NCBI GenBank assembly: GCA_000999095.1
Contig: LCFP01000003.1
Location: 26,839-90,838, forward strand
DNA: 64,000 nucleotides
Direction: 5' to 3'
From: Candidatus Gottesmanbacteria bacterium GW2011_GWA2_43_14
GTDB taxonomy: Bacteria > Patescibacteriota > Microgenomatia > 2-02-FULL-39-11
The position numbers and the translations under genes are program-made. Shown one piece after another: positions 1 through 64,000 of this stretch. The notes below the pieces were generated by a model. That model was given only the letters and a program-made list of their open reading frames with translations. It did not search any database and was not told where the DNA came from. Every line of letters begins with the position of its first letter. The first letter of the stretch is position 1.

Positions 1-157
1 CCAACGGATTCTCAGTGACGGATGCAATTTGAGTAGAATCATCAGTGTTGCCAACTGTGTAACCGATGGCCGTACCAACGGAAAAGACCAGCAGTCCGCC
101 CGCGAACAGTAAATACCAGGGATAATTTTTTACCGGTTTATCTTTGGGCGTGATCAC
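1..157 (-). CDS. partial CDS, N-terminal part of a membrane-anchored hypothetical protein (gene runs off window start); putative GTG start at 155-157
   Basis: Reverse-complement reading gives VITPKDKPVKNYPWYLLFAGGLLVFSVGTAIGYTVGNTDD... with a TM helix, open to position 1; an in-frame stop lies just upstream of the GTG. Confidence 0.3.
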   Translation of the reverse strand, partial: MITPKDKPVKNYPWYLLFAGGLLVFSVGTAIGYTVGNTDDSTQIASVTENPL

Positions 158-185
158 AATTAATTATTAAAATTAGCCTATTAAA

Positions 186-1022
186 TCAGGTAGGGTTGGC
201 TGTTACTTCTGTCGGAGTCACAGCTTCCGTCGGGAAAATCGATATTGTTTCAGGCGTAGCGGTAATTGATGACGGGGTTGATGAAATCTGCGAATCCTCA
301 TTTAAATTATAAACTCCCACGGCCAGTCCTGGAATGATATGGATTTTCTCTGCCAGAAGAGTCCCGTCTGCCTGCGGCAGGCCGAAAGCGGCAATTCTGG
401 TATCAGGCTCGAGTGCCAATTGCGTACCTGATGAGGTAGCATTTTCTGCATCCGTATCTTCTGTTACCGGCTCAGTTAATTTACCGGTGATAACCGTATT
501 TCCATCCATAACAATGGTATATATCCTATCCGATTGGATCTGATGAGCCAAAGTTATGATATTGCCGGAAATTGAAGTTATTATACCCATAACGGCACGC
601 CGTTTTTTCAAAAGTGAGGAACCGGTCGCCTGTTTCAGTTCCAGTTTATAAAGTTTTTTATTCATATTCTTCAGTTTTCCTGCATCTGTGCCTGCAATAT
701 TTAAAAGATCTTTCATTTGCAACGTACCCAGCTTGGCGGTTTTTAACTTTTTTTCCTGATTTTTCCCGATTGTTATGTTGAGATTTTCATTTCCGGTCTT
801 TTTTATACCTCCGAGACCGTTATTTTCCCTGTCAACGGTTTGCCCCGGTGCTTCCGTTTGTTTATAAATTCCAATATCTTTTTGATTTTCCGCTTTTTTT
901 AGCTGTCCTTGTGAGAGGCTTTTATCGTCTTCCTGTTTGGCCGTGAGGGTGTTTGGCAAAACCAGAAAGATAAGGATAACGGCACTCATTATTAATGATG
1001 CGGATGTTAATCTACGATTCAT
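186..1022 (-). CDS. secreted hypothetical protein with N-terminal signal peptide/TM
   Basis: 278-aa ORF; N-terminal hydrophobic segment SAVILIFLVLPNTLTA; 4-bp overlap (ATGA) with upstream ORF suggests translational coupling. Confidence 0.6.
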   Translation of the reverse strand: MNRRLTSASLIMSAVILIFLVLPNTLTAKQEDDKSLSQGQLKKAENQKDIGIYKQTEAPGQTVDRENNGLGGIKKTGNENLNITIGKNQEKKLKTAKLGTLQMKDLLNIAGTDAGKLKNMNKKLYKLELKQATGSSLLKKRRAVMGIITSISGNIITLAHQIQSDRIYTIVMDGNTVITGKLTEPVTEDTDAENATSSGTQLALEPDTRIAAFGLPQADGTLLAEKIHIIPGLAVGVYNLNEDSQISSTPSSITATPETISIFPTEAVTPTEVTANPT

Positions 1023-1522
1023 AGTTCTTCGGCATTGACATTAATTTCCAGATCCAGTGTTTTTTCCTCGCCTTGGGGTGAAACTGCTGTTACAGAGAGA
1101 ACATCAGAGGTATCAGATAAAACAATAGTCGTTTCAAAATTCCCCTGGCTGTCACTTTGGACAGTTTCCTCATCAGCATCAGTAAATATCAAAACAGTAC
1201 TGCCCGGGAGCGTCCGGCCTTTAACCAGAGTTTCCTGGTCCACGGCGATTGAATCCGCTTCGGGATATTCCAGCGTCAGAAACATATTTGACGGTATTTC
1301 ACGTCCGGTAACTGTCGTTGATAATTCCTCATTCTTTTTAAGGGACGGAACTATTATAAAAACTGAAGCTACAATCAGTAAGACGAGAATAAAAAGGCCC
1401 AGGTAAAGGTAACGAAAATCTCTTTTTTTAACTTGTTGGGATTCAGTCTGCGGATTTGCGTCAAGCGGCTTTTCAATATCTGCCTGATTCTGATCCATAT
1501 ATAATTGATACCACCCTTCCAC
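1019..1522 (-). CDS. membrane-anchored hypothetical protein (single TM, extracytoplasmic C-domain)
   Basis: 167-aa ORF with one TM helix (LGLFILVLLIVASVFIIV); co-oriented with and overlapping the downstream ORF. Confidence 0.55.
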   Translation of the reverse strand: MEGWYQLYMDQNQADIEKPLDANPQTESQQVKKRDFRYLYLGLFILVLLIVASVFIIVPSLKKNEELSTTVTGREIPSNMFLTLEYPEADSIAVDQETLVKGRTLPGSTVLIFTDADEETVQSDSQGNFETTIVLSDTSDVLSVTAVSPQGEEKTLDLEINVNAEEL

Positions 1523-1539
1523 CAGACTGTCAACGTCAA

Positions 1540-2982
1540 TCAGGTCGGCAGTCTTTTGAAAAGAAAAACAGCAAAATTACCGACATCAGTCATCCTTTTA
1601 ATCATGAAATATTCCCCGTATTTTCCCAAAAACTTGGAATGACATTTTTCAATTTTTTCTTTGTCACATACAATAAACAGGTATTCGGGTGTTTCATTAA
1701 TCATATTGATACCGAAATCTGAATCCCCGGAGAATTTACTGAACTGATATTCAAGCTTTTCTTCAAAAAAATACCATAAAGACGGACTGTGGATGTAATT
1801 TCCCAGAACCATCAGGGTGTTGAAATCCTGCAGTTCGTTTTGCCTTACTTCTATTATCATCTGCTCTGCCAATTTCTGTTTTGTTAAGTAATCATCCTGT
1901 TTCCTGTACAAACGGTCATACGAATTTGAAATAAGAGATAAAAAATAAAATAAAAGAAAAAATCCGGACAAGCGGAAAGAGAGTTTTTTTGCACTGATAA
2001 TGTTGATGCCGAGATAACCGATTAATAGATAATAAAATGGAAAAACAGGGGTAAAGTAAGAAGAACAGCAATATTCACTGTTATTGCTTACGGCTATTAA
2101 AAATATTCCAATGGGAAAAAGTAAAAAAGCTATCTTTTTCAGAGAAAGATTATTCAGCAATATGCTGCCGACCAGTAAAATTAACAGGATGATTACCGCG
2201 GGCAAGATGTTTAATTTTTCGATCCTAAAGATACTTTCCAGGTAAAGAGGAACAAAACCGGTAATTTTAAAAATACTGAAATTCGGCCGGAATGAAGGAT
2301 AAACTCCGTCGCGGATATAAGTTTTTATCAACGGGATATTCAACAGTGTAAAAAACAGGAACAGCAATAAATTTGAAAAGAAAACCAACTTATAATTTTT
2401 GGTTTTCAGGTAAGCCCAAACAGCATAGGGAATAAGCAACAGGAACGGTGTGTAATAAATAAAACTTGATATGAAGATGAAAAGATACGACAGAAAGAAA
2501 AAGCCCAATTTCGACTTTTTCAAAAAAATCAGAAAAAAAGCAAAGGAAAAAACCGTCAGCGGGATAATTAAACTGCCACCCAGGATATTTCTTGAATAGA
2601 AAATTTCATTGGTAGCAACGGCAAAAAATAAAGCGGACAAAAGACCCGTCCGGTTATTAAAAAGCAGTTTTCCGATTAAATATATGGGGAAAACGGCAAG
2701 AGCATGAGTTGCGGCAATCAGGGAAATGATAAACTCCAGATTGCTGCTGATCAGCATGGGCAGAGCCAATATATAGTAGCCTATGACCGGATATTGGGAT
2801 TTTATTGCCCAGGCATACGGACCCTTTACCGGATGGTCAGCGTATTGAACTATATGTCTGGCAATCAGATAATAATAAGAGTTGTCACCGTCCCAGAGGG
2901 TCGGCAGTCTTTGCGCCAGACGTAAAATCAATCCCAGGGTAAAGATAAAAAAAAGGAGACGGCGGCTATTTGCCAGCTTCAT
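1540..2982 (-). CDS. polytopic membrane glycosyltransferase, GT-C fold (ArnT/PMT-like, GT39/GT83-type)
   Basis: 480 aa, more than 10 predicted TM helices, N-terminal region typical of dolichyl/undecaprenyl-phosphate-sugar dependent GT-C enzymes (…LWDGDNSYYYLIARHI…). Confidence 0.6.
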   Translation of the reverse strand: MKLANSRRLLFFIFTLGLILRLAQRLPTLWDGDNSYYYLIARHIVQYADHPVKGPYAWAIKSQYPVIGYYILALPMLISSNLEFIISLIAATHALAVFPIYLIGKLLFNNRTGLLSALFFAVATNEIFYSRNILGGSLIIPLTVFSFAFFLIFLKKSKLGFFFLSYLFIFISSFIYYTPFLLLIPYAVWAYLKTKNYKLVFFSNLLLFLFFTLLNIPLIKTYIRDGVYPSFRPNFSIFKITGFVPLYLESIFRIEKLNILPAVIILLILLVGSILLNNLSLKKIAFLLFPIGIFLIAVSNNSEYCCSSYFTPVFPFYYLLIGYLGINIISAKKLSFRLSGFFLLFYFLSLISNSYDRLYRKQDDYLTKQKLAEQMIIEVRQNELQDFNTLMVLGNYIHSPSLWYFFEEKLEYQFSKFSGDSDFGINMINETPEYLFIVCDKEKIEKCHSKFLGKYGEYFMIKRMTDVGNFAVFLFKRLPT

Positions 2983-3032
2983 CTTAATAATTTTAACATT
3001 ACGGCAGAATCAATTTTTAGTATAATTTTCCT

Positions 3033-3722
3033 ATGCTGCGAAAGAATTTTATATATTTGGAAATTGCCTCGCTGATCCTTATGGCATTACACGGTATAAT
3101 TCTTTTCGGACCGCAGATTCTTCTTCTTTTTGCCCTGACTTATATCTCAAGTACTGCCGCGGAGCTTTTGGCACTTAAAACACCAATCGGCTGTTTCGGA
3201 GTCAAATACAAGTATGACCTGAAAAATCCTCGCTTTAGTTCAGGGATTAATTTTTTCGGTGTTTACCCCCTGGAAATTTCTTTGGCCTGGATGGAATTGA
3301 AATATATTTCATTTTGTTTGGGAGTCTTGATCGTTTCGGCTTTTAAATTACCGGAAGCAGCGGCAATCGCTTTAATTCCCCTGATTCTGGTTTCCCTGGA
3401 TTTTATCATTGATCCAGTATCAGTATTCGAAAAAAAACTTTGGAAGTGGGAGAGCGGCAGTTTTTATTTCGGCATCCCGTTGAGTAATTTCACCGGTTGG
3501 TATTTGGTCGGTCTGGCGCCGACATTATTATATGTCATATCGGCCGGTTATCCGGTGGCATCCGGGAAAATTCTGTATCTTTTGCCCGTTATTTTTTACG
3601 CTTTAGTCTTTAGAAATACCCCAGTCATGTTCAAGAAAAACCGTACCTTGGCTCTCTCAGGTACATTTCCGGCATTTTTGTGGCTTTTTTTGAGCACCTT
3701 AAGCCTGATGAGAATATCTTGA
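3033..3722 (+). CDS. hypothetical polytopic membrane protein
   Basis: 229-aa hydrophobic ORF with multiple TM segments; no motif recognised. Confidence 0.5.
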   Translation: MLRKNFIYLEIASLILMALHGIILFGPQILLLFALTYISSTAAELLALKTPIGCFGVKYKYDLKNPRFSSGINFFGVYPLEISLAWMELKYISFCLGVLIVSAFKLPEAAAIALIPLILVSLDFIIDPVSVFEKKLWKWESGSFYFGIPLSNFTGWYLVGLAPTLLYVISAGYPVASGKILYLLPVIFYALVFRNTPVMFKKNRTLALSGTFPAFLWLFLSTLSLMRIS

Positions 3723-4186
3723 CTGATGCAACTGTGTTGCATTATGATTGGAGTGTGGAGAACATCAACAGTTTAATAGCCAAAATAAAAAGCAGGGGAC
3801 ATAAAATTACCAGGGGAAGAAAACGAATTCTGCAAATACTTTTAAACCTGAACGCTCCGGTTACAGCCTCCGAATTAATGAAGCTTCTTGAAGAGAAAGA
3901 GGCAACACTCAACAAAACAACCGTCTACCGGGAGCTGGAATTTCTGCAAAAAGAAGGTTTGGTGAGGACCGTTCAACTGGATGAGAGAAAACAGCGGTTC
4001 GAACTTATAAAAGGCGATCACCACCATCATCTGGTTTGTAAAAACTGTAAGAATGTAGAAGATGTGGCTTTTGCATCTCTGGAGGAACAAATGAAAATGT
4101 TCGAAAAACAGCTGAAGTACAAAAGTCAATTCCGGGAAATCAAACACTCTTTGGAATTCTTCGGACTCTGCAGGCATTGTCAATAA
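3680..4186 (+). CDS. Fur-family metal-responsive transcriptional regulator (Fur/Zur/PerR); true start probably an internal GTG/TTG downstream of 3680
   Basis: N-terminal winged-helix region (KSRGHKITRGRKRILQILL…ASELMKLL), HHHH and CxxC…CxxC metal sites (HHHHLVCKNC … CRHC). Confidence 0.8.
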   Translation: MAFFEHLKPDENILTDATVLHYDWSVENINSLIAKIKSRGHKITRGRKRILQILLNLNAPVTASELMKLLEEKEATLNKTTVYRELEFLQKEGLVRTVQLDERKQRFELIKGDHHHHLVCKNCKNVEDVAFASLEEQMKMFEKQLKYKSQFREIKHSLEFFGLCRHCQ

Positions 4187-4241
4187 CACTCCATTTTGGT
4201 ATTCGTTCCCCGCTTAGCGTAATATTAAATCAGATAAGGAG

Positions 4242-4667
4242 GTGAGACAGATGAATTTAACATTAAAAAGAGGAGTCTTTGCCGGAGCAGCCAATTTGAT
4301 TACCGGGTTGGGACTCGGCTGGCTGATAGGAATTATTCTTCCCGCAATTGCGGAAGAATACCAGAACACGGCTATTTTCCGGCCTTGGAGCGATCCAAGG
4401 ATGATGGTTTATTTCGCCTATCCTTTCATACTCGGTTTGGCTTATGCCTATATCTGGTCGATGGTCGAGAGGCAGTTTAAAGGGAATGACCGGATTGAAC
4501 GGGCAGGCCAGTTTGCCAAACTCTATTTTATTATAGCGACCGTCCCCGGGATGTTTATCACATATACCAGTTTCCAAGTGTCGTTGATGATGGTATTGTT
4601 GTGGACGGTAACCGGATACATGCAGGCCTTTGTCGCCGGCTGGATTTTTGCCTCGGTCAAAAAATAA
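4242..4667 (+). CDS. hypothetical membrane protein
   Basis: 141-aa ORF, strong SD (AAGGAGGTGAG) 7 nt upstream of ATG, 3-4 TM helices. Confidence 0.6.
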   Translation: MRQMNLTLKRGVFAGAANLITGLGLGWLIGIILPAIAEEYQNTAIFRPWSDPRMMVYFAYPFILGLAYAYIWSMVERQFKGNDRIERAGQFAKLYFIIATVPGMFITYTSFQVSLMMVLLWTVTGYMQAFVAGWIFASVKK

Positions 4668-4679
4668 ACAGTCTTTCTT

Positions 4680-5570
4680 ATGTCACGATACAGAAACAAG
4701 ATTTTATTCCTGGTGCTTTTGCTATTGTTTCTTTCACCTGTTTTCATTCCCGGATTGAGAAATATTTTAACGATAGAGGACGGCCGGATTATTTTGCAAT
4801 TTGCTGAATCCGGTGAAAAAGTTACCCGGGAGAGCAATCTAAAGACTATACCAACACCTACCAATATGCCAAGCGCCACACCGCTACCGTACTCAGTCAT
4901 CACGATAAACGGACCATCAGAAATTACCGAGGGAGAAATGGCTGCTTTCACCTGGTATGTCAATGGACAGCCGACAAAGGTGAATTCAACCTCAATCTAT
5001 TACGGCAAAAAAAGCACTGCTGACTGGAATATCAGCGGCATTTCGCCTGAGGATTCAGTTTATACCCAATTTCTCCAGGAATTTATACAAGGCGAATTTA
5101 ATATCCCGCTGACATTCGTGGGAAATTCGAAAACCATTGAGGAGGGAAAATATTATTACAGATCCTATGCTTTGATAAACAACAGGCATTATTGGAGCAG
5201 CGAAAAATCTTTTCTGGTAAAAGCAGTTCCCAAAAATGAAATTAAAGTCATCGATTTTCCCGGGAAAATCCATCCAAATGAGAATGCCGCCTTCACCTGG
5301 GAAATTCTGGGGCCGCAAGCCTCAACCTGGTATACGGTTATAGCCGGAAGCAAAGAGTCAAAATCCGGAGAACTGCCGGTAACCGCTGATTTGGCATCGA
5401 CTCCTTATAAAATTCTGATAAAAGACTTCACTGAGAAGGAGAGCAAAGTCCCCTTAAGATTTATCGGCAATACCTTTTTTCCGGATACGGGCGTCTATTA
5501 TTTCCGTGCTTTAGCGTTTATTAATGATAAAAATATCTGGTCGGAAGAATATTCTTTGACTGTTGAATAA
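4680..5570 (+). CDS. secreted protein with two tandem copies of a ~100-aa domain
   Basis: Signal peptide/TM at N-terminus; internal repeat (AAFTWYVNGQ…YYYRSYALINNRHYWSSEKSFLV vs AAFTWEILGP…VYYFRALAFINDKNIWSEEYSLTV). Confidence 0.6.
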   Translation: MSRYRNKILFLVLLLLFLSPVFIPGLRNILTIEDGRIILQFAESGEKVTRESNLKTIPTPTNMPSATPLPYSVITINGPSEITEGEMAAFTWYVNGQPTKVNSTSIYYGKKSTADWNISGISPEDSVYTQFLQEFIQGEFNIPLTFVGNSKTIEEGKYYYRSYALINNRHYWSSEKSFLVKAVPKNEIKVIDFPGKIHPNENAAFTWEILGPQASTWYTVIAGSKESKSGELPVTADLASTPYKILIKDFTEKESKVPLRFIGNTFFPDTGVYYFRALAFINDKNIWSEEYSLTVE

Positions 5571-5575
5571 AACAT

Positions 5576-6190
5576 ATGAATCGCGAAGGACAAAGTGCAA
5601 TTAAAAATCATTTTGACAGACTGTATAAACAGGGAATTACCCCCTGGAAAAATCATCCGCCGTCATCCCTGCTTATCCGTTTTTTCGCCCTGTTGAAAGC
5701 TTCTGCGGCAAAAGCAAGGCTTCTTGATTTGGGCTGCGGCGACGGTTGGCTGACGATAGAAGCTGCCAGGGTATCTATTGCAGCTTGGGGTATCGACGCT
5801 TCGGAAACAGCCATCGAAAGAGCTGAAAAGTCGGCAAAGTCAACCGGTATTGCCTCCAAAACCAAGTTTGCAGCCGGAGACGCCCTGGATTTACCCTATG
5901 AAGACAATTTTTTCGACGGAATGATTGACCGGGGGCTTTTCCATCATATCCTGACGGAAAACAGGCAGCTTTACTTTGACAATATTTTGCGGGTGTTAAA
6001 AAAAGATGCCCTGGTTTATCTGGCTGTTTTCAGCGAGAATAATCCGGAAGGGATAGGCCAGAGGTTTACCGGGAAAGATATCGCAGCACTTTTCGGCAGA
6101 TATTTCCGTATTATCCAAACAGAGAAGGACAAATTGCCGACTACTGCCCCGGCTCATCTGCTTCATTTAATTCTTAAGAAAACGCAATAA
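5576..6190 (+). CDS. class I SAM-dependent methyltransferase
   Basis: Motif I LDLGCGDGWLT and downstream acidic-loop motifs typical of Rossmann-fold methyltransferases. Confidence 0.75.
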   Translation: MNREGQSAIKNHFDRLYKQGITPWKNHPPSSLLIRFFALLKASAAKARLLDLGCGDGWLTIEAARVSIAAWGIDASETAIERAEKSAKSTGIASKTKFAAGDALDLPYEDNFFDGMIDRGLFHHILTENRQLYFDNILRVLKKDALVYLAVFSENNPEGIGQRFTGKDIAALFGRYFRIIQTEKDKLPTTAPAHLLHLILKKTQ

Positions 6191-6198
6191 ATATTCCC

Positions 6199-6879
6199 AT
6201 GATAAAGGTCAGTTGCATCATCCCTTTTTATAACGAATCCTTAAATCCCCTCTATGTGATTGAGTCAGTCCGGAAATTAAGACCGAGGCCTGAAATCATT
6301 GCCGTCGATGACGGATCGGACGATAATTCTGCCTTCATGGCATTGAAACAAAAGTATAAAGACATTGTTTTATTGAAATTGAGCAAAAACAAAGGTAAAG
6401 CCGGGGCGATAAAATCCGCTTTAGCTCACGTCACCAGCAATTATGTGCTGTTAATTGACGGTGATTTATCGAGCATTAAAGAATATGGGATAACTAAAGC
6501 CGTCGACAGGATTATCAAAAATCCGGAAATCGATATGATTATTCTGCGGCGGACCAACGACAAAACAGCTGCTTACCTTCCTTTTTTAAGAGATGATATT
6601 ATTCTTTCCGGACAGAGAATATTAAAAACTGAAGATCTGAGAAAAGTCTTTGCCAAAACAATTAACGGATATAAATTGGAATCGGAAATAAACAGTTTCA
6701 TGATGAAAAGAAATAAGAAAGTATTTTGGATGCCTTTAAGCATAAAGAACAGGCATAAACAGCATAAGTGGGGTTATTGGGAGGGTATTAAAATCGGACT
6801 GCCGGGCTTTTTCCGCTATATGTTTTCCCCGGAAATGGTTCGGCAGATTTTGTTTTTCTGCAAAGAAGAAGCCATATAG
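6199..6879 (+). CDS. GT2-family glycosyltransferase (dolichol/polyprenol-phosphate sugar synthase-like)
   Basis: N-terminal CIIPFYNE…AVDDGSDD GT-A signature (DxD context). Confidence 0.75.
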   Translation: MIKVSCIIPFYNESLNPLYVIESVRKLRPRPEIIAVDDGSDDNSAFMALKQKYKDIVLLKLSKNKGKAGAIKSALAHVTSNYVLLIDGDLSSIKEYGITKAVDRIIKNPEIDMIILRRTNDKTAAYLPFLRDDIILSGQRILKTEDLRKVFAKTINGYKLESEINSFMMKRNKKVFWMPLSIKNRHKQHKWGYWEGIKIGLPGFFRYMFSPEMVRQILFFCKEEAI

Positions 6880-6940
6880 AAGACTATACAAAATAAGAAC
6901 CGTGCTATAATAAATCTGACTGCCCCCGAAAACCTGATTT

Positions 6941-8140
6941 ATGACTCGAAGCATCTTGGAGCGGCTGACCCTGGTTCATCCTGATTTGGAAATCTGGTGG
7001 GATTCATCACCTCTGGTCTTCAGTTCATGGGTCAGGAAAATGGTCGGAAACGCCCCCCCGACTGAAAAAGAACTTCTTGAAGAACAATTAAACAGAATTT
7101 TTAATACCACTAATCCCTCCGAAAGCATCATACGCGGATGCACCACCAATCCGCCTTTATCCCTGACTGCCGTCAAAACAGACCCTGAAACATGGAATGG
7201 GTGGATCGACCAGTTGATCAGATCCAAAAAAGGCCTGAGCCGGCAAGAGTACAGCTGGCTGACCTATAAGGAAGTCATAAGAAGAGGGGCAAAAATGATG
7301 CTGCCGATCTGGGAAAGCTCCGGCGGCAAGTACGGTTATATTTCCGGCCAGCTTGATCCCAGGCTGTTAACCGAAGGGGAGAAAATGATAAAAATGGCCA
7401 AGGAAATCCGCGCCATTTCACCCAATCTGATGATAAAAGTACCGGCTTCAACGCAAGGGGTGGAAGTTGTTAAAGTCCTGACTTCCCTGGCCATCCCGAC
7501 AAACGTCACTACCTGTTTTACCCTGCCGCAAATTTGGGCTGTTGCCCGTGCTGCCAAGGAAGGAGCGGCCATTGCGGAGAAAAACAAAGTGGACATGACT
7601 AAATGGCGGGCTGTCATAACCATGATGATCGGCCGGCTGACAGAACATCCGGTTTTGGACGAACAGGCAGAAAGGCGGGGAATTAAACTCTCCTGGAGCG
7701 ACAAGCATTGGCTGGGTATTTATGTCTTCAGAAAAGCCTTTAAACTCCTGAAAGAAAATGCCATGCCCAGCAAAATGCTGGCCTGCTCCATGCGGGACGG
7801 ACCCCTCGTTTCCGGCAGTTACCGCTTCTGGGATATCGAAAAAATCGCCGGAGAAATCGTCTATACTATGCCGCCCTACGTTTTGGAACCTCTGTTCCTG
7901 CGCTGCGGAAGTCTCAATTTCAGAGAGGAAGTTCTTTATGATGATGTACCTGAGGAAGTAATCGATAAAATGGGCAAAATTCCCTTCGTCAGGCAATCCT
8001 GGGATGAAAACGGCATGGAAGAAGATCAATTTAACCAGCATCCTTCAACCGTTTCAACCGCGGCAACTTTTGCTCAGGCAACGCTTGGCCTGGAAGAATA
8101 TATCGGTAAAAGGATGTCGGTCAAGGCCCGGAAGAAATGA
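6941..8140 (+). CDS. tal: transaldolase-family protein
   Basis: TTNP(P)LSL motif (IRGCTTNPPLSL) and Schiff-base lysine context IKVPAS-QGVE; 399 aa is longer than classical TalB, so subfamily uncertain. Confidence 0.6.
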   Translation: MTRSILERLTLVHPDLEIWWDSSPLVFSSWVRKMVGNAPPTEKELLEEQLNRIFNTTNPSESIIRGCTTNPPLSLTAVKTDPETWNGWIDQLIRSKKGLSRQEYSWLTYKEVIRRGAKMMLPIWESSGGKYGYISGQLDPRLLTEGEKMIKMAKEIRAISPNLMIKVPASTQGVEVVKVLTSLAIPTNVTTCFTLPQIWAVARAAKEGAAIAEKNKVDMTKWRAVITMMIGRLTEHPVLDEQAERRGIKLSWSDKHWLGIYVFRKAFKLLKENAMPSKMLACSMRDGPLVSGSYRFWDIEKIAGEIVYTMPPYVLEPLFLRCGSLNFREEVLYDDVPEEVIDKMGKIPFVRQSWDENGMEEDQFNQHPSTVSTAATFAQATLGLEEYIGKRMSVKARKK

Positions 8141-9240
8141 AAAAGCAAATCTCCGATTATCTGGTCCCCTATATTAAACCACTGACGATGTACGTTTCAG
8201 GACACATCGATCTGGCCTGGAAAAAACCTTCACTCAAACGCATGATGTCCAATGAAAACCCCCTGCCTCCCTCCAAAAAAGTATTGAAAACCGTGATGAA
8301 GTATGCCTCCATGGCCAACCGCTATCCTGACCAGGGCATCACCGTCCGCACTAAAATTGCAAAAATGAATAAACTGCATGGAGCGGAAAATGTGGTATTG
8401 GGCAACGGCTCCAGCGAGATTTATGACATGATTTTCAGGACTTTTCTTGAGCCGGGGGATGAAGTTATCCAGCAGACGCCCTGTTTCGGAATCTACAAAC
8501 TGAGATGCGAAGTTCTGGGCGGCAAGATCATATCGGTGCCGATGATCTATAGGGACAAAAAACTGCTTTATGATGCAGAGGGTATTATAAATGCAATCAC
8601 CCCTAAAACAAAAATAATCGTTGTCGCCAATCCCAATAACCCGACAGGCAACTTCATGGAAACAGCTGATTTTATCCGCCTGGCTAAAACGGGCATCCCT
8701 TTATGCATAGATGAGGCTTATATTGAATATGAGGGATTTAAAAAGTCACATACGAAACTTATAAGAAAATATAAAAATGTAATCGTTACCAGGACACTTT
8801 CCAAAGCATACGGACTGGCAGGGCTTCGTTTCGGCTACCTTTTGGGAGACAGGGAAGTCGCCATGAAAATAGCGGCAACACTTCTGCCCTGGAATGTCGG
8901 TACGATTTCCATGTGGGCAGCTTTGACAGCATTGGGAGACAAAAAGGGATTGAAAGACAGGGTCAATTACAACAACGGGGAACGTGCGGCTATCATCAAA
9001 GCCCTGAGCAAAATTCCGGGACTGGTCATTTTTCCGTCAAAGGCAAATTATGTGCTTTTCGATAGTGGACCGGCCGGTAAAAAAGGTGAGGACATCATCA
9101 GTTTCGCCCAGAAAAAAGACATTATTTTAAGGGGAGACAAACCCAAGTATGGAAGCGACGGTTGGTTCCGGGTGACCGTCGGCAGTAAAGCGGAAAACCG
9201 CAAATTCGTAAGAGTCATCAAAGAATTCTTTTCCAAATAA
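8137..9240 (+). CDS. hisC: histidinol-phosphate/class II aminotransferase (PLP-dependent)
   Basis: N-terminal NENP motif, PLP-lysine motif SKAYGLAGLRFGY; 4-bp overlap with upstream gene. Confidence 0.65.
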   Translation: MKKQISDYLVPYIKPLTMYVSGHIDLAWKKPSLKRMMSNENPLPPSKKVLKTVMKYASMANRYPDQGITVRTKIAKMNKLHGAENVVLGNGSSEIYDMIFRTFLEPGDEVIQQTPCFGIYKLRCEVLGGKIISVPMIYRDKKLLYDAEGIINAITPKTKIIVVANPNNPTGNFMETADFIRLAKTGIPLCIDEAYIEYEGFKKSHTKLIRKYKNVIVTRTLSKAYGLAGLRFGYLLGDREVAMKIAATLLPWNVGTISMWAALTALGDKKGLKDRVNYNNGERAAIIKALSKIPGLVIFPSKANYVLFDSGPAGKKGEDIISFAQKKDIILRGDKPKYGSDGWFRVTVGSKAENRKFVRVIKEFFSK

Positions 9241-9248
9241 TCCGTTAT

Positions 9249-9851
9249 ATGCTCGATGAACGATTTGTAATTGCCGGAGTTATTTTAAGTCTGGTCGGCG
9301 GATTAAAATACTTAATCGATACGGTTAAAGGTAAAACACAACCCAACAAAGTCACCTGGTTTTTATGGGCTCTGGCTCCTTTGATTGCTTTTGCCGCTGA
9401 GATGAAAGAGGGTGTCGGAATGCAATCATTAATGACATTTATTGTCGGTTTCAATCCCCTGATGATTTTTCTGGCATCTTTTATAAACAGGAAATCTACC
9501 TGGAAATTATCCAGTTTTGATATCATTTGCGGCGGTTTATCTGTTTTGGGGCTTGTGTTGTGGCAAATTACCAAAGTAGGCAATCTGGCGATTGCGTTAA
9601 GCCTTGCCGCAGACGGATTAGCAGGAGTACCGACGATAGTTAAAGCCTACCGCGCCCCTGAAACCGAAAGCGATCTTCTTTACCTGTTGACAGGCATCAA
9701 TGCAATCATAACCCTGGCCACCATAGACAATTGGAATTTTGCACATTTTGCATTTCCCGTTTATATCCTTTTACTCTGTCTGCTACTCTTTATCCTTGTC
9801 AGATTCAGAATCGGCAGACGGAGGGAAGTACAGGGAAATATGGTAAAATAG
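9249..9851 (+). CDS. hypothetical polytopic membrane protein
   Basis: 200-aa ORF, 5-6 TM helices. Confidence 0.5.
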   Translation: MLDERFVIAGVILSLVGGLKYLIDTVKGKTQPNKVTWFLWALAPLIAFAAEMKEGVGMQSLMTFIVGFNPLMIFLASFINRKSTWKLSSFDIICGGLSVLGLVLWQITKVGNLAIALSLAADGLAGVPTIVKAYRAPETESDLLYLLTGINAIITLATIDNWNFAHFAFPVYILLLCLLLFILVRFRIGRRREVQGNMVK

Positions 9852-9859
9852 ACTGCCTC

Positions 9860-10993
9860 ATGGTAAAACCCAGTAAAGAAACAGCCAACAAGCTCCCCGG
9901 TTTAAAAATGCTTAAAAAGCAAAAATTCGGCAGAATACTGATTTTTCTGGGTGTCAACACTTCTTATATTCTGACCTATTACCTGATAAATTTATATTTT
10001 CCGTTTATCCCGAATTATCCCTTCTACTTTGCATTGATCGCCAGCAGTCTCTACTTGGGTGGATTCAGGTTCGGCTTCTTTTCACTAGGGGTCAGCAGTC
10101 TGGCTATGGTTATCATTCAGCCCGATAATATTCCCGTTCTGCCGCTTTTAGCATCAGAAGGACTTATCGTTGTCTATTTTTTTGAAAAGATCAGAAATTC
10201 GTCCATTATAAATAAGCTTGAAGAGAGGGAACAACTCCTGACAAAAAAGTATGAGGAAAATGAACAACTTTTAAAAAGCGCCCAGAAAGAAATCCGCTTC
10301 AGGGATGAATTCCTCTCAATCGCTTCGCATGAGCTGAAGACTCCGCTGACCTCCATGTTGCTGGAACTCCAGCTGATGCTTCACAATGTCAGAAATGTTT
10401 CCCTGGCCAAGTTCTCGGTGCAAAACCTGATGACCATGCTGGAGAGCGCCGAAGACCAGACTAAAAGACTGTCAAAAATGATCAACGATCTTCTCAATGT
10501 TTCACTAATCACCTCAGGCAAATTAACTTTGGAAGCGGAAGAGGTAAGCCTAAATCAAATTGTCGAGGAAGCGGTCAATAAAATAACAACCATTAAAGGA
10601 GGCACCGATATCCAATTCATGAACGGAGTTCCCGTAAAGGGATATTGGGATAAAGTCCGGCTGGAGCAGGTGGTGGTCAATTTCCTGTCCAATGCCGTTA
10701 AATACGGCAACGGCAAACCGATCAAAATCTCCGTCAATAAAAAAGACAATTTCGCTCTTCTGATTATCGAGGACAAGGGAATCGGTATCGCCCGTGACAA
10801 AATGGGCAAAATTTTCGAAAGATTTAAAAGAGGTGTTACCGACAAGGAGTATAAAGGATTGGGAGTAGGTTTATATATCGTTTCACAGATCGTCAAGCAG
10901 CACGGCGGGAAAATCAACGTCCAAAGCAAAATCGGGAAAGGTACGATTTTTACGGTCGAACTTCCCCTTAATATTAAAAGGCGCGAAAAGTGA
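9860..10993 (+). CDS. membrane-bound sensor histidine kinase (start at internal Met; the ORF 9731 extension is likely spurious)
   Basis: TM helices then H-box IASHELKTPLTS and HATPase G-boxes (GLGVGLYIVSQIV…GGKI). Confidence 0.8.
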   Translation: MVKPSKETANKLPGLKMLKKQKFGRILIFLGVNTSYILTYYLINLYFPFIPNYPFYFALIASSLYLGGFRFGFFSLGVSSLAMVIIQPDNIPVLPLLASEGLIVVYFFEKIRNSSIINKLEEREQLLTKKYEENEQLLKSAQKEIRFRDEFLSIASHELKTPLTSMLLELQLMLHNVRNVSLAKFSVQNLMTMLESAEDQTKRLSKMINDLLNVSLITSGKLTLEAEEVSLNQIVEEAVNKITTIKGGTDIQFMNGVPVKGYWDKVRLEQVVVNFLSNAVKYGNGKPIKISVNKKDNFALLIIEDKGIGIARDKMGKIFERFKRGVTDKEYKGLGVGLYIVSQIVKQHGGKINVQSKIGKGTIFTVELPLNIKRREK

Positions 10994-12203
10994 TAATAGA
11001 GTTTAAAAGTTTTTGTATGCGGTAATTCTTAAGTCCCCATAAGACCATAAATCCCCATAAAAATACGGCTGCCGTATCTTTCAGCCAAACAGGCAAGGCC
11101 GGAGGCAGGTAACGGTAATCGAAGATATAAGCGGCATTTAGAACGGTAAAAATGCCGGTTGCCAGGAAAAATTCCGGGACGAGCTTATTTTTATTGACCA
11201 GAAGAAAGGGCAATATCCAGACAAAATAGTGAATGCTCAGTCCGAAAGAAAAAATGTAAAGGATGAAAATGACCAATTGTGCTGACCAGAAGATATTCTT
11301 ATATTTATAAACCGCATATATCCGGATCAGAATTGCCAGTGACAGAAGTTTTGATAAAAAAACAGGCAGCGTAAGAATTTTCCTGTGCCCGCTGAGTAAG
11401 GCTAAATATTTGAACAAAACAGACGGTCCCCACCAGCCGAATGCGCTCTCGTAGAGAACAATCGACCCAACCATGGTAGCAAGGTCAGCATCAGGGATAA
11501 GGATTTTATAAGAGACAATCACAGCCAAAGGCATCAGCGCCATGATTGTCAGAAATTTGATGCGGGGCCGCCAGGCCTTTACCCGCAAAAGCATAAGCGG
11601 TGCGAAAATTACAGGCCATGGTTTGAATGCAATGGCTGTGCCCAGCATTAATGATCCGAGTGAAAGGGATTTCCGGCTAGCCAGATAAAGGGCAGTTACG
11701 GCAAAAAACAACGGGATGGCATCAAATTGTCCGGAAACAGCACAAATCAGACTGACGGGAGACAGGGCATAAACTATGCCCTTTTTTATATCCCGGCAGG
11801 CAGTGGCGATCAAGAGAGCCATAAGCGAATCGAAGAAAACTGCTGCCAACTTGATGCTGATAAAAGCCGGAAGGAAGTTTAACTTTAATAAGGCAGCGGT
11901 AATCATGCCGAAAGTCGGCAGAAAGGCAAAATATTCCCTGGTTCCCAGTCCCCAGTATAGATCCAGGCCTTTGTTGATTTGCCCACCCGCCCAAAGGAAA
12001 GCCTTAATATCCCAACCTACAGCAAAAGGAAACAGCATCATTGTCAGCCTGACTGCCATGGCCAGGGAAAAAAGTTTAATAAGCCGGTTTTTCGATGGCC
12101 TGAAGGAGGGTAAATATAGTAAACAGAGGTAATCCGCTGCCAGGAAAAAAAGGCCGATAATTATAAATAAAATAAAATTAAAATCAGTCGCAGCAAAAAT
12201 CAA
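10974..12203 (-). CDS. polytopic membrane protein, GT-C-like glycosyltransferase (DUF2029/GT87-like)
   Basis: 409 aa, about 10 TM helices; architecture typical of polyprenol-phosphate-sugar dependent mannosyltransferases; no catalytic motif verified. Confidence 0.45.
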   Translation of the reverse strand: MIFAATDFNFILFIIIGLFFLAADYLCLLYLPSFRPSKNRLIKLFSLAMAVRLTMMLFPFAVGWDIKAFLWAGGQINKGLDLYWGLGTREYFAFLPTFGMITAALLKLNFLPAFISIKLAAVFFDSLMALLIATACRDIKKGIVYALSPVSLICAVSGQFDAIPLFFAVTALYLASRKSLSLGSLMLGTAIAFKPWPVIFAPLMLLRVKAWRPRIKFLTIMALMPLAVIVSYKILIPDADLATMVGSIVLYESAFGWWGPSVLFKYLALLSGHRKILTLPVFLSKLLSLAILIRIYAVYKYKNIFWSAQLVIFILYIFSFGLSIHYFVWILPFLLVNKNKLVPEFFLATGIFTVLNAAYIFDYRYLPPALPVWLKDTAAVFLWGFMVLWGLKNYRIQKLLNSIITFRAF

Positions 12204-12310
12204 GGTTTTCCTTTCACAATTGCCCTAATAGCAACTTCTTGCGTTAATCTTAAGATATTTTTACTTAGGTTACTTAATCGAAGTGCTAGGTTGAAATAAC
12301 CCTTAAGTAT

Positions 12311-15300
12311 ATGTCCAAGCTGAAAAAAGTATTTCATATTTCAATCATCATTCCAACTCTTAACGAAGAAAAGAATATCAAACCTTTGCTTGAGAGGATT
12401 GACGGAGCTTTAAAGGAGACGGCAATTGATTATGAGGTTATTTTTATTGATGACAGGTCAACAGACAAGACCTGTCAAATGATTAAGTTCTTCCAGCCTG
12501 CCTATCCAGTTTCCCTTTATCTTAAGAAAGGAAAAAAAGGCAAGGCTTTTTCCATACTAGAAGGCATTGAATATGCCAAGCACGATTTAATCGTGCTTTT
12601 GGACGGTGATTTGCAGTACGGGCCTGAAAATATACCGGTGATGGTGGTGAAAAGCAACAGGTTCGGAGTCGTGGTCGGCAACCGCAGGAAAAACAGGAAC
12701 GGTATTTTCCGTAAAATTGCCTCACGGATTAATACTGTTGTGACAAGTAAAATGCTATTAGGGATTGAGGCTGATACACAATCAGGCCTCAAAGTCGTCC
12801 GTAAAGAAATTTTCAATCATCTGGATCGAAGTAATATCGGCCCCTGGTCTCTGGATATTCCGCTTCTGAATACCGCTTACGAGTTGGGGTATGACATCGG
12901 TTCCGTCGATATAACCTTTGACAAAAGAATAAACGGAACTTCCAAAATAAATTTCCTGACAGCAGCAATTGAAATTCTTTCGGGGGCGGTAAAAGTAAAG
13001 CTTCACAGGAAGAAGGTTTACCCTATTACACCTTTGAAAAACGGGTCAATGCTTGGTGCCGGTATCGTTCATAAACGCCGGAATTACATAACCCATACCA
13101 CTCTTTCCCAAAAACAAAGCGCCATAGCCACTTTGACTTTCCCCCAGTTGATGTTTCTGGCAGTGATTTTCATAATATTTGCCGCCGGACTTCTGTTCAA
13201 CCCGCTGGGTCTTTTGAAGCTGACAGTGGCTATTATATCCTCGGTTTATTTTATTGATGTGATTTTCAACCTGTTCCTGCTTTCCAAAAGTTTAAAAAAA
13301 GATATTGAAATAAAAATATCTTCGGATGAGCTAAGACAATTGGATGTAACAAATTTACCCCTTTATTCAATCCTCTGTCCTTTGTATCGGGAAGCACACC
13401 TTATTCCGCAATTTGTAAAATCTCTTGATCAATTGGATTGGCCAAAAGACAAATTGGAAGTGGTTCTGCTCTTGGAAGCCGATGATTCTGAAACAATTGA
13501 TAAGGTCAGGCAAATCAAGCTGCCCGGCTATATCCGCAGCGAAATTGTTCCCGAATCTGAACCCAAGACCAAACCCAAAGCCTGCAATTACGGTTTAAAT
13601 ATCATCAGGGGTGAATATGTGGTCATTTATGATGCGGAAGACATACCGGATCCGCAACAATTAATGAAAGCCTATCTCGGTTTTGCCAAAGCCGGTCCCC
13701 GCGTCATCTGTCTGCAGGCCAAGCTCAATTATTACAATCCGAACCAGAATCTATTAACCAGATTGTTCACGGCTGAATATTCGTTATGGTTCGATATCAT
13801 CCTGCCGGGACTGCAGTCGATTGAAACCAGCATCCCATTGGGTGGCACTAGCAATCATTTCCGAAGGCAGGATTTGCTCAACCTTAAAGCTTGGGATCCT
13901 TTTAACGTGACGGAAGATTGCGATTTGGGGGTAAGGCTTTTTAAAAAAGGTTTTAAAACAGCCATTTTTGATTCAACCACCATGGAAGAAGCCAACAGCA
14001 ATGCCAAGAATTGGTTAAGACAGCGGTCACGCTGGATAAAAGGTTACATCCAGACATATTTGGTACACATGCGGCATCCTTTCGCCTATCTTAAAGAGCA
14101 CGGAACCCATGCCCTGATTTTCCAGTTGATTATAGGTGGACGTATCGCTTTTCTTTTCATAAACCCCTTTCTTTGGCTGGCTACCATTTCCTATTTTGCC
14201 CTTCGTGCCCAGGTCGGGGCGGCCATTGAAGCAGTTTATCCTGCGGCTGTTTTCTATATTGCCGTTTCTTCCCTGGTTTTCGGCAATTTCATGTACCTCT
14301 ACTATTACATGATCGCCTGCGCTAAAAAAAATCACTGGCATCTGGTGAAATATATCTTCCTGGTTCCTTTTTATTGGCTGATGGCCTCAGTCAGTGCGGG
14401 TCTGGCTCTGGTGCAAATTATCTTCAAGCCGTTTTATTGGGAAAAAACCATCCACGGCTTCCATCTCTCAATCCCGATCCAGGATTTTGTGGCGGCAGAA
14501 AAGCCAAAAAGGGCCAGGTTTTCATATTTGTACAAATTTATGCATATCGGCAGGATGAAGTTCCAAAATATGCTTAATTTTCTCGATTTGATATTTGGCC
14601 AGCAGACACCCGACATAAAACCAAACGGCAAACCGCGGATCCTGATTTTCAATTGGCGCGACATCAGGCATACCTGGGCAGGCGGAGCGGAAAGCTATAT
14701 CCATAATATAGCCGCCCAATGGGTCCGGCAGGGAAGCAAGGTTACCATATTTTGCGGTAATGACGGAACCCAAGAAAAGACTGATGAAATTGACGGAGTC
14801 AGAATTATCAGGCGGGGAGGTTTTTATTCATTATATTTCTGGGCAGTTTTATACTACATTTTCCATCTGCGCCGAAGCGTGGATATAGTGGTGGACTCGG
14901 GTAACGGCATTCCCTTTTTCACTCCGCTTTATGTTTTTAAACCCAAGTACCTGCTGATTTACCACATGCACCAGGAAGTTTTCCGCAGGCACCTGCCTCT
15001 GGTTTTATCAAACCTGGCCCAATTTTTAGAAAGAAGGTTAGTGCCTTTTATTTACAGGAACCAGAAAATAATTACCATTTCCGAATCTTCTAAAGAAGAA
15101 ATTGTCCGCCTTAGACTGGCTGATCCTAACAACGTTTTTATCGTAAATCCGGGCATTGATTTCGAAAAGTTCAATCTGCTGCCCAAAACAGATTTTCCGC
15201 TGATTACTTATTTGGGCAGATTGAAACCATATAAAAACATACATATCGTAATTGAAGCCTTTGTACATATTCTTTACAGGCATCCGGATGCCCAGCTGTT

Positions 15301-15772
15301 TATCGCGGGCAGCGGAGAAAGCCAATTTTTTCTCAATGATCTGGTTGCCAAATTGGGAATAGGTGAGAGCGTCTTTATTATAGGCAAAGTGTCCGAAATG
15401 GAGAAGAGAGCGCTTCTGGCCAGAAGCTGGCTGGTTGTCCAACCTTCTTCTGCTGAAGGATGGGGAATGACCGTCATTGAAGCCAATGCAGCCGGCACAC
15501 CGGTCGTTGCTTCGGATATACCGGGGCTTAGGGATTCAGTCATTCATAAATCCACCGGCATTTTGGTACCGGCAGGAGATATTATGGCTTTTACCGAAGC
15601 TATTAATTCTTTAATCTCCGACCGACGTATCCTGGACCGGTTGGCAATCAGCGCTTACAGCTGGGCGAAAAATTTCAATTGGAAGGAAAGCAGTGAAAAA
15701 TTTTACCGGCTGATAAATTATTCTCCGGAGCCTTACTTTTCCCTGGAATTTAAACGATTGGAACTGAATTAA
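12311..15772 (+). CDS. triple-domain glycosyltransferase: N-terminal GT2 (DPM-synthase-like) + membrane-embedded processive GT2 (cellulose/chitin-synthase-like; DAED, TED, QRSRW motifs) + C-terminal GT4
   Basis: ISIIIPTLNEE…FIDDRSTD (GT-A); YDAEDIPD…TEDCDLGVRL…QRSRWIKGY with flanking TM helices; C-terminal GT-B (E…G…AAGTPVVASDIPG) region. Confidence 0.75.
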   Translation: MSKLKKVFHISIIIPTLNEEKNIKPLLERIDGALKETAIDYEVIFIDDRSTDKTCQMIKFFQPAYPVSLYLKKGKKGKAFSILEGIEYAKHDLIVLLDGDLQYGPENIPVMVVKSNRFGVVVGNRRKNRNGIFRKIASRINTVVTSKMLLGIEADTQSGLKVVRKEIFNHLDRSNIGPWSLDIPLLNTAYELGYDIGSVDITFDKRINGTSKINFLTAAIEILSGAVKVKLHRKKVYPITPLKNGSMLGAGIVHKRRNYITHTTLSQKQSAIATLTFPQLMFLAVIFIIFAAGLLFNPLGLLKLTVAIISSVYFIDVIFNLFLLSKSLKKDIEIKISSDELRQLDVTNLPLYSILCPLYREAHLIPQFVKSLDQLDWPKDKLEVVLLLEADDSETIDKVRQIKLPGYIRSEIVPESEPKTKPKACNYGLNIIRGEYVVIYDAEDIPDPQQLMKAYLGFAKAGPRVICLQAKLNYYNPNQNLLTRLFTAEYSLWFDIILPGLQSIETSIPLGGTSNHFRRQDLLNLKAWDPFNVTEDCDLGVRLFKKGFKTAIFDSTTMEEANSNAKNWLRQRSRWIKGYIQTYLVHMRHPFAYLKEHGTHALIFQLIIGGRIAFLFINPFLWLATISYFALRAQVGAAIEAVYPAAVFYIAVSSLVFGNFMYLYYYMIACAKKNHWHLVKYIFLVPFYWLMASVSAGLALVQIIFKPFYWEKTIHGFHLSIPIQDFVAAEKPKRARFSYLYKFMHIGRMKFQNMLNFLDLIFGQQTPDIKPNGKPRILIFNWRDIRHTWAGGAESYIHNIAAQWVRQGSKVTIFCGNDGTQEKTDEIDGVRIIRRGGFYSLYFWAVLYYIFHLRRSVDIVVDSGNGIPFFTPLYVFKPKYLLIYHMHQEVFRRHLPLVLSNLAQFLERRLVPFIYRNQKIITISESSKEEIVRLRLADPNNVFIVNPGIDFEKFNLLPKTDFPLITYLGRLKPYKNIHIVIEAFVHILYRHPDAQLFIAGSGESQFFLNDLVAKLGIGESVFIIGKVSEMEKRALLARSWLVVQPSSAEGWGMTVIEANAAGTPVVASDIPGLRDSVIHKSTGILVPAGDIMAFTEAINSLISDRRILDRLAISAYSWAKNFNWKESSEKFYRLINYSPEPYFSLEFKRLELN

Positions 15773-15776
15773 TTTT

Positions 15777-16892
15777 ATGAAAATCTGTTTTTTCGGTACT
15801 TACTTCGCCAATTACGCCAGAAACACATCCATTAGGGAAGGGTTAAAAAGGTGTGGAATTGAAGTCGCGGAAGTCCATGCTGAAATTGCCAATATCCCCA
15901 TGGATCAATCAAACGACGTCACGCTTTTCAAAGTATTCTACCGGTTTGCCAGAAAAATCAAGGTGTACATACGGCTTTTATCACGGTACCGGGAAGTATT
16001 GTCGGCTGATTATATTTTTGTCCTGCATCCCGGCCATTTTGATCTGCCGTTTGCCTGGATACTGTCAAAACTCGGGGGTAAAAAGCTGTTTTTTGACTCC
16101 AGCATTTCCCACTATGACACGATGTTCGTCGGCGAGACGATCGGCAATCGCAGAACCCTCAAAGCCAAAATCATCAAATTGGCGGAAAAATTCTGCCTTC
16201 TGTTTCCCGATAGAATCTTTGTTGATACCGAAGCGATGAAGGATTTTATGGTCAGTGAGTTCAAAATCAGTGAGGAAAAAATATTCGTTGTTCCCCTCGG
16301 GGCAAATGACACTCTCTATAAACCAAACGGTAAAGTAAAACATAACGGCACAACTGATGTCTTTTTTTTCGGACTTTACAACCGGATGCAAGGCGCCGAT
16401 ATCATTATGAAAGCTATCAATCTCCTCAAAGAAGACAGCGATATTGCATTCACCATGCTCGGCGACGGATCTCTGAAAACCGAATTTGTTGAATTTGCCA
16501 GGAATCATAATCTGACTAATGTCCATTTCGTTGGTTTCGTCCCGGAAAAAGAACTTGTTTCCCACTTGCAGCAGGCTGATATAGCCCTAGGTGTGTTTTC
16601 CAACAGCCCTGTTTTTCAGAGAGTTATACCGAATAAAGTTTTTGCTGCCTTGGCTTGCGCCAAACCCCTTATCACAGCAAGGTATCAAGTACTGGAAGAA
16701 GTTTTGCATCACGAATATAATGTCTTTTTCTGTAAACCGGAGAATCCGGAGGATCTGGCAAAGGCAATCAGGAGTGTATCCCGCAACAGACGTCTGCAGG
16801 AAACTCTGTCGCAAAACGGCTATGTACTTTATAAAAGAAACTTTACACCCGATAAGATCGGAAAAACGTTAGCGGATCATCTTCATAACTGA
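15777..16892 (+). CDS. GT-B-fold glycosyltransferase (GT4-like C-terminal domain)
   Basis: C-terminal region LGVFSNSPVFQRVIPNKVFAALACAKPLI…; paralogue of 21840..22979. Confidence 0.6.
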   Translation: MKICFFGTYFANYARNTSIREGLKRCGIEVAEVHAEIANIPMDQSNDVTLFKVFYRFARKIKVYIRLLSRYREVLSADYIFVLHPGHFDLPFAWILSKLGGKKLFFDSSISHYDTMFVGETIGNRRTLKAKIIKLAEKFCLLFPDRIFVDTEAMKDFMVSEFKISEEKIFVVPLGANDTLYKPNGKVKHNGTTDVFFFGLYNRMQGADIIMKAINLLKEDSDIAFTMLGDGSLKTEFVEFARNHNLTNVHFVGFVPEKELVSHLQQADIALGVFSNSPVFQRVIPNKVFAALACAKPLITARYQVLEEVLHHEYNVFFCKPENPEDLAKAIRSVSRNRRLQETLSQNGYVLYKRNFTPDKIGKTLADHLHN

Positions 16893-16904
16893 TATGAAAA
16901 TCTT

Positions 16905-18530
16905 ATGAAAAGACTTCTCGGTTATGCCATCTTTACAGTGTATTGTATCTTTATTCTCGTCCTCTCGATCAGGGGTATACCGGGTAATCCGGCGGAAAAA
17001 ACACTCAATGACCCGCGTTGGGGGGAAGAAGGGCCGTTTGAGCTTTCACCCGAACGCGGAAGGTTTGCACTTCTCGTCTCGCTTATAGAGAATAAATCAT
17101 TTCATTTTTCACTACCCATTGCCAGGTTCGCCATTCCTGATCTTGGATATACCCAGGGGAATTATGTTTCATTGTTTGCTCCCGGACTTTCGATTATCTC
17201 CATTCCCGGATACCTCATCGGAAAATACTACAATAATTCACAGATAGGCACTTATGCCGTAGTAAGCTTGTTTGCCGTATTGAATGCCATTTTAATCAGA
17301 GCGCTGGCGCAACGCGCTGGGAGTACGAGCATTGCCTCCTCGCTTGCGGCACTAGTTTTTCTGTTTGCCACACCTGCTTATGCCTACGCCGTCTCTTTTT
17401 ACCAGCATCATCTTTCAACTTTTTTAATTCTAATTTCAATTTACCTCCTGATAACACTTAAAGGCGTCTTACCGCTTTATCTTCTGTGGATTCTCTTCGG
17501 AATTGCCCTTATTACCGATTATCCGAATGTTATTCTGATGCTTCCGATACTGTTATTTGCTTTAAAGAATTTAATTTATTTGGTAAATGACAACGGCAAA
17601 ACAATTGTAAATGTCAGAATTCTTGGTTTTATTTCATTAATAACAATTCTTATCCCTTTGTTTTTTCTGTTTTGGTTTAATCAAAATTCGTACGGCAATC
17701 CCATGAGTTTGGCCGGAACAGTTACTGCTGTTAAATCAATAGACAAGTCCGGAAGACCGGAGTTACCCAAAGTAGCTGGAGGTCAAAAAACAGCGGTCGG
17801 TTTTTTTAAATCCCGAAATATGTTCAACGGGATAAATATACTTCTGTTCAGTCCAGACAGGGGATTGTTTATTTATACTCCGGTTGTCCTGTTCAGTTTA
17901 TTTGGTATATGGGCAGCTTATAAAAAAAACCTGTATCTTTATCCGCTGTTCACAGCCCTTATCAGTATCAATATACTGCTATATTCCATGTGGGGAGATC
18001 CCTGGGGAGGTTGGGCATTCGGCTCCCGTTATCTTATCCCCGGTTTTGCCATAGCCTCCATATTTATAGCCATAGCCCTTACCCGTTATCACAGAAATAT
18101 TATCTTTTTTTTAATCTTTTTTATAACTTTAAGCTATTCTTTAGCAATTAATACATTGGGTGCTTTGACTTCCAACCGAAATCCTCCCCTGTCAGAAATA
18201 AAAGCATTGGAAAAGCTGTCGGGGAAAGCGGAAAAATATACTTACGAACGAAATTTAGATCTGTTATTAAACGGGGTATCAAAATCATATTTATTCCAAT
18301 CCTATGGTTCTAAATTTTTCAGTCCGGTTGAATATTACCGCCTGATTGTTTTTATGTTGGCGGCAGTCTGTTTTTTTCTGATTGTCGCGGATAACCTGTC
18401 TATTTTTAAAAATTACCATATGGAAAAAAGAGGCTGGCAAAAACTCATAATATATAAGAAACAACCGACGAAATACCAGCTTTCACATTTAGTAAATTTG
18501 TTCTTTATCAAAATAATGAAGCCAATCTAA
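16905..18530 (+). CDS. polytopic membrane glycosyltransferase, GT-C fold (PMT/ArnT-like); paralogue of 24074..25642
   Basis: 541 aa, more than 10 TM; shared motif MWGDPWGGWAFGSRYLIPG with paralogue. Confidence 0.6.
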   Translation: MKRLLGYAIFTVYCIFILVLSIRGIPGNPAEKTLNDPRWGEEGPFELSPERGRFALLVSLIENKSFHFSLPIARFAIPDLGYTQGNYVSLFAPGLSIISIPGYLIGKYYNNSQIGTYAVVSLFAVLNAILIRALAQRAGSTSIASSLAALVFLFATPAYAYAVSFYQHHLSTFLILISIYLLITLKGVLPLYLLWILFGIALITDYPNVILMLPILLFALKNLIYLVNDNGKTIVNVRILGFISLITILIPLFFLFWFNQNSYGNPMSLAGTVTAVKSIDKSGRPELPKVAGGQKTAVGFFKSRNMFNGINILLFSPDRGLFIYTPVVLFSLFGIWAAYKKNLYLYPLFTALISINILLYSMWGDPWGGWAFGSRYLIPGFAIASIFIAIALTRYHRNIIFFLIFFITLSYSLAINTLGALTSNRNPPLSEIKALEKLSGKAEKYTYERNLDLLLNGVSKSYLFQSYGSKFFSPVEYYRLIVFMLAAVCFFLIVADNLSIFKNYHMEKRGWQKLIIYKKQPTKYQLSHLVNLFFIKIMKPI

Positions 18531-18540
18531 AGTTATAATT

Positions 18541-19449
18541 GTGAAAAAACTCACGGTTACCATAGGAATTTCGGCTTATAACGAGGAAGGAAATATCGCT
18601 AAAATCCTAAAGTCGGTTATTTCTCAAAAGGAAAAAACGATTCAAATCAGCGAAATCCTTGTTTATTCTGACGGATCGACAGATCGGACTGTTCCAACTG
18701 CCAAGTCATTTAAGGACAAACGGATCCGGGTCGTCAATGACAAAATTCGACGCGGGAAAGCATTCCGGCTGAATCATATATTTTCTGTTATGAAAGGTGA
18801 TGTGCTCGTTCTTTTTGATGCCGATACGGTTCCTGTCAATTCCGAGATGCTTGAGTATATCTGCCGTCCATTCCATAGAAGATCATTCATTGGGCTTGCC
18901 GGAGGCCGTAGATATTCAATTCCTACGACTTCACTTACGGGTACCTCTTTGGCTAACTTATTTCACGCTTATGATGTGGTCCGGAAGGAGCTGCGAAACG
19001 GCATTAACATATATTGCTTTTTAGCCGGCATCACTGCTCTCTCACGTGATTTTGCCAAAGCGTTAACTCTTCCTCTTGATTCACCCTGTGATGATAATTT
19101 CATCTATCTTGAAGCGAAAAAGCGAGGGTTTTCCTTAGCATATGTACCCGAGGCGATCGTTTGGTTTTCCCCTCCGCAATCTGCATCCGATCAAATTTCG
19201 CAGGGTTCAAGATACCTGGCCAGCAGTTCGATATTAAGCAGATATTTTAATTCGACGTACGTCAAAGGCGAATTTTACGTTCCTTTTTATCTTCGCCTGA
19301 AAGTTTTCCTTTATCAGGTAAGACATAATCCCATTGCATTTCTGTGGTTAAAATGCTTGGCAGCCGTTTGCCACATACAAAACTTCAAAACCCAAAGACA
19401 TGTGAACGGTCTATACAGGAATGTATATTCAACTAAGAGATTGACATGA
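18541..19449 (+). CDS. GT2-family glycosyltransferase (GTG start)
   Basis: TIGISAYNEEGNI…VYSDGSTD GT-A signature. Confidence 0.7.
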   Translation: MKKLTVTIGISAYNEEGNIAKILKSVISQKEKTIQISEILVYSDGSTDRTVPTAKSFKDKRIRVVNDKIRRGKAFRLNHIFSVMKGDVLVLFDADTVPVNSEMLEYICRPFHRRSFIGLAGGRRYSIPTTSLTGTSLANLFHAYDVVRKELRNGINIYCFLAGITALSRDFAKALTLPLDSPCDDNFIYLEAKKRGFSLAYVPEAIVWFSPPQSASDQISQGSRYLASSSILSRYFNSTYVKGEFYVPFYLRLKVFLYQVRHNPIAFLWLKCLAAVCHIQNFKTQRHVNGLYRNVYSTKRLT

Positions 19450-20354
19450 AAACGCCGGCCGTTTCCATAGGCATTCCCACATATGAAGCGGGAATAAGCC
19501 TGATCAGAACTCTGAATTCAATTTTCAATCAATCCGCATTTTCCCAAATACGGGAAGTCATTATCGTAGTTGACGGAAATACTCTCACTCCCCAAGTTAG
19601 AAACAGATTGCGACATCCTAAAGTGCGCATTGTCATGCGACCCGAAAGAATGGGTCAATCTTCTTGCCTGAATTACATTTTTTCCCGGGTTCATAACGGG
19701 TTGCTTCTACTGACCAATGACGATGTTGTTCTTGATAAGCATGCTACCAAGAACTTCATAGAATGCTATATAGCACAAAGACCTGATTTTTTGGCGGCAC
19801 AAGCCAAGCCGTTACCGCCCAAAAGTCTGTTTGAGCGTATATTGTTTGCCGGTCAAACGATTAATACGCGTATCGCTTCGCGCTGGTTAAATGGTGATAA
19901 TTATCTGTCGGTGAACGGAAGAATGATCGCACTCTCCAGACGATTGTATTCAAATATATCTATCCCACCCGGATTATGGAATAACGATGCTTATATCTAT
20001 CTATACGCAAAATTGAAAAACCTAGGGTTTATTAATGTCAACAACGCGAGAGTATATTATAAACTTCCCGGAAACGTGGCAGACCATCTGCGTCAAAGTT
20101 ATAAATTTCACCTGTCGCAACGCGAAAACGAAATCTACTTTCATGATTCACTTACACGATTCTACAAAATTCCCGTATCACTTTCGATAAAGGCTATGAT
20201 ACATACACTTTTTGATCAACCGGTTTTTACTCCGCTTTATATAGTTTTTTCGGCTCTGACCCGTATATGGTTAACGATATCTCATCAATCACTTCCCAAT
20301 ACCGGATATTGGAATACTGACAGGTCGACAAAACTGCTGGGAGGTAAGTTATGA
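19446..20354 (+). CDS. GT2-family glycosyltransferase, tandem paralogue of upstream gene
   Basis: SIGIPTYEAG…VVDGNT; 4-bp overlap; same length (302 aa) as neighbour. Confidence 0.7.
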   Translation: MKTPAVSIGIPTYEAGISLIRTLNSIFNQSAFSQIREVIIVVDGNTLTPQVRNRLRHPKVRIVMRPERMGQSSCLNYIFSRVHNGLLLLTNDDVVLDKHATKNFIECYIAQRPDFLAAQAKPLPPKSLFERILFAGQTINTRIASRWLNGDNYLSVNGRMIALSRRLYSNISIPPGLWNNDAYIYLYAKLKNLGFINVNNARVYYKLPGNVADHLRQSYKFHLSQRENEIYFHDSLTRFYKIPVSLSIKAMIHTLFDQPVFTPLYIVFSALTRIWLTISHQSLPNTGYWNTDRSTKLLGGKL

Positions 20355-20476
20355 ATTCATTTTTTACCGATAGGTGTGATTTTCTTAAGAAGTTATTACC
20401 AATGTAAAGTATGAATCAGGCATAAAATTGTCATAAATGAATGATACGGAGGGGTTTATCCTCTCCTTATTAATCT

Positions 20477-21769
20477 ATGTACGATATCATCCTGCAAAAA
20501 CTGGAATCGAGAAAAAAACCGATAGAAGTGATTGTTTCGGGTTTGGGTTTTGTTAGTTTCGGTTTCATCTCATCAATCCGTAACTTCAAAGGTCTAAAAG
20601 TTCCCTTGGTCATTACCAGAAGACCGGCAGCCGCCCGCAGTTTTCTGGAAAAAAAAGGATTAAAAGCGGTTCTGGAAAACAATCCGGACAAAATTAAAGA
20701 CAATTCGAATCTGGGGATCATTTCCCTGACTGATGATTTAGAGCTTATCAATAATTATGAAAATGAAGTTGTAATAGAAATGACAGGTACGATTGCCTAC
20801 GGTACGAAAATTGCCTTAAAGACAATCAAGGCCGGGAAGCATCTGGTGACTATGAATCCGGAGCTTCAGGCGACCGTCGGAGCGGAACTTCATACATTGG
20901 CCAGCCGCAAAAAAGTGGTGGTAACAGATATCATCGGCGACCAGCCGGGCAGCCTGGCACGGTTGATAAACCAGGCGAAAGTGATGGGCTTCCGTGTTTT
21001 ACTGGCCGGTAATATGAAGAGGTTTTTGAACAGACATGCCACTCAGTCCGAAATGCAGAACTGGGCTGATAATAAGGGTTTGTCAGTCAAACAGACGGTT
21101 TCTTTTACCGACGGTACCAAACAATCGATAGAAATGAATCTGGTAGCCAATTATTTCAATATGGATATCCTGGAATTCGGCATGCATGGGCCAACAGTCG
21201 AAACTGTTCATGATTCGTTAAACTCTTTTCACTGGGACAAGTTACCCCGGGAAGGCATTGTTGACTACGTTATAGGAAAAAAATTGTTTCCGGGTGTTTT
21301 TCTCATCGCCGAACATCCGGACAAAAACCAAAAACCATACCTATCTTATCTCGGTTTGGGAGAGGGACCCCGTTATGTCCTTTTTGAGCCTTATCATTTG
21401 TGCCATCTGGAGGTTGCGGGCTCAATCGCCAAAGTAATTCTGACCAAAAAGGAAATAATCAGCAATACTTACCCGAAAACCAGGACGATCGCCGTAGCGA
21501 AATACAGGCTTTACCCGGGGCAGAAATTGGATGGTATCGGCGGTGATCTTATTTACGGGAATATTGATAAAGATGAATATGCAAAAGATTTTCTGCCCGT
21601 CGGTCTAACCGAAGGGGCTGTTCTTAAAAAAGCTTTACATCAGGACCAGCCGATCAAAATCTCTGATGTTATTTTGCCACAAAACGCCGCCACTATTTTA
21701 ACCGGATTGGCAGAAAGCCCAAGAGGAAAGGAAAAAATAGATTATGAATTCCCGTCAGTTAAGGTTTAA
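20477..21769 (+). CDS. NAD(P)-binding oxidoreductase with C-terminal SAF-like domain (COG4091 'predicted homoserine dehydrogenase'-like)
   Basis: N-terminal Rossmann GxGxxG (VSGLGFVSFG); size and domain order match COG4091; assignment by recall only. Confidence 0.4.
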   Translation: MYDIILQKLESRKKPIEVIVSGLGFVSFGFISSIRNFKGLKVPLVITRRPAAARSFLEKKGLKAVLENNPDKIKDNSNLGIISLTDDLELINNYENEVVIEMTGTIAYGTKIALKTIKAGKHLVTMNPELQATVGAELHTLASRKKVVVTDIIGDQPGSLARLINQAKVMGFRVLLAGNMKRFLNRHATQSEMQNWADNKGLSVKQTVSFTDGTKQSIEMNLVANYFNMDILEFGMHGPTVETVHDSLNSFHWDKLPREGIVDYVIGKKLFPGVFLIAEHPDKNQKPYLSYLGLGEGPRYVLFEPYHLCHLEVAGSIAKVILTKKEIISNTYPKTRTIAVAKYRLYPGQKLDGIGGDLIYGNIDKDEYAKDFLPVGLTEGAVLKKALHQDQPIKISDVILPQNAATILTGLAESPRGKEKIDYEFPSVKV

Positions 21770-21838
21770 ATGTCCAGAAAATACCAGCTAAGAGTACTTC
21801 TTTTACTGCTTATATCTGCCGGCCAAATATTGATCTAA
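21770..21838 (+). CDS. possible 22-aa hydrophobic micro-ORF (MSRKYQLRVLLLLLISAGQILI) at the boundary of an AT-rich segment
   Basis: ATG abuts the upstream stop and its own stop is followed by the next ATG; no SD; may be non-coding. Confidence 0.2.
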   Translation: MSRKYQLRVLLLLLISAGQILI

Positions 21839-21839
21839 A

Positions 21840-22979
21840 ATGAAAATTCTTTACTTCGGCTCTTATGACAATGATTACATTAGAAACGTTATTAATATAA
21901 AAGGTCTCAGATTAAACCTAGTTGATGTAATAGTATGTAATTTTTATAAAAGAAAATTATTTATAGCATCTGAATATTCGAAAATTACTTATCTAATTAG
22001 AATTTCTACTTCATTGTTTTACCGTTCGATTTATCTTTTTTTTAAAGGAATAATTATTATTATTAAGCAAAAAATTTCATATATCATTATTGGATTTCCT
22101 GGTCATCTTGATATTCCGATAGGCTATCTTATCGCAAAAATAACCGGTAGCAAAATAATTTTTGATCCTTTTATATCGCTATATGATACCTTTGTAACTG
22201 ACAGAAAAATTTTTAGCACTGACTCCTTAATTTCAAAAAGCATAAAAAAGTACGAAACCGCAATATATAAACTTCCAGATTTAATTTTGACACATACAGA
22301 GACTGATAAGTTATATTTCTCAAAAAGTTTCAAGATCCCCTTGAATAAGATCAAAGTTCTTTACATTGGAAGTGATAATTTAACGCAAAAAACCACTGCG
22401 CTCACCGGGAAATCTTCCGATTTTTCAGTTGTATATCAAGGCAACTTTATTCCATTACACGGAATTGAACATATTATTCATTCTGCATTTATTCTGAGTC
22501 AAATAGATAAAAAAATTAAATTTATATTCGTTGGAAACGGACAAACATATCAAGAAAATTTTAATCTCGCAAACATATTAAAACTTAGAAATGTTGTTTT
22601 TAAAGGATTCGTTTCAATATATGACTGGAAAAAAACAATTAATAAGGCCGATATTATATTAGGGATTTTCCAAAATTCGGTGAAGGCTTCTAAATCGATA
22701 CCAAATAAAGTAATTCAAGGAATTGCAGCTAAAAAAGCCGTAATTACCGCAGAAACTACAGCAATTAAAGAATTATTTAATCACTTTGAAAATATGTATT
22801 TCTGCAAACCAGCAGATCCTCTCTCTTTAGCGAACGGAATATTAGAACTAAAAAGAAATTCGAATCTAAGGAATAAAATCGCTTATAACGGGAATAAAAT
22901 ATACAAAAATAAACTAACGCCAATTTCAGTAGGGCGTGAGTTACTGACTATTTGTAACGAGTTTCAAAATTCAAATTAA
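21840..22979 (+). CDS. GT-B-fold glycosyltransferase, AT-rich paralogue of 15777..16892
   Basis: Aligned N-terminus MKILYFGSYDNDY vs MKICFFGTYFANY and C-terminal …IPNKV…FCKPADP; local GC about 28%. Confidence 0.6.
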   Translation: MKILYFGSYDNDYIRNVINIKGLRLNLVDVIVCNFYKRKLFIASEYSKITYLIRISTSLFYRSIYLFFKGIIIIIKQKISYIIIGFPGHLDIPIGYLIAKITGSKIIFDPFISLYDTFVTDRKIFSTDSLISKSIKKYETAIYKLPDLILTHTETDKLYFSKSFKIPLNKIKVLYIGSDNLTQKTTALTGKSSDFSVVYQGNFIPLHGIEHIIHSAFILSQIDKKIKFIFVGNGQTYQENFNLANILKLRNVVFKGFVSIYDWKKTINKADIILGIFQNSVKASKSIPNKVIQGIAAKKAVITAETTAIKELFNHFENMYFCKPADPLSLANGILELKRNSNLRNKIAYNGNKIYKNKLTPISVGRELLTICNEFQNSN

Positions 22980-22980
22980 A

Positions 22981-24069
22981 ATGAAAATAATAATTTCTAA
23001 TTACGATGAAATAAAAAATCCTTATTATGGCGGAGGAGGAGCTATGAGTAATCATAAAATCGGTAAATATTTAGCGGAAAAAAATGAAGTAATGATTATT
23101 TGTGGCGCATTTAAAGGCTGCAGGAACGGTGTTGTAGAAGGTGTATTTTATAAACATATTGGTATAAAAAGATTTGGTCCAATTTTGGGACAGATATTCT
23201 TTTCGTTATTACTGCCCGTATTCGCGTTGATAGAAAATTATGATTTATGGGTAGAAAATTTTGTACCGCCTCATTCTACCAATTTCATTCCAATTTTCAC
23301 CAATAAACCCGTCGTGGGGGTCAGTTCACTCTTGCACGCAAAAGAATTTAGTCAAAAATATGGAATCCCGTTTTATTTAATAGAAAATTTAGGTCTAAAA
23401 TTCTATAAGAATATCCTTGTATTGAGTAATGAATATGCTAAAAAAGTCCAAAAAATCAATAAAAAAGCGAAAATAGTAGAAATTCCAAGGGGGGTAGATG
23501 ACGCTTATTTTGAAATTAAAGGAAATGAGAACAACTATATATTGTATTTAGCGCGAATTGATATTTTCCAAAAAGGTTTAGATTTATTGTTGAAAGCATG
23601 GAAAAAAGTAGTTTATAGGTATCCGCATATCAAATTAGTTATAGCAGGAAATACTACATTTGCAGAAGAAAGAAAATTCAAGCAAATCGTTGATCAACTT
23701 TCATTAGATAAAAATGTTAAGTATATAGGATTGGTAAAAGGAGAAAAAAAAAGAACCCTATTATCAAACTCTCTTTGTGTGATCAGTCCATCACGGTTTG
23801 AAAGCTTCGGCAATTCATCATTGGAAACATTAGCAGCAGGGAAATGCTTAATAGTATTTGATATACCCGGTTATTGCTGGATACCGGAAAATGTTTCAGT
23901 AAAAATAAAGTCGGTAAATTTCAATTTGTTAGCTGTGGCAATTGAAAGAGTCATTTCCAATAAAGAATTAAGAATTAAGTACGGAAAACTAGCAAGGAAT
24001 TTTGCTGAAAATTATAGATGGAAAAAAATATTTAAATTGTACGAAGCTTATTTTTTAAATGTAAATTAA
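22981..24069 (+). CDS. GT4-family glycosyltransferase
   Basis: GT4 motifs (…ESFGNSSLETLAAGKCLIVFDIPG…); AT-rich. Confidence 0.7.
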   Translation: MKIIISNYDEIKNPYYGGGGAMSNHKIGKYLAEKNEVMIICGAFKGCRNGVVEGVFYKHIGIKRFGPILGQIFFSLLLPVFALIENYDLWVENFVPPHSTNFIPIFTNKPVVGVSSLLHAKEFSQKYGIPFYLIENLGLKFYKNILVLSNEYAKKVQKINKKAKIVEIPRGVDDAYFEIKGNENNYILYLARIDIFQKGLDLLLKAWKKVVYRYPHIKLVIAGNTTFAEERKFKQIVDQLSLDKNVKYIGLVKGEKKRTLLSNSLCVISPSRFESFGNSSLETLAAGKCLIVFDIPGYCWIPENVSVKIKSVNFNLLAVAIERVISNKELRIKYGKLARNFAENYRWKKIFKLYEAYFLNVN

Positions 24070-24073
24070 ATAT

Positions 24074-25642
24074 ATGAAGCTCTTAAAAGCAATTAGTTTT
24101 ATTTCATTTTGCATTGCGATATCCGTCTTATTAACTCTCACAATAAAGGGTAACGAAGGTAACCCTTTACCCTTTCAAAACGATCATAATACTAAGGTGG
24201 GGGGGCCATTTGAAGCATCCAACACAACTTCAAGGTATGCTTTAACTTTGGCAATTGCTGAAAACGGATCATTTTTTCTCAATGAAGATTTGGCCAAGTT
24301 TGCTTCACCTGATGTAGTCAAATATAAAGACATGTATATGTCAATCTTTGCGCCCGGAGTATCATTTATAGTAATTCCATTTTATCTTTTTGGAAAAAAA
24401 CTGGGACTTCCTCAGGTAGTTACATTTTTAAGCGTAACTTTCTTTGCCTTATTCAATCTTTTTTTAATAGCCTGGATTTCCATAAAACTGGGATCCGGAT
24501 TCTGGACGGGTTTTTTGGGCGGATTTATTTTCTTATTCGGTACCAATGCCTTGTCATATGCACAAACACTTTCCCAGCACCATTTTACTGTGACAGTTGC
24601 ACTCCTGGCAATAATTACGGCCATGGGTAAACGGACCCTTATCAAAAATATCTGGTTCGGGATATTGTTTGGACTTGGTGTATTGGTAGATATTCCCAAT
24701 GTTTTTCTACTGGCTCCGATTCTTATTTATATTCTGTACAGGCAATTCTATCGGGAGATTTCTGCTGAAATTATTCGAGTCAACATGTCCTTAAATTTTA
24801 TCGGGTTAATTTTAGGAGTGCTGCCGTTTATTGCCTTATTTGCCTGGTATAACAGAGCTACCACCGGTTCATACACAATGCTTGCGCAATCAATCGGTCG
24901 GATGGAAGAGCATGGGGAAACGTTCTCTCAAAGTGATTCAGTAATCCTTCGGGAACAAAAAGATGTCAGAGCTCCGAAAGGAATCCGATTACCTTTTAAT
25001 CCAAGAAAACAGTTAGCCGGAGCGTACACATTATTTATAAGTGATGAAAGATCATGGATATATTACAGTCCGGTAGTCCTTTTAGGTATTTTTGGTCTTT
25101 TTAAACTTCTTAAAAATCAAAAATACAGAGAATTTGCAGCAGTTTCATTGTCAGTGATTTTTCTTAACGGTATTATGTATTCCATGTTTGGAGACCCCTG
25201 GGGGGGTTGGGCATTCGGACCCAGGTATTTAATTCCGGCGGGAGCGCTGTTGTCTATCGGATTAAGCATAATTTATACCAATTGGAACAGGAATATTCTT
25301 TTTATGTTGATTTTTGTGATTTTGGCTATTTATAGTCTGCGCATCAATACTCTCGGTGTGACAACAACCACTATGATTCCGCCGAAGATAGAGGCAATTA
25401 ATCTTCCTAAACCTATACCTTACACCTACGACTATAACTTCCAGCTTCTGAATAAGAATATCTCCAGTTCACTAATTTATAATCGCTTCTTGTCTAAAAA
25501 ACTGACTGCCACAGATTATTCTTACAGGCTCTTCATATCTGTTTCTTCGGTTTTTCTATTACTCACAATAGCTTCTTATTTCGAAATAAAAACATTAATT
25601 AAGAAATCTCATTACAGGAAGATATATATAAATAACATATGA
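24074..25642 (+). CDS. polytopic membrane glycosyltransferase, GT-C fold; paralogue of 16905..18530
   Basis: 522 aa, more than 10 TM; MFGDPWGGWAFGPRYLIPAG motif shared. Confidence 0.6.
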   Translation: MKLLKAISFISFCIAISVLLTLTIKGNEGNPLPFQNDHNTKVGGPFEASNTTSRYALTLAIAENGSFFLNEDLAKFASPDVVKYKDMYMSIFAPGVSFIVIPFYLFGKKLGLPQVVTFLSVTFFALFNLFLIAWISIKLGSGFWTGFLGGFIFLFGTNALSYAQTLSQHHFTVTVALLAIITAMGKRTLIKNIWFGILFGLGVLVDIPNVFLLAPILIYILYRQFYREISAEIIRVNMSLNFIGLILGVLPFIALFAWYNRATTGSYTMLAQSIGRMEEHGETFSQSDSVILREQKDVRAPKGIRLPFNPRKQLAGAYTLFISDERSWIYYSPVVLLGIFGLFKLLKNQKYREFAAVSLSVIFLNGIMYSMFGDPWGGWAFGPRYLIPAGALLSIGLSIIYTNWNRNILFMLIFVILAIYSLRINTLGVTTTTMIPPKIEAINLPKPIPYTYDYNFQLLNKNISSSLIYNRFLSKKLTATDYSYRLFISVSSVFLLLTIASYFEIKTLIKKSHYRKIYINNI

Positions 25643-27258
25643 ATATTCTAAATTTGCGGTTTTCCATAAAAAAAGGCTCATTAGATAAAATAAGCGAATG
25701 GGAAAGCAGGATGCCGTTATTACTTCTGGGTATTTTAGCGATCTTGTCCATTGTCTGTTTTTACATTTTTTATGATAACGGGCTCGGACTTTCCTACAAC
25801 GATGCCCGGTCGCATCTGGACATCGGAAGACGCGTGGTTGAAGGATTAAAACCCGGGTTGGCCCAACTCGGATCAGTCTGGCTGCCTCTGCCTCACCTTC
25901 TTATGATTCCGACAATTTGGCATGATTTTATGTGGCATACCGGGCTTTCGGGAGCATTGCCCTCGATGCTTTCATTTGTGGCTACATCTCTCTTGATCTA
26001 TTTTTTTCTGCAAAAACTGGGTGTCGGCTTATCCGGAAAAATACTGGGGGTTGCCGTATTTGTCGCCAATCTCAATGTCCTGTATCTCCAGTCAACAGCC
26101 ATGACGGAACTGCTTCTCCTGGCAACCATGACTGCCGGTATGTATGAGCTTTTAAAGTGGAGCATGGATGAAAATTTCCTCAATCTTATTAAATCCGCTT
26201 TTTGGATCATGCTTTCCTCCCTTGTCAGATATGAAGGCTGGTTTCTGCTGCTTTATGCAGCCTTTCTGATAATTTTCATTATGGTGAGGAAAAAAGGCTA
26301 TAAAGTAACGGAAGGCACCTTGATTCTTTTCGGAACTTTGGCAGGAGTTGGTATTCTGTTATGGTTTCTCTGGAATACTTTGATTTTCAATGATCCCTTA
26401 TATTTTGCCTACGGTCCTTTCTCAGCCCGCACCCAGCAGAAACAAATGGAACTGGCCGGTGTCTTATCTACAAAAAACAATTTATTGTTATCCCTGAAAG
26501 TCTATCTATTTGCCTTAATCTATAATTCTTATGCCTATAATGCCGTTTTGGGACTTATAGGAGCAATAGTATTTTTCACCGATAAAAATATTAAACCTCA
26601 TGTCAGGTTTGCAGCTACTGTTTTGCTTACTCCATTAATATTCAACGTTTTAGCACTTTTCATGGGTCACTCTGTTCTATTTATACAGGGAATTTCAGGC
26701 GATACCTGGTTTAACGTCCGTTACGGTCTGATGATGCTGCCTTCAATTGCCATTTTTGCGGGCTACCTCGTCCATAAAGCCAAGTCATTAAGAGTAACCA
26801 TAATCGGATTATTTGTCTTTGTTATTTTTTTTGCATTTACCAACGGTGATGCAGTCACAATTGATGATGCAAGAGTCGGCTCCAGCCAGAAAAATGTCTC
26901 AGAGGTAAGCGGTTATCTGAACACCCATGCCAAAAATACAAAGGGATTTGTGCTTATTTCGGCAGCTTCACACGACGCCATTATTTTTTCATCAGGACTT
27001 CCCATGAAAAGATTTATCCATGAAGGAACAGGCGGCTATTGGGAATCGGCAACAGGCAGTCCTGACAGATGGGCGCGCTGGATAGTCGTACGCACCAACG
27101 ACAATAATGACTTAACCTGGAAATCCCTTTCCGAAGCACCGGATTCCATATCAAAATACAAACTGGCCGCCAAATATCCTTTTGCCGATGTTTACGAATT
27201 GAAAAAAGAATACCTGGCGGAATTAATCACGGAGCCGATTCTCGGAAAACAAAAATAA
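25639..27258 (+). CDS. polytopic membrane protein with C-terminal extracytoplasmic domain (possible GT-C-like)
   Basis: 539 aa, about 11 TM then soluble domain; 4-bp overlap with upstream GT-C gene. Confidence 0.45.
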   Translation: MNILNLRFSIKKGSLDKISEWESRMPLLLLGILAILSIVCFYIFYDNGLGLSYNDARSHLDIGRRVVEGLKPGLAQLGSVWLPLPHLLMIPTIWHDFMWHTGLSGALPSMLSFVATSLLIYFFLQKLGVGLSGKILGVAVFVANLNVLYLQSTAMTELLLLATMTAGMYELLKWSMDENFLNLIKSAFWIMLSSLVRYEGWFLLLYAAFLIIFIMVRKKGYKVTEGTLILFGTLAGVGILLWFLWNTLIFNDPLYFAYGPFSARTQQKQMELAGVLSTKNNLLLSLKVYLFALIYNSYAYNAVLGLIGAIVFFTDKNIKPHVRFAATVLLTPLIFNVLALFMGHSVLFIQGISGDTWFNVRYGLMMLPSIAIFAGYLVHKAKSLRVTIIGLFVFVIFFAFTNGDAVTIDDARVGSSQKNVSEVSGYLNTHAKNTKGFVLISAASHDAIIFSSGLPMKRFIHEGTGGYWESATGSPDRWARWIVVRTNDNNDLTWKSLSEAPDSISKYKLAAKYPFADVYELKKEYLAELITEPILGKQK

Positions 27259-27264
27259 CAGATT

Positions 27265-28500
27265 ATGCGTAAAATTGCCGTTTTCAGTTTAAGCCTTTTT
27301 TTAATTGCCGTTTTGTTTAAAACAAACGGCATGACGCAAACCCCAAGACCGTCCTGGTGGGAGTTCCAATCAATAGACACGATGAAGTATTCCCGGGATA
27401 CGGCACGGGAAAAAAATAACGACAGGGAATTTGCCAAAACAATCGATGAGCAAATAAAAGCAATCGGCCAAACCGGGGCAACCCATGTTGCCATAGCTAC
27501 CCCCTATGATGATGAATTTTTACCTTTTCTGACACTCTGGGTAAATACTGCCAGAAAATACGGACTAAATATCTGGTTCCGGGGAAATTGGTCCGGTTGG
27601 GAGCAGTGGTTCGGCTACGGCAAAATAAACCGGGAGGAACATCTGATAAAAACAGCAGAATTCATAAATAAAAATGCCGGATTATTCCGCGACGGTGACG
27701 TATTTACAGCCTGTCCTGAATGTGAAAACGGGGGACCGGGGGATCCGAGATTTAATAATGACGCTAACGGACACAGGCTGTTTTTGATAAAAGAATACGA
27801 GCTGACGAAAGGCCTATTTAATAAACTTAATAAAAAAGTAAAATCAAATTACCTGTCAATGAACGGGGATGTAGCCAGGTTAATTATGGATGAGGAAACG
27901 ACAAGCAAACTTGACGGACTGGTAGTCATCGACCATTACGTTTCCTCACCGGAAATACTGGCAAATGATATTAAAAATATAGCTGTAAAAAGCAAGGCTA
28001 AAATTGTTCTCGGAGAATTCGGTACCCCCATTCCCGATATTCACGGAAAAATGACCGATGAGGAGCAGTCGAAGTGGATTAAAGAAGCGCTTGAAAAACT
28101 GTCGGCCATACCTGAAGTAATCGGCCTTAACTACTGGGTAAGTTACGGCGGATCGACAGAAATTTGGCGGCCTGATAACAGCGAAAAAGCTGCTGTTTCT
28201 GTTTTATCCTCTTTTTTTAAACCCCAGGTCTTAAATGGGAAAATAGTCAATGAGTTGGACTGGCCTGTAGAAAATGCCATGGTAGAGACAAGGGGTCGAA
28301 AGGAAACGACAGACGCCCAGGGTATGTTTAGCCTTCCTTTTATCGGAGAGAATTCGCAGGTCGAGATAAGCCATAAGGATTATGAGAAAATACAATTAAC
28401 GGTAAGTGAGTTTAAAAATAATCAGTCTGCCGTGCTGATAAAGACTTCCGAGAGTTTTGTTTATAAGCTGCTTAAAAAAATAAAAGAATTAATAGACTGA
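27265..28500 (+). CDS. secreted putative glycoside hydrolase (TIM-barrel, GH5-like clan GH-A) with C-terminal beta-sandwich domain
   Basis: Signal peptide; candidate acid/base …CPECENGG… and nucleophile …VLGEFG… motifs; assignment tentative. Confidence 0.4.
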   Translation: MRKIAVFSLSLFLIAVLFKTNGMTQTPRPSWWEFQSIDTMKYSRDTAREKNNDREFAKTIDEQIKAIGQTGATHVAIATPYDDEFLPFLTLWVNTARKYGLNIWFRGNWSGWEQWFGYGKINREEHLIKTAEFINKNAGLFRDGDVFTACPECENGGPGDPRFNNDANGHRLFLIKEYELTKGLFNKLNKKVKSNYLSMNGDVARLIMDEETTSKLDGLVVIDHYVSSPEILANDIKNIAVKSKAKIVLGEFGTPIPDIHGKMTDEEQSKWIKEALEKLSAIPEVIGLNYWVSYGGSTEIWRPDNSEKAAVSVLSSFFKPQVLNGKIVNELDWPVENAMVETRGRKETTDAQGMFSLPFIGENSQVEISHKDYEKIQLTVSEFKNNQSAVLIKTSESFVYKLLKKIKELID

Positions 28501-28728
28501 TTGGCGGTGGGTGACGGAAATAATGATTATTTTTTTACCCTTGATTTCATAAACAATCCGGTAAGGCCAGGCACGCAGCGATCTTAGGCCTTCAAGTTCG
28601 ACTCTTAGCGGTTTTCCGACGAGGGGATTTTCAGGAACCATCTCTATTTTTTTAAGGATTTTCCGGATTTCAGTTGCAGGGATTTTTTTAAACTGTTTTA
28701 AAACCGTGCTTTTATATTCAATCCGCAT
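28489..28728 (-). CDS. type II toxin, RelE/ParE family
   Basis: 79 aa, …RVELEGLRSLRAWPYRIVYEIKGKKIIIISVTHRQ… typical RelE/ParE fold sequence. Confidence 0.8.
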   Translation of the reverse strand: MRIEYKSTVLKQFKKIPATEIRKILKKIEMVPENPLVGKPLRVELEGLRSLRAWPYRIVYEIKGKKIIIISVTHRQSVY

Positions 28729-29005
28729 TTTCGATTCCGAGGCTTTTCATCAGTTTACCGTGCGAAACAGTTTTTCTGAGTTTTTTTGCCCTTCTGATTG
28801 CCTCGATTTCTTTTTTATTTGACAGAATATCAAAAGTTTCAGCCCAGGACTCCAGATCATCTTTGCTTATCATAATGACTGATTTTTCTCCCCGCAACTT
28901 AATCTCATAGGCTTCCAACCCGTTGGCGGCAGATTTAATCAACTCATATAAATTATCCCTGGCTTCACTGGCAGTATAGGTTTTTAGATTGGAAATGATG
29001 CTCAT
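28718..29005 (-). CDS. type II antitoxin, Phd/YefM family
   Basis: 95 aa, N-terminal …ASEARDNLYELI… Phd/YefM signature; overlaps toxin gene by 11 bp. Confidence 0.75.
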   Translation of the reverse strand: MSIISNLKTYTASEARDNLYELIKSAANGLEAYEIKLRGEKSVIMISKDDLESWAETFDILSNKKEIEAIRRAKKLRKTVSHGKLMKSLGIENAD

Positions 29006-29061
29006 TGTAAATCTAATCGTACGATATTACGTACGAGTTGTCAATAACCTCAATTATATAT

Positions 29062-29772
29062 TTATTTGGCCATGGCCTGTTTCCGCATTGTCTCCGGCAT
29101 TTTTTCGATTGCGTATCTCAGGGCAGTTCTCGGCATGACTTTCTTATTTTTCATTACATAACCGAAAATTTCTTTCTGATTTTTGCGGCTGGCTACTTTC
29201 AGCATCCAGCCGTAACCTTTTTGCACCAGATCCTCTTCGTCCAAAAGTAAAATGCCGGCAATTTCGAGAATATCTTCAAGAAACTCACCTTTTTTGGCGG
29301 GAATAATCAAGGAAACCGCTGCAGCACGCCGCAGCCATTTATTTTCTGCCGCAGCCCACTTTTTCAGGCGTATCAAATGCACCGGAAATTTTTCGATTAA
29401 AGCTCCGACTGCATGATTGCAGAGTGTGTCGCATTCCGCCCAATTATCGATATAGAGACTAACCCAGCGCTCAAATATTTCAATGTCTTCTTTTTGGAAA
29501 TCGCGGCTGACCCGATCCGCCCAATTGGCGGAGATCCAGGCTTCTTCGCAGTAGCCTGATTTCAACAATTCTTCGCATAGTACAAATATCTCCTGATTAT
29601 TTTTATTTTTTATTTTTTCAAAAAATTCCCTGGCGATTTTTGAAACAGTAGACGATTTAACACCGTGGAATTTAACTTCTTCCTTGAAAAACCGCTGAAA
29701 ACCGCTTTTAGTTTTCTCATCACTGCTTTTTTGCAGAGCAAGCCGGATTTGCAAAATGATTTTTGCTTTCAT
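29062..29772 (-). CDS. DNA alkylation repair enzyme (AlkD/HEAT-repeat-like)
   Basis: 236 aa, N-terminal …KSGFQRFFKEEVKFHGVKS… and HEAT-like repeats resemble pfam DNA_alkylation family. Confidence 0.55.
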   Translation of the reverse strand: MKAKIILQIRLALQKSSDEKTKSGFQRFFKEEVKFHGVKSSTVSKIAREFFEKIKNKNNQEIFVLCEELLKSGYCEEAWISANWADRVSRDFQKEDIEIFERWVSLYIDNWAECDTLCNHAVGALIEKFPVHLIRLKKWAAAENKWLRRAAAVSLIIPAKKGEFLEDILEIAGILLLDEEDLVQKGYGWMLKVASRKNQKEIFGYVMKNKKVMPRTALRYAIEKMPETMRKQAMAK

Positions 29773-29850
29773 AATTGATTATAATATATTCTTAAAATTA
29801 CTCAGTTTATTTTCAGGAAAATATTGATATAATTCTATATTTCCAGGGAC

Positions 29851-30909
29851 ATGAAGAAAATACTTATAGCGGTCATACTTATAGTTACAGCAGGACTTTT
29901 GCAGGCTAAAATAACCACAAAATCCCAAATCCTGTCTCCGGCGACTGACATGCCGCAAATACAGCTCGATGATCAAAGCCCTCTCGAAGAGGCTCATGTA
30001 CTTTCAATTGCCTCACTCAGGCAGCAGTCATTCCCCGGAAGCGAGATTACGATTGAGGAAACTTTACCGCCCGGCAGCAATTACAAGCGCTATTTAACCT
30101 CATACCTATCTGAAGGGTTGAAAATCTTTGCCTTGTTGACCATTCCCAATGCCGAACCTCCGGCTGCAGGATTCCCGGCCATTATCTTCAATCACGGCTA
30201 TATCCCGCCGGCCCAATACAGGACCACCGAAAGATATGTCGCTTACACAGATGCTTTCTCCCGGAACGGATACATTGTTTTTAAACCCGATTACCGGGGA
30301 CATGGATCTTCCGAGGGTAACCCAGCCGGAGCCTACGGTTCCAACGCTTATACAATTGACGTTCTGAACGCCGCCTCATCAATTCAAAAACATCCTCAAG
30401 TTGACGCCGGTAAAATCGGTATGTGGGGACATTCCATGGGCGGACACATAACTCTGCGATCCATGGTGGTGTCCAAGGACATCAAAGCCGGAGTTATCTG
30501 GGCGGGAGTGGTTGCTTCTTATCCCGATTTAGTAAATAATTGGCGCAGAAGAAATCCGTCCGCAACTGCTGTTGTTTCCGGAGCCCCGGTACCGGCAGGC
30601 GGCAGACGCTGGCGCGACCAGTTGGCAGCCCGGTACGGGGCTCCCGAACAAAATCCTGATTTCTGGAATTCCATCTCAGCCAATCATTATTTGAGTGATA
30701 TTTCCGGTCCTATTCAGCTTCACCACGGGACAGCGGACGCATCCGTTCCCGTCAGGTTCAGTCTTACTCTTAATAAACAGATGGAGAATGCAGGACGAAC
30801 TGTTGAACTGTTTACCTATCCCGGAGACGACCATAACATTGCGGCTAATTTATCCACCGCCTTAAACAGGTCGGTTGCTTTTTTCGATAAATATCTCAAA
30901 GCAATTTAA
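29851..30909 (+). CDS. secreted alpha/beta hydrolase (S9 prolyl-oligopeptidase/dienelactone-hydrolase-like)
   Basis: Signal peptide; nucleophile elbow GMWGHSMGG; catalytic D/H downstream. Confidence 0.7.
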   Translation: MKKILIAVILIVTAGLLQAKITTKSQILSPATDMPQIQLDDQSPLEEAHVLSIASLRQQSFPGSEITIEETLPPGSNYKRYLTSYLSEGLKIFALLTIPNAEPPAAGFPAIIFNHGYIPPAQYRTTERYVAYTDAFSRNGYIVFKPDYRGHGSSEGNPAGAYGSNAYTIDVLNAASSIQKHPQVDAGKIGMWGHSMGGHITLRSMVVSKDIKAGVIWAGVVASYPDLVNNWRRRNPSATAVVSGAPVPAGGRRWRDQLAARYGAPEQNPDFWNSISANHYLSDISGPIQLHHGTADASVPVRFSLTLNKQMENAGRTVELFTYPGDDHNIAANLSTALNRSVAFFDKYLKAI

Positions 30910-31983
30910 TTGAGTTTAATGCTTAAGAAGAAAAACATAATTCTCCTGACATCTTTTTTTCTGCTTACCGGCGTTTTAATCCGGTTGTATTTTGTTTTAC
31001 AAAGTGAGACTCCGATTAAGACTGTTTTAAACAGCCGGCAGATATTCAACCGGTCCAACCCCGGTCTTTCTCCGACACCGATGCCATTCAGTGAATTGAC
31101 AATAGATTATTTACGGACCAGAGAGTATGTCAGCAGTTTGGGTTCATTAAATCAACTGAATGATTTTGCCGACTACACCTCTTATTTAACGAGTTTTGAT
31201 TCAGAAGGATTTAAAGTTAATGCTCTCATGACCCGGCCAAAAGGGCTAATGCCTGCCGGCGGCTGGCCGGCGGTAATCTTTATCCACGGTTATATCCAGC
31301 CGCGGCAATATTCTACCTCCCAAAATTATTATGACTATGTGGACTATCTGGCCCGAAACGCCCTGGCTGTTTTTAAGATAGATCTGCGCGGGCACGGTAC
31401 ATCGGAAGGCGAACCGGGCGGAGCTTATTACAATTCGGATTACATCATCGACGTCCTGAACGCTTACAGCGCTTTGGGAAAAGCGGACTTTATAAACGGA
31501 AATAAAATCGGGCTTTGGGGGCACAGCATGGCCGGCAATGTGGTTATGAGGAGTTTGGCTGCCAAGCCGTCAATTCCGGCGGCGGTCATCTGGGCAGGAG
31601 CCGTCTATACGTATACCGATTTGGCCGAATACGGCATTGATGACAACAGTTACCGGCCGCCTGAGAATGATTCCGAAAGGCAAAGGCGGCGGCGGGAATT
31701 ATTTGCAAACTACGGGCAACCGGCAGAAGGGCATGCCTTCTGGAAACTTGTAGCTCCGACAAACTACTTATCGGATCTGAAAGGAGCTGTTGAGATCCAC
31801 CATGCCGTAAACGATAACGTGGTTGATATCGGATACAGCCGGAATCTGAGCAATTTGTTGAAAGAAGCCGGCATTCCGGCTGAACTGCATGAATACAATT
31901 CGGGAGGCCATAACCTGACCGGTCCGGTTTTCGGAAAGGCAATGCAGAGAACTGTCAATTTTTTCCTTGAATATTTAAAATAG
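30910..31983 (+). CDS. alpha/beta hydrolase, tandem paralogue of upstream gene
   Basis: GLWGHSMAG elbow; co-linear similarity to 29851..30909; abuts upstream stop. Confidence 0.7.
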   Translation: MSLMLKKKNIILLTSFFLLTGVLIRLYFVLQSETPIKTVLNSRQIFNRSNPGLSPTPMPFSELTIDYLRTREYVSSLGSLNQLNDFADYTSYLTSFDSEGFKVNALMTRPKGLMPAGGWPAVIFIHGYIQPRQYSTSQNYYDYVDYLARNALAVFKIDLRGHGTSEGEPGGAYYNSDYIIDVLNAYSALGKADFINGNKIGLWGHSMAGNVVMRSLAAKPSIPAAVIWAGAVYTYTDLAEYGIDDNSYRPPENDSERQRRRRELFANYGQPAEGHAFWKLVAPTNYLSDLKGAVEIHHAVNDNVVDIGYSRNLSNLLKEAGIPAELHEYNSGGHNLTGPVFGKAMQRTVNFFLEYLK

Positions 31984-33046
31984 CTTCCCTGGTGGGAGTA
32001 AAATTCACGTTATAGTAAACCGCTTTTTCAAATTCTTCCCCGGCCGCCTCCAAATTCTGCTGTTTCCGATAGATTTGTCCACGCAGGTAGTAAAGCTCGG
32101 AAAAAGCCCGGTTGTAGTTATTGAGCACTTTATCGGTCAGTGAAAAAACTTTGGAGTAATCGTTGAGTTGAAAGTAAGCTTCGATAGGCTCAATCTGGTA
32201 CCAGAGCATCCGCCAGGGAAGCATATTTTCAACCTGTTCAAAATAGTTAACCGATTCCTTAAAACGCCCGAGATGATAATTGGCCACGCTTAAATTGAAA
32301 AGGCGGTAAATATCAGATGTTTCCCTATTTACCTCAAGCTGCTGTCTGGCATTATCCCAGGCAGTGGTTTCGTCCAGATTTTCACCTAAAATTGCTTCGG
32401 CAATTTCCACTTTTGACCCTGGGAGCAAAACCAAAAATTCATAATTAAACGGTTCCCATATTTTCACAAGATCGGTAAAGCTGAAGCTCAAATTTTTATT
32501 TTGGAGGGAATCATCCTGGATAAAAACACGGGTGGATAAATCATAACCTCTGATTAAACGGTAATGTCCGATATCTTCACCTTCTTTAAGCCAGGTTCTG
32601 ATGACTACCGGGATGCCTTCCGCTATAAACTGCTGCAGGATTTGCGGGTTGCCGTTGGGCCGGTGATATGCCGTTAAGCCGTAATTTTCCGCTTCTTTGG
32701 CCAGCTCAGCCAAAGTCACTGATTTGTCGTCATTGTTGCCCTGCGGATGCTGAAAAGGCCTGAGTTTCCGGCCCAGCTCTTCCTGTGAAACAGTTATTTC
32801 AAAATAAGACAGCAGCATTGACAGGCTGGCCGGACCGCAATTATTGAATGTCTGGAAGACGTGATTTTTTATGGGAATTATTTTCCGCGGCGGGACGGTG
32901 GGAGTCGGCCGGGGGGAGGCTGTAGGTGAGGCAATTAAAGGCAGATTGTCAGCAATAATTGTAACCGGGGGAGACTTTTCAAAATAGCCTGTCAAGAGAA
33001 ACAGTAAAATTATGAAACTTGCTATCAGGGTAAAAATCCGTATCAT
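31955..33046 (-). CDS. secreted C39-like cysteine peptidase domain protein with C-terminal TPR repeats
   Basis: TM/signal; NCGPASLSML motif of peptidase_C39-like domains; TPR-like YYLRGQIYRKQQNLEAAGEEFEKAV. Confidence 0.55.
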   Translation of the reverse strand: MIRIFTLIASFIILLFLLTGYFEKSPPVTIIADNLPLIASPTASPRPTPTVPPRKIIPIKNHVFQTFNNCGPASLSMLLSYFEITVSQEELGRKLRPFQHPQGNNDDKSVTLAELAKEAENYGLTAYHRPNGNPQILQQFIAEGIPVVIRTWLKEGEDIGHYRLIRGYDLSTRVFIQDDSLQNKNLSFSFTDLVKIWEPFNYEFLVLLPGSKVEIAEAILGENLDETTAWDNARQQLEVNRETSDIYRLFNLSVANYHLGRFKESVNYFEQVENMLPWRMLWYQIEPIEAYFQLNDYSKVFSLTDKVLNNYNRAFSELYYLRGQIYRKQQNLEAAGEEFEKAVYYNVNFTPTREAILNIQGKN

Positions 33047-33064
33047 AAGAATGAATATTGTACC

Positions 33065-33658
33065 ATGAGAAAAACACTGATTTTAGTCTGGTTTATGCTT
33101 TTTTTGTCGCTGGCTGCAGTCACGGCTACGCTCTTTTTTTACCGGCAACTGGAAAATAAAAATAAAAAAGAGAGGATAAACAAGGAGAACTTTTGGTTTC
33201 TTTTGGAAAGGCAATCCAACCTTGAAACACTTTATTACGGACAGCCGGGGAGAGTCACCGACAGTAAAATTGTCAGGCAGTTTAAAGTCAAAACAGGCAG
33301 GCCAAATGAGCGACCGACGCCCCTGCCTCAACTTTTGGGTAGGGAATACTGGCTGATCAGCGGTAAAACCGAGACAAAAGATAATCCGGAGACCGGACCA
33401 TATTTCATTTCCCTGGACATCCCCGTAACTGACGATGAACCGTACGGTCCGGAAAAATATCCGGAATGCGAAGGCCGATGCAACTGGGTTCTGCCGGGGG
33501 CATTCGGTTTGCACGGAATAGGCGGAGATGACAGTAAATTAACGGAGAGCGATCCGGGATCTTCAGGCTGCATCAGACACACGGACGAAGATATAACTCA
33601 TCTATACAATTTGATTGATCCCACAAAGTCAATCCGCTATTACATAGAAAACAGCTGA
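33065..33658 (+). CDS. L,D-transpeptidase (YkuD-family)
   Basis: Catalytic motif HGIGGDD…SSGCIRH (H…SxGC). Confidence 0.75.
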   Translation: MRKTLILVWFMLFLSLAAVTATLFFYRQLENKNKKERINKENFWFLLERQSNLETLYYGQPGRVTDSKIVRQFKVKTGRPNERPTPLPQLLGREYWLISGKTETKDNPETGPYFISLDIPVTDDEPYGPEKYPECEGRCNWVLPGAFGLHGIGGDDSKLTESDPGSSGCIRHTDEDITHLYNLIDPTKSIRYYIENS

Positions 33659-33727
33659 ATATTTTCTTACTTTTTGCGCCAAACCTGATTATTGCCGGGC
33701 TTATCGGCCTGGGGTTTCTGGGTTAAG

Positions 33728-34249
33728 TCATTTGGAACAGTTGGGCCAGGCGACCCGGCCGTTTATTGCCAGTTTGTATGCTGCAGTTTTGATGGCTTCC
33801 TCCGCATTAAAGCGCAATTCCGGATCTGTATTGAGATTCATCAGGAGCCTTAAATTTTTCCACGAATTTTCAGAGAATTGGAACATGCCTCCGTAAATGC
33901 CGTTTCGAGCCTGCGGGTTAAAAGAGGATTCACAGGCGGCGATCTTTTTCAAAAGCTCCCGGTTCACGCTTTCTTTATCAGCGTATCTGGTAAAGTAATT
34001 TTCCAGGTCGCCTGAGGTTATTTTTGGCAGCGGAGTCGGAGTCGGGGTAGCGGTCGGGCGGGGAGTGTTGGTGGGAACCGGCGTTTCAGTTATGACGGAA
34101 TATTCCACAGGTAATATTGGAGCTGTCAAAGGCGAGGGAGTCGGGGAAATTATCCGGATATTTTTTTGGCCGGAATTTTGAATTTTAAAAGTTATGGCCG
34201 GGATAACCGACAACAGAACAAGAGTAATGCCGAGAATGGAGATTTTCAT
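33728..34249 (-). CDS. secreted transglycosylase-like domain protein (Rpf/SLT-like) with Pro/Thr-rich linker
   Basis: …IAACESSFNPQARNGIYGGMFQFSENSW… transglycosylase-like motif; signal peptide. Confidence 0.6.
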   Translation of the reverse strand: MKISILGITLVLLSVIPAITFKIQNSGQKNIRIISPTPSPLTAPILPVEYSVITETPVPTNTPRPTATPTPTPLPKITSGDLENYFTRYADKESVNRELLKKIAACESSFNPQARNGIYGGMFQFSENSWKNLRLLMNLNTDPELRFNAEEAIKTAAYKLAINGRVAWPNCSK

Positions 34250-34274
34250 TTGATTCTTTCGTTCATATACGGAA

Positions 34275-34799
34275 TTATTTTACTATTTCTTCGGGGAAAC
34301 TTCTCTCGAGTTTAATAATTTTCGGGTCAATTACCAGACGGCAGTATGGAGCTTGACGGTTCCTGCCGTAAAAATCCTGGTGATAGCTTTCCGCGGGGAA
34401 AAACTTGCCAAAGGGGACGATTTCCGTTACTACCGGACCGGTCAGATCTGCAGTAATTTTTTCTTTAATTTCCTTTGCCGTTTTTTCCTGAATCGCGTCA
34501 TGATAAAAAACAGCACTCCGGTACTGGCTGCCGACATCAGCTCCCTGACGGTTCAGAGAAGTCGGATCATGAGTTTTGAAAAAAACTTCCAGAATTTTTC
34601 CGTAACTGATAATTTGCGGGTTGAAGGTAACTTGAATTGCTTCAGCATGTCCTGTCCGGCCCGAATAGACTTCATCGGATGAAGGATTGTCGATTGTCCC
34701 GCCGGTAAAACCGGAGATGACGGAATCAACGCCCTTCAGTCTATTGAAGACGGCTTCAGTACACCAGAAACATCCGCCGGCTAATGTGGCTGTTTCCAT
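34275..34799 (-). CDS. msrA: peptide methionine-S-sulfoxide reductase MsrA
   Basis: Canonical GGCFWCTEAVF active-site motif at N-terminus. Confidence 0.9.
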   Translation of the reverse strand: METATLAGGCFWCTEAVFNRLKGVDSVISGFTGGTIDNPSSDEVYSGRTGHAEAIQVTFNPQIISYGKILEVFFKTHDPTSLNRQGADVGSQYRSAVFYHDAIQEKTAKEIKEKITADLTGPVVTEIVPFGKFFPAESYHQDFYGRNRQAPYCRLVIDPKIIKLERSFPEEIVK

Positions 34800-35110
34800 T
34801 ATTCCTCGTCTCTTTTGATGAAGCGGTAGGAATTGATTGGGATTTCCGCCTGGGGATTTTCCTCATACAGAAATGCCAATTGTTGATCTTCAAATATTCT
34901 GAAAAATTCATTCCAATCGATATTCTGGCCTTTTTTTGCATCGCTGAGATAAATCTCATCATCTTTGCCCGGAAAATCAATTCTCAGGCCGGTTTTATCC
35001 GAAGCATAAGGATCCTCGATTTTTTGCGGACGTCCCCTTACTTTTTCTACCCAGGTAATTATAAATTGATGGTCTGTCGTTTTTTTCAATGCATTTAACA
35101 TAGAAGACAA
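34799..35110 (-). CDS. hypothetical cytoplasmic protein, translationally coupled to msrA
   Basis: 103-aa ORF; stop overlaps msrA start by 1 nt. Confidence 0.5.
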   Translation of the reverse strand: MSSMLNALKKTTDHQFIITWVEKVRGRPQKIEDPYASDKTGLRIDFPGKDDEIYLSDAKKGQNIDWNEFFRIFEDQQLAFLYEENPQAEIPINSYRFIKRDEE

Positions 35111-35262
35111 AAATAAGAATAATACGGGAAAAAGATGAAAATAACTTAAAAAGATTCTTACATTTCTATTGGCCCTTTTTTACTCCATGCTCATCAAAAC
35201 GGATTACCATGACAATTCAATTAGAAATCTTAAGCAGAATAAAGGAGGTGAGAAAAGGCAAG

Positions 35263-35493
35263 ATGCGAAATTTATTTGCAGTTTTATTAATGGCAGTTAT
35301 GGTTGGTTTTGCGGGCAGTTCAGTTCTGGCGCAAACACCTACCGACACGACTAACAATACCACCAATAACACAACCGGAAACCTTACGGATAATGTGACA
35401 GAAAATACAACCGGAGAAGCCGGAGTGGGCGCAGCGCCTGAAGATGAACCTGACGGAGCTCCCAGCACAGGATTGGGTGGTATGCCCCATTAA
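35263..35493 (+). CDS. small secreted Asn/Thr-rich low-complexity protein (start at internal Met after SD)
   Basis: SD AAGGAGGTGAG upstream of MRNLFAVLLMAVMVGFAGSSVLA signal peptide; TNNTTNNTTGN low-complexity. Confidence 0.55.
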   Translation: MRNLFAVLLMAVMVGFAGSSVLAQTPTDTTNNTTNNTTGNLTDNVTENTTGEAGVGAAPEDEPDGAPSTGLGGMPH

Positions 35494-35572
35494 CCGTAAA
35501 TAAAACTAACAGAGATAAAGTATACATGAGGGTGGGAGATCCGCCCTCATGTACAAAGAATAGGATAACAAT

Positions 35573-36142
35573 ATGAAAAAACTGCTTTTAACCCCTTTTT
35601 TAATTTCCGGTCTTTTTATCGGATTAAATTTAACCTCAGCAGCCGAAAGGCCTCTTATTAAAAATACAGCAGGTTACGTATTGCGTCCTCAGGAAATCGA
35701 AATACCTGACCTTAAGATTAAAACAGAAATTGAATGGGTTGCCGAAGATACTGACGGAAATATGGCAAGTCCCGAGGATACAAACAGGGTTGCCTGGTAT
35801 ATGGACGGTTTTTTACCCGGAGAAAAAGGCAATATGGTTATTGCCGGCCATCGCGACTCCAAAAGCGGACCGGCCGTGTTTTATGAGCTGGAAAAACTGG
35901 ATACAGGGGACACCGTCAAGCTGAAAGACATAAAGGGAACGGTATATGTTTACCGGGTAACGGATGAAAAAGTATATTCAGATGAAAATTTTCCCGTTAA
36001 AGAAATTTTCGGCCGCTCCGACAGGAAAAAACTGAATTTAATCACCTGCAAAGGCTCTTTCGACAAATCACTTCAGCAATACTCCCACCGTGTCGTTGTG
36101 GAAGCAGAACTGTCCTACAGCTATTGGTCTGGATTTTTATAA
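35573..36142 (+). CDS. sortase-family transpeptidase
   Basis: N-terminal TM, catalytic His (VIAGHRDSK), TLxTC-type motif NLITCKG, conserved Arg (HRVVV). Confidence 0.75.
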   Translation: MKKLLLTPFLISGLFIGLNLTSAAERPLIKNTAGYVLRPQEIEIPDLKIKTEIEWVAEDTDGNMASPEDTNRVAWYMDGFLPGEKGNMVIAGHRDSKSGPAVFYELEKLDTGDTVKLKDIKGTVYVYRVTDEKVYSDENFPVKEIFGRSDRKKLNLITCKGSFDKSLQQYSHRVVVEAELSYSYWSGFL

Positions 36143-36167
36143 CTGCACCTTCTAAGATAGAAGGAAA

Positions 36168-36827
36168 ATGGCCGTTAAAATCAACCGAGTAGTGATTTTT
36201 GCCAACGGTTTCCTTTATCCAGAATATCTGGAAAACATCAGCAAAAAAGATACCGTAATCTGTGTTGACGCTGCCTGCATCTGGCTTCTCAGGCAGGGGA
36301 TCAAAGCAGATTACGCGATCGGGGATTTCGACTCGGTAACTAAGGAAGAATTAGCAGAGATAAAAGCTGCATTAAAAAAGATCCAAATTTACCCGCAAGA
36401 CAAGAATGCCACCGATTTTGAGTTGGCAGTCGAACTGGCCATCCATATTAAACCTTCCGATGTTTTAATTTTCGGCGCACTCGGCAGCCGGCTGGACCAC
36501 AGCCTCTCAGCTATTTTTCTTTTGGAGCGTTTTTTAAATAAAAATATTCAGGCTGAAATCAGGGATTTGAACAACCTTTTAACGTTAATTGCAGGCAGCT
36601 ATGAAATAAGGAACTTACGGCAGTATAATTATTTTTCCCTGCAACCTCTGACTGATACGGCCGTAGTAACTGTGACAGGCTGCCGATATCCCCTTTCACT
36701 TAAAAAAATCCACAGATCCAGTTCATTGACCATCAGTAACCGCAAAAAGAAAAAGAACTGTCTGATAAAGGTGCACCGCGGACTAGTCAGTCTGATCCTG
36801 AGCCGGGACACTGTTAACCGGCAATAA
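36168..36827 (+). CDS. thiamine pyrophosphokinase
   Basis: VVIFANG… and GDFDS motif characteristic of TPK catalytic domain. Confidence 0.6.
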   Translation: MAVKINRVVIFANGFLYPEYLENISKKDTVICVDAACIWLLRQGIKADYAIGDFDSVTKEELAEIKAALKKIQIYPQDKNATDFELAVELAIHIKPSDVLIFGALGSRLDHSLSAIFLLERFLNKNIQAEIRDLNNLLTLIAGSYEIRNLRQYNYFSLQPLTDTAVVTVTGCRYPLSLKKIHRSSSLTISNRKKKKNCLIKVHRGLVSLILSRDTVNRQ

Positions 36828-37590
36828 TCAGAAAAAAAATAACAGCCAGAATAATCCGGTAAACACCGAAGGCCAGGAAAGTATGCCTTTTCAGGTAGGC
36901 CAAAAGAATTCGGATGCTGAGTAAAGCTGTCAGGTAAGCTCCTGCAAAACCTGCCGTCAAAAGAATAATCTCCTGTTTTTGGGCCACCCAGTTACTTTTA
37001 AAAATGTCGAGAAGGGAGGCTGCCAAAATGGTCGGTACGGCCAGAATAAAGGAATATTCAGTGGCTGTTTTCCTGTTTAATCCGAGAAAAAGTCCGCCAA
37101 TAATGGTAGCGGCTGCCCGGGAAACTCCGGGAACCATGGAAACGGTCTGGATTGTGCCTATCAGCAAAGCTTTTTTTATGCCAATGTGCTGAAGCTGCAT
37201 AACTGATTTACCTTTTCGAGGTATCTGCCAAAGTTCCAATAAAATCATGATAATACCCCCAAGAAAGAGCATTATTACCGTAAGCAGGGTATTTTCAAAA
37301 AGATGTTTGACGTAGGGGTAAAAAAATAAGCCGGCGGCCCCTGTAGGGATAAATCCGGCCATGGCAAGCATAAATATTTTCCTATCGGATATTTTTTTCA
37401 TGTAAAGTGTAGCAACTGCCAAAATAGCTCCCAATTGGATAATAATTTCGAAACTTTTCACAAAAGCTGACTGGCTTATTTTTAATAAATAGGAAGTTAA
37501 AATAAGGTGACCGGTCGAGGAAACCGGTAAAAACTCCGTCAGACCTTCGACCGCGGACAGGATTAGTGCATCAAGAATGGTCATAAACAA
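36814..37590 (-). CDS. uppP: undecaprenyl-diphosphate phosphatase UppP/BacA
   Basis: N-terminal …VEGLTEFLPVSSTGHLIL… signature, 8 TM. Confidence 0.9.
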   Translation of the reverse strand: MFMTILDALILSAVEGLTEFLPVSSTGHLILTSYLLKISQSAFVKSFEIIIQLGAILAVATLYMKKISDRKIFMLAMAGFIPTGAAGLFFYPYVKHLFENTLLTVIMLFLGGIIMILLELWQIPRKGKSVMQLQHIGIKKALLIGTIQTVSMVPGVSRAAATIIGGLFLGLNRKTATEYSFILAVPTILAASLLDIFKSNWVAQKQEIILLTAGFAGAYLTALLSIRILLAYLKRHTFLAFGVYRIILAVIFFLIIAG

Positions 37591-37649
37591 GATGATAACA
37601 TCCGGAAACAGTTGAAACCAGGAATCAGACGGAGCTAAAATAGGTTAGG

Positions 37650-37964
37650 ATGCTATTGCTGCTTATTACGTTGATTATTTTATTGTGGCTGGTGGGCTTT
37701 ATTTCCGTACCCTCGACCTCTTTTTTTACCCTGCCTGTCATGTTCCTTAACGGCCGGGCTATCGGACTTTGGGATATCATAATTTTTTTAGTGTTGATTT
37801 GGGTGGTAGGTATCCTTCCCCAGCCGCTTAAAGGCGCCGTTTTAATTCTTCTCCTGTTGTGGATTCTTTCACTTATGGGGATAGTAGTAATTTCGGGAAT
37901 GGGCAACGTACTGCTCTTGTTGCTTTTGGCAGCACTAATCCTGCATATAATGGGGTTTGTCTGA
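37650..37964 (+). CDS. small hydrophobic membrane protein (hypothetical)
   Basis: 104 aa almost entirely TM; the overlapping minus-strand ORF 37625..37906 is an alternative. Confidence 0.4.
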   Translation: MLLLLITLIILLWLVGFISVPSTSFFTLPVMFLNGRAIGLWDIIIFLVLIWVVGILPQPLKGAVLILLLLWILSLMGIVVISGMGNVLLLLLLAALILHIMGFV

Positions 37965-37970
37965 TTTTAT

Positions 37971-38360
37971 TTATTTCTTTTTCACCAGGTAAACCGCAAG
38001 GGTAAGGATAATTCCCAGTATCACGGCTATCCAGAATGAAGAAATACCGAATCCGCTGAATCTGGCAAATCTGCCGACCAACCAAACACCCGCAATATTC
38101 ATTACCGCCATTCCGGTCAATTTAACTGTTTCTGATTTGTATTTCCTTATATATGAGGTTGTGACCAAAGAGATTGACAGATATTGGAATAAAAAGACAA
38201 CACATAAGGCAATCAGAAATCCAATAAAAGGACTTACAAGGTCATTGCCAAATACCATATTTTCCGGATAAAGCATCAGGCCGAGAAAGATTATTAGTAT
38301 GTCCAGACCGGCTATCATCAGATAGCGGCTTGAGGTTTTATTTAATTTAATATAAATCAC
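37971..38360 (-). CDS. hypothetical membrane protein (4 TM)
   Basis: 129-aa hydrophobic ORF. Confidence 0.5.
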   Translation of the reverse strand: MIYIKLNKTSSRYLMIAGLDILIIFLGLMLYPENMVFGNDLVSPFIGFLIALCVVFLFQYLSISLVTTSYIRKYKSETVKLTGMAVMNIAGVWLVGRFARFSGFGISSFWIAVILGIILTLAVYLVKKK

Positions 38361-38506
38361 CCCCCCTCGGTAGTCCGTTCAACTTAAGTTTATTAATTTA
38401 AAGCAGTTTCCGCAACCCTTTTCTTACCCAGGTCTTACCGACCGAAGAACCTCTGTTTACAGGTGACGGATATATTGTTTCCAGATTAAGAGGAGGTGAG
38501 TTTTTT

Positions 38507-38716
38507 ATGGCAACGGTAATTAACAATCCTGGTGAAAACAACAATTCATGGGGATATTCGGTCGGCGTGGTTCTATTGTTAGCCGTTGTTTTAATTTTTG
38601 TCATTTACGGCCTGCCTATCCTTAGACAATCTCAAATCGAACAGGCACCGCAAATCAATGTACCGGGTGAAATAGATGTCAATATCAATGAAGGACAGGG
38701 TGGCGGAGGTAATTAA
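38507..38716 (+). CDS. small single-TM protein, paralogue of 40921..41142
   Basis: Strong SD AAGAGGAGGTGAG; TM then Q-rich tail ending GQGGGGN; similar to the other copy (…GLPILRQSQIEQ… vs …GLPLIEQTGQLN…). Confidence 0.6.
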   Translation: MATVINNPGENNNSWGYSVGVVLLLAVVLIFVIYGLPILRQSQIEQAPQINVPGEIDVNINEGQGGGGN

Positions 38717-38751
38717 CATCTGACATATCGAAAGGGGGTGATGACCCAATC

Positions 38752-39006
38752 ATGAATATTTTATTATGGATTCTGTTCGGAGCATTAGCCGGCTGGATAG
38801 CTTCTCTGGTTATGAAGAATGATGCCAGTCAGGACATCCTTATGGATATCGTCATGGGTATTGCCGGTGCCTTGGTCGGCGGTTTCCTGATGCAATTGTT
38901 CGGCGTCCCCGGAGTCACCGGATTTAACCTGTACAGTTTATTGGTTGCCGTTGTCGGAGCCAGTATCCTGATTTATTTGGGAAGATTGTTGAGAAGAAGT
39001 GCATAA
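38752..39006 (+). CDS. GlsB/YeaQ/YmgE-family stress-response membrane protein (transglycosylase-associated protein)
   Basis: 84 aa; WILFGALAGWIAS…GIAGALVGG signature. Confidence 0.8.
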   Translation: MNILLWILFGALAGWIASLVMKNDASQDILMDIVMGIAGALVGGFLMQLFGVPGVTGFNLYSLLVAVVGASILIYLGRLLRRSA

Positions 39007-39078
39007 GTTATTAATTTTTTTACATACTCTGGGAGCCCCCAAAATATATAAGAGGCGGGCTCCCGGAAAACTGCTCTT

Positions 39079-39582
39079 ATGAATTTTAGATATATAACTT
39101 TATTTATTTTTATTGCCATGGTCGCCCTGTTATTTATGCCTGCCGAAAGTCTGGCCAATGAATGCGGTTTAATGAGCGAGTCCAGCTGTCTTATCAGAGA
39201 TAATACCCTCCACCGTTTTTCCCCGGAGGGTGTTATTGCCGATGATATGCAATTTAATTCCGGGGATGAAAAGATAAATTCCGAAAGTTCCGGCTTTGCG
39301 GAGCTGACCACTTTAAAGCCTGATTTTTCCGTTAAACAAATCTTTTCACCAGATGGCCAAATAATACAAACAACCAGCGTCGGACCTGCAGAGGATACGG
39401 AGCGGGCAAGTTATAGCGGTAAATCGCTCACCGTCACCGTCATTTCCGGCGGCAAGAAAAAAACTATACATGCTTATATGGCGGGAGGAATAATTAAAAC
39501 TTCATCTGATGCGGATGAATTTGAAGAATTGGATATATCATTTACAACGTCCACCAATGTCATCAATATCATCGGTCATTGA
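39079..39582 (+). CDS. secreted hypothetical protein
   Basis: Signal peptide …MVALLFMPAESLA; no motif. Confidence 0.5.
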   Translation: MNFRYITLFIFIAMVALLFMPAESLANECGLMSESSCLIRDNTLHRFSPEGVIADDMQFNSGDEKINSESSGFAELTTLKPDFSVKQIFSPDGQIIQTTSVGPAEDTERASYSGKSLTVTVISGGKKKTIHAYMAGGIIKTSSDADEFEELDISFTTSTNVINIIGH

Positions 39583-39597
39583 GAAGGGAAAATACAG

Positions 39598-39849
39598 ATG
39601 ATAGCTGCCATAGATTTTTTTTATATTGCCATAGGTTTCGGTTTTCTCATCGCTTCTGTCAGTCTAGCCGTGACGCTGGTCGCTTTAACAAGAACAGTCA
39701 TGGTTGCTAAAAAAATTATTGAGGATGTGGAGGATACAACCCGCGATATCAAACTGTTGAAAAGCGGACTTAAAGTCGGATTATTGTCAATGGCAACAAA
39801 AGTAATCGGTTATTTCGCTAATAAAAAGAGTCAAAATGAAAGGGGGTGA
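39598..39849 (+). CDS. small membrane protein, DUF948-like
   Basis: N-terminal TM then coiled-coil; classic neighbour of YtxH-like genes. Confidence 0.45.
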   Translation: MIAAIDFFYIAIGFGFLIASVSLAVTLVALTRTVMVAKKIIEDVEDTTRDIKLLKSGLKVGLLSMATKVIGYFANKKSQNERG

Positions 39850-40136
39850 ACAAAAGATATATGAACACAAATAATGTTAATAAAAATAATTCGGGAGGCA
39901 GTAAAATGCTGATTTCGGCAGCTTTAGGTGCTGCCTTCGGTGCGGCTGCGGTTGTACTGTCGGACAGAAAAAAGAGGGAAAAAATCAAAAAAGCCGTCGA
40001 CGAAATCATTACCAAAGGCAATCAGCAGATAGACAGGATCAGGGAAACCGCGGAAATCGCCACAGACAAGGGGCGGAAAATTCTTAACGACGAACTTGAC
40101 AAGCAGAAACATCTGATCAGCAAGAAATCAGAGTAA
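39846..40136 (+). CDS. YtxH-like general stress protein
   Basis: TM (MLISAALGAAFGAAAVVL) followed by amphipathic Lys/Glu helix; 4-bp overlap with upstream gene. Confidence 0.5.
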   Translation: MNKRYMNTNNVNKNNSGGSKMLISAALGAAFGAAAVVLSDRKKREKIKKAVDEIITKGNQQIDRIRETAEIATDKGRKILNDELDKQKHLISKKSE

Positions 40137-40216
40137 GGAAATTTTACGGCAGAAACCCGAAATAAAAAACAAACATCTTATTGTTTTTTTACTTCCTTCA
40201 ATGTCTAAATTAACCT

Positions 40217-40669
40217 TTGTTTGTTATGCTTCGGGCTATGTCAAAAAATTCCTTTCTTATTTTGACCGTGGGCTTGGCTGCATTGATACTTGTTATCGGT
40301 GCAACCGGTTTAAAGCGGGAGACTGACCTTAATAATTATGCGGTCGGCGGAGGCCCCCCTGAAGTAATTGAAAGTCCGACTCAAACAACAACGACAAGTG
40401 CAGTTATAGTGGTGTATTTAACTGCCGGTTATGAGCCGGTTATAGTTACTATCAGAAAGGGAGAAACCGTCAGTTGGATAAACAGGTCTGAAGAAATGAT
40501 GCAGGTGGCTTCAGATCCTCACCCCACCCATGACTTTTACCCGGGATTTGACCAGTTATACGGTGTCGGACAAGGCCAGACGTATACTTTTACTTTTGAT
40601 AAACCCGGAATTTGGAATTACTATAATCATTTAAATCCGGCACATGCAGGCAGGATTGTCGTTATCTGA
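40217..40669 (+). CDS. membrane-anchored cupredoxin-like domain protein
   Basis: …VIVTIRKGETVSWINRSEEMMQVASDPHPTHDFYPGF… plastocyanin-like beta-sandwich pattern; no Cys copper ligand seen. Confidence 0.4.
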   Translation: MFVMLRAMSKNSFLILTVGLAALILVIGATGLKRETDLNNYAVGGGPPEVIESPTQTTTTSAVIVVYLTAGYEPVIVTIRKGETVSWINRSEEMMQVASDPHPTHDFYPGFDQLYGVGQGQTYTFTFDKPGIWNYYNHLNPAHAGRIVVI

Positions 40670-40808
40670 AAATCAGCTTAATTTCTTACACAGCTCTTAC
40701 CGGTCCGGCCGATTAATCTTAAACCCCTCCCATAAACTCTCATTTGTTGAAGATGCTGTTACAGGAATTTTCCATAACATACTCATCTTCTCTAAATAAA
40801 CTTTAAAC

Positions 40809-40849
40809 GCTTTCGAATAGCCAATTTGACTATCGAAAGCGTTTTTTTA
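40809..40849 (+). terminator. rho-independent terminator
   Basis: GCTTTCGaATAG-loop-CTATCGAAAGC stem followed by GTTTTTTTAT. Confidence 0.6.
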
Positions 40850-40920
40850 TATAACATTTCTTACCGCTATCTTATCAGCCTGAAGAGTTTTTTTAATGCC
40901 CCCAAGTTAGAATATGGGGT

Positions 40921-41142
40921 ATGGTAAATAAATACCCCCAGGCAGCTGAAAAGGAAGAAAATATAGGTTTCCTCTCGGGAATAATGATTTTGATTGTAGC
41001 CGTTTTCCTGTTTTTGTATTTCGGTTTGCCCCTGATTGAACAAACAGGACAGTTAAATACGATGTTAAATGAAGAGCAGGGGGTGGGCGGAAATTTTTAT
41101 GTGCCTGAAGAATTTGCGGTCCATGAAAATAGTCTTAAATAG
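40921..41142 (+). CDS. small single-TM protein, paralogue of 38507..38716
   Basis: TM then Q/E-rich tail with GVGGN; preceded by TCTTACC direct repeat. Confidence 0.5.
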   Translation: MVNKYPQAAEKEENIGFLSGIMILIVAVFLFLYFGLPLIEQTGQLNTMLNEEQGVGGNFYVPEEFAVHENSLK

Positions 41143-41233
41143 TGAGTTGGGTAAATCTTCTTACCGTAAATTTACATAATTCTCACGTTCTACTTACGGG
41201 ATTTAAATACCCTCAATTTATCCTTTTATTTGC

Positions 41234-43786
41234 ATGATACCGGGAAAAGTGGCTATGATTTCTCCAGCTCACCTTGACTTAGTCATAAACAGTATTGCAG
41301 AAGGTATTACCGTTCAGGATATGCGAGGAAACTTAATTTACGTAAATGAGGCAGCTGCCAGATTGACTGGTTTTAAGAGTGCAAAAGAGTTGCTTTCAAC
41401 ACCGCGCGAAAAAATCCTGGAAAAGTATGAATTGCTGGATGAAGCCAGGCGGCTTATACGCGCAGGCCGTTTGCCGGGAAGAATGGTAATCAGTTCGGGA
41501 AAACCCCAGGAGGAAGTCATTCAGTTTCGGATACTCGCAACCGGCGAAAAACGGTGGTCGACCGTTAAATCCAGACCGGTTAACGATAAACAAAAAAAAC
41601 TGAAGGTCATCGTAAATGTTTTCAGGGATATTACCCGTGAAAAAGTTACCCAAGACCAATTGATACATAAGATCAGACAGCAGGAATCAGTTTCCCTATT
41701 GGGGCAAAAATCGCTGGAAGGTGCATCAAGCAGTAAAATCATGCAGTTTGCCCTGGAAATTCTCTCCCTGCGGCTGCCTATTGAATACTCGAAAATCGCT
41801 CGGATGGATGACGACGGTAAAAGCCTGCTAATAATCTACGGAAAAGGCTGGAGGAAAGGGAATATAGGGACAGTTCGCGAGGCAAGCGACATATATTCTC
41901 CGGCAGGATATACCCTGAAATCGAGGAAACCGGTGATCATGAATAACTTGGCTGAGGAAAAAAGGTTTAAAATTCCGGCTTTTCTCAAAGATCACGGGAT
42001 AAACAGCGGAATGAGTGTCATAATTCATGGTGAGCAGAAACCCTTCGGAGTTCTCGGAGTCTATTCCAATTCAGCAGTCAAATTCAACCGCGATGACATT
42101 TATTTCCTGTCCCAGGTCTCAAATATAATCGCGGAAAGCATAGAGGGGGAAAAGAAAGTAGAAGAGATAAAATTCCAGACAAAACTAATAAATGCTGTTG
42201 AAGAGGCAGTAATTGCAACTGATCCGGATGGGAAAGTAATTTTTTGGAATGACTATGCTTCAAAACTATACGGCTGGAAAATGTCGGAAATGAAAGGTAA
42301 AAATTTAATGAAAATAATTCCCGATTGGGAGAAAAATAAAACAAAATTTGCCATGGCCGCCGTTAGAAAATCCGACAGCTGGTCCGGAGAAATGCAACTT
42401 CTCAATAAAAACGGCAAAGTCTTCACTGCCTCGGTTTCTGATTATCCGGTCATGGGAAATAACGGAAAACTTATTGGTATGGTGGGTGTTTCCCGAAATA
42501 TTTCAATAGAAAAACGGCAGGAAATAAGTCTGCTGTTTTTGGAAAGGGCCACTGCCATGATGGGTTCATCATTGGAATACGAGAAAACATTAGCGGAAGT
42601 TTGCCGCCTCGCCGTTTCTGAATTTTGCGAGTGGTGTGTAGTTGATTTATGGGAAGACGGTAAATTAAGACAACTCTCGGTCAGCCATTTCCGGAAATCG
42701 ATGGTTGATAAAGCCCTGATTTTTCAAAAACAATACCCACCGAACTTAAATAAAACTGAAGGCAGGCTGATAATTGCCCGAAGCGGAAAACGCATATTCA
42801 TACCTGAAATTAATAAGTTGATGTTAAAGAAATATGCCATGTCTGCCGAACAGCTGAAGCAGTTGGAATCTTTTAATTTTAACTCTTACATAGGAATTCC
42901 GATCAAATACCAGGAAAAAACATTAGGCGTCCTAAGTTTTATCAACACCGGGGGAAACAGAATTTTTTCAAGGGCGGATTTATCAATAGCCCAAAATGTA
43001 GCTAACCGGGCCGGTGTAGCCATCGAAAACGCCAGATTGTACAACCTGGCGCAGGAAAAGATAAGTGAAAAGGAAGAGATAGAAAAAAGAAAGGATGAAT
43101 TTATATCCATTGCTTCTCATGAGTTGAAAACACCTTTAACTTCAATCAAAGCCTTCACCCAAATTCTGTTAAAGAGCGTGTCTGACGACGAAATCAAACA
43201 TAAGAAATATCTCACAAGAATGGACCAGCAGCTGGACAAGCTGACAGAACTCATAAATGATCTTCTGGATGTTTCCAGAATTAAATCAGGAGTGTTGGAG
43301 CTTCGGGAGGAAATTTTTCCCCTGGATATATTTGTCAGGGAAGTCGTAGAGGATGTGGCCAGCATTGTACCCAATAATGACATAGTCGTTGTCGGCAGGA
43401 CAGGCAGGCTGATCAAATCGGATAAAAATAGAATCAGCCAGGTGCTCACAAATCTATTAACCAATGCCGGTAAGTATTCTCCAAACGGCCGCGAAATCCT
43501 GGTCAGGCTTGATTATTCCGACAAGGAGGTCACTATTCATGTGGAAGATTTCGGGATAGGTATTGCTAAAAACAAAATAAATAAAATATTCCAAAGGTTT
43601 ACCAGGATCAACAATCCGAAAAATGAAAAATCTCCCGGTTTAGGATTGGGCCTTTACATATCATCCCAAATCATCAACCGGCTGGGAGGGGAACTCCGTG
43701 TTAAAAGTGAACCAGGAAAAGGTTCCGTTTTCAGTTTCAACCTGCCTACTCTTAAAGAAAAGCAACTGTTATTATCATATAATTAA
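41234..43786 (+). CDS. cytoplasmic multi-domain sensor histidine kinase (PAS-GAF-PAS-GAF-HisKA-HATPase)
   Basis: No TM; H-box ISIASHELKTPLTSIKAF; HATPase G1/G2 (GLGLGLYISSQII…GGEL). Confidence 0.8.
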   Translation: MIPGKVAMISPAHLDLVINSIAEGITVQDMRGNLIYVNEAAARLTGFKSAKELLSTPREKILEKYELLDEARRLIRAGRLPGRMVISSGKPQEEVIQFRILATGEKRWSTVKSRPVNDKQKKLKVIVNVFRDITREKVTQDQLIHKIRQQESVSLLGQKSLEGASSSKIMQFALEILSLRLPIEYSKIARMDDDGKSLLIIYGKGWRKGNIGTVREASDIYSPAGYTLKSRKPVIMNNLAEEKRFKIPAFLKDHGINSGMSVIIHGEQKPFGVLGVYSNSAVKFNRDDIYFLSQVSNIIAESIEGEKKVEEIKFQTKLINAVEEAVIATDPDGKVIFWNDYASKLYGWKMSEMKGKNLMKIIPDWEKNKTKFAMAAVRKSDSWSGEMQLLNKNGKVFTASVSDYPVMGNNGKLIGMVGVSRNISIEKRQEISLLFLERATAMMGSSLEYEKTLAEVCRLAVSEFCEWCVVDLWEDGKLRQLSVSHFRKSMVDKALIFQKQYPPNLNKTEGRLIIARSGKRIFIPEINKLMLKKYAMSAEQLKQLESFNFNSYIGIPIKYQEKTLGVLSFINTGGNRIFSRADLSIAQNVANRAGVAIENARLYNLAQEKISEKEEIEKRKDEFISIASHELKTPLTSIKAFTQILLKSVSDDEIKHKKYLTRMDQQLDKLTELINDLLDVSRIKSGVLELREEIFPLDIFVREVVEDVASIVPNNDIVVVGRTGRLIKSDKNRISQVLTNLLTNAGKYSPNGREILVRLDYSDKEVTIHVEDFGIGIAKNKINKIFQRFTRINNPKNEKSPGLGLGLYISSQIINRLGGELRVKSEPGKGSVFSFNLPTLKEKQLLLSYN

Positions 43787-43793
43787 ATTTAAT

Positions 43794-44186
43794 ATGAACG
43801 GAAAGAAGCATATTCTGATTGTTGACGATGACTCGGCAATTCTTGATGTCATTCAGATCATTCTCAATGACGCCGGATATGCGACCCATATCATTTCAGA
43901 CGGGGATCAGGTGAGAAATTTCCTTAACAGGCAACGGGTGGATTTAATTCTTCTTGATATCTGGATGTCAGGCATGGACGGATCGGAAATTACAAAAATG
44001 CTGAAAGATGATAATGGCACTAAAAGCATCCCCGTTATCATGATTTCGGCCAACAATCAGGGGATGAATATTGCCAAGTCTTCCGGAGCTGACGGTTTTA
44101 TCGCTAAACCGTTCGAAATTGACCAACTTTTAAATGTGGTAGCCAAATTTATCAACGGAAAAAAGCTTTTAACCGAAAACTACTAA
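43794..44186 (+). CDS. single-domain response regulator (CheY-like receiver)
   Basis: ILIVDDD…DLILLDIWMSGMDG…KPF; start at internal ATG 7 nt after kinase stop. Confidence 0.75.
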   Translation: MNGKKHILIVDDDSAILDVIQIILNDAGYATHIISDGDQVRNFLNRQRVDLILLDIWMSGMDGSEITKMLKDDNGTKSIPVIMISANNQGMNIAKSSGADGFIAKPFEIDQLLNVVAKFINGKKLLTENY

Positions 44187-44367
44187 GACTGCTGCGAAAA
44201 AAGGGATGACTACAGTCACTACGCTGATAAAAATTTTGTTAAGCATATTTGCTTATCTTGCCATAAACGCATAAACCGGACTTCAGAAGTTCTGTAATAA
44301 AATAATAATAAATTTTTTCTTACAAATCTCTTACCCTCAAACTTATATATTTTATTAAAAATACCTC

Positions 44368-44397
44368 TTGACATACCGCAAAAGCTGATGGTATATT
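44368..44397 (+). promoter_or_regulatory. sigma70-type promoter (TTGACA-18 nt-TATATT) for GH18 gene
   Basis: Near-consensus -35/-10 with 18-nt spacer about 60 nt upstream of start codon; TCTTAC repeats 33 nt upstream of -35. Confidence 0.55.
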
Positions 44398-44456
44398 GGC
44401 AACTCTCTTAAGGTAATAAAAAAGTTAAAAACATGTAAGGAATTGTTAAGAAACAA

Positions 44457-45776
44457 GTGCCTGTCCAAAAACTAATCAGCAAATTATCGCAAAATAAAGA
44501 AAAATATTTAATCTTTGCCCTGATTGAATCAATACTTCTCCTCCTCCTATTTATTCACCGCTTAACTGACGTAAAACAAATCTTAAGTCCGCTTGTTTTT
44601 CCGGATACAGCCAACCAGGAAAGAATCCTGCAGAAAAACCAACGCGAAGTATTCGGATTCGCACCTTATTGGGTATTTGACCGGCGATTGGATAATGTTG
44701 ATTTCAGCGTCCTGACTACATTCGCTTATTTCGGTATTGACGTACTGGATACAGGCTACCTCAATAAAAAAAATGATGCCTACCGCGTCTTTAACAGTCG
44801 TAGGGCAACCGATATTTTCAGTAAGGCGCATCGGAACGGTACCAAAGTAGTTTTGACTTTGACCCAGATGGATAACGCGACCATCACAAAATTTCTGGAT
44901 AATCCGTCCGCCTGGAAAAGATCCTCAACCGAAGCTGCAGCCGAAGTGAAACGCCGGGGGATCGACGGAGTCAATGTTGATTTTGAATATGTCGGCAATC
45001 CTGGTTCGAGCTACCGCCGGAAATTCAGCGATTTTGTCCGGATTCTGACAACGGAGATGCACAGGAATCTGCCTGACTCCCGGGTTACTGTTTCCGTTTA
45101 TGCTTCATCAGCCAAGGAACCCAAGCTTTATGATATCGGCGCTTTAGCCAATGACAGTGACGGCATTTTCATGATGGCCTATGATTACGCCACAACAACG
45201 GCCGAAAAGGTAATGCCTACTTCGCCTCTTTACGGTTATAAAGAAGGAAAATACTGGTATGATGTATCGACAGCCATCGAGGATTTTCTGAAAGAGATGC
45301 CGGCGGAAAAGCTGATTTTGGGAGTACCCTGGTACGGTTACAATTATGCGGTAGCTTCTCCTGAAATTAATGCTTCTGTCAACCGCGGATATTATACCTG
45401 GCGGAGAATCGGCAGGCGGAATATAAGAGTTTTTAATCCCCAAAGAGGAACAGCCCAGACATATTCGGCCCTTAAAAATAAAATCAGCGTCACGCCCCAA
45501 GAAGGAGAAACTTTACTTTCCGGATGGGACGATATCGGCCAGGTCGGCTGGCAGGCATACAAGAGCAGAGGAGTCTGGAGAATGATTTTCATCGAAGACA
45601 GCCGTTCTCTGGGTGTGAAATACGATTTTGCCATAAGCAAGAATTTGGGCGGGATAGGTATTTGGGCTTTGGGTTTTGACCAGGGAGGTGAATTTTGGCA
45701 GGTGCTGGCTGAAAAGTACGGACGCAAATTGGCCGAAAACAACCGTGTCAGTAAAAAAATAAATAAGAATATATGA
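44457..45776 (+). CDS. glycoside hydrolase family 18 (chitinase/peptidoglycan hydrolase-like)
   Basis: DGVNVDFEY catalytic DxxDxDxE motif; N-terminal TM; GTG start. Confidence 0.75.
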   Translation: MPVQKLISKLSQNKEKYLIFALIESILLLLLFIHRLTDVKQILSPLVFPDTANQERILQKNQREVFGFAPYWVFDRRLDNVDFSVLTTFAYFGIDVLDTGYLNKKNDAYRVFNSRRATDIFSKAHRNGTKVVLTLTQMDNATITKFLDNPSAWKRSSTEAAAEVKRRGIDGVNVDFEYVGNPGSSYRRKFSDFVRILTTEMHRNLPDSRVTVSVYASSAKEPKLYDIGALANDSDGIFMMAYDYATTTAEKVMPTSPLYGYKEGKYWYDVSTAIEDFLKEMPAEKLILGVPWYGYNYAVASPEINASVNRGYYTWRRIGRRNIRVFNPQRGTAQTYSALKNKISVTPQEGETLLSGWDDIGQVGWQAYKSRGVWRMIFIEDSRSLGVKYDFAISKNLGGIGIWALGFDQGGEFWQVLAEKYGRKLAENNRVSKKINKNI

Positions 45777-46858
45777 AAGATTTTGAAGTTAAATTCGATC
45801 TAACTTACGATAAACAGAAATTCAGGACGCTAAACTGGAAAATATTTCTGGTAAGCATGGCCGTATCCGCCCTGCTCTCAGTGTTCACCTCCTCTATTCC
45901 CCGAATCAGCCTTCTGTCACCGGCTATCGATAATATGCGGATTGATGTATTTTCCGTTGTTTTGCCGAAACTTAAAGAAATACCCAATGAATTCATACTC
46001 CGTAAAAAATCTTCTTTGGTTTCCTCGGCTTATGCCACAGGAGAGTTGGATAAGGCGAAAGCCTACGGTATTATCAATTTTGAAACGGGAGAAATAATCA
46101 GGGAGAAAAACCTGGATAAAATACTGCCGATTGCCTCTTTGACCAAAGTCATGACAGCTGTGGTTGCAATGGACCTGGCAGATAAAGATGAAACATTTAC
46201 CGTCTCAAGGAATGCTGCCAATAAGATTCCAACCAAAATCGGGGTAGTGCCCGGCCAAAAACTCTCCCTCGAAGAACTTTTGAATGCTCTCCTTTTGACC
46301 AGCGCCAATGATGCGGCTGAAGTTATAAAGGAAGGCATTGACAGTAAATACGGGGCTGAAATATTTATCAGAGCCATGAATGCCAAGGCTGAATTTTTAG
46401 GACTCCGTCACAGTACTTTCCAGAATCCCCAGGGATTTGATGCGCCAAATCACTATTCCAGTGCCGGTGATATGACTGTTTTAAGCCATTATGCGTTGGA
46501 AAATTATCCAGTGATATCACAAATCGTGGTCAAGGACTTTCAAAGACTGTCACAAACCAGGCAGCACAAAAAATACGACCTTTATAACTGGAACGGCCTG
46601 ATCGGGGTATACCCTAATGTTTTCGGAGTAAAGATCGGTTATACGGGAAAAGCCGGGAAAACAACCGTTGTCGTATCCCAAAGGGACGGCGTTAAAATTA
46701 TGGCAGTTGTTCTGGGAGCGCCGACGGTTCTCGCGCGCGACCTCTGGGCGGGGCAGGCATTGGACATTGGTTTTGAAGAAACGGCAGGCCTGCCTGCCAT
46801 AAATATTTCCGAGCAGCAATTAAAAGCGAAATATTTGACCTGGAATAACTGGCCATAA
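45773..46858 (+). CDS. D-alanyl-D-alanine carboxypeptidase (S11, PBP5/DacA-like)
   Basis: SxxK (ASLTK), SxN (TSAND) and KTG-like motifs; 4-bp overlap with GH18 gene. Confidence 0.75.
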   Translation: MKDFEVKFDLTYDKQKFRTLNWKIFLVSMAVSALLSVFTSSIPRISLLSPAIDNMRIDVFSVVLPKLKEIPNEFILRKKSSLVSSAYATGELDKAKAYGIINFETGEIIREKNLDKILPIASLTKVMTAVVAMDLADKDETFTVSRNAANKIPTKIGVVPGQKLSLEELLNALLLTSANDAAEVIKEGIDSKYGAEIFIRAMNAKAEFLGLRHSTFQNPQGFDAPNHYSSAGDMTVLSHYALENYPVISQIVVKDFQRLSQTRQHKKYDLYNWNGLIGVYPNVFGVKIGYTGKAGKTTVVVSQRDGVKIMAVVLGAPTVLARDLWAGQALDIGFEETAGLPAINISEQQLKAKYLTWNNWP

Positions 46859-46924
46859 CTTCTTTCTTACCAACTCTAACTATCTCCTTTAAATGAAACA
46901 TCCATAATCTGAAAACGCTAACCT

Positions 46925-48865
46925 ATGACCAAATTCAGGCTGACAGTTTTTTTTTGCGGTTTTTTATCTTTCATTATATTTATTGCCGTTTTGACATACC
47001 TGAATTTCCACAGTGTTTACCGCTTCAAGGAGAAACTGCTTCAGTATAACGACCGCGGACTGATACTGTTTGATGTGGCCGGCAGGCCATTTTTTGAATT
47101 CGGTGAATCAAAAGTCAGACAATACATCTCATGGCAGGAAATTCCAAAGTATGCAAAAAGCGCGGTTGTGGCTGCCGAAGACAAAGATTTTTACCGGCAT
47201 CCGGGTTTTTCAGTTAAAGCCATAGCCAGGTCAATATGGAAAAATTTAAAATCAGGCTCTATATCCTACGGAGCCTCCACTTTGACGCAGCAATTGGTCA
47301 AAAATAACCTTTTATACCAGGATAAGAAACTGCTCAGAAAATACCAGGAAATTCTTATCGCTTTGCTTTTGGAACAACGCTACTCCAAAACTGAGATTCT
47401 GGAAATGTATTTGAACAGTGTTTATTTCGGCCAGGGTGCCTGGGGCATCGGCGAGGCTGCTGAAACCTATTTCGGGAAAAATGCCCATGATCTGACTCTG
47501 GCTGAAACGACTGTTTTAATAGCTGTTTTGCCTTCACCTTCACTTTACGACCCTTTAAAAAGTGACAACTATAAAAAGCGCCAGCAAACCACCCTATCAA
47601 GCATGGTCGAGCAAGGCGCAATTACCAGGGAAATGAAAAGTCAGGCGTTAGCGGAAAAGCCCGATTTTCAAAATCAGACTTCCAAGTTAAACAAGAATGC
47701 CCCTCATTTTGCCCTGATGGTTCGTGATTTTTTAAAGGAAAAATGGGGAGAGAGGGCGGAAAGTTCGGGCTGGAAAGTGCAGACTACTTTAAATCTTGAC
47801 TGGCAGAAATTTGTAGAAAATGATCTCAAGAACCAGGTGATCTTGTTAAAGCAAAAAAAGGTTTCCAACGGCGCCGCTGTAGTTTTGGACACACGAAGCG
47901 GGGCTGTCAGAGCTTTGGCGGGCAGTTACGATTGGAATGACAACCGCGTCGGCCGGATTAATATGGTTTTAAAACCCCGGCAATCGGGATCAGCCTTTAA
48001 ACCGCTGGTTTATCTGGCGGCACTTGAGGCCGGCTGGCTTACACCAGCCTCTATCCTTAATGACCGGCCTGCAAACTACAGTACGCCAACTGGTTTTTAC
48101 AAGCCTAAAAATTACGACCGGCGTTTCCGGGGTAATGTAACCGTAAGACGAGCCCTGGCTAATTCTTTAAATGTACCGGCCGTTGAAGTCATGTCTAAAT
48201 TAGGCGTTTATGATGCTCTCCGGTTTGCAGGTAAAATGGGTATTACCAGTTTAAAAGGAGCTGACAACTACGGCCTCTCTTTGGTCTTGGGCACCGGGGA
48301 AGTCAGCCTTCTGGAGCTGGCCGGAGCTTACTCTGTTTTGGGCAATAACGGCAGTTTGCATAATACATTTACGGTTATCTCCATAAGGGACAATCAGAAC
48401 AGAGAGATCTACCGGGTAAAGGATAAACCGCAACAGGTCGTAAGTCCGGAATCATCTTATTTGGTCACTTCCATTTTGTCGGATGAAAAGACTAGACGGG
48501 AAATTTTCGGCCGCCTGCTGGATACGGATACCCCTGCAGCTGTCAAAACCGGCACAACCGATGATTACCGTGATTCGGTGACTGCAGGATACACTCCTTT
48601 TATCACAGCAGCTGTCTGGGTAGGCAACAATGACAACAGTCCCATGACGGCAGTAGCCGGTTCATTGGGGGCAGCTCCTGCCTGGAAAAAGATAATTGAC
48701 GGTTTATCAAAAAGTTTTCCTGTCACGGATTTTTCCCCTCCGGAGTCTGTTGTGAAATTGAAAGTCTGTTCACCTGCCGGATTTTCGGAGCCAAATGCGG
48801 AAACAGGTGGAGGCAAAGTAGAATATTTTATGGCCCAAACGGCAAACCGCATTAAAACGTGCTAG
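46925..48865 (+). CDS. class A penicillin-binding protein (GT51 transglycosylase + transpeptidase)
   Basis: GT51 motif AAEDKDFYRHPG; SGSAFKP (SxxK); KTGTTDD. Confidence 0.85.
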   Translation: MTKFRLTVFFCGFLSFIIFIAVLTYLNFHSVYRFKEKLLQYNDRGLILFDVAGRPFFEFGESKVRQYISWQEIPKYAKSAVVAAEDKDFYRHPGFSVKAIARSIWKNLKSGSISYGASTLTQQLVKNNLLYQDKKLLRKYQEILIALLLEQRYSKTEILEMYLNSVYFGQGAWGIGEAAETYFGKNAHDLTLAETTVLIAVLPSPSLYDPLKSDNYKKRQQTTLSSMVEQGAITREMKSQALAEKPDFQNQTSKLNKNAPHFALMVRDFLKEKWGERAESSGWKVQTTLNLDWQKFVENDLKNQVILLKQKKVSNGAAVVLDTRSGAVRALAGSYDWNDNRVGRINMVLKPRQSGSAFKPLVYLAALEAGWLTPASILNDRPANYSTPTGFYKPKNYDRRFRGNVTVRRALANSLNVPAVEVMSKLGVYDALRFAGKMGITSLKGADNYGLSLVLGTGEVSLLELAGAYSVLGNNGSLHNTFTVISIRDNQNREIYRVKDKPQQVVSPESSYLVTSILSDEKTRREIFGRLLDTDTPAAVKTGTTDDYRDSVTAGYTPFITAAVWVGNNDNSPMTAVAGSLGAAPAWKKIIDGLSKSFPVTDFSPPESVVKLKVCSPAGFSEPNAETGGGKVEYFMAQTANRIKTC

Positions 48866-48874
48866 TATAGATGA

Positions 48875-49060
48875 ATGGTTAAAGGGGACTTTGCACTGAA
48901 AAAATTACGGCATGACATCAAAAATTATTTGACGGTGATAAGATTAAATCTGTTTTTACTGAAAAAGGATTTACCTCCGGAAAAAGAACAGTTTGCAGTC
49001 AAGATTGAGGAAAAATTGGAGCTGATTTTACGGGACCTGGAAAAAAGCAAAAAAGGATAA
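48875..49060 (+). CDS. 61-aa protein with H-box-like motif (possible stand-alone DHp/phosphotransfer helix hairpin)
   Basis: …LRHDIKNYLTVIRLNL… resembles HisKA H-box; no ATPase domain. Confidence 0.3.
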   Translation: MVKGDFALKKLRHDIKNYLTVIRLNLFLLKKDLPPEKEQFAVKIEEKLELILRDLEKSKKG

Positions 49061-49066
49061 AACGGT

Positions 49067-49738
49067 TTATTCTTTGATGACGTAACCGAATCCGCGAACG
49101 GTATTAATAAGAAGCTTTTTGGAGTTTTGATCGATTTTTTTCCTTAAATAACCGATGTAGACATCAACTACCCGGGGCTCAATATAGTCAGCCGTCAGCC
49201 AGATGCGTTGAAGAATCATGTCCCTTGTCAGTACCCGTCCGGCATTAATCATCAGATACTGCAGGAGCTCATATTCCTTATGGGAAAGGCTTATTATCCG
49301 GTCACCCCTTTTTACCTCAAAGGTTTTGGTATTAAGCTCCAGGTCTGCAACTTTGAGGGATGTGCCGTTATGCTCCAAGTGGCGCAGCCTGGCTTTTATC
49401 CGGGCGATGAGCTCTTCGCCTTTGAAAGGTTTGGTAATGTAATCATCAGCACCCAGATTTAATCCTTTAACGATATCGGTCACATCATCTTTGGCAGTGA
49501 GAATGATAACCGGGAGGTCGGGAAACTTTTTTCTGATTTCCGTCATGACTGATTCACCGCTTAATTTGGGCAAACCCAAGTCCAGGATGACCAGGTCCGG
49601 CCGGCGGCTTTCCACCAGATCCAGAGCTTTTACACCGTCCGGTGCTTCTACTACTGAATAGCCTATATCAAGGAGTAAAGTGTTGATGTATTTGCGGATG
49701 TCATTGTCGTCTTCAATAACCATTACCGTTTTGATCAT
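49067..49738 (-). CDS. OmpR/PhoB-family response regulator (receiver + winged-helix)
   Basis: VMVIEDD…DLVILDLGLPKLSG…; C-terminal wHTH …RVLTRDMILQRIW…VDVYIGYLRKKI. Confidence 0.85.
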   Translation of the reverse strand: MIKTVMVIEDDNDIRKYINTLLLDIGYSVVEAPDGVKALDLVESRRPDLVILDLGLPKLSGESVMTEIRKKFPDLPVIILTAKDDVTDIVKGLNLGADDYITKPFKGEELIARIKARLRHLEHNGTSLKVADLELNTKTFEVKRGDRIISLSHKEYELLQYLMINAGRVLTRDMILQRIWLTADYIEPRVVDVYIGYLRKKIDQNSKKLLINTVRGFGYVIKE

Positions 49739-49784
49739 AGGGGAATCATTCTAACACATTCTTACAATTTGTAAATCGGCAAGT

Positions 49785-50201
49785 TCAGCTTTTTGAAGGG
49801 TCAGGAACAGGGTTGACCTGGTTATTATCGAGTAGCGTGAAAAAATTATTAATTTCATTAACTATGTCTTTCGGGACGAGGTGGGCTTTTAAAAAAAATC
49901 CTTCAGCTCCGATTTTAAAGGCTTTTTTGATAATTTCATCCTGGCCCAAATTTGTAATCAGAAAAACGGGTGTGTTTTTGTTTTTAGATTCAGGTTTTTT
50001 TATTTCGATCAGGACATCAATACCGGTGACTTTTGGCAGCATGATATCCAAAAGAATCACGTCAAATATTTGCTGGGAAATCTTGTTTTCCGCTTCAGCG
50101 CCGTCTATCGCCAGAGTTACATCATATCCGGCTTTGCAGAACGCCCGTTCATACAGTTCCCTGATAAACTCCTCATCTTCGACAATCAGGACTTTCTTCA
50201 T
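49785..50201 (-). CDS. single-domain response regulator (CheY-like receiver), paralogue of 57553..58092
   Basis: VLIVEDEEFIRELY…DVILLDIMLPKVTGIDVL…. Confidence 0.8.
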   Translation of the reverse strand: MKKVLIVEDEEFIRELYERAFCKAGYDVTLAIDGAEAENKISQQIFDVILLDIMLPKVTGIDVLIEIKKPESKNKNTPVFLITNLGQDEIIKKAFKIGAEGFFLKAHLVPKDIVNEINNFFTLLDNNQVNPVPDPSKS

Positions 50202-50206
50202 ATCCT

Positions 50207-52498
50207 TTACTTTAACAGAATACCATTCATATTCACCTGTGACAACTTATCACCGGTTTTTATTTCATTAAAATGTTTAATACTGTCATCCGTCAAAATC
50301 GGCAGGGCAAAATAAAAAGTAGAGCCTTTACCCAATTCACTCCGGACCCATATATTTCCGTGATGCATCTCGATTATTGATTTGGAAATGAATAAGCCTA
50401 GCCCGGTCCCTTTTGACCCCTGTTCCAGCGCTCCCGACACACGGTAAAATTTGCTGAATAATTTCGGAATGGCTTCCTTGGGGATTCCCTGTCCGGTATC
50501 CATGATGGAAACAACCAGTCTTGACTTGCCGTTTATGTCGGGATTAGATTCGATTGACTCCTTTACCTTTATTGTGCCCCCCGATTGCGTGTAAGCGACA
50601 GCGTTTGACAAAAGATTTGACAGTACCTGGGAAATGCGGAAGCTGTCCGCCAAGACATGAGGAAATTTGGTAGTCAAGGGCAGGTATTCAACCGTTTGAT
50701 TTTTTGTGTGGGCAATTTCTTTAAACCCGGATACGGTATTGGAAATTGTTTCGCTCAGGTCTACGGGACTGACATCAACTTTAAAAGCATCCCGTTCAAT
50801 CCGGGCGACATTCAACAGATTGTCTATCAGGCTGTTTAAATTTCTGGTGCTGACGACCAGACGTTCAACATACCGCTTGTGTTCATCAGACAGTTGCGGG
50901 GCAATTTCGTCGCTGATGATCTGCACGTATCCCCTGATTGAAGTCAGCGGCGTCCGAAGTTCATGGGCTGCCATCGAGACAAAATCCACTTTCATCTCTT
51001 CAAGCTTTAATTCTTCGGTCACATCATGAACAGTTATAATGCAGCCTAAATTTCCGGCCCGGCTTTCGGTGATTTTGCCGGTCACCAGATTGACGCATGA
51101 CTCTTTTTGGTTAGCGACTAATCTGAGATTTTTTTTGTTAAAGATGACTCCTTCAAACGTATCATTACGGATAGGGGCATATCTGTCCGGCAGCAATTCT
51201 TCCTCTTTGTCATAAAGCCTGAAAACCTCCTTCAGGTACCGGCCGATCACCTGTTTCGATTCAGTCCCGGTGATTTTTTCGGCGGCCGAGTTAAATTGTG
51301 TTATACACTGATTCAGATCCGTGGCGATAACTCCGTCCTCGATTGCCGAAAGGATGACCGCCAGTTTATTCCTTTCGGAAGATATATTTTCTTTTTCCCG
51401 CTCCAGCTGGGAGCGGTTTGTTTTCAACTGTAAAGCCATGATATTGAGGCTTTTACCCAAATCTTCTATTTCATCCCCGCTGGTTATTTCCACTTCGGTA
51501 TCCAGATTTCCCTGCTTAATCAGATCGGTAAAATAAATAAGCTTGAGAATCGGCTGGATAAAGCGGGTGCTTAATACAATCGAACTTGCGACCAGCAACA
51601 ATAATGAGAAAGCGGCGGTCGTGAAGTAAAGATTTCGCAACATGGTAAGCTGGGCGAATATTTCCGCTTCCGGCTGTTCGACAACGACTATCCACTCCAA
51701 TCCGGGAATTTTTAAGCTGTCGGAAACGACGCGGACATTGTCTTCGTTGGTATAGACATCCGATGATTCAGGTAAAAGCTGTTCATTGTCCTCACCAGAG
51801 TCCAATTGCCGCTTGATTACCGGTCTGTCTGAAAAATTCGGTCCGGACAGGACAAGTTCGTGCTTGGGATGCATAATCAGACGGCCTTCATCATCAACTA
51901 CATAGGCAAACCCGCTTTTTCCAAGCTTCACCTGGGCAATAACGTCCGACAGCCTGTCTAACCGAAGCTGGCTTTTAACTACACCTGCAACCAAACCCAG
52001 TTCGGATACTACCGGAGTAAAAACTGAAAGATAGGGCATAGAGTCTGATTCGGAAAAATAAACTTTGGAGACGGCTGTTCTGCCGGATAAAGCGGACTTA
52101 AAAGGATCAGTCGGGATTTCAATGCTGAGGTTTTCGTCCCTTGAGACAGAATATCTGTCGGCTTTAATTAATTCCCTGCCGGTTGGGGATAAAATGCTGA
52201 TATTCTGGTAGAAAAATTTTTGGCGGATTGAGTATTTTATGACTTCGACAACTTTGTCCGGGTCAGATTCATAGTTCAGCTGAAATTCGCGTCCTATACC
52301 CAAATGGTCCAATTCAATTGACGAAGTCAGATTATTAATATATGAGGCGGCATCCCGGGCTTTCTCCTTTAGGATTTGGTTATTCTGGTTGCGGATGTAC
52401 TTTTCCGTGAGTTTAAATCCGAATGTCTGGGAAATGAAAAAGAGAACAAGAACTACGGCATATCCCAGGAGAATTTTGCTGCGGATAGACAGTTTCAT
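50207..52498 (-). CDS. membrane sensor histidine kinase with extracytoplasmic Cache-like and PAS domains
   Basis: Two TM flanking about 270-aa sensor domain; HAMP-like; H-box [16 protein letters not shown]; HATPase. Confidence 0.85.
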   Translation of the reverse strand: MKLSIRSKILLGYAVVLVLFFISQTFGFKLTEKYIRNQNNQILKEKARDAASYINNLTSSIELDHLGIGREFQLNYESDPDKVVEVIKYSIRQKFFYQNISILSPTGRELIKADRYSVSRDENLSIEIPTDPFKSALSGRTAVSKVYFSESDSMPYLSVFTPVVSELGLVAGVVKSQLRLDRLSDVIAQVKLGKSGFAYVVDDEGRLIMHPKHELVLSGPNFSDRPVIKRQLDSGEDNEQLLPESSDVYTNEDNVRVVSDSLKIPGLEWIVVVEQPEAEIFAQLTMLRNLYFTTAAFSLLLLVASSIVLSTRFIQPILKLIYFTDLIKQGNLDTEVEITSGDEIEDLGKSLNIMALQLKTNRSQLEREKENISSERNKLAVILSAIEDGVIATDLNQCITQFNSAAEKITGTESKQVIGRYLKEVFRLYDKEEELLPDRYAPIRNDTFEGVIFNKKNLRLVANQKESCVNLVTGKITESRAGNLGCIITVHDVTEELKLEEMKVDFVSMAAHELRTPLTSIRGYVQIISDEIAPQLSDEHKRYVERLVVSTRNLNSLIDNLLNVARIERDAFKVDVSPVDLSETISNTVSGFKEIAHTKNQTVEYLPLTTKFPHVLADSFRISQVLSNLLSNAVAYTQSGGTIKVKESIESNPDINGKSRLVVSIMDTGQGIPKEAIPKLFSKFYRVSGALEQGSKGTGLGLFISKSIIEMHHGNIWVRSELGKGSTFYFALPILTDDSIKHFNEIKTGDKLSQVNMNGILLK

Positions 52499-52502
52499 TC
52501 AT

Positions 52503-53420
52503 TTATTCCAGCCATTTCTGCTTCAGTAAAACCAGGTACCCCTGTTGTCTCAGGCTGTTCAGAGCAGTATTAATTTCCGCGATCAAATCATCCTCATTTT
52601 TCCGGAAGACCACACCGTATTCTTCCTCCGTAAAGGGTTCTCCCGCTATTTTAAGTTCCTGATTACTGTCAACAATTCCTTTGGCATTGGTCAGATCGGT
52701 GATAATGGCGTCGGCTTCCCCTTTTATCAACGCATCAGTAGCTCCGATAAAATCGTCAAAAAGAAGTACTTGATCGGGAGGGGCAGCCTTGAGAGCTTCA
52801 TCTTCACTGGTGGTTCCCTTTTGAACGGCTATCCTTTTAGCCGACAAATCATTTTCCGACTTGATGGAGTTTTCTGTTTCCAAAGTGATGATCACCTGGC
52901 CGGCATTTAAATAAGGAATGGAAAAATCAACGGTTTGTTTCCGTTCTTCATTGATGGTCACGCTCGAGAGGATAATGTCGGCTTCCCTCCTGTTCAAAGA
53001 ATTGAAAATGTCATCAAAGAGAATTGATGAGAATTCAGCTTTAACACCAAGCTTTTCGGCAATTTTATTCCCCAAGTCGATATCATATCCGGCCATCATT
53101 TGGTTGTCATCAACAAATTCCATCGGAGGATATGTTGCGTCCGTGGCGATAATGATTTTCCCGGCATTTTTAATGCGTTCTACATTCGGCAGGGACGGCT
53201 TTTCCTCCACCACCAGTTTTCTGCTTAGGGAACTTATGTAAAATAACCCGGCCCCTAATAAAACGATGAACCATAAACCAAGCACAATCAGCCATAAGTG
53301 ATGCCGTTTCGGTACGACAGGGGGTTGGGAAGGAATAGGGGAAGCGGCCGAAAGGACGGAGGACGGTTCAGGAGGGACAGTTTGATCCTGATCGGACGGC
53401 ATACTTTTACCATATATCAA
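52503..53420 (-). CDS. membrane-anchored family-3 solute-binding protein (amino-acid ABC-type SBP fold), likely kinase co-sensor
   Basis: Pro-rich N-terminus + TM then SBP_bac_3-like domain; stop 4 nt from kinase start. Confidence 0.6.
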   Translation of the reverse strand: MIYGKSMPSDQDQTVPPEPSSVLSAASPIPSQPPVVPKRHHLWLIVLGLWFIVLLGAGLFYISSLSRKLVVEEKPSLPNVERIKNAGKIIIATDATYPPMEFVDDNQMMAGYDIDLGNKIAEKLGVKAEFSSILFDDIFNSLNRREADIILSSVTINEERKQTVDFSIPYLNAGQVIITLETENSIKSENDLSAKRIAVQKGTTSEDEALKAAPPDQVLLFDDFIGATDALIKGEADAIITDLTNAKGIVDSNQELKIAGEPFTEEEYGVVFRKNEDDLIAEINTALNSLRQQGYLVLLKQKWLE

Positions 53421-53665
53421 TCACTTCGTTGCGTCAATTGTTTTTTACTTAAATCTCATAATCTATCCGGTAGCTTATTACATCCAGAGTATAACATCTG
53501 TTAGCCCATTTTTTTTCCGTTCCTACGCCAGAAATTAACAGTAATTACTCTTTCTTCTTACTGTCATCTTACATTTTTCTGCCTGGTGTCTAATTTCCTG
53601 AAATTAGTATTTTCATTCCTAATAAAAAATTCAAACATAAGGAGAAAGGAGGTGAAAAAAAACAA

Positions 53666-54253
53666 ATGAAGAAAGCTATTGGATCAATGGCCTTTGCAGC
53701 CGGACTGCTTCTGATGAGCGGTGTCCCTGCCATGGCCAAGGAATACTGCGGTAATAAAATTACAGGCCCTTTCAGTTATAACCGCTGCAAAATCGATAAT
53801 GAAAAGAAAATTTATATCGATTTAGATCAAAGAGCCAAGGTTAAGAATTATGTTCATACCGATTTCAATACCGGAAATAATTCGGAATACACAACCAAAG
53901 CCAAAGGAGGTCACACAAGCGGTGATGTTGATGCTGATGTAAAAATATACAATGACGTTAACAGCGCTAATCTCCTTATAGCACAGGGCGGAGACGGTAA
54001 CGGACAAAAAGGAAGTAATTATGTTACCGGTCCGTTTTCTCTAAACACAGTCGAAATAAAAGACAAAGCCAAGATTGACGTGGATTTGAATCAGAACGCG
54101 TATGTTAAAAACGATGTCACTGTCAACGCGAATACCGGAAGTCAATGCAAATTTACCACAATTTGCAACACCGGAAGTTCAGGCGACATTGATTCGGACG
54201 TGAAGATTGTAAATAAAGTTAACGATGCGGTATTGACTGTTGTTCAAAACTAG
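53666..54253 (+). CDS. secreted protein with two tandem ~70-aa repeats
   Basis: Strong SD GGAGAAAGGAGGTG; signal peptide; repeat (NKITGPFSYNRCKID…DVDADVKIYNDVNSANLLIAQ vs NYVTGPFSLNTVEIKD…DIDSDVKIVNKVNDAVLTVVQN). Confidence 0.65.
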   Translation: MKKAIGSMAFAAGLLLMSGVPAMAKEYCGNKITGPFSYNRCKIDNEKKIYIDLDQRAKVKNYVHTDFNTGNNSEYTTKAKGGHTSGDVDADVKIYNDVNSANLLIAQGGDGNGQKGSNYVTGPFSLNTVEIKDKAKIDVDLNQNAYVKNDVTVNANTGSQCKFTTICNTGSSGDIDSDVKIVNKVNDAVLTVVQN

Positions 54254-54274
54254 GTAACAACAATTACCTTTAAG

Positions 54275-54314
54275 CAAACTCTCCAAGGTACCTGCCTGGG
54301 AGAGTTTGTTTTTT
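54275..54314. terminator. bidirectional rho-independent terminator between convergent genes
   Basis: CAAACTCTCC-loop-GGAGAGTTTG followed by TTTTTT (and preceded by A-rich tract on the other strand). Confidence 0.65.
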
Positions 54315-56553
54315 ATAAGGTCGGTAATAATCCGGTAGGCAGAGGTACTTCTTCGGTTGGCAAAAGTTCCGGTGTAGCCGAAGGATCGACGGTCGGGGTC
54401 GGCACCGGAGTTAAAGTAGGATCATTTTCCTCTTCTTCTGGCTCATCTTCATTATCATCATTATTTTCTTCCGGGATATTTTCATCTTCTGATTCCGGTG
54501 TGGGAGTGGGACAATCAACGGCACTTACAGTGTCTTCATCAAAAACTTCCTCTATTTTATCGGCACAATCACATCCGGGCAACAGCGTTTCACGGCAAAC
54601 AGCCAACCGGATAATTCCGGATGGTTCGCTAAAATTATTTTGAGGCAGACGGCGATGTGCTGCTTCCATGACATCATGCCAAATGGGAGCCGCTCCGACA
54701 GAACCGGCGACGCGGCTCATAGGCCTGTTGTCATTATTGCCGATCCAGACTCCAGTGACCAGATCAGGAGTATAGCCAATTGTCCAGGCATCGCGGTAAT
54801 CATCGGTCGTGCCCGTTTTAACAGCTGCCTGACGTGAAAGATTCAAGGCGCTGACACTGCCGAAAATTTCCGCTCTGGCGAAGCTGTCTGAAAGAATATC
54901 TGTTGTCAGATAGGCATATTTTTCCCGGATGATACGTTTGCTGCCGCTGCCGTTGATATTTTTTTCCTTCATAACAGATTCATAGTCGGAGAGTTCGCTA
55001 TTGGTAAAAATTTTATCTTCAATCAAGGTTTGAGGGTTGTAAGCATAAATCAGATTTCCGAATTTATCCTTTATTTCCAAAAAGAAATGGCTGGGGACTG
55101 AATTGCCCATTTGGGAAAAAATGCCGTAAGCCCTGGTTAGCTCAAATAATTCGACTTCGCCGCCTCCCAGGGTCAACGATAAGCCGTATCTTTCCGCTTC
55201 AGTCAAACTGGTAATACCCAGATCCCCGGCCAGTGACAAAGCCGCATCCACACCAATCATGCTTAAAAGCTCAACAGCTGGAATGTTCAGTGAATTGGCT
55301 AAAGCCCTTCTTAAGGTGACATCCCCCCGGAAACGGTTGTCGTAATTTTTCGGGCTGTAGTTACCAAAATCAGTTGGCCGGTCATGAAGTATATCGGTTG
55401 TCTTGAAACCTTCCATAAAAGCTTTGGTATAAACTACCGGTTTGAATGCAGAACCAGGCTGGCGTTTGGAAAAAACGACGTTAAATTTGCCAAACGTTTC
55501 ATTATTCCAGTCATAGCTTCCGACCATAGCCAATATTTCTCCTGTTGAAGGTTTGATTACCACCAGTCCGCCGTTTTCAACATTCTGGGGTGCCAGCCTG
55601 TCGACGTGACCGGATAAAATATTCTGCGCTTCCTCCTGCAAAGACAAATCAAGTGAGGTAGTTACCTGAAAACCGTTGCGGATTACGGTGTCTTCTCCGT
55701 ACATGTCAATCAGGAGTGATTTGACATAAACCGCAAAATGCGGAGCCGTAAAGGTCTCTTCCGGTTGATTTTCCAGAAAGTCCGGCGGACTCCCTACGGC
55801 TTCCCGGTATTCTTCATTTTCGATTATTTTTGCTTCTAAAAGTCTGTCCAGGATAAGCTTTTGCCTTTCAAAAAGCTGCTGCCGGTCGCCTGTTATGGGT
55901 GATAAGCGTGACGGAGCTTGAGGTAAAGCGGCCAAAATGACCGCTTCGGATAAATTTACCTCATTGATGTTTTTGCCGAAATAGGTTTCTGCAGCGGCGG
56001 CTACACCGTAGGCGCCTTCACCGTAATAAATGGAGTTAAGATACATTTCCAGAATTTTATCTTTGTCATATCTCCTTTCGACTTCGAAAGAGAGGATCAA
56101 TTCCTGGAATTTGCGCCTGATGGTTTTGTCAGCCGTTAAAAGGGAATTTTTAACTAACTGCTGGGTAATGGTTGAACCTCCGTATGTTAGATCCTGGACT
56201 TTCAGATTTAAAAGGATTGACCTGGCTATGCCGGTGAAAGAAAAGCCTGGATGATCGTAAAATTCCCTGTCTTCGATTTGGATTGTAGCCTGCCTCAAAA
56301 GGAGGGGTGTCTCATTTAAAGGAACGGGTTCCAGCTCTTTTAATTGTCCGCTTTTATAAAAAACTTTGCCGTTTCTGTCGGTCAGGACCAAACCGGTGTT
56401 ATTGCTGTTCATCAGCCGTTCGGGTGTGGCCAGATTGGCGATAAAGATAATATAGGTATACAGGCCGAATAAAAAAACCAGGAATACCACAACTACCGAT
56501 ATGAAAAACCAGTAAGGCAGGATTTTTTTGACGACAGATAGAAGCTTTTTCAT
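54313..56553 (-). CDS. class A penicillin-binding protein (second copy) with acidic/Pro-rich C-terminal tail
   Basis: QIEDREFYDHPG (GT51); SGSAFKP; KTGTTDD; C-terminal EDENIPEENNDDNEDEPEEEEND…PTLTPVPTPT. Confidence 0.85.
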   Translation of the reverse strand: MKKLLSVVKKILPYWFFISVVVVFLVFLFGLYTYIIFIANLATPERLMNSNNTGLVLTDRNGKVFYKSGQLKELEPVPLNETPLLLRQATIQIEDREFYDHPGFSFTGIARSILLNLKVQDLTYGGSTITQQLVKNSLLTADKTIRRKFQELILSFEVERRYDKDKILEMYLNSIYYGEGAYGVAAAAETYFGKNINEVNLSEAVILAALPQAPSRLSPITGDRQQLFERQKLILDRLLEAKIIENEEYREAVGSPPDFLENQPEETFTAPHFAVYVKSLLIDMYGEDTVIRNGFQVTTSLDLSLQEEAQNILSGHVDRLAPQNVENGGLVVIKPSTGEILAMVGSYDWNNETFGKFNVVFSKRQPGSAFKPVVYTKAFMEGFKTTDILHDRPTDFGNYSPKNYDNRFRGDVTLRRALANSLNIPAVELLSMIGVDAALSLAGDLGITSLTEAERYGLSLTLGGGEVELFELTRAYGIFSQMGNSVPSHFFLEIKDKFGNLIYAYNPQTLIEDKIFTNSELSDYESVMKEKNINGSGSKRIIREKYAYLTTDILSDSFARAEIFGSVSALNLSRQAAVKTGTTDDYRDAWTIGYTPDLVTGVWIGNNDNRPMSRVAGSVGAAPIWHDVMEAAHRRLPQNNFSEPSGIIRLAVCRETLLPGCDCADKIEEVFDEDTVSAVDCPTPTPESEDENIPEENNDDNEDEPEEEENDPTLTPVPTPTVDPSATPELLPTEEVPLPTGLLPTL

Positions 56554-56640
56554 ATTTTCATATATGTATTTAAGTGAAGTGATCTGATTTTATAATAAAG
56601 GCGACAGATTGCCAAAATACTGATGAGGCCAGCGCTTAAT

Positions 56641-56669
56641 TTGTATCCTTGAGCCGGATTCACTATACT
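56641..56669 (+). promoter_or_regulatory. candidate sigma70 promoter (TTGTAT-17-TATACT) giving a very short leader for dsbB
   Basis: -10 ends 16 nt before ATG; no SD present. Confidence 0.35.
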
Positions 56670-56685
56670 AATAGAAACAAAATTT

Positions 56686-57234
56686 ATGAATCCGGCAGCA
56701 GTAACAACCTTTCTGTCAGTCTTAACGGTTGCAGGCTTAGTGGGAGCAGTTTTTCTGGCCTTAATTTATCTATTACCAAAAAACTCCAAAAAAACCGGGA
56801 AAAAGCTTGTTCCGCTTAAACAGTGGTTATCCCAATACGCTTTTCATCTGGCGCTGATCGTTTCTTTAACGGCGACCATGGGCAGTTTATATTTTTCTGA
56901 AATTGCAGGGTATGAACCGTGCAAACTGTGCTGGTACCAGCGTATTTTGATGTACCCGCAAGTTTTATTGCTGGGATTAAGCCTGATCATGAAAGATAAG
57001 AATATCGGCCGGTATCTGTTGATGCTTTCTCTTATCGGTTTACCTGTGGCCGTCTACCATTACTACCTGCAATGGGGAGGCAATCCGTTGGTTCCCTGTT
57101 CCACTGTCGGCATATCGGTTGACTGTTCCGACAGGTTTGTGATGCAGTTTGGGTTTGTTTCCATCCCTTTTATGTCTTTTACTTCATTTTTGCTGATTGC
57201 CCTTTTAATGCTTTTCCCCAAAAAAAGCAGGTAA
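56686..57234 (+). CDS. dsbB: disulfide bond formation protein B (DsbB/BdbC family)
   Basis: 4 TM; CKLCWYQR first Cys pair and second Cys pair in periplasmic loop (C…C at PCSTVGISVDC). Confidence 0.7.
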   Translation: MNPAAVTTFLSVLTVAGLVGAVFLALIYLLPKNSKKTGKKLVPLKQWLSQYAFHLALIVSLTATMGSLYFSEIAGYEPCKLCWYQRILMYPQVLLLGLSLIMKDKNIGRYLLMLSLIGLPVAVYHYYLQWGGNPLVPCSTVGISVDCSDRFVMQFGFVSIPFMSFTSFLLIALLMLFPKKSR

Positions 57235-57285
57235 AATCTCCTTCTCTTTTCCTTGCCGGGATTTTGATTTAAAATACCAACCGCT

Positions 57286-57552
57286 ATGGCAGAAAAGGAA
57301 AAAAAAGGCTGGGGCACGAAAATCCTGGAAGTTTCCCAGAAAGTAGATAAATATGTAATAGTCGCGGGTCTTGGCATGATTGCCTACGGTTTAATCGCAG
57401 CCTCATCAGCTGCGGTAGGATGGGGGGCGTTGGCTGCAGGTACGAGTGCAGCGACCTATGCCGGAGCCGAATACATAAAAAACAGAAAGAAAAGAAAGCA
57501 AGGATCAGTCAGAGTCAACCGCAGGTCTAAGGCAATCTATAATGATGTCTGA
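57286..57552 (+). CDS. small membrane protein (hypothetical)
   Basis: 88 aa, two TM, basic C-terminus. Confidence 0.4.
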   Translation: MAEKEKKGWGTKILEVSQKVDKYVIVAGLGMIAYGLIAASSAAVGWGALAAGTSAATYAGAEYIKNRKKRKQGSVRVNRRSKAIYNDV

Positions 57553-58092
57553 TTATTGGGGTTTATCGGGAGATGGAGCAGTTGCCGGCGAAGAAGGGGG
57601 AGGAGTAACCGGTTGAACCTGAGGGGGTACGGCTGGGGTTATGTCAGCCGGAGCGGGAGCCGGAGATGCCACAGGCTCTGCTGCCGCCGGTGCCGCTGAC
57701 TGATTCTGTAAATCCGCCATCTGCTGGAAAAATGCATCCACTTCCCTGACAACGTCCATGGGTGTAAATTGGGCTTTGATCAGATAACCGTCAGCCCCGA
57801 TTTTGAAGGCTTCCTTGATGATATCTTCCTGGCCAAGATTGGTGATCAGAATGATAGGTGTATTTTTCGTCGGAGAAGTAGGGGCTCTCATGGCCCGCAG
57901 GACATCGATGCCGGTAACCTTTGGCAGCATGATATCCAAAAGAATCAGATCGTATACATGGCTGCTTAATTTAACCAGAGCTTCTTGTCCGTCCGAAGCA
58001 GTTTCGACCGAATAATTGCCGGTTTTAACGAAAGACATGCGGTAGATTTCCTGAATGTGGAAATCGTCCTCAACCAATAACAGGGTTTTCAT
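57553..58092 (-). CDS. single-domain response regulator with Pro/Ala-rich C-terminal tail
   Basis: LLLVEDDFHIQEIY…DLILLDIMLPKVTGIDVL…; tail …PAPAPADITPAVPPQVQPVTPPPSSP. Confidence 0.8.
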   Translation of the reverse strand: MKTLLLVEDDFHIQEIYRMSFVKTGNYSVETASDGQEALVKLSSHVYDLILLDIMLPKVTGIDVLRAMRAPTSPTKNTPIILITNLGQEDIIKEAFKIGADGYLIKAQFTPMDVVREVDAFFQQMADLQNQSAAPAAAEPVASPAPAPADITPAVPPQVQPVTPPPSSPATAPSPDKPQ

Positions 58093-58095
58093 AAT

Positions 58096-59613
58096 TTAAT
58101 TGCTGCCTGAATTGCCGGCCATCCTCTGGGAAATTCTTTCAGGATTAATCATAATACCTTTTCCGGTTTTAGACAAACTGCCGAACTGGGCTGCCGGTTG
58201 GGATGCCTGGATATTGGAAGCGATAGGCAGGGTAAAAGTGAAAGTTGAGCCTTTGCCAAGTTCGCTTTCAACTGAAATTTCTCCACCATGCATGGTAATA
58301 ATGGATTTGGAAATGAATAATCCTAAACCTGTGCCCTTGGATCCCTGTTCCAGGACGCTGGAAACCCGGAAAAATTTGGTAAAAAGCTTGGCAAGGGCTT
58401 CTTTGGGAATGCCGATGCCGGTGTCCCTGACGGAAACGGAGACGAATGAATCCTTTTTGGTAAGATAGATCTTTATTGATTCGCCAACAGGAGTATAGGT
58501 TATGGCGTTTGTTATCAAATTGGAAATAACCTGATTGATACGCGAAGAGTCAGCCATTACCAGGGGCAATTTTTCCAGCGGCTCTTCAAAAGTCAGTGTT
58601 TGTCCTTTGCTGTTTGCCTGGTCTATCATATCGGTAACGGTATTTTTCACAAGAGAGGTCAAATCCAAGGCTGCAGGTTCAATTTTATAGGACCCTCTTT
58701 CAATCCGCGAGACGTTTAACAGATTATCGATGAGAGTTCCCAAATTTGCAGCATTATATTCGAGTCGATGCAGATGCTCCTGATGTTCCGGAGACAGTTT
58801 TTCGCCCAGTTCGGAGTTCAGAAGTTCGGCATATCCCCTGATGACTGTCAAAGGCGTCCGAAGTTCATGGGCTGCCATGGAAACGAAGTCTAGCTTCATT
58901 TCCTCCAGGGCTTTTTGATTGGTTTCGTCATAGAATGTCAGAATAAAACCGTGGTTTTCCTCTTCCTGGAAAGTGACTGTAGTAATGGAAACAGATACAT
59001 GGAATATCTTGCCGTCCTGCGATCTGATTTGCAGGCCGTGTTCACGATGGATTGTCGCCAGCTCATCCGGTTTGACAAAGTAATTGGAAACTATGATTTT
59101 TTCATCGCCCCCGTAAATATGAAGTATTTCATCAATATGTTTTCCGGTAACCATTTGCTCCGTAAAACCCGTGAATTTCTCGGCCGTTTTATTGAAAATC
59201 AGGACTTTGCCGCCCTGGTCCAGAGCAATTACTGCTTCAGATAAAGAAGCCAGCAGGGTTTCCATTTTCTTTTCCTGCCTGTTGAATTGCGCTTCACGCT
59301 GTCCGATTTGTTCGGTTATCAAAGTAAAAGTGGTTGACAGATGTTCTAAATCCTGACCGGCGATGCCTATGCCGGAATTGAATTTTTCCTTTTCCAGTTT
59401 TTCCAAAGCTGAGGCCATTTTGTTGCCTATCGAGCTGTAAAATAAGTTTATTACCAATATCGAAGCTAAAATAAGCAGATTACCGGCTACTAAAACCAGC
59501 CAAAAACCGGGAAGCGGTCCTCCTAAAAGATAAGCAATCAGGGCAAGTGCGGTGAAAAGGCCGGTCAGGATTACGGCTGTTATAAGGGATTTTGCTCTCA
59601 AGCTTATTTTCAT
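58096..59613 (-). CDS. membrane sensor histidine kinase (2 TM, PAS domains)
   Basis: H-box [16 protein letters not shown]; HATPase; 3-nt gap to downstream receiver gene. Confidence 0.85.
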
Positions 59614-59685
59614 AAGAAGAAGAATCCAGTTAAAACGGATTCATAATCAGCATAAGCCAAATTAAAGCAATTTGTAAACCTCCAA

Positions 59686-60189
59686 TTGATCTGCTATCTT
59701 CAATTTATGAATAAAAGACTTAAGTTGGGATGGTTTTCATTTTCCTGCTGTGAAGATTCAACTATTATCTTTACAGAGCTTCTGAATGATCACTATTTAA
59801 CCTGGAAGAAATTGATTGATTTTCGGTCAATTTCGGTTCTTCAGAAGAAAGAAGATCTGACGGATTTGGATGTAGCCTTTGTTGAAGGAGCCATAACTTC
59901 AGGCGGGCAGTCGGATAGGCTAAAGGTGATCCGCGAAAACAGCAAAAAACTGGTGGCCGTAGGGAGTTGTGCCTGTGTCGGTATGCCGTCAGCCCAGAGG
60001 AATCTTTTTAACACAGAAACAAATACAGAAATTGAGGCTATCCTGACCCGATTCAAGTACTTGCCTAAAGTACAAAAATTGTCAGAAATTGTGACTGTTG
60101 ACGATCAGGTGCCAGGCTGTCCGATGAACGAAAAAATATTCCTGACTTTAGTTGATAAATACTTAAAGGAGTTTAAGATAATTTCCTAA
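59686..60189 (+). CDS. [NiFe]-hydrogenase small subunit, group-3-like (single proximal FeS-cluster domain); start may be ATG at 59707
   Basis: …GWFSFSCCEDS…GSCACVGMP…VPGCPMNE matches small-subunit proximal-cluster motifs (GxCAxxGG, PGCPP). Confidence 0.7.
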   Translation: MICYLQFMNKRLKLGWFSFSCCEDSTIIFTELLNDHYLTWKKLIDFRSISVLQKKEDLTDLDVAFVEGAITSGGQSDRLKVIRENSKKLVAVGSCACVGMPSAQRNLFNTETNTEIEAILTRFKYLPKVQKLSEIVTVDDQVPGCPMNEKIFLTLVDKYLKEFKIIS

Positions 60190-61479
60190 ATGCATAATCT
60201 TGATTTGACGCTTTCCGACATCTCCAAAATTGAAGGCAAAGCAGGCTGTGACATCAAAATCCGCGACGGTCTTGTCAAAGAAGTAAAATTCTCCATAGCT
60301 GAATTTAAGCGGTTCTATACCCAGGCAATCCGAGGGAAGGACATAGCTGCCCTGCCTCAACTGACAGCCAGGATTTGCGGCACCTGCTCCAACGCCCATT
60401 TGCTGTGCGCCATCAAAGCCTGTGAAAATATTTTGGGCATTAAAGTCAGCCAACAAACACTCCTGCTCCGGCAACTTTTGAACTTCGGCTTAATAATCAG
60501 GGATCATGCTTTACATTTATATATATTCGTCCTACCTGATTTTTTCGGCCGGGATTCGATTTTGGATTTTAAAGAAGATGACGGCCCGGAGCATAAATTT
60601 CTACATGATGCTTTCGCGGTAAAGTCTGCCGGGAATCATTTAAGCATAGCTGTTGGCGGCAGAAGCGTTCATGCACCGTATCCGATGGTGGGCGGTTTTA
60701 CCAGGCTCCCGGATAAGGCGGAACTCATTAAATGCCTGCAGGAATTAAAAGGGATCAGATCACGGGTAATTGATCTGGTAAAGTTATTCTTGGAAAAAGA
60801 CAAAACACTGGTCCGGAACAACCTGCAGTTTGCCGCTCTTCTGGACGAATCATATTCCTTTCTGGATGGAGAAATTTATCATACGGACGGCAAAGAAGCA
60901 CCGGAAAAATACGGAGATAATCTGAAATATGTATCCATCCCGTATTCACATGCCTCCGGATTCCGTTTCAGAGGCAAAACCTTCATGACAGGTGCCCTGG
61001 CCCGGCTGAACCTGGGGAAAGAAAAACTGCATAAAAAATCCAAGCAAAGTTTGGGGCCAATTTTGGACATTTTTCCGTCCCAAAATATATATCATAACAA
61101 TTTAGCCCAAGCCATAGAGATTCTCCACAGCATCGATTCGGCGGCTGATATTATTGAAAATCTGGATATCAAAGAGGAGAAACAACTGCCTATAACCAGA
61201 AAGGCCGGGGAAGGAGTGGGAGTCATTGAAGCACCGAGGGGGATACTTTATTACCGCCTGGCAATTGACGGAACCGGCCGGATAATCAAAGGGCAGATTG
61301 TTGTTCCTACAGGCCAAAATCAGATCGGCATCGAAGAGTCTATCCGGGTTTATCTGGAAAACAATCTTGAAAAATTAAATGACAGGGAAATATTGGAAAA
61401 AGAAATCGAATCAATAGTCCGGGCATATGACCCCTGCATGAGCTGCGCCTCACATTTCCTCAAAATCCGCTACAGCTGA
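60190..61479 (+). CDS. [NiFe]-hydrogenase large subunit (group 3-like)
   Basis: N-terminal RICGTCSNAH (RxCGxCxxxH) and C-terminal DPCMSCASH Ni-binding motifs; stop 1 nt after small subunit stop. Confidence 0.85.
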   Translation: MHNLDLTLSDISKIEGKAGCDIKIRDGLVKEVKFSIAEFKRFYTQAIRGKDIAALPQLTARICGTCSNAHLLCAIKACENILGIKVSQQTLLLRQLLNFGLIIRDHALHLYIFVLPDFFGRDSILDFKEDDGPEHKFLHDAFAVKSAGNHLSIAVGGRSVHAPYPMVGGFTRLPDKAELIKCLQELKGIRSRVIDLVKLFLEKDKTLVRNNLQFAALLDESYSFLDGEIYHTDGKEAPEKYGDNLKYVSIPYSHASGFRFRGKTFMTGALARLNLGKEKLHKKSKQSLGPILDIFPSQNIYHNNLAQAIEILHSIDSAADIIENLDIKEEKQLPITRKAGEGVGVIEAPRGILYYRLAIDGTGRIIKGQIVVPTGQNQIGIEESIRVYLENNLEKLNDREILEKEIESIVRAYDPCMSCASHFLKIRYS

Positions 61480-61847
61480 TTTACCAGAATTTCACATAAT
61501 TCCGCAACAGCTTTATCAGGAAGTATATGGTCCGGAACTCCGATGATGAGAAAATCGTTCAGCTTTCTTAATTTTTTTCTTAAGGATAATTCCAAAAAAA
61601 GATCGTAATCATGAACGCTGACATTCGGAGTAGGGGAAAAGGCGGACAGGGAATTAAAGATAGTGATTTTCTTAATACCCAGAACCGTATCAATCAAAAC
61701 CAGTTTTTCCGCTTCATCCGGCAGTTCTTCGGTCGGGTCGTATTTTATGAAATTAAATCCGGGCAATTTTCTTTTAAGACGCGGCAGAATTTTAAGGGGC
61801 AGGGAATCCCGGGGTAAAAGCATATTGCCCAAACAATAAACATTCAT
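61470..61847 (-). CDS. hydrogenase maturation endopeptidase (HycI/HoxW/HybD-like)
   Basis: …VYCLGNMLLPRDSLPLKI…LVLIDTV…HDYDL…IIGVP pattern of hydrogenase maturation proteases. Confidence 0.6.
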   Translation of the reverse strand: MNVYCLGNMLLPRDSLPLKILPRLKRKLPGFNFIKYDPTEELPDEAEKLVLIDTVLGIKKITIFNSLSAFSPTPNVSVHDYDLFLELSLRKKLRKLNDFLIIGVPDHILPDKAVAELCEILVNQL

Positions 61848-62605
61848 GAGTTAATAACCTGCAGGGATAGATTTGTATAATATTTAAGATTTATTAGCTG
61901 CCGGACTTCCAGCTTCTGGCAGAAATAGCCCCAGTGGTAGGAAAGGTAATCGCCTTTTACGAGATCTGACTTTAAAGCGTCGCTCTTACCCTGGTATTTA
62001 ATGTTTCTGGTTATTTTTTTCGTCAGATGCAGTTTTCCCGCCACATCTTCCAGTTTTTGCGTCGTGACTTTGATTGTGCCGTCCTCGTTAAAAGCAATAA
62101 TTTTACCCCAATTGATAAGGCAGGCATCCATAGTTTCCAAAGTATGTGGAATATTGAGATGCCCGGTTCTTCGCCAGACTGCCAGGACATGAAAGGAATG
62201 GTGGGGTTTGGGGGACCTTGGGAAAAAGTTTACCAGCCGCTTCAGCTCCCCCGGACTCTTTTTTTTCAGTTCCATTTTATCAATCAGATGATCCGCGTAA
62301 CTTTTGATCCTGACCTTCTCCAGAAGCTGATTTCCCAGCCAGTATGCTTCGACCACCAGCGGATCAAATGGATCAGAGAAATTATTCTGGTAGGCAATCA
62401 GACAAAGATAAGGATATAAAGTTGAAAAATTCCCTAAAATCTCTGAGGCACCCAGGTCAAGTATGGCAGTTTCCGAATAGTAGGCCATGTCTTTTTTTTT
62501 GTTCAAGGGTCCGCATAAAGAAAGCGAGTTGGGAGGATATGCATAGCGGCTGCAGAGAAAGATGCCGCTAGACGACGATGCTGCGGTTTTTTGGTCGGAA
62601 AACAT
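61844..62605 (-). CDS. hypothetical protein embedded in hydrogenase maturation operon
   Basis: 253 aa, CxxxxxxxxxxxxC near N-terminus; overlaps both neighbours. Confidence 0.5.
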   Translation of the reverse strand: MFSDQKTAASSSSGIFLCSRYAYPPNSLSLCGPLNKKKDMAYYSETAILDLGASEILGNFSTLYPYLCLIAYQNNFSDPFDPLVVEAYWLGNQLLEKVRIKSYADHLIDKMELKKKSPGELKRLVNFFPRSPKPHHSFHVLAVWRRTGHLNIPHTLETMDACLINWGKIIAFNEDGTIKVTTQKLEDVAGKLHLTKKITRNIKYQGKSDALKSDLVKGDYLSYHWGYFCQKLEVRQLINLKYYTNLSLQVINS

Positions 62606-63449
62606 AAATCAGCATAATGCCTGAAAGCGAGAGAATCAGGTTGTTTAATTGCAGTCCGGAAATGAATTGACGTGTCCAAAACATATTTAAGAGATTGGTG
62701 ACAGGGGTGGCCAGAATCAGAATGGCGGTCACCTGGGTAGCTGGGGCATACTTTAAGGCTGAAAAAAGACCGGTGACATAAAGAGTCAGAAGCACAATAG
62801 AAGGTATTACCGGCAGCAGGGTGGTCCAATCAAGCAAAAATAATAATCTGAGTTTTGACTGCCAGGCGGCAATTCCGATTAAAATCAGACTTCCCAAAAA
62901 CATCCGGCTCCAGGAAACCGTCAGACTTCCGGATTTGCGTAATACTTTTTTTGCCACTATATATTCACAAGACCATAATAAAGTAGCCAGAAGAATGAGA
63001 GCTTCGCCGCTGTTGAATGCAAAGCCGTTAAAACCCAGGAAGATATTTGACAAGGCTATCAGGACAAATCCGGCCACCTGAAGCATGCCCAGTTTTTCTT
63101 TCAAAAATGGAATAGCCAGAAAGGCCACCCAAATAAAAAGCGATTTATGGATCAGGTTGGCATTTATGGCCGAAGCCGATACCAGGCCGGCAAAATATAA
63201 AATAAATGGCAGACTGCCGCCGGCAACAGCAATAATTAAAAGCCCCTTCCAGTTTTTTTTAAAATCCTCAGTTATCCTGCCTCTTCGTCCGGTAAAAAGC
63301 GCCAGTGACAAAATGACGGCCGTCCCTCCGTTTTTAACGATATTAAAGATCAGGGGATCAATGCCTTTTACCAATACCTGTTTATTGTAGAAGATGGAAA
63401 CACCCGATATTAATGCTGTCAGTATGGCCCATTTGATTCCTTTATTCAT
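62568..63449 (-). CDS. EamA/DMT-superfamily transporter
   Basis: 293 aa, 10 TM, duplicated EamA-like halves. Confidence 0.7.
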   Translation of the reverse strand: MNKGIKWAILTALISGVSIFYNKQVLVKGIDPLIFNIVKNGGTAVILSLALFTGRRGRITEDFKKNWKGLLIIAVAGGSLPFILYFAGLVSASAINANLIHKSLFIWVAFLAIPFLKEKLGMLQVAGFVLIALSNIFLGFNGFAFNSGEALILLATLLWSCEYIVAKKVLRKSGSLTVSWSRMFLGSLILIGIAAWQSKLRLLFLLDWTTLLPVIPSIVLLTLYVTGLFSALKYAPATQVTAILILATPVTNLLNMFWTRQFISGLQLNNLILSLSGIMLIYVFRPKNRSIVV

Positions 63450-63453
63450 AAAA

Positions 63454-63672
63454 TCAGGAGAGTGATTTGATCAATAAGCGCACTTTCATTCCTTCCTCCC
63501 GGCTGAGCCTGGCAACAGCCAAGCCGCCTGCGACCTGCAAATATTCGCCTTTTTTTACGGTCAGATCTCCTGTCAATGATACGGTCCGGCCACCTTCTAT
63601 CATTGCTTTATTGCCGACAACCTGCAGCACTTTTACGGGAACGGTAAAACACATATTTGAATTAAAGTACAC
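63454..63672 (-). CDS. hypC: [NiFe]-hydrogenase assembly chaperone HypC/HupF
   Basis: N-terminal MCFTVPVKV (MC(L/F)xxP) signature, 72 aa. Confidence 0.8.
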   Translation of the reverse strand: MYFNSNMCFTVPVKVLQVVGNKAMIEGGRTVSLTGDLTVKKGEYLQVAGGLAVARLSREEGMKVRLLIKSLS

Positions 63673-63704
63673 CTAATATATAATATTCCAATCAATAAAT
63701 AAAT

Positions 63705-64000
63705 ATGCCCGTTCGCATAAATACCGTTTTATACAACCGCATTATTTTCGCTTTGTCGCTTTTAGGCATTATTTTAGCGGTTTATGTCCTCCAAAGTTTT
63801 CTCAGGCAAACCCCGATTGTCTGTTTGAATTCGGGCTGCGAACTGGTCAGGAAAAATCCTTTAAGCTATCCCCTTGGGATTCCGGTGCCCGCTGTCGGGC
63901 TGGTAGGTTATTCTATCCTGGCTGTTTTGGCTTTTTTAAAAACTGCTTCGACCAAGCGGAATCTGCTTTATGCTATCCTGGGCATGTCCGCTTTCGGTGT
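63705..64000 (+). CDS. vitamin K epoxide reductase (VKOR)-family membrane protein, 3'-truncated by window end
   Basis: TM helices and CxxC (VCLNSGC) in first periplasmic loop typical of bacterial VKOR. Confidence 0.5.
   Translation, partial: MPVRINTVLYNRIIFALSLLGIILAVYVLQSFLRQTPIVCLNSGCELVRKNPLSYPLGIPVPAVGLVGYSILAVLAFLKTASTKRNLLYAILGMSAFG

Follow-up and report, generated by a model that had tools for sequence, protein, structure and literature searches.

Which role does an uncharacterized protein of 253 amino acids play when its gene lies inside a hydrogenase maturation operon, between a permease and a protease? This question is raised by a locus of Candidatus Gottesmanbacteria bacterium GW2011_GWA2_43_14, a member of the CPR. 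The window we have analyzed is a stretch of 64,000 nt from this organism (contig LCFP01000003.1, positions 26,839–90,838). A preliminary description of this DNA suggested co-transcription of the genes, a part in metal or metallophore transport for the permease, and one in maturation or metal delivery for the protein. Two of our results support the last suggestion: the homology of the protein to HypC and the association of its relatives with hydrogenase genes.

Organization of the locus

The genes coding for HypC, an EamA/DMT permease, the 253 amino acid protein and a maturation protease form one tightly packed operon in the minus strand (Table 1). It converges on a minimal [NiFe]-hydrogenase related to group 3b, of the type called “hyd2”. 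All four ORFs are found at the positions given previously, and the spacing described for them is correct: the HypC stop and the permease start are separated by 4 nt, the permease and the 253 amino acid ORF overlap by 38 nt, and the latter overlaps the protease gene by 4 nt. The start of HypC, which had been listed at 63672, must be corrected: the true start is the ATG at 63654 (MCFTVP...), as in all homologues. In fact, all CPR homologues of HypC begin with MCF. The protease gene and the convergent large-subunit gene overlap by 10 nt.

Table 1. Features of the maturation operon and of the adjoining hydrogenase. Positions refer to the window.
Feature	Position	Strand	Evidence
HypC-family chaperone, 66 aa	63454..63654	minus	PF01455, 28.1 bits, just under the cutoff of 28.5
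EamA/DMT-family permease, 293 aa	62568..63449	minus	PF00892, E 5.4e-29, two repeats
DUF6390 protein, 253 aa, entire ORF	61844..62605	minus	Pfam DUF6390, E 6.5e-47
DUF6390 N-terminal all-helical domain, residues 1 to ~161	62123..62605	minus	AF2 model
DUF6390 C-terminal HypC-like OB-fold and helix, residues 162–253 and stop	61844..62122	minus	
[NiFe]-hydrogenase maturation endopeptidase (HybD/HycI type), 125 aa	61470..61847	minus	Fold match
[NiFe]-hydrogenase large subunit, group-3b-related “hyd2”	60190..61479	plus	NCBIfam ShyA/HydA
Hydrogenase small subunit, truncated, 167 aa	59686..60189	plus	PF01058, E 1.9e-16
Presumed operon promoter region, between the divergent hypC and VKOR-family genes	63655..63704		Inferred only

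Chance does not account for the arrangement of these four genes: 56 Patescibacteria genomes contain the same module, with protein identities of 32–65%. In view of such conservation across phyla we have rejected the idea that the ORFs arose by chance or do not code for proteins. The minus strand of the presumed promoter region does not contain any convincing sigma-70 match. A promoter and terminator scan was not informative: the two counts were 13 (9.8±3.2 expected) and 12 (6.3±2.9 expected), and the terminator-like sites fall inside coding sequence. Genes for disulfide handling (VKOR, DsbA, DsbB, thioredoxins) flank the Gottesmanbacteria clusters.

The hydrogenase, its protease and its HypC

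The best NCBIfam matches of the large subunit are the alpha subunits of sulfhydrogenases. It contains the motifs RICGTCSNAH and DPCMSCASH, and ends with a tail of seven residues (FLKIRYS) for the protease. NiFe motifs are present in all 46 CPR large subunits, and C-terminal tails in 42 of them. No diaphorase genes are adjacent to the window hydrogenase. The hyd2 clusters described by Jaffe et al. 2020 (PMC7304191) have a truncated small subunit, with a mean length of 164 aa, no adjacent beta/gamma subunits, and a HypC-like neighbour. As judged from its sequence, the window hydrogenase belongs to this type: the length of its small subunit, its intact motifs and its neighbours correspond to the published definition. 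The window thus resembles the published clusters in enzyme type, truncated small subunit and HypC-like neighbour. The difference is that the convergent genes for EamA, DUF6390 and protease are not described in PMC7304191, which left the function open.

The 125 amino acid protein is, by its predicted fold, a maturation endopeptidase of the HybD/HycI type. Its model (pLDDT 85.5) has the alpha/beta/alpha fold of these enzymes, and the top seven Foldseek matches are all HybD/HycI (1cfz, E 4.9e-6, TM 0.71). Sequence alone did not confirm this assignment: the window protein gave no Pfam (PF01750) or NCBIfam match and no PDB sequence match, and hhalign comparisons gave E values of 0.2 and 0.027. Nevertheless, two homologues (P0297 and P0307) carry PF01750. 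Residues D14, D53 and H79 are invariant, and align with D16, D62 and H90 of HycI; in these endopeptidases two Asp and one His bind nickel (PMC12134894).

The HypC of the operon keeps its N-terminal Cys, but the conserved His (H51 in E. coli) is replaced (GEYLQVAGGLA). In HypC, a part in Fe coordination has been ascribed to C2 and H51 (PMC12134894). The loss of this His is general in CPR, where it is missing in 33 of 34 HypCs, whereas 39 of the 40 HypCs from other organisms have it.

The DUF6390 family

The 253 amino acid protein had been considered unknown. It does belong to a Pfam family, DUF6390 (PF19927), with a score of 160.5 bits for a gathering score of 25 bits; the match covers residues 12–252 and profile positions 3–238 of 244. 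The family itself is uncharacterized. The literature searched contains no mention of DUF6390 or PF19927, nor of EamA in combination with hyp genes. The family is widespread: clustering at 50% identity gives 833 clusters, and metagenomes contain at least 598 matches.

Upstream of the conserved G14 there is a single canonical in-frame start, the ATG at 62605, and the closest homologue has the same N-terminus. The public gene call (P0001, 214 aa) starts at Met39, and loses C31. C31, H136, C162 and H224 show practically no variation among 150 representatives of the family with mutual identities of 50% or less, and H224 is kept in 138 of 139 sequences. These four are the informative residues of the family. 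The paired Cys noted previously near the N-terminus are only in part a family feature: C31 is invariant, while C18 is a Cys in just 54 of the 150 representatives. The conserved motifs of the N-terminal domain are PPNxLxxCGP, which contains C31, VVEAYWxGN, and PHHSFHV, where H136 is invariant and H135 and H139 are highly conserved.

A confident AF2 model (pLDDT 87.7) shows two domains. No PDB relative of the N-terminal domain was found by fold, with no match above those of the OB-fold, and its sequence profile did not match any PDB entry (best E 1.6).

Homology with HypC

The C-terminal domain of DUF6390 is homologous to HypC, with both iron-binding residues retained. An unbiased profile search covering 177,635 PDB sequences gave HypC/HupF proteins as the top three matches; in the alignments H224 coincides with the conserved His of HypC, and C162 with its Cys. 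A direct hhalign comparison with HypC gave a probability of 94.5% and an E value of 8e-8. C162 thus corresponds to C2 of HypC, and H224-W225, in the motif GDxVSxHWG, to H51. In the predicted model this domain is an OB-fold beta-barrel followed by a C-terminal helix, as in HypC. No other homology of DUF6390 was detected. The remote homology search suggested in the preliminary description has therefore led to a maturation chaperone, and not to an unrelated function. By Pfam the domain in the window protein matches only DUF6390, and does not reach the PF01455 gathering score of 28.5 bits; one distant member of the family gave 15.1 bits with PF01455 (E 0.026), also below it.

DUF6390 shares with the HypC/HybG/HupF family the barrel with its C-terminal helix, the Cys which opens the first strand, the His motif GDxVxxHxG, and the location of its genes in hydrogenase maturation clusters. 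There are also clear differences. The Cys of HypC is its processed N-terminus, while in DUF6390 it is internal, at residue 162, behind a domain of ~160 residues which has its own invariant Cys and His. DUF6390 proteins score under their own profile and not under PF01455. They are also paired with transporters and HTH domains; to our knowledge, HypC never is. The family thus combines a helical domain of a new kind with an OB-fold domain of the HypC type. HupF is a similar case, a HypC-like core with an extra region, dedicated to particular hydrogenases. Nevertheless, the extension of HupF is said to be short and C-terminal and to bind the large subunit, its N-terminal Cys is reportedly kept, and no association with transporters or HTH domains is reported for it. 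DUF6390 has an added N-terminal domain, an internal Cys, and both associations.

Association with hydrogenases

Only loci with at least 4 kb of flanking sequence on both sides have been counted, which gives 51 loci, 36 from CPR and 15 from metagenomes. Hydrogenase or hyp genes are found near DUF6390 in 49 of them (34/36 in CPR, 15/15 in metagenomes), and a hydrogenase accompanies DUF6390 in six of six further contexts. The joint occurrence of the 253 amino acid protein and the permease gene in genomes which lack hydrogenases had been proposed as evidence against a maturation role; we have found the opposite. The association covers 3b-hyd2, complete 3b and group-1-like hydrogenase clusters, and is found in CPR, in Acidimicrobiia-type genomes and in group-1-type clusters. 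One locus (L026) has DUF6390 next to an integrase, with no hydrogenase, which counts against a maturation role.

One large clade has the gene order HypA-HypC-DUF6390 and no adjacent transporter, so the link with hyp genes is more constant than the link with transporters. Since DUF6390 coexists with HypA in this arrangement, it is not simply a HypA replacement. HypA and HypB are mostly absent from CPR DUF6390 neighbourhoods (tblastn with E. coli probes), which we count as a hint of nickel. HypD, HypE and full-length HypF were not found in the window, nor within 10 kb of the 56 CPR loci (tblastn with E. coli HypA–F). The same probes did not find them near non-CPR DUF6390 loci either; we have therefore dropped their lack as a sign of genome-wide absence. 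ORFs of 440–500 aa which follow DUF6390 in some high-GC loci have been rejected as a new partner: they are antisense shadows, opposite a convergent aldehyde-dehydrogenase-like gene and an MFS gene, in one closely related lineage.

Transporters and regulatory domains

In 49 of 56 CPR loci and 31 of 80 metagenome loci the gene immediately upstream of DUF6390 codes for an EamA protein, and both CPR and Acidimicrobiia-type genomes have conserved this pair. The 293 amino acid permease of the window belongs to this EamA subfamily, which travels with DUF6390. We have detected one EamA-DUF6390 fusion (P0126), present in a single cluster. It is weak evidence and could be a one-base assembly artefact, since both genes overlap by 4 nt in relatives. 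The conserved residues of the subfamily do not include any Cys/His-rich metal motif, so its substrate cannot be read from the sequence. The window permease did not match any curated nickel transporter (NiCoT/HoxN/NicT, NikABCDE); its sole NCBIfam match is TIGR00950, a weak one (25 bits, cutoff 230). For comparison, a neighbour in another locus (L065) passes TIGR00802.

Other members of the family are fused to HTH domains of four unrelated kinds: GntR, PadR, XRE and ArsR/MarR. One of these fusion clusters has 15 members, found in many contigs. An operon with a NikA-like binding protein lies downstream of the PadR fusion and another flanks the XRE fusion, while NicT/HoxN adjoins the ArsR fusion and also follows EamA-DUF6390 in one locus (L124). 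The presence of these nickel importers would fit a metal role. In addition, an Nramp gene is found upstream of the EamA-DUF6390 fusion (L148), and some members adjoin an SBP_bac_1-type ABC system, whose binding protein best matches phosphonate-type and not ferric binders.

Two known systems may be compared. The nickel chaperones HypA, HypB and SlyD and the regulators NikR, RcnR/InrS, NmtR and Nur resemble the role predicted for DUF6390, i.e., delivery or sensing of nickel by Cys and His residues, and DUF6390 genes also lie beside nik/NicT-type importers. No sequence or fold relationship with any of these proteins was detected. In the pseudopaline system CntI is reportedly a DMT/EamA metallophore exporter which takes part in Ni/Zn trafficking, and NikA-like binding proteins and MFS transporters are further components of staphylopine-type systems. 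All three of these transporter families are found beside DUF6390. No opine-metallophore biosynthesis genes (CntL/CntM-like) are present in any of the DUF6390 neighbourhoods examined.

Possible function of DUF6390

We propose that DUF6390 is a dedicated biogenesis factor for [NiFe]-hydrogenases, which would handle or sense a metal and be coupled to a transporter. On the genomic evidence described above we give this proposal about even chances, with nickel as the favoured metal and iron as the main alternative. C31 and H136 in the N-terminal domain, together with C162 and H224 in the HypC-like domain, would form one putative metal site. The HypC-like domain would dock the protein on the maturation machinery; its predicted partners are the apo-large subunit, HypC, or both. 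In the CPR operon DUF6390 would be translationally coupled to the permease, and may receive or sense a metal species which the permease would move across the membrane. The metal would then pass into the maturation of the adjacent minimal hyd2 hydrogenase. In other lineages the HTH-fused forms would be sensors controlling genes for metal uptake and hydrogenase. Some results count against nickel: the residues which DUF6390 has in common with HypC are iron and not nickel ligands, and we know of no EamA protein among the characterized nickel transporters.

The same residues allow another explanation, rather unlikely in our opinion: DUF6390 could be a carrier of iron or of Fe(CN)2CO, a HypC paralogue for particular hydrogenases, like HybG or HupF. 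In CPR it would compensate for the His-less HypC, and iron would come from the adjoining transporter, unless the latter has only a loose connection with it. HypC is in fact the only detectable homologue, both Fe-coordinating residues are kept, and the His which nearly all CPR HypCs have lost is present in DUF6390. HypC is also its most constant neighbour, in the orders HypC-EamA-DUF6390, HypA-HypC-DUF6390 and HypC-[XRE-DUF6390]. The Nramp gene and the SBP_bac_1-type system point in the same direction; the best match of the SBP_bac_1 protein to phosphonate-type binders counts against it. A passage in PMC10847431 acknowledges the source of the cofactor iron as an open question. Nevertheless, the internal position of the Cys does not agree with a simple HypC paralogue, repeated HTH fusions beside Nik-like and NicT importers are hard to explain for a cofactor carrier, and outside CPR DUF6390 is found in genomes whose HypC contains the His. 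A variant of these ideas, for which we see only a slight chance, is that in hyd2 CPR the family, the His-less HypC and EamA make up a reduced, HypD-independent route for the assembly or acquisition of the Fe(CN)2CO/Ni centre. DUF6390 would then mimic in a single chain the composite iron site of HypC and HypD, with C31 in the place of HypD C41 and with C162 and H224 in those of HypC C2 and H51, while the permease would import a precursor or a metal complex from the host.

Two further explanations do without metal delivery. DUF6390 might be a thiol or redox protein, either a chaperone which protects the large subunit or controls its quality, or else a redox sensor, with the transporters as co-regulated neighbours; we consider this improbable. 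The dual role of HupF reportedly includes stabilization of the large subunit under oxygen, and a similar protective function could be imagined for a protein with a HypC-like docking domain and conserved cysteines. The disulfide-handling genes (VKOR, DsbA, DsbB, thioredoxin) around the Gottesmanbacteria clusters would also agree with it. On the other hand, the conserved His and the Cys/His pattern resemble a metal site, the CPR carriers are presumed to be anaerobic fermenters, and neither the tight coupling with EamA nor the Nik/NicT neighbourhoods would be explained. The characterized substrates of the EamA family are mostly amino acids and metabolites, so DUF6390 might instead be a cytoplasmic regulatory or substrate-binding partner of EamA for an amino acid, a thiol or a similar non-metal metabolite. 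Its association with hydrogenases would reflect H2-linked metabolism and not enzyme maturation. The weak TIGR00950 match suggests transport of carboxylates, amino acids or amines, and fusion to an HTH domain is a usual feature of metabolite sensors. We find this very improbable: many loci contain DUF6390 without EamA, and the homology with HypC and the position in hyp sub-operons (from HypC to the protease, or after HypA-HypC) point to maturation. The published account of HupF, a HypC relative, is also pertinent to the chaperone explanation: a passage in PMC3534401 attributes to it a dual role in hydrogenase biosynthesis.

Significance

For a long time the anaerobic maturation of [NiFe]-hydrogenases has been considered the work of six Hyp proteins and no others (PMC12134894). 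DUF6390 is a seventh, widespread family, found inside hyp operons for three or more classes of hydrogenase, and its HypC-derived domain has kept the cofactor-binding residues. Should the family handle nickel or iron, it would offer a testable handle on the route by which the metal reaches the maturation machinery, and it would be a new sensor domain of hydrogenase-linked transcription factors. It may also explain how hyd2 hydrogenases are matured in genome-reduced CPR with a His-less HypC. In any case, the EamA transporter subfamily gains a likely biological context.

Operon structure and associated hydrogenase

Best hits assign the window to Candidatus Gottesmanbacteria (CPR/Patescibacteria). 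Its right end carries a run of four minus-strand ORFs: HypC, an EamA permease, a 253 aa protein and a 125 aa protein. HypC and EamA are separated by 4 nt, EamA overlaps the 253 aa ORF by 38 nt and the last two ORFs overlap by 4 nt. The preliminary description, which placed the 253 aa protein and a DMT permease packed between HypC and a maturation protease, is thus confirmed. It was also correct in the 253 aa reading frame. The 38 nt overlap is genuine: of the canonical starts, only the ATG at 62605 preserves the conserved N-terminus; the shorter public gene call (P0001, 214 aa) starts at Met39 and loses the invariant C31 motif. The HypC gene stands, but not its start at 63672: the true ATG is at 63654, as in all homologues.

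Features of the window and of DUF6390 loci in other genomes and metagenomes
Locus	Feature	Positions	Strand	Remarks
Window	DsbB	56686-57234	+	
Window	88 aa ORF	57286-57552	+	No family match
Window	Histidine kinase, response regulator	57553-59613	-	505 aa, 179 aa
Window	[NiFe]-hydrogenase small subunit	59686-60189	+	167 aa
Window	[NiFe]-hydrogenase large subunit	60190-61479	+	
Window	Maturation endopeptidase	61470-61847	-	125 aa
Window	DUF6390	61844-62605	-	253 aa
Window	EamA/DMT permease	62568-63449	-	
Window	HypC	63454-63654	-	Start MCFTVP
Window	VKOR family	63705-64000	+	
L026	DUF6390, integrase, methylase	5301-6976		EamA absent
L063	394 aa protein	2972-4156		No Pfam or NCBIfam match
L064	394 aa protein	1532-2716		No Pfam or NCBIfam match
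L148	Nramp-family divalent-metal transporter	6262-7512		

The operon converges with the plus-strand genes for the small and large subunits of a [NiFe]-hydrogenase. Among curated models, the large subunit is best matched by those of sulfhydrogenase alpha subunits (group 3b); both of its NiFe-binding motifs are present, and a tail of 7 residues follows the C-terminal His. Among CPR orthologues, the motifs are found in 46/46 and the tail in 42/46. The small subunit is truncated, and no genes for beta or gamma subunits adjoin the pair. In both respects the enzyme agrees with the hyd2 clade, which is specific to CPR, has small subunits averaging 164 aa and is one whose "function remains uncertain" (Jaffe et al. 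2020, PMC7304191). These authors analyzed same-strand neighbours only, a HypC-like family is the only one mentioned.

The 125 aa protein matches no Pfam or NCBIfam family and is only weakly similar to HycI in sequence (E 0.2 and 0.027). It is nevertheless a maturation endopeptidase, as initially proposed: its invariant D14, D53 and H79 align with HycI D16, D62 and H90, two homologues carry PF01750, and the seven best PDB matches of its model (pLDDT 85.5) are all hydrogenase maturation endopeptidases, including HybD (1cfz, E 4.9e-6, TM 0.71).

Other genes surround this module. A PAS-HisKA histidine kinase and a receiver-only response regulator are divergent from the small-subunit gene, and an equal pair flanks the hydrogenase in locus L003. 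In place of an output domain, the regulator has some 55 C-terminal residues rich in Pro and Ala, and where these are encoded the GC content rises locally to 0.51. Disulfide-bond genes are found on both sides: a VKOR-family gene divergent from hypC (VKOR and DsbA at the equivalent place in L001 and L003), and DsbB past the two-component genes. DsbD, thioredoxins and glutaredoxin are also nearby in L001. The ORF between DsbB and the response regulator has a hydrophobic, Gly/Ala-rich core.

DUF6390 contains a HypC-derived domain

The 253 aa protein belongs to Pfam DUF6390, which it matches over its full length (E 6.5e-47). No mention of DUF6390 or PF19927 was found in the literature searched. Its AlphaFold2 model (pLDDT 87.7, pTM 0.87) has two domains: all-helical to about residue 161, then beta-rich with a terminal helix. 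Neither fold nor profile searches gave any relative of the N-domain. When a C-domain-only profile was compared with 177,635 distinct PDB sequences, the top three were HypC/HupF proteins (E 0.0024, 0.0031 and 0.08); profile-profile alignment with HypC gave a probability of 94.5% (E 8e-8). One distant DUF6390 member gives a marginal match to the Pfam HypC model (E 0.026). C162 aligns with the first cysteine of HypC, and H224 (GDxVSxHWG) with the histidine of GDWVIVHTGFA. On HypCD, the ligands of the Fe group are C2 and H51 of HypC and C41 of HypD; replacement of the two HypC residues abolishes activity (PMC12134894, a 2025 review).

In 150 representatives with pairwise identity of at most 50%, C31 (141/141), H136 (147/148), C162 (147/148) and H224-W225 (138/139) are essentially invariant, while H135, H139, D160 and C229 are highly conserved. 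DUF6390 joins a HypC-derived domain, which retains the functional residues of HypC, to a new domain in which one Cys and one His are likewise invariant.

The window HypC lacks the histidine corresponding to E. coli H51, implicated in iron coordination (PMC12134894): GEYLQVAGGLA versus GQWVLVHVGFA. It is missing in 33 of the 34 CPR HypCs adjoining DUF6390 (loci L001-L059), L051 being the exception, and kept in 39/40 HypCs of non-CPR DUF6390 loci. DUF6390 retains Cys and His throughout all clades.

Distribution and link to hydrogenases

The family comprises 833 clusters at 50% identity, with at least 598 metagenome matches. Scanning one genome per species gave 56 loci, every one in Patescibacteria; EamA is directly upstream in 49 and hydrogenase subunits are present in 47. 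Where at least 4 kb is available on each side, 34/36 loci have a hydrogenase. One exception (L018) keeps the HypC-EamA-DUF6390 trio. In the other (L026), DUF6390 lacks EamA and lies beside a phage-type integrase and a type III restriction-modification methylase, so it could be a mobile or decaying copy.

A metagenome sample gave 80 loci of a different clade, with two architectures: in one, protease, HypC (not in every locus), EamA and DUF6390 come after a complete 3b operon; the other is a group-1-like cluster closing with protease, HypA, HypC and DUF6390. As no transporter is adjacent in the latter, HypC and hyp genes are the most constant neighbours of DUF6390. Hydrogenase or hyp genes are found in 15/15 of these loci whose flanks reach 4 kb on each side, and a hydrogenase in all six further contexts examined. 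Joint occurrence of the 253 aa protein and the DMT gene in genomes lacking hydrogenases would have argued against the initial proposal; these counts favour a hydrogenase-specific role.

In many lineages the gene of a particular EamA permease is closely linked to DUF6390. Among the six further contexts, one Acidimicrobiia pair is divergent from a full 3b operon; in one from Kerfeldbacteria (L148) both are fused, the hyd2 module being otherwise identical. An Nramp-family gene lies just upstream of this fusion. In L021, L023, L035 and L051 the pair is near a more distant large subunit (31-34% identity to that of the window), which may be of the "hyd1" type; there the genes are same-strand, not convergent.

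DUF6390 also occurs behind N-terminal HTH domains, which belong to four unrelated families; in these transcription-factor architectures, which adjoin metal importers, it makes up the half that does not bind DNA. The PadR fusion, a 15-member cluster from many contigs, accompanies an ABC system whose binding protein best matches NikA (E 1.4e-43) and which lies directly upstream of a hydrogenase. The XRE fusion follows HypC and is flanked by two SBP_bac_5 ABC systems. The ArsR/MarR fusion has an MFS gene on one side and, on the other, a NicT/HoxN nickel permease that scores above the curated cutoff; HycI and HypA are also close by. The GntR fusion is upstream of an SBP_bac_1-type ABC system of ambiguous specificity. 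In L124 a NicO homologue follows EamA-DUF6390. In L063 and L064, the 394 aa protein lies between PadR-DUF6390 and the NikA-like ABC genes, upstream of a group-1-like hydrogenase.

Possible function

The Cys/His set suggests that DUF6390 may bind a metal. We favour nickel: some members neighbour Nik-like or NicT importers, the Cys/His chemistry points the same way, and HypA and HypB were not found locally in most CPR clusters. The main rival is that DUF6390 handles iron or the Fe(CN)2CO group, as suggested by its homology to HypC and by the CPR HypCs without His. A redox-protective or a non-metal role is less likely. That DUF6390 acts in CPR as a HypD-independent mini-scaffold is improbable. 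The probe search gave no HypD, HypE or full-length HypF near any DUF6390 locus, a result which carries no weight for their absence from hyd2 genomes, since CPR and non-CPR loci gave the same.

DUF6390 shows no sequence or fold relationship to HypA, HypB and SlyD or to known nickel regulators, and the window permease, an EamA protein, belongs to none of the known nickel-transporter families. DUF6390 shares a homologous domain with the HypC family and would act most like a chaperone of that family, but it lacks two of its defining features (the N-terminal cysteine and a score above the Pfam threshold) and its architecture differs. We consider it a HypC-derived two-domain accessory or sensor protein, undescribed in the literature searched. 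DUF6390 may be a chaperone that connects the permease with the maturing hydrogenase encoded next to it, and its HTH-fused forms would be metal sensors.
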